Assembly (NCBI GenBank): GCA_001179505.1
Contig: CDMY01000836.1
Location: forward strand, 1-16,193
Source: Vitrella brassicaformis CCMP3155
Lineage: Eukaryota > Protista > Chromerida
Reading direction: 5' to 3'
Length of the DNA: 16,193 nucleotides
Shown here: piece after piece, positions 1 through 16,193 of the stretch
Numbering within the stretch: position 1 is the stretch's first letter
Layout of the letters: the number at the start of each line of letters is the position of its first letter
Position numbers and translations under genes: made by a program
The notes under the pieces: model-generated
The model's database searches: none
What the model saw: the letters and a program-made list of their open reading frames with translations, nothing else
Told to the model about the DNA's origin: nothing

Positions 1-250
1 ACGTAGAAGTGATCGCCAAACTTGTCCACCTCCCCGCCGCAGATGCATCGCTGCGAGACGGTTGCGTGCGGGAGGGCAATGCCGAGCCCATTTGCTTTCT
101 CCCTCGACTCGGGAACCCCCAGCGTTATGACCTAAGAGCAAAGCAAAGCAAAGCAACAGCGCATATGTAAAAGTGTGGGACCCGCTCAATTGCTCACTTC
201 GCTGCTTCTGTTGTGCTCGCTTGGCCCCGCTTTGGCGTCCCCGATCTCGG
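1..250 (-). CDS. Partial intron-containing gene with a CxC..D..GDH zinc-knuckle-like motif (resembles the CCHC region of restriction-like-endonuclease non-LTR retroelements); runs off the left edge
   Basis: Exon 250-198 (AEIGDAKAGPSEHNRSSE, donor GTGAGC) joins in phase 0 to exon 131-1 (VITLGVPESREKANGLGIALPHATVSQRCICGGEVDKFGDHFY; acceptor CTCTTAG after a (GCTTT)n tract). The gene structure is seen in the sequence; the family assignment is pattern recognition only. 5' exons are unresolved. Confidence 0.5.
138..156. repeat. (GCAAA)n microsatellite forming the polypyrimidine tract of a minus-strand intron
   Basis: gcaaagcaaagcaaagcaa read directly. Confidence 0.9.
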
Positions 251-358
251 CTGTTTGTGGGTGTTCACAAAGATCAGCCACTTAGGTTGGAACGCATGCA
301 GGCCGTCATGGGTCACCGCATCTGCACCACGAGCAGAAGCAATGAAGCTGCACGACGA

Positions 359-405
359 GCATCTGCTTGGACGGCATCTGCTCGGACGAGCATCTGCTTG
401 CACGA
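359..405. repeat. Degenerate 15-16 bp minisatellite, 3 copies (GCATCTGCTYGSACG[A])
   Basis: gcatctgcttggacg / gcatctgctcggacga / gcatctgcttgcacga, plus a weaker copy near 318. Confidence 0.8.
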
Positions 406-1134
406 GCTTGATGTAAATTTTGCGACCAATTCGTCGGTGTGTTGGTCGCAATTCCATCTACACCCGCCAGCACAGTGATTTGCAATGGTGGGGGGCGTTG
501 CATGGGATGGCATGGCATGCCTTGTCTTTCGGCAGCTCATATCCTGCCTCGGGTGTATAGTCGATGTGATGAGAGAGATGAGCTTTTGGGCTTTTCACTA
601 TGCTGGCATTATGTGTGTGGTCGCGTCCTTGAAGTGATGTATCTCTACTTGCATCCTCGTCGGCATGGAGCCGTCGGTTCACATGCCGGTGGCTGCGTGC
701 GGATGAGGCGGGGGAAGAGATCCGTCAGTGGGAGCATGAGTGGAGTGTGTGTGCGGTCCATACGGCAGCTGCCGCATGCCATGACCAGAGAGAAGGAAGG
801 TTGATCTGTTTCTGTCGGTGTGCTTCGTGGCGATTCGTCCTGCGCTTATGTTTCCAGTCTGGCAGGCCATCGACCACAAGGCGGCTCTGCATCGATGGCC
901 CTGGGGTTGGACACATCAGTGCAGTGGAGGATCTGCCTCACGCAATTGTGCCCTCTTGCTTAGACTGACAGATAGACGGACTGTGGACAGCTTCGCGATG
1001 AGCCGAGTGTGACATGACCTTTCAATGGCGTTGCCCGTGTCTGTTCGGCAGTCGATCGATCACTCACAAGGGTCGCCCTCACACATGGCATCAATCGAGG
1101 TGACGCTCCCTCACTGCTGGCCTGTCTATCGTGT

Positions 1135-2663
1135 TCAGGAGTGGAAGTGTTTCTTGTGCAGCCGCACCTGCTTGACCACCGGCCAGGCCGTCTTCTTGAT
1201 GTCCACACACACGACTGACCCTCAGGCGTCTGAAGCACCAGTAAAACAACCACACACAACCACACAGACATCCACGTCGATGACATCCGCGTGAGTGTGC
1301 ATATGTACCCTCGGGCAGGCGGTGAGCAGGGTCTTGACCTCCCGCTCGTCGATGGCGGCGTCGGTCAGCTGATGAGACAGCTCCTTGGCACTCAACTCCT
1401 CGCCACATCGATCCAACGCCTGACAGGGAGGGAGGCAGACATCAGGACTGCAGTTGTTGGGCTGTGTGTGGTGGCCAGCCTGCCTGTTCCAGTTGGGATG
1501 CGAAGGCAGCGGCGGCTTCGTCTCCGATGCTGTCCACCTCCTGTGCACGCACACTCTTCTCAAACGACAGCATCGAAGGGATCACAACTGCACGCCTCAC
1601 ACACAGAGAGGAATCAGATAAGTGGATGGATTGGTCATGTGTTGGCTGCGTGTCTGAGACGGACCGACAGCACGGGGGATGAAGTCTCCGTACGACACAC
1701 GGCCGTCGGGCTCCTGCAGGCACCCACACAGACACACGTGAGCCATCAATTGCCTGGCCATGCTGCATCTGTCTGCCTGACCAGTGTGGCCTCGGACATG
1801 ACGGTGTAGATCTGGAAGCGCGTGAGGCCGAGCTTGACCGAGTGGATGAGGTCGATCATGTCGTCAGGGTCCAGCATACCGCTCATCTGATCACAGACAG
1901 ACAGACAGACAGAGACACACGCATGGATTGAGACACACGCAGTACTTACCTCAGTGTCTCTCGATCGAACAAGTCCTTGAGGAACTGCGCCAGCTCATCC
2001 TGCTTCCTCTCATTCTCCAACAGACGCAACGTCGCTGCACGAGAGACAAAGACGAGAGGGATGGCAGGATTCTCCACACACATACACACATACGTCCCCT
2101 TACTCACCGAGCTTGTGCAGCATGTCGTAGGCGAACGGCACGAACTCTGAACCCCACGGCGAAAGAGAAGCGCCTTCACTTATGCACTTTTTGTGTCGGT
2201 ACCGTTGTAGTTGATGGTGCCGTCGTTGTCTTGGTCGACCACGTGGAACAACAGTGCGTTCAACTCACGACTGCACACAGACACAGGCACAAACAAGGCT
2301 ATCGATGCAGGCGGGCAAGAGAGACATGGAGATGACCGGTTCAGCCCGAGCTCCATGCTGCACATGGTGTCGATGAACTCACTCCTGCACACAAGGGGAG
2401 AGATGTACACATATTAAGAGACACAGCAGCCAACACGTATCAAGCGACGCTGACCTGGAAACGAATCCTTTGCCGTCCTTGTCAAACTCCTTGAACATCG
2501 TCATGATGGTCTCCGTCAACTCTTCCCTGTACGAGACACGCACACGGGCGAGCACAGAGACGCACACGTGCATCGTGGCACTGTCTGTCTGTCTGTCTGT
2601 CTACTTCGCCGTCATGCCCTGCACCAGAAACTCCTCGGCCTCCTTCTCAGCCACCTGCATCTC
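1135..2663 (-). CDS. Multi-EF-hand calcium-binding protein, apparently frameshifted twice; 5' end unresolved (possibly a pseudogene)
   Basis: Spliced peptide EMQVAEKEAEEFLVQGMTAKEELTETIMTMFKEFDKDGKGFVSRSEFIDTMCSMELGLNRRELNALLFHVVDQDNDGTINYNEFVPFAYDMLHKL... with canonical loops DKDGKGFVS and DQDNDGTIN and degenerate later loops. Intron phases agree except exon 2034-1950 (85 nt, needs 86) and last exon 1229-1135 (95 nt, needs 96). One GC-AG intron (1483-1420). Confidence 0.8.
1894..1912. repeat. (GACA)n intronic microsatellite
   Basis: cagacagacagacagacag in an EF-hand gene intron; similar (CTGT)n at about 2581-2600 and elsewhere. Confidence 0.85.
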
Positions 2664-3117
2664 CTGAAAACAACAAGCACAACCACCATACAGGGAACCA
2701 CCTGGAGCTCCCGACCGTCTCGCACTGCTCTTTCACCCACCCGTTCAGCCTCTATCCGCCAATGCATGGATGCATCCATCGATGCGTGGCTGCCTGCTGT
2801 AATTGAACGGCTGTCGCCCGCGCCTAGCTGCCTCGTACGTCCGCGGCCGTGGATAAAGCGACAGCACTGTCTGTCTTCCTTCTTGTCTATCGATGAGTTT
2901 AAGTAGATCCATGAAACGGGCGACGAAGTTCGTCTAAGCATCAGTTCGTATCAGCAGAAACAATGGACAACGCTCATTGACGGCGAAAACATGTCGCACA
3001 CTGCAAACAAGCGTGAGACATGCAACGTGACATACACATTCTGGACCCAGATCCAGCCAGCCACCTCACAGCCCCGCAGCGGGGCTGGTGTGTGGCCTTG
3101 TCTATCTCTCTGGGTGT

Positions 3118-4678
3118 CTATCTGGTCAGCCGAAAGCTGTTCGCCATCCGTCGCAGTTTGTCGCTCTCGGCAGCCCACTCGTCTTCCGGCGACACGACAG
3201 TGAGGGAAAACAGCTTGTCCCCTCGACACGCGATGACAGAAAGGTTGTTGTACTCGAATGGCTGGACAACCCCCCTGACGATGTACTCAAACAAATACAC
3301 CTCCCTGAAACATCGCACACAAGACACATCGGTGGGTCAGGTGAACGACCAGCAGCTGTCTCACTGACCCTCCTGGCTCTCTCTGTTCGCTGAGCGCATC
3401 AATCAGCATGGCGACTTTGCCTGAGCCCTCTGGCGCTATCGCCTCGCGCAACAGAGTCTCAGCCGCCTGCATTCATACATATATTACCATGACACAGGTG
3501 GCACACGCACACAAAACAGATGAGGTGTATTTGCCTGCTTTGGCGGCCCGAGGAGAGAAAAGAAGGCTCGGTCATCCGTCAGCCTTAAAGTGCTCTTCAC
3601 CACCGAGACGTTCTCCTGATACATCAGGGCAAACAGAGCACCTCCCGTCAATGTGTGACGTGTTATCCATCCATCCATCCATCCGTGTGCTGAATTCACC
3701 TTGGCGTCTCCTCCACCCCCGGGCGGTCCGAAGGCCACATCGGGTGCCTCGCTTTGTGCAGCAGCCCTCTTAACAGGCCGGCCCTCGTCAAATGATGCAG
3801 CCAATGGCCGCCGAGCGGCATCCTGAACAGTCAAACAACACCATAGTTGAGCAAACAGGTGTCTGTCCATCGATCCAGACAGTCGGCCTTTGCTGTACCT
3901 TTGCTGTGTACAGCGCGACGTCTGCTAGCCAATTTGATGGGTACAAGAACTCGTTCTTGTAGAGTCAAGTACCCATCAAATTGGCTGGAAATCGACACAG
4001 AGGGAGGGAACAAACAGACAACACAATGTCGCTCAGCGTAACCATCTTCAAGTAGTGGCTGACGTGTGCCGCTTCTCGTGTGTACCGGTGGGCAGGTCCC
4101 AGCCGGTACGAGTACCCATCCACTTCATTGACGTACCTGCACGCAGCAACAAGACGGCACTCACATGTACGGCGCATCCCTTGCCTCCCTTCTCGGTGTG
4201 CTGCTTGCCTTTTAAATCCATCAATGGGGTAGATCACATCAAGCCTGAGTTTTCTTGCCTGCTCAGGTGACAGCCGCAGAAGAGCCGAAGTAATGCCGAA
4301 CAGATTGGCACCAAGGGCAACTACCGCGGCGCCCTGTGAGGACGTCAAAGGGGGAATGAATGTAATCCAGCCACCCGCAACCGCCCACTTACCAGAAGCA
4401 CAAGAAAGCGGCGGCGGGGTGTGATGCTGTCAGGCTCTGCAGGCACAACACAGGATTCATAGATCTGATGAATGAAGATCTCGAGCAGCACCAATCTCCT
4501 GCAGCAGCCTGTCGTTTCTTCGTTGGCGCAGCTTGACGCTTCTTCTCATTGGCAGCAGGGGCTGCACAAACAGAGTGGATCTGAGGAATGACTCTCCTGC
4601 AGCACCAATCTCCTGCAGCAGCAGCCTGTAGTTTCTTCGTTGTCGCAGCTTGACGCTTCTTGTCATTGGCAGCAGGGG
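3118..4678 (-). CDS. PsbP-domain thylakoid lumen protein (PPD-type, resembles the PPD7/At3g05410-like group), interrupted by a 34-nt inverted insertion at an exon boundary
   Basis: Exons 4436-4393, 4333-4209, 4136-4110, 3950-3899, 3822-3700, 3615-3535, 3466-3369 and 3304-3118 are phase-consistent. They give ...PRRRFLVLLGAAVVALGANLFGITSALL...RLDVIYPIDGFKRYVNEVDGYSFLYPSNWLAD...AFGPPGGGGDAKENVSVV...LGPPKQAAETLLREAIAPEGSGK...YLFEYIV...LFSLTVVSPEDEWAAESDKLRRMANSFRL. A twin-Arg plus hydrophobic stretch suggests a Tat signal. N-terminal exons are duplicated (4678-4606, 4561-4492); start codon uncertain. Subfamily is from memory of homologues, not a search. Confidence 0.85.
3927..3986. repeat. Nested inverted repeat (fold-back): 18-bp outer arms, 9-bp inner arms, 2-nt loop
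   Basis: agccaatttgatgggtac (3927-3944) / gtacccatcaaattggct (3969-3986) perfect; tacaagaac (3942-3950) / gttcttgta (3953-3961) perfect. Confidence 0.97.
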
Positions 4679-4697
4679 CTGCACAAACAGAGCGGAT
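4485..4697. repeat. Tandem duplication, 114-bp period, about 1.9 copies, covering one exon plus flanking intron of the PsbP-like presequence
   Basis: Copies start at 4485 and 4599 (gcagcaccaatctcctgcagcagc...gctgcacaaacagag); they differ by a 3-nt GCA indel and a few substitutions. Confidence 0.95.
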
Positions 4698-4843
4698 GAC
4701 GGAGAAATACGCTGACGGCATGTCGCCGCCTCAGCAAGGCACGGCATAGGTGCCACGTGTGTTGGTTTGATGGAACAGCTGTCCCTAACACTCCGGCCCC
4801 GTCAGACGAATGTCTGTCTTTCTCCCCTCAGGATAGAGCAAAT

Positions 4844-7390
<2,547 letters not shown>

Positions 7391-8017
7391 GGGAATGTGT
7401 GACATGCCCCTTCTTCCTTTTTCCTGAGTCGAGAATTTTGGACCGGGCTAAGTAGCGATGATGTTATCAAAGTGGTGCAGTGTGCCTTGTGAGTGAGGTG
7501 GCGGTTTTGATCGCACCCCAACCTCAGCCTCACGGCTTGGTGACAGGGGGGCTTGTGAGAGGGAGGGTGGGTGCATCATCGATGGGAAGAATTGCTCGTA
7601 TGGCCGTCCGTCCGTCTGTGTGCGTGCTCGTTTCATCATCTGTCAGTGAGAGAAAGAAAGGAGAGGGCAGGTATGGCAATCGGCGATGTGGTTTGTGGCG
7701 TGTCTTGTGTGGCTGTGGCCATTTTGTCACCTGAGTGCGTGCGTGCATGCGCCTGTGTTTTTCGACTGAGTCGGTCACACTCAGTCTATGTCACAGAACA
7801 ATGCTGAGGCACTGGAAGTATATGTCATCATACCGGGTATGTCTTGTGTCCGCCCTGGCCCTTCATCCATAAGACACGGACTAACACAACCCAGATTATA
7901 AAACCCCAGATTGGCTAGGGTTCCAGCAAACCAAAAAGCGGCAAACGGAGAGCATCTCCTTCGTGTGCCTGCCGACTCCATCCATCCACCCATCCATCCC
8001 TCAAACGAAAGGCAGCG

Positions 8018-10282
8018 ATGAGCAAGCGGCATCAGCGCCGTCCGATGCTGAACATGGAGGAGTCCCTCAACCCCAAAGTGGACTCCTTCTCATGGGCCGT
8101 GTAAGAAAGCAAAGATGCAGTGCACAGAGGAGATCCAGGAATGAATGCATTGATCCATTTGTGTGGTGGGATGTGGTGTGTGTGTTGTGTTGGTCCCTGT
8201 TCAGGGATGCGCAAGGCAACCTGCAGCATCGTGACACCGGGGTCAAGCTGGGCAGGGAGGGCATCGAAGTCGAGGGAGAGGAATTTGCCGTCAGAAGAGA
8301 TGAACTAGAGGTGACAGACAACCACAACTGTCATGGATACTGCCGCATGAAGGATCTTTCTGTGTTGTGTTGTGTTGTGTTGTGCTGCGTGTCAGTTTGA
8401 CCCAAACAACGTGATAGGCCGGGGCGCCTCAGGTGCGGTGATCAAGGCCTTTCACAAGCCCAGGAACGAATGGGTGGCACTCAAGGTGACGACCAAACAA
8501 ACCAAGACCAGGTGCACGGCAGCAACGGCGTTTGGGTTTTGTGCAGGAGATCAAGATAGAGGACAGGGGGAAGCGCCACCAGCTGCTGGGAGACCTCAAG
8601 GTGGGGACGGACATAGAGCAACGGACCGCATGCATGTGTCTGTGTCTTCATGTGTATGCGCAACTCATGAATGTGGACACGTTGCTGAGTGCAGGGCATG
8701 GTGCAGGCCAAGGGGTGTCAGTTCCTGGTCGAGTTCATCGGCGCATACATCGAAAGGGCATGTAAGAGTAGTCGGCATACGACTCGCACCATGGCTGTTC
8801 TTATCGCCACACGCAAACGTGTTTGTATGCTTGGTTGGTTGGTTGTTGGTTGCTCGGTGCAGCGTCGGTGCATTTGGTGATGGAGTTCATGGATCGCGGG
8901 AGCATCTTCGATCTCATCCGACACTGCAAGAAGCGCAACATCAGCATACCCAGCCAAGTGCTCGCCGCTATCATACACCAGGCATGCAGACACACATCCG
9001 TCCATCTCTCCATCTGTGCACCCAATTCCTTCGTGGATTCATTTCTTCTCTGTTCGTCTGTCTGTGCGGATCCATTGTTGGGCTGCAGGTGTTGGTGGGT
9101 CTGCAGTTTCTGCACCAGAAGGCCATAATCCACCGCGACATCAAACCCCAAAACATACTTGCCAACTCCAAAGGTCAGTCACTGACTGACCGACACACAG
9201 CATAGACTCGTTATTCACAGTGTGCCTGTGGTTACATCCCTTCCCTTTGACCTGTCTGGCTGCAGGTTTCATCAAGGTGTCAGATTTCGGCATCGCCAAG
9301 TCCGTCACGAGCATGAACAACACCTTCGTCGGCACTTCCATATACATGTATGTATGTATGTACCCGTAGCTGCACACATGTACACACCCATTCACATACA
9401 TAATCAGTCCATCAAGGCGATCGCACAATGCGTGTGGGGTGGGGCTGTGGTGTCTGGTGCAGGAGTCCCGAGCGGGTGCTGGGTCAGGCGTATGACGTGT
9501 CGGCGGACATATGGTCGATGGGCATGGTCTTCTACGAACTCATCACAAAGGCAAGACAGACACACAGGCACACAGACAGACACGTTATCGAGCGGAAGAA
9601 GCACGATGCGCATATCAACGACATGAGTCAAGAGCTGTGTTGACTTCTTCTCAGGACCCTCCCATTCAGAACCAGAACAACTTCACGGAGCTGTTTGATG
9701 TGCTCATCAACAAACCGGGTACACAGCACAGCGCTCTACAGCAGTGGCAGACATGTCATTCATTCATGGTGTCCTTGGCTCTCTTTCACTCATTCGCTTA
9801 TACGTCCAGAGCCCCGTTTGTCGGCAGCGTACGACCAGGGCCTGCGGGATTTGGTCGAGGGATGGTACGTGTGGATGTTTACGTGCATGCGTACACACAA
9901 GGGGTCCTGATGTGTGCACAATGTGTTCGTGCAGTCTTCAGCGCGACCCCAGTAGGCGAGCATCCGTTGATGACCTCCTGGTAGGCACACACACAAACAG
10001 CCAGATAGACAGACACGACAGACAGACACGAATGGGTGGGGTGCATGAGTGCCAACGTCAATGTGCTGCTGTGCTTGGGTGATCCGCCCGTCCTTCAGAA
10101 ACACCCGTTCCTGAGTGGCGGGCCGAATGTCGATATCGTCAGACAGTAAGCGAGAACAAACCTACCTACACGCGACCGAGAAACATCGTCTCGCATGTGC
10201 CTGTCTGTCTGTCTGTCTGCCTCTCCCACTGTGGGCCTATGTGTGCGTGTGTAGGTTCTTTGAGTATGCATACAGCGCTTAG
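8018..10282 (+). CDS. MAP kinase kinase (STE7/MAP2K family), about 337 aa, intact
   Basis: 14 exons (8018-8100, 8205-8310, 8396-8485, 8547-8600, 8695-8761, 8863-8981, 9089-9173, 9266-9347, 9463-9550, 9655-9718, 9810-9864, 9935-9980, 10099-10145, 10255-10282), total 1014 nt in frame. N-terminal basic/hydrophobic docking-like motif KRHQRRPMLNM, GRGASG, VALK, HRDIKPQN, DFGIAKSVTSMNNTFVGTSIYMSPER, DIWSMG. Two GC donors (8982, 9551). Confidence 0.92.
8361..8384. repeat. (TGTGT)n intronic microsatellite
   Basis: tgtgttgtgttgtgttgtgttgtg directly upstream of the exon 3 acceptor of the kinase. Confidence 0.85.
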
Positions 10283-11544
10283 GAGACACACAAACATTGC
10301 AAAGGAGCAGCGGTCTTTCCATCCATGAGTGATGCGTACGTAGTGCACATACGTGTACGTGTACGTGTGTACAGACAGACAGGTTGCCGACTGTTTGGCG
10401 TATTGTGTCAGTTGTGCATCCATATGGTAGAATCTCTCCGCGTGTCCATCTGTGCTTTTATGTGTCCGTCTGTGGGTGTCGAGCTGTCGTGTTGATTCTG
10501 CACAGTGACGCGACACAAACGCTACGACGCACAATACGGACTCGTGCATGTATACAAGCATCTGAATGGCACAAAGGCACGCCCCGTGTCCAAAAGCTCG
10601 TGCCGTCCTTGACCGAGCCGTCTGCAAAACCTCCCAAACACACCAAAAAGAGAAAAGGTAGAAGGGTGAAAAGAACACCAGAAACTAGATGGAGAAATTT
10701 TAGAGATACATCTCGAACAGGCGGACAGACAGACAGACAAAGCCGGCAGACACAACTCTTCATTCATCCATCCATCAATCAGCCACTACACATGTACACA
10801 CACATTTGACCTCCTTCCTCTCCCTCCCCTTTCCCCCTTCAATTCTCCCGACTCCCGAGTGTCTCAGTGGTATGCGGGCGAAAACCGGAGGGACGGTCCT
10901 TAACAGTAAGCAAAAGAAAGTTAAGCCAGGTGAGTGAGACAGTCCATCGCTAGCTGAGCGGACATGCAGAGAGAATAGAGCGAGAAGCAGGGGTCTTGCA
11001 TGCAAAGCTCCGACTGCATTGCACGTCGCCAAACTCATACAGACAGATCCGATGCCTTCGTGCCGCTAAACGAATGAGTCGTGAGGGCAGAATTCCCTCA
11101 AAGCCACGCGTCCGTATGTATCAGCCTGTCAGGGTCTACGTACCGCAGGACAAACATGTTCATATAGGCACTGTTAGGCAGCCCCGTGCAGTACACATAC
11201 GCTACCGGCAAATGCCATGCCCAGCAGTCGCATCCTTACCGCATTGGGCTCGCTCTCACGTAACACATCTCTTTTCCTTGTGCTGCTGTCGGTGCCCCAT
11301 TTCGATGAGCACAAGGACCGCGAGGCCCGCGACCCTCTCCGCCAGGCGCTCGCCAGATGGATCAAACATCTGCATCACAAACACATACATGTACTCGGGT
11401 GGGGTGGATACATCGATGCACCGCACCCACTAACACCATGCGGAAGTAGGACTTGATAGTGTCGACTGTCTTGCGCTCTTTGTTTGGCGGCCCCACTCGC
11501 CCAGCACACTCACCAGGTAGTGGATGCTCAAGTGCTGACACATC

Positions 11545-11603
11545 AGACAGACAGACGACAGACAGGCAGACAGAAAGACAGGCAGGCAGGCAGGCAGGCA
11601 GGC
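11545..11603. repeat. Compound (GACA)n/(GGCA)n intronic microsatellite
   Basis: cagacagacagacgacagacaggcagacagaaagacaggcaggcaggcaggcaggcaggc. Confidence 0.85.
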
Positions 11604-12208
11604 TGACAGAGACATGGCAACGATGGCGAGAAGGAGAGGAGCTTGCCTGGAACTCCTCTCCCGGGTTGAAGTACGGGGGGCCGATTTGTCGAGGCCCGAG
11701 CAGCTGTAGTCTGTCAGCTTGGACACAAAGACGAGAACAGCTGCACAAAGAGACAGCAGCGACACAGCCCCTAATTCCCCCTCCCCCACCCACTTCATTG
11801 CATTGCATGCATGTCCTTCTCCCTACCTGTAGGGCCCTGCTCGTGTCGTCCATCTCGTGGTTCTGCTTAGTGTCCCACTCCCCCATCACACCTGGGCGAT
11901 GTAGAACCTCCCGTCGTGCTCGTCATAACACAGGCAGTAGGTCTTGGGGTGCGTCGTCCTGGTCGACGCCAGCACACAGATCCTGCCCTTGGCGAGTCCG
12001 TCGGCGATTTGTGAGGCCAGGAGCTTGCGGAAGGTGACTTTGAGGAAGGTGCTGGTGCTGGCCGATGGTGATGGTCTGAATGCGGTTGTACCCACCGGCC
12101 ACCTGAAACAAGTATGAGAGACAAAGCACGGAGGCCCCATGTGTTCGTACGCCAACCTACCGGTGAGCTTAATGCCGTGGGGGAAAGCTGAAGGCGTTGC
12201 GTCGCGTT

Positions 12209-12245
12209 GCTCTTCCGGGCTCAAACCCGGAAGAGCCCGGAAGAG
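12209..12245. repeat. Nested inverted repeat with tandemly duplicated arm
   Basis: ctcttccgggctc (12210-12222) / gagcccggaagag (12233-12245) perfect 13 bp; cccggaagag occurs twice in tandem (12226-12235, 12236-12245). Confidence 0.95.
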
Positions 12246-12903
12246 AGGTCCGTAAGGAGAGTGGTATCGCGTTCTCTGGGGCGATCACTGATTGAGCGAG
12301 TCGCGAAGCGGCAAAGGCCGTGATGGACACTGACGGCCAGCAGCAGCAGCAGGCCACGGCATGCCACACCGCACACAGCATAGATCTGGAGGCCTTCGCA
12401 CAGCGCTGCGGCCAAATCGTAATACTTGATGCACCAGACAAACCACTGGCACGCACACATCCTCATTGTTTCCTCTCTCTGCGTGGTGTGGCGGTATGAC
12501 ATCAGCTGGAGGGGAGGTGAGGAAGATGCGCTGACTCTCAAACCACTCGACACCTGACGAAGGACGACAGGTGCGTGCGGTTTGGCTACCAGTGCCGATG
12601 GTGTGTGTTGGGCTGTATGTTTGCCTGTCAGGTCGGGCCATCAATTGATGCGTAGAATGAGTTGCAGAGGGGACGATGTGGGGGTACCACGACGGCGGGA
12701 TGCTCTCATGTGTGGGCGCTGTGGGGTGGACTAAGTAAGCTGCATCGCTCGTGGATAAATGCCTGTGCTGGACTTGTACAGACACACATGAGGACCGAAC
12801 GTTGAGCTCCCTACGTATCAGCCCCCCAACATATGCAGCGACACGTGCGTCCAGACCAACCACACACCACTCATACCGTCTTTCTGGCTGTCTCACAATC
12901 TGT

Positions 12904-13612
12904 CTATCGGACAAGGTCTTCCCCGCTCTCAATCATGGGCTGCCCCATCCCCTCCAGTCGCTTCTTCTCCCTCTCCCTCGCCTCAGCCAGCAGCTCCTTA
13001 TCGAGCCCCATGGTGCGGTAATACTCGTGCATGGTCATCTTCTTGGCCATCGCCACCCACGACCGCATGCTTGAGCCACTCGCCCACATTATACTTGGCC
13101 ACCTTGCCGGCGCGGGACAGCTGGTACTGCCAGTCGGGCTGCATCAACACGGCCTCATCGGGACCTGGACGCACTCTAACACACACAGATGGAGAGAGAG
13201 AGACCAACATTCCTTGGTAAGCTCCGACTGTGTGTCTGTTGTCCTAGTCCGTGTGTGTGTGTACCTCATGGCATAGACGAAGCCAAGATTGAAGATGGGC
13301 ACGACTTGAAGAGGGGTGATTGACATCCCCCCGGCACCAGACACTTGAAGGCAGCCACACGGTTCGCCAGGCTGTCGGGCCGCCTGATCTGGTAGGTAAT
13401 GTCCGCATAGAGAGGAACCGATTCATCCGCAGGAGGCACCGGGCGCCCCATGCAGTGAGCACAACGCCAGTGCCGATGTAGATGGAGGGCGCCACATACT
13501 CGTGCTGGATGGCCCGTAGCAGGCCCTGGATGTTGCGCCGGATGACGTGCCTGTCAGTGGTCTCCCCAGGCCGCTGCGGCGGCTCCACCAGCATCGATGC
13601 GTCGCTCTCCAT
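12904..13612 (-). CDS. Hypothetical protein (about 195 aa) with two hydrophobic stretches; +1 frame discontinuity in the last exon
   Basis: Exons 13612-13345, 13304-13265, a 23-nt micro-exon 13227-13205, and 13164-12904: MESDASMLVEPP...YVAPSIYIGTGVVLTAWGARCLL...WLPSIVPIFNLGFVYAMSRSLPRNVGPDEAVLMQPDWQYQLSRAGKVAKYNVGEWLKHA // WVAMAKKMTMHEYYRTMGLDKELLAEAREREKKRLEGM...VR*. The last exon is 1 nt too long for its phase. Confidence 0.65.
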
Positions 13613-13621
13613 CGCCCAGAA

Positions 13622-15002
13622 ATTCGGGACTCAGCAAAGCTACGAGCGAGGCACGCTCTTGCCCAAAGTTCGTGTTCTGTCCGTAATTGGGGCCGAGCGA
13701 GACTTTGTCTGACAGACCCACGAAACCAATCGAGGTGAGGACGCAAACAAGGGTTTCGTGTGTGTCGTCTAAATGTTGTGTGGTGTTGACGTGTGTGTCG
13801 CATTTTATGGTGCAGAACACGGGGTTTCGCAACGACCTGTTGAGGTGTCCTTCTGCCTCGTGTGTTTTGGGAGCGTGCGCCCCACCCGCGATCCAAGCCG
13901 ATGACGCAGATGCCCTACTTTCCTCTTCGCCCCCGAGACCTTCTGGACGTCCACCGAGGCCCACCCAGCAAAGGAAATGGGATTTCTTTCACACTCCACT
14001 TGCCGGATGACTTGGTAGCCCAGCTCTCCCGTCTCCCAGCCGGCAAACTATCAGCTCCACCACCGGCGTCGTCTCACGAGAATGCCTGGCCGCCTCTCGA
14101 TGGTGCGTGCACCAGCTGGACCGGAATTGCAGAATCTGCGATAAGTTCATCCCATTTCAGTGGAATTCGAGCTAGAAGCCAACCGATGGCAGTTGGATAG
14201 CCGAGACAAGCTCGTTGTCGACGCAAGAGAGGAGGTCAGTGACGACGGATCCCCTGAAGGTTGATTTTTTTCGTGTCTGCATATTGCAGTTCTCGAGAAG
14301 TCTTGACGTGTTGGAACGGTGTGAGGCACAGTGTCGCCGACACAAGCAAAATCGAGATGAATGGTCTGCTGTGCTACGCAAGGGCGGAAACACAGATGCC
14401 AAGTGTGGCTTGTTTGTCGCTGCAATATGGAGTTTATATCCTCTTCTTGACGCATTGGAGAAGATGGCACAATCGTCTGATGCCTCGAAGCCTCCAAACG
14501 GTCGAGTGTCTCAGGGGAATGAGCGACTGGAAGCCATCCTACAGGCGCTTGAGAGTGCACAGGGTCGAGATACAACGAGAGACACGCAGCGAAAACATGA
14601 TGTCGATCAGAGGTATTCAGATTATAAATGAGTCATGACGAGAGCAACTTTGTTCTTGCTTTCCTCAGCCATCGGGCATGGACGGCTCCACACACGCCCA
14701 CGCCCACGCGTCAGGTCAAGCATACCAACAGCCCGCCCAATCGCATCCGCGTCACAATATCGACAGGCCATCACACGCCCAGTGAGCCCGCCAGCCCGCA
14801 GCGACACGAGGCTGGACAGCGATTGTCGCCACCCCGCAATAGGGTCAGGAGGTTGGCGTCGTTCGGATCCAACGCCGCAGCGAGCAGGACAAGGTGGATG
14901 TTTGTCTGTATTTATTTGTTGGTCTGCAGATTCGACTGTGCGGGAAAAACAAAGGACCGCCGGCTCGTGCATGACGAGTACACGGACTTTCAGTCCATCT
15001 GA
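13622..15002 (+). CDS. Hypothetical Pro/Ser-rich protein, at least 8 exons, one +1 frameshift near 14298; start codon unresolved
   Basis: Exons ...-13667, 13716-13752, 13816-13844, 13898-14102, 14161-14259, 14290-14612, 14669-14893 and 14930-15002 with GT-AG introns and matching phases at all seven junctions. Exon 14290-14612 is 1 nt too long (VLEK // LDVLERCEAQ...). No family recognised. Confidence 0.55.
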
Positions 15003-15338
15003 CGCCGTTTCCATTGTTTCTCGTCATCATGTGCGTGTCGAATTATCTGTACATACAACTGACATGCAAGTGATGGCGATCAATAGGTCGTCACGGCTCA
15101 TGCGATTTGCATGGAAAAAACTTAAGGATCATGGCCAAAACATCCACCAGGCGAATCGCTCAAAAGCAGGACCGTTGTGGGGTCCAGCGTCTCGCTATGC
15201 TGGATCCCTGCATTGAGAGAGGCACGTCTGCCTGTGTTCTGTCTCGATGCACTGCATGTCGGTGCACGTGGCTGCCTGACCTGATGACATAAAAAGATCA
15301 TCAATTAATGTACATACATTTTGTTACAAGTCTAATGA

Positions 15339-15946
15339 CTAACCGTCCTCTTCTGGCAACTCCTCCTCTCTTTTCCCCTTCTTGCTTGCCCTCGTACGCA
15401 TAGCCCTCGTACGCATAGCCACCCCCTCACCAACCTCCCTGGCCTGTTCTTCCACCGCCTGAGCGGCGAGCTCCGACGAAGGCACCTCATCCCGTGCCCA
15501 TTCTCTATACTCAACAGCCATCTGAATAGCCCTATCTACATCATCTCTGTCAGCAGACAACACTCAGTCTCGGAATCTCTTGTCGAATGTGTGGTCACCG
15601 TGCACGAGCTGACATCGAACGTACACCCTGCTGACTTCTGGCTGACTTGGGGATCATGTCCATCTCTCCTGAGTCCAACAGACAAGTGCTTCCTGTCAGG
15701 CCAGCCTTCCTCGTCTTGAGGGGGCAAAAAGTCCAGACGCGTGTGCACCGCCGCCTTCGCCTCTTCGGACCCTCCCGGCTGGCGAACGTGTAATCTGACA
15801 TGTCCGTGCCGTCCCAACCGATGCGCCTACGTGTCTGGTCCCTCCAAACAGTGGCCTCACGAATGGCATCCTTGACGCCCTCCTCGGTGGCCGAGAGGAT
15901 GCGGAAGTAACGTCGTTGGCCGACATGGAGATCCATCTGGCGCAGT
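15339..15946 (-). pseudogene. ApiAP2-type transcription factor with two AP2-like domains, disrupted by frameshifts and an in-frame stop
   Basis: Domain 1: GQRRYFRILSATEEGVKDAIREATVWRD. Domain 2: VYVRCQLVHGDHTFDKRFR[D*]VLSADRDDVDRAIQMAVEYREWAR. Both match the AP2 beta3/alpha-helix pattern (R.F....A...A..WR/YR). The segments lie in three different frames. Acceptor at 15946; upstream exons not resolved. Confidence 0.7.
15388..15420. repeat. 15-bp perfect tandem duplication (encodes AMRTR AMRTR in the AP2 tail)
   Basis: gccctcgtacgcata x2 plus gcc. Confidence 0.95.
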
Positions 15947-16115
15947 CTGATGACAAAAATCAATTTCCTCATGACTGCATGTTGCATCTCTCGAGCTGCT
16001 CCTGACGGTTTGGAAGAATTTTCTTGATGACTGCACGACGGTTTTCGATACTGCCTGACTGACGTCGGCAATGTAAACGAATCGCCAACACTCGGCAATG
16101 ACGAGGTCTCTGCAG

Positions 16116-16193
16116 ATGGAGTGGGACTACGTCTTTCGCGTCGTGCTCACCGACGAGTGCGCTCTCAGCCCCCTCCGCGAGGCCATCGCCAAG
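16116..16193 (+). CDS. Start or internal exon of a gene running off the right edge (MEWDYVFRVVLTDECALSPLREAIAK)
   Basis: Follows the acceptor-like TCTCTGCAG; 26 open, GC3-rich codons up to the window end; product unknown. Confidence 0.55.
   Translation, partial: MEWDYVFRVVLTDECALSPLREAIAK

What the first reader, a model, noticed from the sequence alone, without database searches (positions are those of the whole stretch)
1135..15946. Six genes broken by indels while two central genes are spotless
Seen: phase accounting shows about 14 lesions across the EF-hand (2), PsbP (1), 11.3-12.6 kb gene (about 6), 12.9-13.6 kb gene (1), 13.6-15.0 kb gene (1) and AP2 gene (3 or more). PRMT3 plus MAP2K (2883 coding nt, 24 exons) have none. 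The lesions are 1-nt indels, mostly in short G/C runs, or templated insertions. The only internal stops I found lie inside or beside insertion structures, and splice sites and codon bias persist. Inference: three options. (a) A recently duplicated segment losing genes through an indel-biased, end-joining-type mutational process, with only two genes under selection. (b) Frames restored after transcription by insertion editing or frameshifting, which would be a new system for this lineage. (c) Locally unpolished consensus.
Basis: partly seen in the sequence, partly recalled or inferred. Interest (0 to 1): 0.75.

Follow-up and report, generated by a model that had tools for sequence, protein, structure and literature searches.

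The report
Decaying duplicate genes around two essentials
On this small scaffold of the alga Vitrella brassicaformis, the broken genes are spare copies of genes that sit intact elsewhere in the genome, while at least one of the two unbroken central genes has no spare, so this is ordinary decay of redundant duplicates, not a new RNA-repair system.

Summary
The window is a whole 16.2-kb scaffold of Vitrella brassicaformis CCMP3155.

Four flanking genes are gene-sized, intron-bearing copies of genes on four other scaffolds: EF-hand, PsbP, and unnamed genes X and Y. The compared stretches of those genes read open. The lesions are deletions of 1, 1, 1, 1, 7, 19, 29 and 34 nt, and insertions of 4, 17 and 159 nt.

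PRMT3 is single-copy and full-length. MAP2K was only partly checked.

- **Editing or frameshifting:** two transcripts from an independent transcriptome project (MMETSP) carry gene Y's 7-nt frameshift uncorrected, which argues against it.
- **Assembly error:** the assembly is Illumina/Velvet/ICORN and the lesions are heterogeneous, which makes this unlikely.
- **Special mutational process:** the indel-to-substitution ratio in exons equals that of flanking non-coding DNA, so none is needed.

Pooled dN/dS of 0.24 says the copies worked for most of their history. Other notes of this scan report broken gene copies elsewhere in this genome.

Verdict: ordinary unprocessed pseudogenes. The PsbP insertion is an instructive templated repair scar.

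The parts
1..86 (.). Scaffold-end repeat, 100% identical to copies on C629, C479 and C62
464..2753 (-). Block A: EF-hand pseudogene, a copy of C395:17264-19969. Exons lie at 2660-2605, 2526-2455, 2384-2337, 2270-2203, 2146-2108, 2034-1950, 1886-1782, 1713-1665, 1587-1484, 1419-1309 and 1229-1135. One-nt deletions lie between 1966/1965 and 1214/1213. The spliced frame stops after about 104 codons, whereas the paralogue reads 259 open codons.
2759..4788 (-). Block B: PsbP pseudogene, a copy of C413:70596-72165. Exons lie at 4333-4209, 4136-3899 (holds the insertion), 3822-3700, 3615-3535, 3466-3369 and 3304-3118. The 5' exon model is unresolved in both copies.
2834..3098 (.). Extra sequence that is missing from the C413 copy. 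W2898-3098 belongs to a short dispersed repeat family with more than 40 copies at 73-90% identity.
3953..4111 (-). 159-nt complex insertion inside PsbP exon 3. Its core, about W4103-3985, is an 84% copy of C393:41287-41410: the end of an exon plus a whole 101-nt GT..AG intron of another gene. Next comes a fold-back: W3969-3986 is the exact reverse complement of W3927-3944. A 10-nt direct repeat sits at both ends (W3968-3977 = W4111-4120). An in-frame TGA lies at 3967-3965.
4844..7387 (+). PRMT3-like arginine methyltransferase, single copy and intact. It is CEM34870.1 (639 aa), encoded in about 10-11 exons.
7900..10800 (+). MAP2K-like protein kinase with no close second copy; a distant kinase relative lies on C445. 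Pkinase segments are collinear and the best solved relative is MKK5. It was not checked exon by exon. Bounds are approximate.
11069..11390 (.). Fragment similar to C331:18956-19477 (91% and 73% in two pieces) and to C522, C40 and C447. It lacks about 250 nt that C331 has.
11433..12491 (-). Block C: gene X pseudogene (no Pfam family), a copy of C633:24883-23810. Lesions in the exons at 12102-11827, 11740-11647 and 11534-11438 are +4 (about 12055), -1 (11889), -19 (11731), -1 (11685) and -34 (11485). Homology ends about 24 codons before the paralogue's stop codon. W12315-12491 is also a dispersed repeat.
12484..13623 (-). Block D: gene Y pseudogene (no Pfam family), a copy of C1036:214635-213435, which encodes the intact CEM39414.1 (216 aa). 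Exons lie at 13612-13265 and 13175-12904. Lesions are -12 (in frame, about 13593), -7 (about 13410, loss of one unit of a 7-nt tandem repeat), +17 (about 13322-13306) and -29 (about 13070).
13650..15100 (.). It has no paralogue in the genome and no Pfam match. Its nature and its claimed lesion are unverified.
15354..15921 (-). It aligns to the open 455-codon ORF on C588 in three successive frames: 15921-15772, 15769-15662 and 15629-15354. It is 90% identical to C667 over 15653-15911. The public model CEM34874.1 reads on in the wrong frame after the break near 15772.
16089..16193 (.). Scaffold-end repeat, 96-99% identical to at least 25 copies. Five other scaffolds start inside copies of the same element, and those copies are 100% identical to each other over 485-862 nt.

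Best explanation
The scaffold carries PRMT3, which is single-copy and intact, and MAP2K, which has no close second copy and was only partly checked. They are flanked by DNA-level, intron-bearing duplicates of genes whose partner copies read open elsewhere in the genome. These duplicates are old. Most of their divergence accrued under purifying selection, so they probably worked for a long time. Being redundant, they later escaped selection. They are now unprocessed pseudogenes that collect the genome's normal mix of small deletions, slippage events and an occasional templated insertion. The central genes stay unbroken because they have no back-up copy, not because mutation avoids them. Shown: the copies, the lesions, the open reading of the compared parts of the partners, the divergence pattern, and one lesion present in RNA. 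Inferred: the order of events, the direction of duplication and the repair pathways.
For: - **Source:** the window is the whole scaffold C836 of a 72.7-Mb, 1064-scaffold assembly. Names on P0004 and P0006 identify it as V. brassicaformis CCMP3155 (paper PMC4501334).
- **Copies:** each broken gene has a collinear copy with the same introns on a different scaffold, and the central region has no close second copy.
- **Partners read open:** EF-hand 259 codons, PsbP 231, gene X 172, gene Y = CEM39414.1 of 216 aa, and the C588 family ORF of 455 codons.
- **Derived state:** a distant JGI homologue, P0003, supports the partner's frame at gene Y, so the window's state is the derived one.
- **Lesions:** positions and sizes are.
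- **RNA:** MMETSP transcripts 42476 and 42477 have window-specific residues and keep the 7-nt frameshift.
- **Divergence:** exon divergence is 5.0% against 13.1% in non-exon sequence. Pooled dN/dS is 0.24.
- **Indel rate:** the exon indel-to-substitution ratio does not differ from the non-coding ratio (P = 0.44), and 10 of 13 exon indels are not multiples of three.
- **PRMT3:** it is full-length.
- **Wider pattern:** other notes of this scan report broken gene copies elsewhere in this genome (not tested here).
Against: - No genomic reads could be examined, so only one of about 13 lesions has independent support.
- The same MMETSP transcripts lack the +17 and -29 lesions of gene Y. In that stretch they look like the C1036 copy, so they are either chimeric assemblies or a different allele in another strain. 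That leaves those two lesions unconfirmed.
- Pooled dN/dS of 0.24 is lower than expected if the copies had been dead for long. About 8-10 exon indels would be expected against 13-14 seen, a mild excess.
- Why at least five unlinked duplicates sit side by side is unexplained.
- The direction of duplication is not established.
- MAP2K and the 13.6-15.0 kb region were not fully checked.
Confidence: 0.75

Rival explanations
1. Assembly artefact. The flanks are paralogous regions that the short-read assembler or the gap closers (GapFiller, IMAGE) reconstructed badly. On this view the real copies are intact working genes, which would also explain the low dN/dS.
For: - The window is a small scaffold ending in repeats.
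- The lesions lie only in regions that have paralogues.
- dN/dS of 0.24 looks like that of working genes.
- The MMETSP transcripts lack the +17 and -29 lesions of gene Y.
- Gap-closing steps were used in the assembly.
Against: - The assembly used Illumina reads corrected with SGA, Velvet at k = 75 and three ICORN rounds. A de Bruijn assembler does not invent junction k-mers (my knowledge of the method).
- Reads from the intact paralogue, if mis-mapped, would push a consensus towards the intact state.
- The 7-nt lesion is present in an independent transcriptome.
- The PsbP insertion has an organised structure of ectopic template, exact fold-back and direct repeat, typical of DNA repair and not of assembly.
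- The window copies carry many private substitutions, so they are real distinct loci.
Confidence: 0.1
2. One-off template-switching repair. A single replication-based or end-joining event, such as microhomology-mediated break-induced replication or polymerase theta-type repair, copied gene-sized pieces from several loci into this region. The same error-prone synthesis introduced many of the indels.
For: - The flanks are a patchwork of blocks from at least five scaffolds that abut within a few bases: 2753/2759 and 12484-12491.
- Non-coding divergence is similar in all four blocks, at 11-14%.
- The PsbP insertion shows template switching on a small scale.
- There is a mild excess of exon indels.
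Against: - Exon divergence is 2.6 times lower than non-exon divergence and dN/dS is 0.24. The copies were therefore under protein-level selection after they arose, which a dead-on-arrival patchwork would not show.
- The synonymous divergence estimates for the four genes range from 0.08 to 0.20.
- No terminal repeats or transposon features bound the blocks.
Confidence: 0.1
3. Frames restored after transcription, by insertion or deletion editing or by programmed ribosomal frameshifting, so that the genes still make full proteins.
For: - Splice sites and exon sequence are well kept.
- Substitutions created no stop codons.
- At least one copy is transcribed.
Against: - The transcripts of gene Y keep the 7-nt frameshift and are split into two open reading frames.
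- Lesions of 1, 4, 7, 17, 19, 29, 34 and 159 nt share no motif.
- Each broken gene has an intact partner that makes restoration unnecessary.
- The absence of nonsense substitutions is not significant: by a hand estimate of mine, not from a tool run, about 2 would be expected.
Confidence: 0.02

Closest known systems
Unprocessed (duplicated) pseudogenes
   Same: They are DNA-level copies that keep their introns. An intact partner gene lies elsewhere in the genome. Frameshifting indels are disabling, deletions outnumber insertions, and transcription may persist.
   Different: Pair-wise dN/dS is still low at 0.24, so disablement is recent relative to duplication. At least five unrelated copies are clustered around two single-copy genes. 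The public annotation still lists them as genes: CEM34874.1 is read in the wrong frame.
Templated insertions of polymerase theta-mediated (alternative) end joining, or filler DNA at repaired double-strand breaks
   Same: The PsbP insertion combines a copy of a distant locus, an exact 18-nt snap-back copy of the adjoining sequence and a 10-nt direct repeat at its two ends. Several deletions have 1-7 nt of junction homology.
   Different: No enzyme or pathway was tested here. The ectopic template is about 120 nt, longer than most reported theta-type inserts (my knowledge, not checked here), and it holds a whole intron with both splice sites.
Programmed ribosomal frameshifting and insertional RNA editing
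   Same: Only that the genomic reading frames are interrupted while the exon sequence looks well kept.
   Different: There is no shared slippery or editing motif. Lesion sizes range from 1 to 159 nt. The RNA keeps the one frameshift that could be examined.
Patchwork duplication zones, such as subtelomeric or pericentromeric mosaics in yeast, human and Plasmodium
   Same: Blocks copied from many loci are joined end to end, rich in pseudogenes and bordered by young repeats.
   Different: No telomeric repeat or chromosomal position is known for this scaffold. Two single-copy, probably essential genes lie in the middle.

Membership tests
Unprocessed (duplicated) pseudogene | A partner copy elsewhere in the same genome that reads open where compared | tested here: met
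   Partners on C395, C413, C633, C1036 and C588 read open over the stretches compared.
Unprocessed (duplicated) pseudogene | Introns retained and collinear with the partner, so it is not a retrocopy | tested here: met
   The alignments run through exons and introns.
Unprocessed (duplicated) pseudogene | Frame-disrupting lesions relative to the partner | tested here: met
   About 13 lesions. The window's spliced EF-hand frame stops at codon 104.
Unprocessed (duplicated) pseudogene | Relaxed constraint on substitutions | tested here: inconclusive
   Pooled dN/dS is 0.24. This fits recent disablement only.
Unprocessed (duplicated) pseudogene | Lesions are real in the organism's DNA or RNA | tested here: inconclusive
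   The 7-nt lesion is present in MMETSP transcripts, while +17 and -29 are absent from them.
RNA editing or programmed frameshift recoding | The transcript or the translation restores the frame at the lesion | tested here: not met
   Transcripts 42476 and 42477 keep the 7-nt shift and give two separate ORFs.
RNA editing or programmed frameshift recoding | A common signal or a uniform lesion type | tested here: not met
   Lesions range from 1 to 159 nt, with both insertions and deletions in unrelated contexts.
Assembly or consensus error | An error type typical of the sequencing platform and pipeline | tested here: not met
   The pipeline was Illumina, SGA, Velvet at k = 75 and three rounds of ICORN. 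The lesions include organised 19-159 nt events.
   The window piece gave no AP2 hit at E up to 0.1. The intact 455-aa relative gave none at E up to 0.01. C836 is not among the 150 AP2 matches scored in this genome.
PsbP family | A match to Pfam PF01789 above its cut-off | tested here: met
   The last exon scores 35.3 bits against a cut-off of 23.5, E = 1.5e-8.
Protein arginine methyltransferase (PRMT3-like) | A methyltransferase core plus the PRMT C-terminal subdomain, at full length | tested here: met
   PrmA scores 27 bits and PRMT_C 64.6 bits. The 639-aa product aligns over residues 35-639 with 613-621-aa relatives.
MAP kinase kinase | A protein kinase domain with closest similarity to MAP2Ks | tested here: inconclusive
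   Pkinase scores 55 bits and the best solved relative is MKK5, but on two short stretches only. Profile positions 71-108, 105-136 and 162-212 are collinear.
End-joining templated insertion | The insert is copied from other sequence, with a snap-back copy and a junction repeat | tested here: met
   An 84% copy of C393:41287-41410, an exact 18-nt inverted copy of the neighbouring exon and a 10-nt direct repeat.
End-joining templated insertion | Dependence on polymerase theta or another named pathway | not testable with these tools
   This needs genetics or biochemistry.

The most novel reading that the evidence does not exclude
The flanks may record template-switching break repair in a chromerid. 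That repair would copy gene-sized pieces from many loci into one place. In the PsbP exon it dropped a complete foreign intron, with both splice sites, between 10-nt direct repeats. This would be a caught-in-the-act example of the break-repair route proposed for intron gain (the proposal is my recollection of the literature, not checked here), in a lineage close to apicomplexans.
Probability: 0.12. Interest if true: 0.55.

Novelty: new member of a known kind. Interest (0 to 1): 0.27.

Why it matters
- **Annotation:** several entries on this scaffold, for example CEM34874.1, are models built across frameshifts and should be flagged as pseudogenes. Counts of gene families in Vitrella that include such copies are inflated.
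- **Mutation spectrum:** the lesions give a small, clean sample of how neutral DNA decays in a chromerid. Deletions dominate. There is slippage at short repeats. One insertion is templated from another locus and has a fold-back.
- **Redundancy:** only genes with a back-up copy are broken.
- **What it is not:** it gives no support for a new editing or recoding system.

Tried and rejected
- **Exact look-up** of ten raw window ORFs, including controls, found none in the protein collection, so it was uninformative.
- **A word search with the PsbP piece** W3968-4429 found nothing, so there is no RNA test of the 159-nt insertion.
- **The last word search**, on the right-end gene, returned only the public model and a JGI fragment identical to the C667 copy.
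- **A metagenome scan** with the intact gene Y protein found nothing.
- **Transposon capture** (Pack-MULE or Helitron type) was considered. No terminal inverted repeats bound the blocks, only (CAGA)n microsatellites.
- **A subtelomeric location** was considered. Scaffold ends are high-copy repeats with no telomeric repeat and no Pfam match.
- **A contaminating related strain** was considered. It was rejected because the centre has no close second copy in the assembly.
- **The first dN/dS value for the EF-hand gene** was invalid because exon 1 was misaligned. It was redone without exon 1.
It was redone with coordinates only.
- **Joined spliced models** were not sent to any search tool. Searches were exon by exon or ORF by ORF, by reference, and joined coding sequences were used only for counting inside scripts.

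Full report
**What the window is.** The window is the whole of scaffold C836 (16,193 bp) in an assembly of 72.7 Mb and 1064 scaffolds. Two public proteins that map to a 16,193-bp contig, CEM34870.1 and CEM34874.1, are named Vitrella brassicaformis CCMP3155. The size and scaffold number match the published genome (PMC4501334). That assembly is Illumina-only. Reads were corrected with SGA and assembled with Velvet at k = 75. SSPACE, GapFiller, three rounds of ICORN, IMAGE and REAPR followed. Both scaffold ends run into high-copy repeats.

**The flanks are copies and the centre is not.**
- DNA searches of the same genome show that the flanks consist of gene-sized blocks. Each block is similar to a different scaffold:
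  - W464-2753 to C395:17264-19969
  - W2759-4788 to C413:70596-72165
  - W11433-12491 to C633:24883-23810
  - W12484-13623 to C1036:214635-213435
  - W15653-15911 to C667, and more distantly to C588, C293 and C380
  - W11069-11390 to C331
- No similarity continues beyond each block, by DNA or by translated search.
- The centre, about W4800-10800, has no close second copy. The kinase has only a distant relative on C445.
- Pfam confirms EF-hand (weakly, on a short piece), PsbP, a PRMT-type methyltransferase and a protein kinase. The best solved relative of the kinase is the MAP2K MKK5.
- Genes X and Y, the 13.6-15.0 kb region and the right-end gene match no Pfam family.
The window piece has no hit. 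Its intact 455-aa relative has no hit. The scaffold is absent from the 150 AP2 matches scored in this genome.

**The lesions are there.**
- Alignment of each block with its partner shows the same exon-intron layout. The partner reads open in each case:
  - 259 codons for EF-hand exons 2-11
  - 231 for PsbP and 172 for gene X
  - 216 aa for gene Y, annotated as CEM39414.1
  - 455 codons for the C588 family member
- Against these the window carries:
  - EF-hand: -1 and -1
  - PsbP: +159 with an in-frame TGA
  - Gene X: +4, -1, -19, -1 and -34
  - Gene Y: -7, +17 and -29, plus an in-frame -12
  - Right-end copy: two frame changes and truncation
- A distant homologue from a JGI sample (P0003) has the partner's frame across the -7 and +17 sites of gene Y. 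The window's state is therefore the derived one.

**The central genes.** CEM34870.1 (639 aa) maps at about 100% identity onto W4844-7387. Only a 12-residue stretch is not placed, probably a micro-exon. The protein aligns from residue 35 to its end with PRMT3-like proteins of 613-621 aa from other organisms. PRMT3 is therefore intact. For the kinase I can only say that the Pkinase pieces lie in the right order. I did not verify all its exons.

**RNA evidence.**
- A word search with exon 1 of the intact gene Y copy returned two MMETSP transcripts of V. brassicaformis: 42476 (P0001) and 42477 (P0002, UniRef A0A7S1P943).
- Both carry residues private to the window copy at the 5' end, and both carry the 7-nt deletion. 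The coding sequence is therefore split into a 109-aa and a 156-aa ORF.
- So the window-type copy is transcribed and spliced, and the frameshift is neither corrected in RNA nor an artefact of this assembly.
- The same transcripts lack +17 and -29. In that middle stretch they match the C1036 copy at every diagnostic residue, then turn window-like again at the 3' end.
- I read this as either a chimeric transcript assembly of two 95%-identical paralogues or a converted allele in another strain. The UniRef record carries the species-level taxon, not CCMP3155. It leaves +17 and -29 unconfirmed.

**How the copies evolved.**
- Substitution divergence is 5.0% in exons and 13.1% outside them.
- dN/dS is 0.29 for EF-hand, 0.16 for PsbP, 0.33 for gene Y and 0.24 for gene X. 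Pooled it is 0.24, with synonymous divergence of about 0.11.
- A copy dead since birth would give a pair value of about 0.55, which is rejected (P about 1e-11). The copies were therefore constrained for most of their history and were disabled later.
- Indel events against substitutions are 14:129 in exons and 42:287 in non-exon sequence (P = 0.44). Ten of 13 exon indels are not multiples of three, as neutrality predicts.
- A rough calculation from these numbers expects 8-10 exon indels against 13-14 seen. That is a mild excess at most.
- The lack of nonsense substitutions is not significant. By a hand estimate of mine, not a tool result, about 2 would be expected.
- Nothing here calls for a special mutational process. 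Selection on unique genes and its absence on redundant ones explains the contrast.

**The PsbP insertion.**
- The 159 nt at W4111-3953 sit in the middle of exon 3.
- The core of the insert is an 84% copy of C393:41287-41410. That template is the last ~20 nt of an exon plus a complete 101-nt GT..AG intron of an unrelated gene.
- The core is followed by an exact 18-nt reverse-complement copy of the adjoining PsbP exon. The whole insert lies between 10-nt direct repeats.
- Left unspliced, it brings in a stop codon. Spliced at the imported sites, it leaves 58 nt and shifts the frame.
- This is the signature of template-switching break repair.
- Among the deletions, -7 removes one unit of a 7-nt tandem repeat. 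The others show 0-2 nt of junction identity.

**Limits.**
Neither genomic reads nor read-based contigs could be examined.
- Two of the three word searches gave little.
Searches went exon by exon, by reference.
- The direction of duplication, the reason for the clustering and the 13.6-15.0 kb region remain open.
- Other notes of this scan report frameshifted gene copies elsewhere in this genome. I did not test them, but they fit a genome with many young pseudogenes.

**Verdict.** The explanation is ordinary decay of redundant duplicates. Editing is contradicted where it could be tested, and assembly error is unlikely but not excluded site by site.

Noticed in passing
window 4208-4207, 3534-3533, 1483-1482; L012 (C633) gene X: Several introns that both paralogous copies share seem to start with GC instead of GT (exon...AG|GCAAG). 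The EF-hand partner reads open only if the GC donor at W1483 is used.
   Followed up: partly
window 2898-3098: A dispersed repeat of about 200 nt with more than 40 copies at 73-90% identity. Here it lies in extra sequence, 3' of the PsbP pseudogene, that the C413 copy lacks. I found no clear terminal inverted repeat.
   Followed up: partly
window 16089-16193 and 1-86; L041-L048: The scaffold ends lie in two different high-copy elements. Five other scaffolds start inside copies of the right-end element. Those copies are 100% identical to each other over 485-862 nt, so the repeat is very young. Its ORFs match no Pfam family.
   Followed up: partly
window 4479-4697: A tandem duplication of about 117 nt (93% identical units) upstream of the PsbP pseudogene.
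   Followed up: no
window 4460-4333 and L004 (C413): The apparent first PsbP exon (ATG at 4460, donor at 4392) is out of phase with exon 2 in both the window copy and the intact-looking C413 copy. The true 5' end of this gene is therefore not understood.
   Followed up: no
window 15125-15945 (CEM34874.1): The public protein model reads straight through the frameshift near 15772 in the wrong frame and adds two downstream exons. It is probably an artefactual protein.
   Followed up: yes
MMETSP transcripts 42476/42477 against window 13612-12904 and L011: The transcripts are window-like at the 5' end, like the C1036 copy in the middle and window-like at the 3' end. This is either a chimeric transcript assembly or gene conversion in another strain.
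   Followed up: partly
window 11069-11390: A further gene fragment related to C331, C522, C40 and C447 lies between the kinase gene and gene X. Relative to C331 it lacks about 250 nt.
   Followed up: partly
L003 (C395), locus positions about 3225-3470: The intact EF-hand partner has a run of N, a scaffold gap of 300 N, inside the intron between exons 5 and 6.
   Followed up: no

What the first reader, a model, noticed from the sequence alone, without database searches (positions are those of the whole stretch)
3927..3986. 34-nt fold-back insertion placed exactly between a splice acceptor and its exon
Seen: conserved-looking GYS|FLYPSNWLAD needs the exon to start at 3950, but the intron's TTCCAG ends at 3985. 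The intervening 34 nt (3984-3951) are an inverted copy of the exon's first about 24 nt with a 10-nt internal addition (filler plus a duplicated TAC). The hairpin centre sits on the exon boundary. The upstream exon has GATGGGTACT (4120-4111), identical to part of the insert, which could be a microhomology for template switching. Splicing at TTCCAG gives a +1 frameshift; no AG gives the correct phase. Established: hairpin-opened transposon excision and polymerase-theta end joining leave templated inverted insertions. Inference: a captured repair event that inactivates or re-wires a photosystem-associated gene. The alternative is a non-canonical GT-GA splice or structure-guided skipping that removes it.
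Basis: partly seen in the sequence, partly recalled or inferred. Interest (0 to 1): 0.75.

Follow-up and report, generated by a model that had tools for sequence, protein, structure and literature searches.

The report
Borrowed intron botched into PsbP gene
In one of two recently duplicated PsbP-like photosynthesis genes of the alga Vitrella, a 159-base patch was pasted into an exon: a copy of another gene's intron, with bits of that gene's exons, flanked by fold-back copies. It looks like an intron gain by sloppy DNA repair that went wrong, because ordinary splicing would leave the gene out of frame.

Summary
The hairpin is real: 18/18 plus 9/9 complementary bases at 3986-3927, RNA dG -35.7 kcal/mol, z -9.5. 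The window is contig C836 of Vitrella brassicaformis CCMP3155.

A 90%-identical paralog on C413 (CEM11308.1, transcript-supported) has this exon uninterrupted (DGYEFLYPSNW). So do ten distant homologues. The whole 159 nt at 4111-3953 is therefore one insertion, "intron" and acceptor included, and no target bases were lost.

The core, 4102-3984, copies the last 17 nt of an exon plus the full intron of an unrelated gene on C393 (CEM09129.1; 108/115 aligned bases identical). Only these two copies exist in the genome. Both junctions carry inverted copies: 7 nt at the 5' side, 18+9 nt of exon 3b at the 3' side.

Best reading: a compound templated insertion made by error-prone break repair or template switching, in effect an imperfect intron gain.

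Splicing at the captured sites leaves +58 or +34 nt, a +1 frameshift, and a stop at 3790-3788. The public gene model (CEM34869.1) avoids this by skipping the conserved exon 3b. Low dN/dS (0.09) leaves open that some in-frame isoform still works.

No RNA data could be reached. This exact locus was not reported before in the scan.

The parts
4112..4136 (-). Exon 3a of the PsbP-like gene. It encodes (R)YVNEVDGY and ends at TAC.
   Evidence: Colinear with the paralog's exon (L002 1500-1523) and with CEM34869.1 / CEM11308.1.
3953..4111 (-). The whole 159-nt insertion, absent from the paralog. The boundary is ambiguous by 2 nt (AC).
   Evidence: blastn and MAFFT against C413 give one 159-nt gap with no loss of target bases. 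Ten homologues have a contiguous Y-[ET]-[FYL]-x-x-[PM]-x-x-W here.
4103..4111 (-). 5' junction: TC followed by GTACCGG. GTACCGG is an inverted copy of CCGGTAC at 4088-4082. Together with TGGG/CCCA it forms an 11-bp hairpin.
   Evidence: the repeat finder I3; the MFE fold pairs these arms.
4086..4102 (-). Copy of the last 17 nt of an exon of the donor gene (C393, CEM09129.1; there it encodes ..VWGLLT).
   Evidence: Alignment to L004 1501-1517. The donor protein junction ...NWPLTVWGLLT|AWVLTAAFF fixes the donor's exon end.
3985..4085 (-). Copy of the donor gene's complete intron (101 nt here, 106 nt in the donor). It keeps its own GTACAC donor, its pyrimidine tract and its CAG acceptor.
   Evidence: 108/115 aligned bases identical, with 4 slippage-type indels. 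There are only two copies in the 72.7-Mb genome. The donor junction is transcript-supported (MMETSP Transcript_16678).
3969..3986 (-). Outer fold-back arm, an inverted copy of exon 3b bases 3944-3927. It overlaps the donor copy by AGC and includes the acceptor AG.
   Evidence: 18/18 complementary.
3962..3968 (-). 7-nt filler TTGACTC, the bulge in the hairpin. TTGAC may come from the donor gene's downstream exon (ATGGGT-GTTGAC there, ATGGGTACTTGAC here).
   Evidence: Local alignment score reached by 79 of 5000 shuffles. This is suggestive only.
3953..3961 (-). Inner fold-back arm TACAAGAAC, an inverted copy of 3950-3942.
   Evidence: 9/9 complementary, with 2 nt between the arms.
3965..3967 (-). 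TGA stop in the ancestral reading frame, inside the retained part of the insert.
   Evidence: ORF 3965..4348 ends here. Every in-frame retention of 3984-3953 meets this stop.
3899..3952 (-). Exon 3b, encoding EFLYPSNWLADVALYTAK. It is the conserved N-terminal strand region of the PsbP domain, and its first 24 nt were the template for the fold-back.
   Evidence: Identical peptide in the paralog, with 5 synonymous and 0 non-synonymous differences. The paralog's uninterrupted exon matches Pfam PsbP positions 6-23.
3788..3790 (-). Predicted premature stop in exon 4 if the captured intron is spliced at AG 3985 from donor 4085 or donor 4109 (+1 frame).
   Evidence: Exon-wise frame translations. This is inference; no RNA data were available.
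4062..4063 (-). GT donor used by the public gene model CEM34869.1. That model reads 16 codons of the insert (SYRLGPAHRYTREAAH) and then skips exon 3b to join exon 4 at 3822.
   Evidence: Sequence of P0028 and its comparison with P0001.

Best explanation
The feature is a single compound templated insertion of 159 nt in exon 3 of one of two young PsbP-like paralogs of Vitrella brassicaformis.

Proposed sequence of events:

1. A break or stalled fork occurred between codons TAC and GAG.
2. It was repaired by synthesis that switched templates several times.
3. One template was an ectopic locus, the gene for CEM09129.1 on C393. This contributed 17 nt of its exon, its whole intron, and probably about 13 nt of its next exon.
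4. The other templates were the nascent or flanking strand itself, which gave an inverted 7-nt copy at the 5' junction and an inverted 18+9-nt copy of exon 3b at the 3' junction.
5. The switches occurred at short microhomologies: AGC, and ATGGGT/ACCCAT.

Because the captured piece carries a working intron in sense orientation, the event is in effect an intron gain by DNA repair. It is imperfect, though. The captured splice sites (GT 4085 or the new GT 4109, to AG 3985) remove only 101 or 125 of the 159 nt. That leaves +58 or +34 nt, a +1 frameshift, and a stop in exon 4. The hairpin also buries the acceptor AG in an 18-bp stem.

Shown: the insertion, its donor, the empty site, the fold-backs and the frame arithmetic. 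Inferred: the repair pathway, that the captured intron is spliced, and that the gene copy is inactivated or reduced to aberrant isoforms.
For: - Empty site: the C413 paralog (90% identical over exons and introns) has GGGTAT|GAGTTT uninterrupted. Its product CEM11308.1 is in a transcriptome.
- Homologues: ten homologues have no insertion at this position. The uninterrupted exon matches Pfam PsbP positions 6-23.
- Donor: 4102-3984 aligns to C393 (L004 1501-1624) with 108/115 identical. The donor protein junction shows that 17 of those nt are exon in the donor. This rules out a precise, lariat-derived copy of the intron.
- Copy number: only 2 copies in the genome.
- Fold-backs at both junctions.
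- AGC overlap, and the ATGGGT..TTGAC resemblance to the donor's next exon.
- Frame analysis.
- The annotated product drops the conserved W and D of the motif.
- No transcript-derived protein of the window copy is in the database, whereas the paralog and the donor gene both have one.
- The known category 'intron gain during DSB repair' is reviewed in PMC3443670.
Against: - The exons of the window copy look selected. For exons 3-7 against the paralog, dN/dS is 0.09, and exon 3b has 5 synonymous and 0 non-synonymous differences. This is hard to square with a long-dead gene if the insert is as old as its 6% divergence from the donor suggests.
- That conflict can be eased by gene conversion, since there are identical runs of 89 and 81 nt, matched by only 14 of 2000 shuffles. 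It can also be eased by low-fidelity synthesis at the time of insertion, or by an unassembled closer donor. It is not resolved.
- No RNA evidence could be obtained on how the region is spliced.
- Raw reads could not be checked.
- The repair enzyme is unknown. No Pol theta-like best hit appeared among the four family-A polymerase loci examined.
Confidence: 0.72

Rival explanations
1. The insert is tolerated because some in-frame isoform is made, and the gene copy is still functional. One candidate is the annotated isoform (donor 4063 to exon 4, skipping exon 3b). Another is donor 4063 to AG 3950, in which the hairpin hides AG 3985 and AG 3956 in stems and exposes AG 3951-3950 in its apical loop. 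That second isoform would keep FLYPSNW and add 15 residues.
For: - dN/dS is 0.09 across exons 3-7, and exon 3b differs only synonymously from the paralog.
- Phase-0 donors combined with AG 3950 or AG 3956 are in frame and free of stops.
- The hairpin is very stable and includes the acceptor AG.
- GTCAG-type donors are used elsewhere in this gene (exon 6 donor GTCAGT).
Against: - AG 3950 has no pyrimidine tract of its own.
- The annotated isoform deletes the conserved W and D of the first PsbP strand.
- No transcript-derived protein of this copy is in the database.
- Patchy identity suggests that gene conversion could mimic constraint.
Confidence: 0.15
2. This is a genuine non-canonical intron of exactly 159 nt, removed precisely (for example the reader's GT-GA, or AC..AC boundaries), perhaps guided by structure. 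It would be comparable to the repeat-bounded non-canonical introns of Amoebophrya.
For: - The length is a multiple of 3.
- There is a 2-nt direct repeat (AC) at the boundaries.
- The exons look constrained.
- Non-canonical introns with inverted and direct repeats exist in a related lineage (PMC7789003).
Against: - There is no inverted repeat between the two ends of the 159-nt unit. Both hairpins are local.
- The direct repeat is only 2 nt, against 3-5 nt in Amoebophrya.
- All other introns of this gene and of the donor gene are GT/GC-AG.
- The insert contains a complete canonical intron that would compete for splicing.
Confidence: 0.05
3. This is an assembly or library artefact: a fold-back chimera incorporated into the consensus of a small, repeat-rich contig.
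For: - C836 is a 16-kb contig made of segments that each have 78-91% identical copies elsewhere, and it ends in a multicopy repeat.
- The reads could not be inspected.
Against: - Both flanks continue colinearly with the paralog.
- The insert is a structured mosaic with a diverged copy of another locus (6% substitutions plus indels), not a read-level inversion.
- An 18-nt inverted repeat is shorter than usual assembly k-mers, so it would not by itself mislead an assembler (my own knowledge).
Confidence: 0.06
4. This is a mobile-element event: an introner or MITE insertion, or a footprint left by hairpin-forming transposon excision.
For: - The sequence is shared between two introns in unrelated genes.
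- A different 200-nt multicopy repeat did insert just 3' of this gene's stop codon.
Against: - There are only two copies.
- There are no terminal inverted repeats, and no target-site duplication beyond AC.
- The copy includes donor exon sequence.
- An excision footprint does not explain 119 nt of ectopic DNA.
Confidence: 0.02

Closest known systems
[quoted passage not shown]
   Same: New intervening sequence at a previously continuous exon position. The sequence is derived from elsewhere in the genome. The junctions show short homologies and added nucleotides. The empty site is preserved in a close relative, here a paralog.
   Different: The donor is identifiable, and it is itself an intron with its exon edges. 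Both junctions carry inverted (snap-back) rather than direct repeats. The result is not a clean intron, since 34-58 nt stay in the mRNA frame-shifted. Splicing has not been shown.
Templated insertions of alternative end joining (polymerase-theta-mediated / synthesis-dependent MMEJ), and template-switch models such as FoSTeS/MMBIR and quasi-palindrome correction
   Same: A mosaic of short stretches copied in direct or inverted orientation from the flanks and from an ectopic template, joined at microhomologies of 2-6 nt, with little or no loss of target sequence.
   Different: This is a natural germline event in an alveolate alga. The enzyme is unknown, and no Pol theta-like gene was recognised among the four polymerase loci checked. 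The ectopic piece, at 119 nt, is long for typical snap-back insertions (my own knowledge).
Intron transposition by reverse splicing, and introner / introner-like elements (Micromonas, Aureococcus, fungi, dinoflagellates)
   Same: Two introns in unrelated genes share sequence. The new one sits in sense orientation and brings its own splice signals.
   Different: The copy is not seamless. It includes 17 nt of the donor's upstream exon and extra junction DNA. Only two copies exist, with no defined element ends, no TSD and no TIR.
PsbP family (PF01789), PsbP-domain lumenal proteins
   Same: The host gene has a twin-arginine signal (TPRRRFLVLL), the DGYEFLYPSNW strand and a C-terminal PsbP match.
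   Different: This copy carries the 159-nt insertion, a 117-nt tandem duplication in the presequence, and two derived changes at conserved positions (H to N, T to S).

Membership tests
PsbP family (Pfam PF01789) | Significant match to the PsbP profile | tested here: met
   Exon 7 gives E 1.6e-08 (35.2 bits, cut-off 23.5) over profile positions 99-154. The paralog's uninterrupted exon 3 matches profile positions 6-23 at E 1.1e-03. Database products carry PF01789.
Intron gain by DSB repair / templated insertion | Empty target site preserved in a close homologue, with no loss of coding sequence | tested here: met
   The C413 paralog has one 159-nt gap, with codons colinear on both sides.
Intron gain by DSB repair / templated insertion | Inserted DNA traceable to templates (ectopic and/or flanking, direct or inverted), joined at microhomologies | tested here: met
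   Ectopic donor on C393, 108/115 identical. Inverted copies of 18+9 nt and of 7 nt. AGC overlap at the switch. About 9 nt (TC, TTGACTC) are not securely assigned.
Intron gain by DSB repair / templated insertion | The new sequence is actually spliced out as an intron | not testable with these tools
No transcript-derived protein of this copy is in the database.
Polymerase-theta-mediated end joining specifically | Presence and involvement of a Pol theta orthologue | tested here: inconclusive
   Six family-A polymerase loci were found. The four examined best match Pol I or PREX. Two were not examined. Involvement in the event cannot be tested from sequence.
Introner / introner-like elements | A family of many near-identical introns | tested here: not met
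   Only C836 and C393, by blast-type search and by two pattern searches allowing 3 mismatches.
Introner / introner-like elements | Defined element ends (TIR and TSD for DNA-transposon introners), or seamless insertion | tested here: not met
   No TIR, only a 2-nt AC repeat, and extra junction DNA.
Intron transposition by reverse splicing | The copy corresponds exactly to the excised intron | tested here: not met
   The copy starts 17 nt inside the donor's upstream exon. The donor junction is fixed by CEM09129.1, which is transcript-supported.
hAT-type excision footprint | Retained target-site duplication with short palindromic additions and nothing else | tested here: not met
   No duplicated target sequence. 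119 nt of ectopic DNA are present.
Amoebophrya-type non-canonical introns (PMC7789003) | 8-20 nt inverted repeat between the 5' and 3' ends of the same intron, plus a 3-5 nt direct repeat over the boundaries | tested here: not met
   Both hairpins are local to one end of the insert. The direct repeat is 2 nt.

The most novel reading that the evidence does not exclude
The fold-back is not just a scar but now acts in RNA. By locking the captured acceptor AG (3986-3985) and AG 3956 into an 18+9-bp hairpin and presenting AG 3951-3950 in its loop, it would redirect 3' splice-site choice so that an in-frame mRNA keeping FLYPSNW is made. Under this reading, a structure-rescued nascent intron explains why the copy still looks selected (dN/dS 0.09).
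Probability: 0.08. Interest if true: 0.8.

Novelty: new member of a known kind. Interest (0 to 1): 0.5.

Why it matters
How new spliceosomal introns arise is an old open question, and few gains have a traceable mechanism. The 2012 review read here lists only 5 events attributed to break repair and 14 to intron transposition (PMC3443670).

This locus has all the pieces in one genome:
- the recipient,
- the empty site, in a 90% identical paralog,
- the donor intron in a transcript-supported gene,
- junctions that record template switching.

It shows that an intron can be moved at the DNA level, or from unspliced RNA, together with exon edges, rather than by reverse splicing. It also shows how such an event can fail, through leftover bases and a frameshift.

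A single RT-PCR would tell whether the captured intron is spliced in its new host. For annotation, it flags CEM34869.1 as a model that lacks the conserved first strand of the PsbP domain.

Tried and rejected
- **Multicopy introner.** Rejected: only 2 copies were found.
- **BLAST's 83% identity to the C393 copy as a sign of great age.** Corrected: with gaps placed properly, substitution identity is 93.9%.
- **Intron loss in the paralog.** Rejected: the insert contains donor exon sequence and fold-backs of the recipient exon, and the homologues are contiguous here.
- **Transcript evidence.** The search with the paralog protein (159-505 aa range) found only the two genome-derived Vitrella proteins. 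A protein-guided scan and an exact-pattern scan of metagenome contigs found nothing.
- **A third paralog to polarise changes.** None exists.
- **Pfam on the donor gene.** No family was found.
- **Pol theta search.** Inconclusive.
- **Micro-exon or tiny-intron schemes inside the 34 nt.** I worked these through by hand, and all are out of frame.
- **Searching with a joined spliced model.** All searches were exon by exon, by reference or with database proteins. The only joining was the in-script frame enumeration over the 237-nt exon-3 stretch.

Full report
**Where we are.** The window is the whole contig C836 of a 72.7-Mb, 1064-contig assembly. Database names identify it as Vitrella brassicaformis CCMP3155. 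The finding lies in a PsbP-like gene on the minus strand. Exon 7 matches Pfam PsbP at E 1.6e-08. The public product is CEM34869.1 (P0028, 328 aa). I located the exons by reading the sequence and translating each exon on its own:
- exon 2: 4333-4209
- exon 3a: 4136-4112
- exon 3b: 3952-3899
- exon 4: 3822-3700
- exon 5: 3615-3535
- exon 6: 3466-3369
- exon 7: 3304-3118

On the minus strand TTCCAG ends at 3985. It is followed by CCAATTTGATGGGTAC TTGACTC TACAAGAAC GA and then GTTCTTGTACCCATCAAATTGG. The repeat finder reports arms 3927-3944 / 3969-3986 (18 nt, perfect) and 3942-3950 / 3953-3961 (9 nt, perfect). This is the longest local inverted repeat in the window. As RNA it folds at -35.7 kcal/mol, against -12.4 +/- 2.5 for shuffles (z -9.5). 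GATGGGTACT occurs both at the end of exon 3a and inside the insert. That repeat follows from the fact that DGY (GATGGGTAC) is the reverse complement of part of YPS (GTACCCATC).

**The key new fact is an empty site.** A search of the genome found a paralog on C413 that is about 90% identical across exons and introns (1311 matches and 143 mismatches). In the paralog exon 3 is continuous...GAT GGG TAT GAG TTT TTG TAC CCA TCC... = DGYEFLYPS. Its product CEM11308.1 (P0001) is also present in an MMETSP transcriptome. The alignment has a single 159-nt gap opposite window 4111-3953, which can equally be written 4113-3955 because of an AC ambiguity. Nothing is missing from the target. Ten homologues at 32-37% identity all have a contiguous Y-[ET]-[FYL]-x-x-[PM]-x-x-W-x-x-D here. 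The ancestral junction is therefore Y|E (TAC|GAG), the GAG codon is intact at 3952-3950, and the whole "intron" is part of the extra DNA. No third copy of the gene exists.

**Where the insert came from.** Its core, 4102-3984, matches one other place in the genome, C393:41287-41410. Two pattern searches allowing three mismatches found no further copies. With gaps placed properly, 108 of 115 aligned bases are identical, and there are four small indels in TGTTGTCTGTT / CCCTCC tracts. The earlier 83% figure counted gap columns.

The C393 locus encodes CEM09129.1 (P0079, 491 aa), which is also in MMETSP. Its sequence ...AFDDNWPLTVWGLLT|AWVLTAAFFLLALW... fixes the donor intron as GTACACACG...ATATCCAG, 106 nt. 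It follows that the window insert copies:
- the last 17 nt of the donor's upstream exon (4102-4086),
- the complete intron (4085-3985, 101 nt here), with its GTACAC donor, pyrimidine tract and CAG acceptor,
- and the first C of the next exon.

A little further on, ATGGGTACTTGAC (3976-3964) resembles the donor's next exon, ATGGGT-GTTGAC. That alignment score is reached by 79 of 5000 shuffles. This is suggestive only, but it would explain the TTGAC "filler".

**Both junctions are fold-backs.**
- At the 3' side, the 18-nt arm overlaps the end of the donor copy by AGC. The acceptor AG can therefore be assigned either to the donor intron or to the inverted copy of exon 3b, which is a microhomology junction.
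- At the 5' side, after TAC come TC and then GTACCGG (4109-4103). GTACCGG is the exact inverted copy of CCGGTAC (4088-4082) inside the captured piece. With TGGG/CCCA it forms an 11-bp hairpin. One of the seven substitutions relative to the donor (T to C, creating CCCA) improves that palindrome.

There are no terminal inverted repeats of the 159-nt unit and no target duplication beyond AC.

**Mechanism.** The anatomy is one compound templated insertion: an ectopic template plus inverted copies of adjacent sequence, joined at short homologies, with the target preserved. This is the signature of synthesis-dependent microhomology-mediated end joining, or of replication template switching. That statement rests on established knowledge of those pathways. 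The reviews retrieved describe the corresponding "intron gain during DSBR" category.

Reverse-splicing transposition is excluded by the co-copied exon bases. An introner or MITE origin is excluded by copy number and by the ends.

I could not tie the event to polymerase theta. The genome has six family-A polymerase loci. The four I checked best match Pol I or the plastid PREX enzyme.

**Consequence for the gene.** I worked frames out exon by exon and by a script that enumerated donor/acceptor pairs within the 237-nt exon-3 stretch.
- The captured intron's own sites (4085-3985) leave 58 extra nt.
- Both give a +1 frame that runs into TGA at 3790-3788 in exon 4.
- Keeping the ancestral frame through the leftover bases hits TGA at 3967-3965.

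In-frame, stop-free products need a phase-0 donor (for example 4063, CAC|GTCAGC) together with AG 3950, AG 3956 or the exon 4 acceptor. The public model CEM34869.1 uses donor 4063 and the exon 4 acceptor. It reads SYRLGPAHRYTREAAH from the insert and skips exon 3b, so it loses the conserved W and D of the first PsbP strand.

The paralog and the donor gene both have transcript-derived proteins in the database. The window copy has none, of any length from 70 to 505 aa. This is weak evidence for low expression or decay of its mRNA.

**What does not fit neatly.** Against the paralog, exons 3-7 have dS 0.207, dN 0.019 and omega 0.09. Exon 3b has five synonymous and no non-synonymous differences. 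If the insert were as old as its 6% divergence from the donor suggests and had killed the gene, many more replacement changes would be expected. There are four possible ways out:
- An in-frame isoform keeps the gene useful (rival 1).
- Gene conversion from C413 has occurred. The identity is patchy, with identical runs of 89 and 81 nt, and the longest run is reached in only 14 of 2000 shuffles.
- Part of the divergence arose during low-fidelity synthesis.
- A closer donor exists but was not assembled.

The perfect fold-back arms (0 mismatches in 27 pairs) are compatible with a young event, but they do not prove one. About 1.6 mismatches would be expected at 6% divergence. Two of the window copy's replacements (H to N in ..EYHNLS.., T to S in ..LFTLTV..) hit positions conserved in homologues, which hints at some relaxation of constraint.

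**What could not be done.**
- No RNA-seq or raw reads were reachable.
- Two metagenome scans were empty.
Searches used single exons by reference or proteins returned by the databases.

**Verdict.** The interpretation as a repair scar is right in kind but too narrow. The scar is one end of a 159-nt insertion that imported another gene's intron. The result is an imperfect intron gain, with donor, recipient and empty site all visible in one genome. It is a new, unusually well-documented member of a known kind of event. How it is spliced, and whether the gene copy is dead, is undecided.

Noticed in passing
window 4462-4697: A 117-nt tandem duplication (2.0 copies, 89% matches) in the presequence-coding part of the window gene. 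It adds 39 residues (a repeat of STLFVQPLLPMxRSVKLRQRRNxRLLQEI) that the C413 paralog lacks.
   Followed up: partly
window 2898-3098: A repeat of about 200 nt inserted about 20 nt after the stop codon of the PsbP-like gene and absent from the C413 paralog. At least 15 other contigs carry copies at 80-84% identity (194-nt gap). It is probably a small non-autonomous mobile element.
   Followed up: no
window 1-16193 (whole contig C836): The contig is a patchwork of segments that each have a 78-91% identical copy on a different contig: 464-2753 on C395, 2759-4788 on C413, 11433-12491 on C633, and 12484-13623 on C1036. The switch from C395-like to C413-like sequence falls within 6 nt (2753/2759). 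The last 105 nt (16089-16193) are 98-99% identical to at least 9 other loci.
   Followed up: no
window 3533-3534 and 4207-4208: GC-AG introns. The exon 2 donor is GCAAGC in both paralogs. The exon 5 donor is GCAAAT in the window copy but GTGGGT in the C413 copy. The public model uses both GC donors.
   Followed up: no
window 3985-4085; L004 1518-1623: The captured intron and its donor are AC-rich near the 5' end (GTACACACGAG...) and GT-rich before the acceptor (..CTCTGTGTCG). These halves pair in the predicted fold. This matches the polarised-intron pattern that other first readers noted elsewhere in this genome.
   Followed up: no
L004 1-1275 (C393 about 39787-41060): A run of N followed by a G homopolymer lies inside the donor gene, just upstream of the exon that was partly copied. 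A JGI-derived 499-aa variant (P0080) of the donor protein exists on a 2.7-kb contig.
   Followed up: no
G000 C236, C562, C305, C335, C613, C850: There are six family-A DNA polymerase loci. C562 best matches the apicoplast PREX polymerase. C236, C305 and C335 best match bacterial-type Pol I. None of these four best matches Pol theta.
   Followed up: partly
window 12210-12245: A perfect 13-nt inverted repeat (CTCTTCCGGGCTC / GAGCCCGGAAGAG) with a 10-nt spacer. It is the second-best local hairpin in the window.
   Followed up: no
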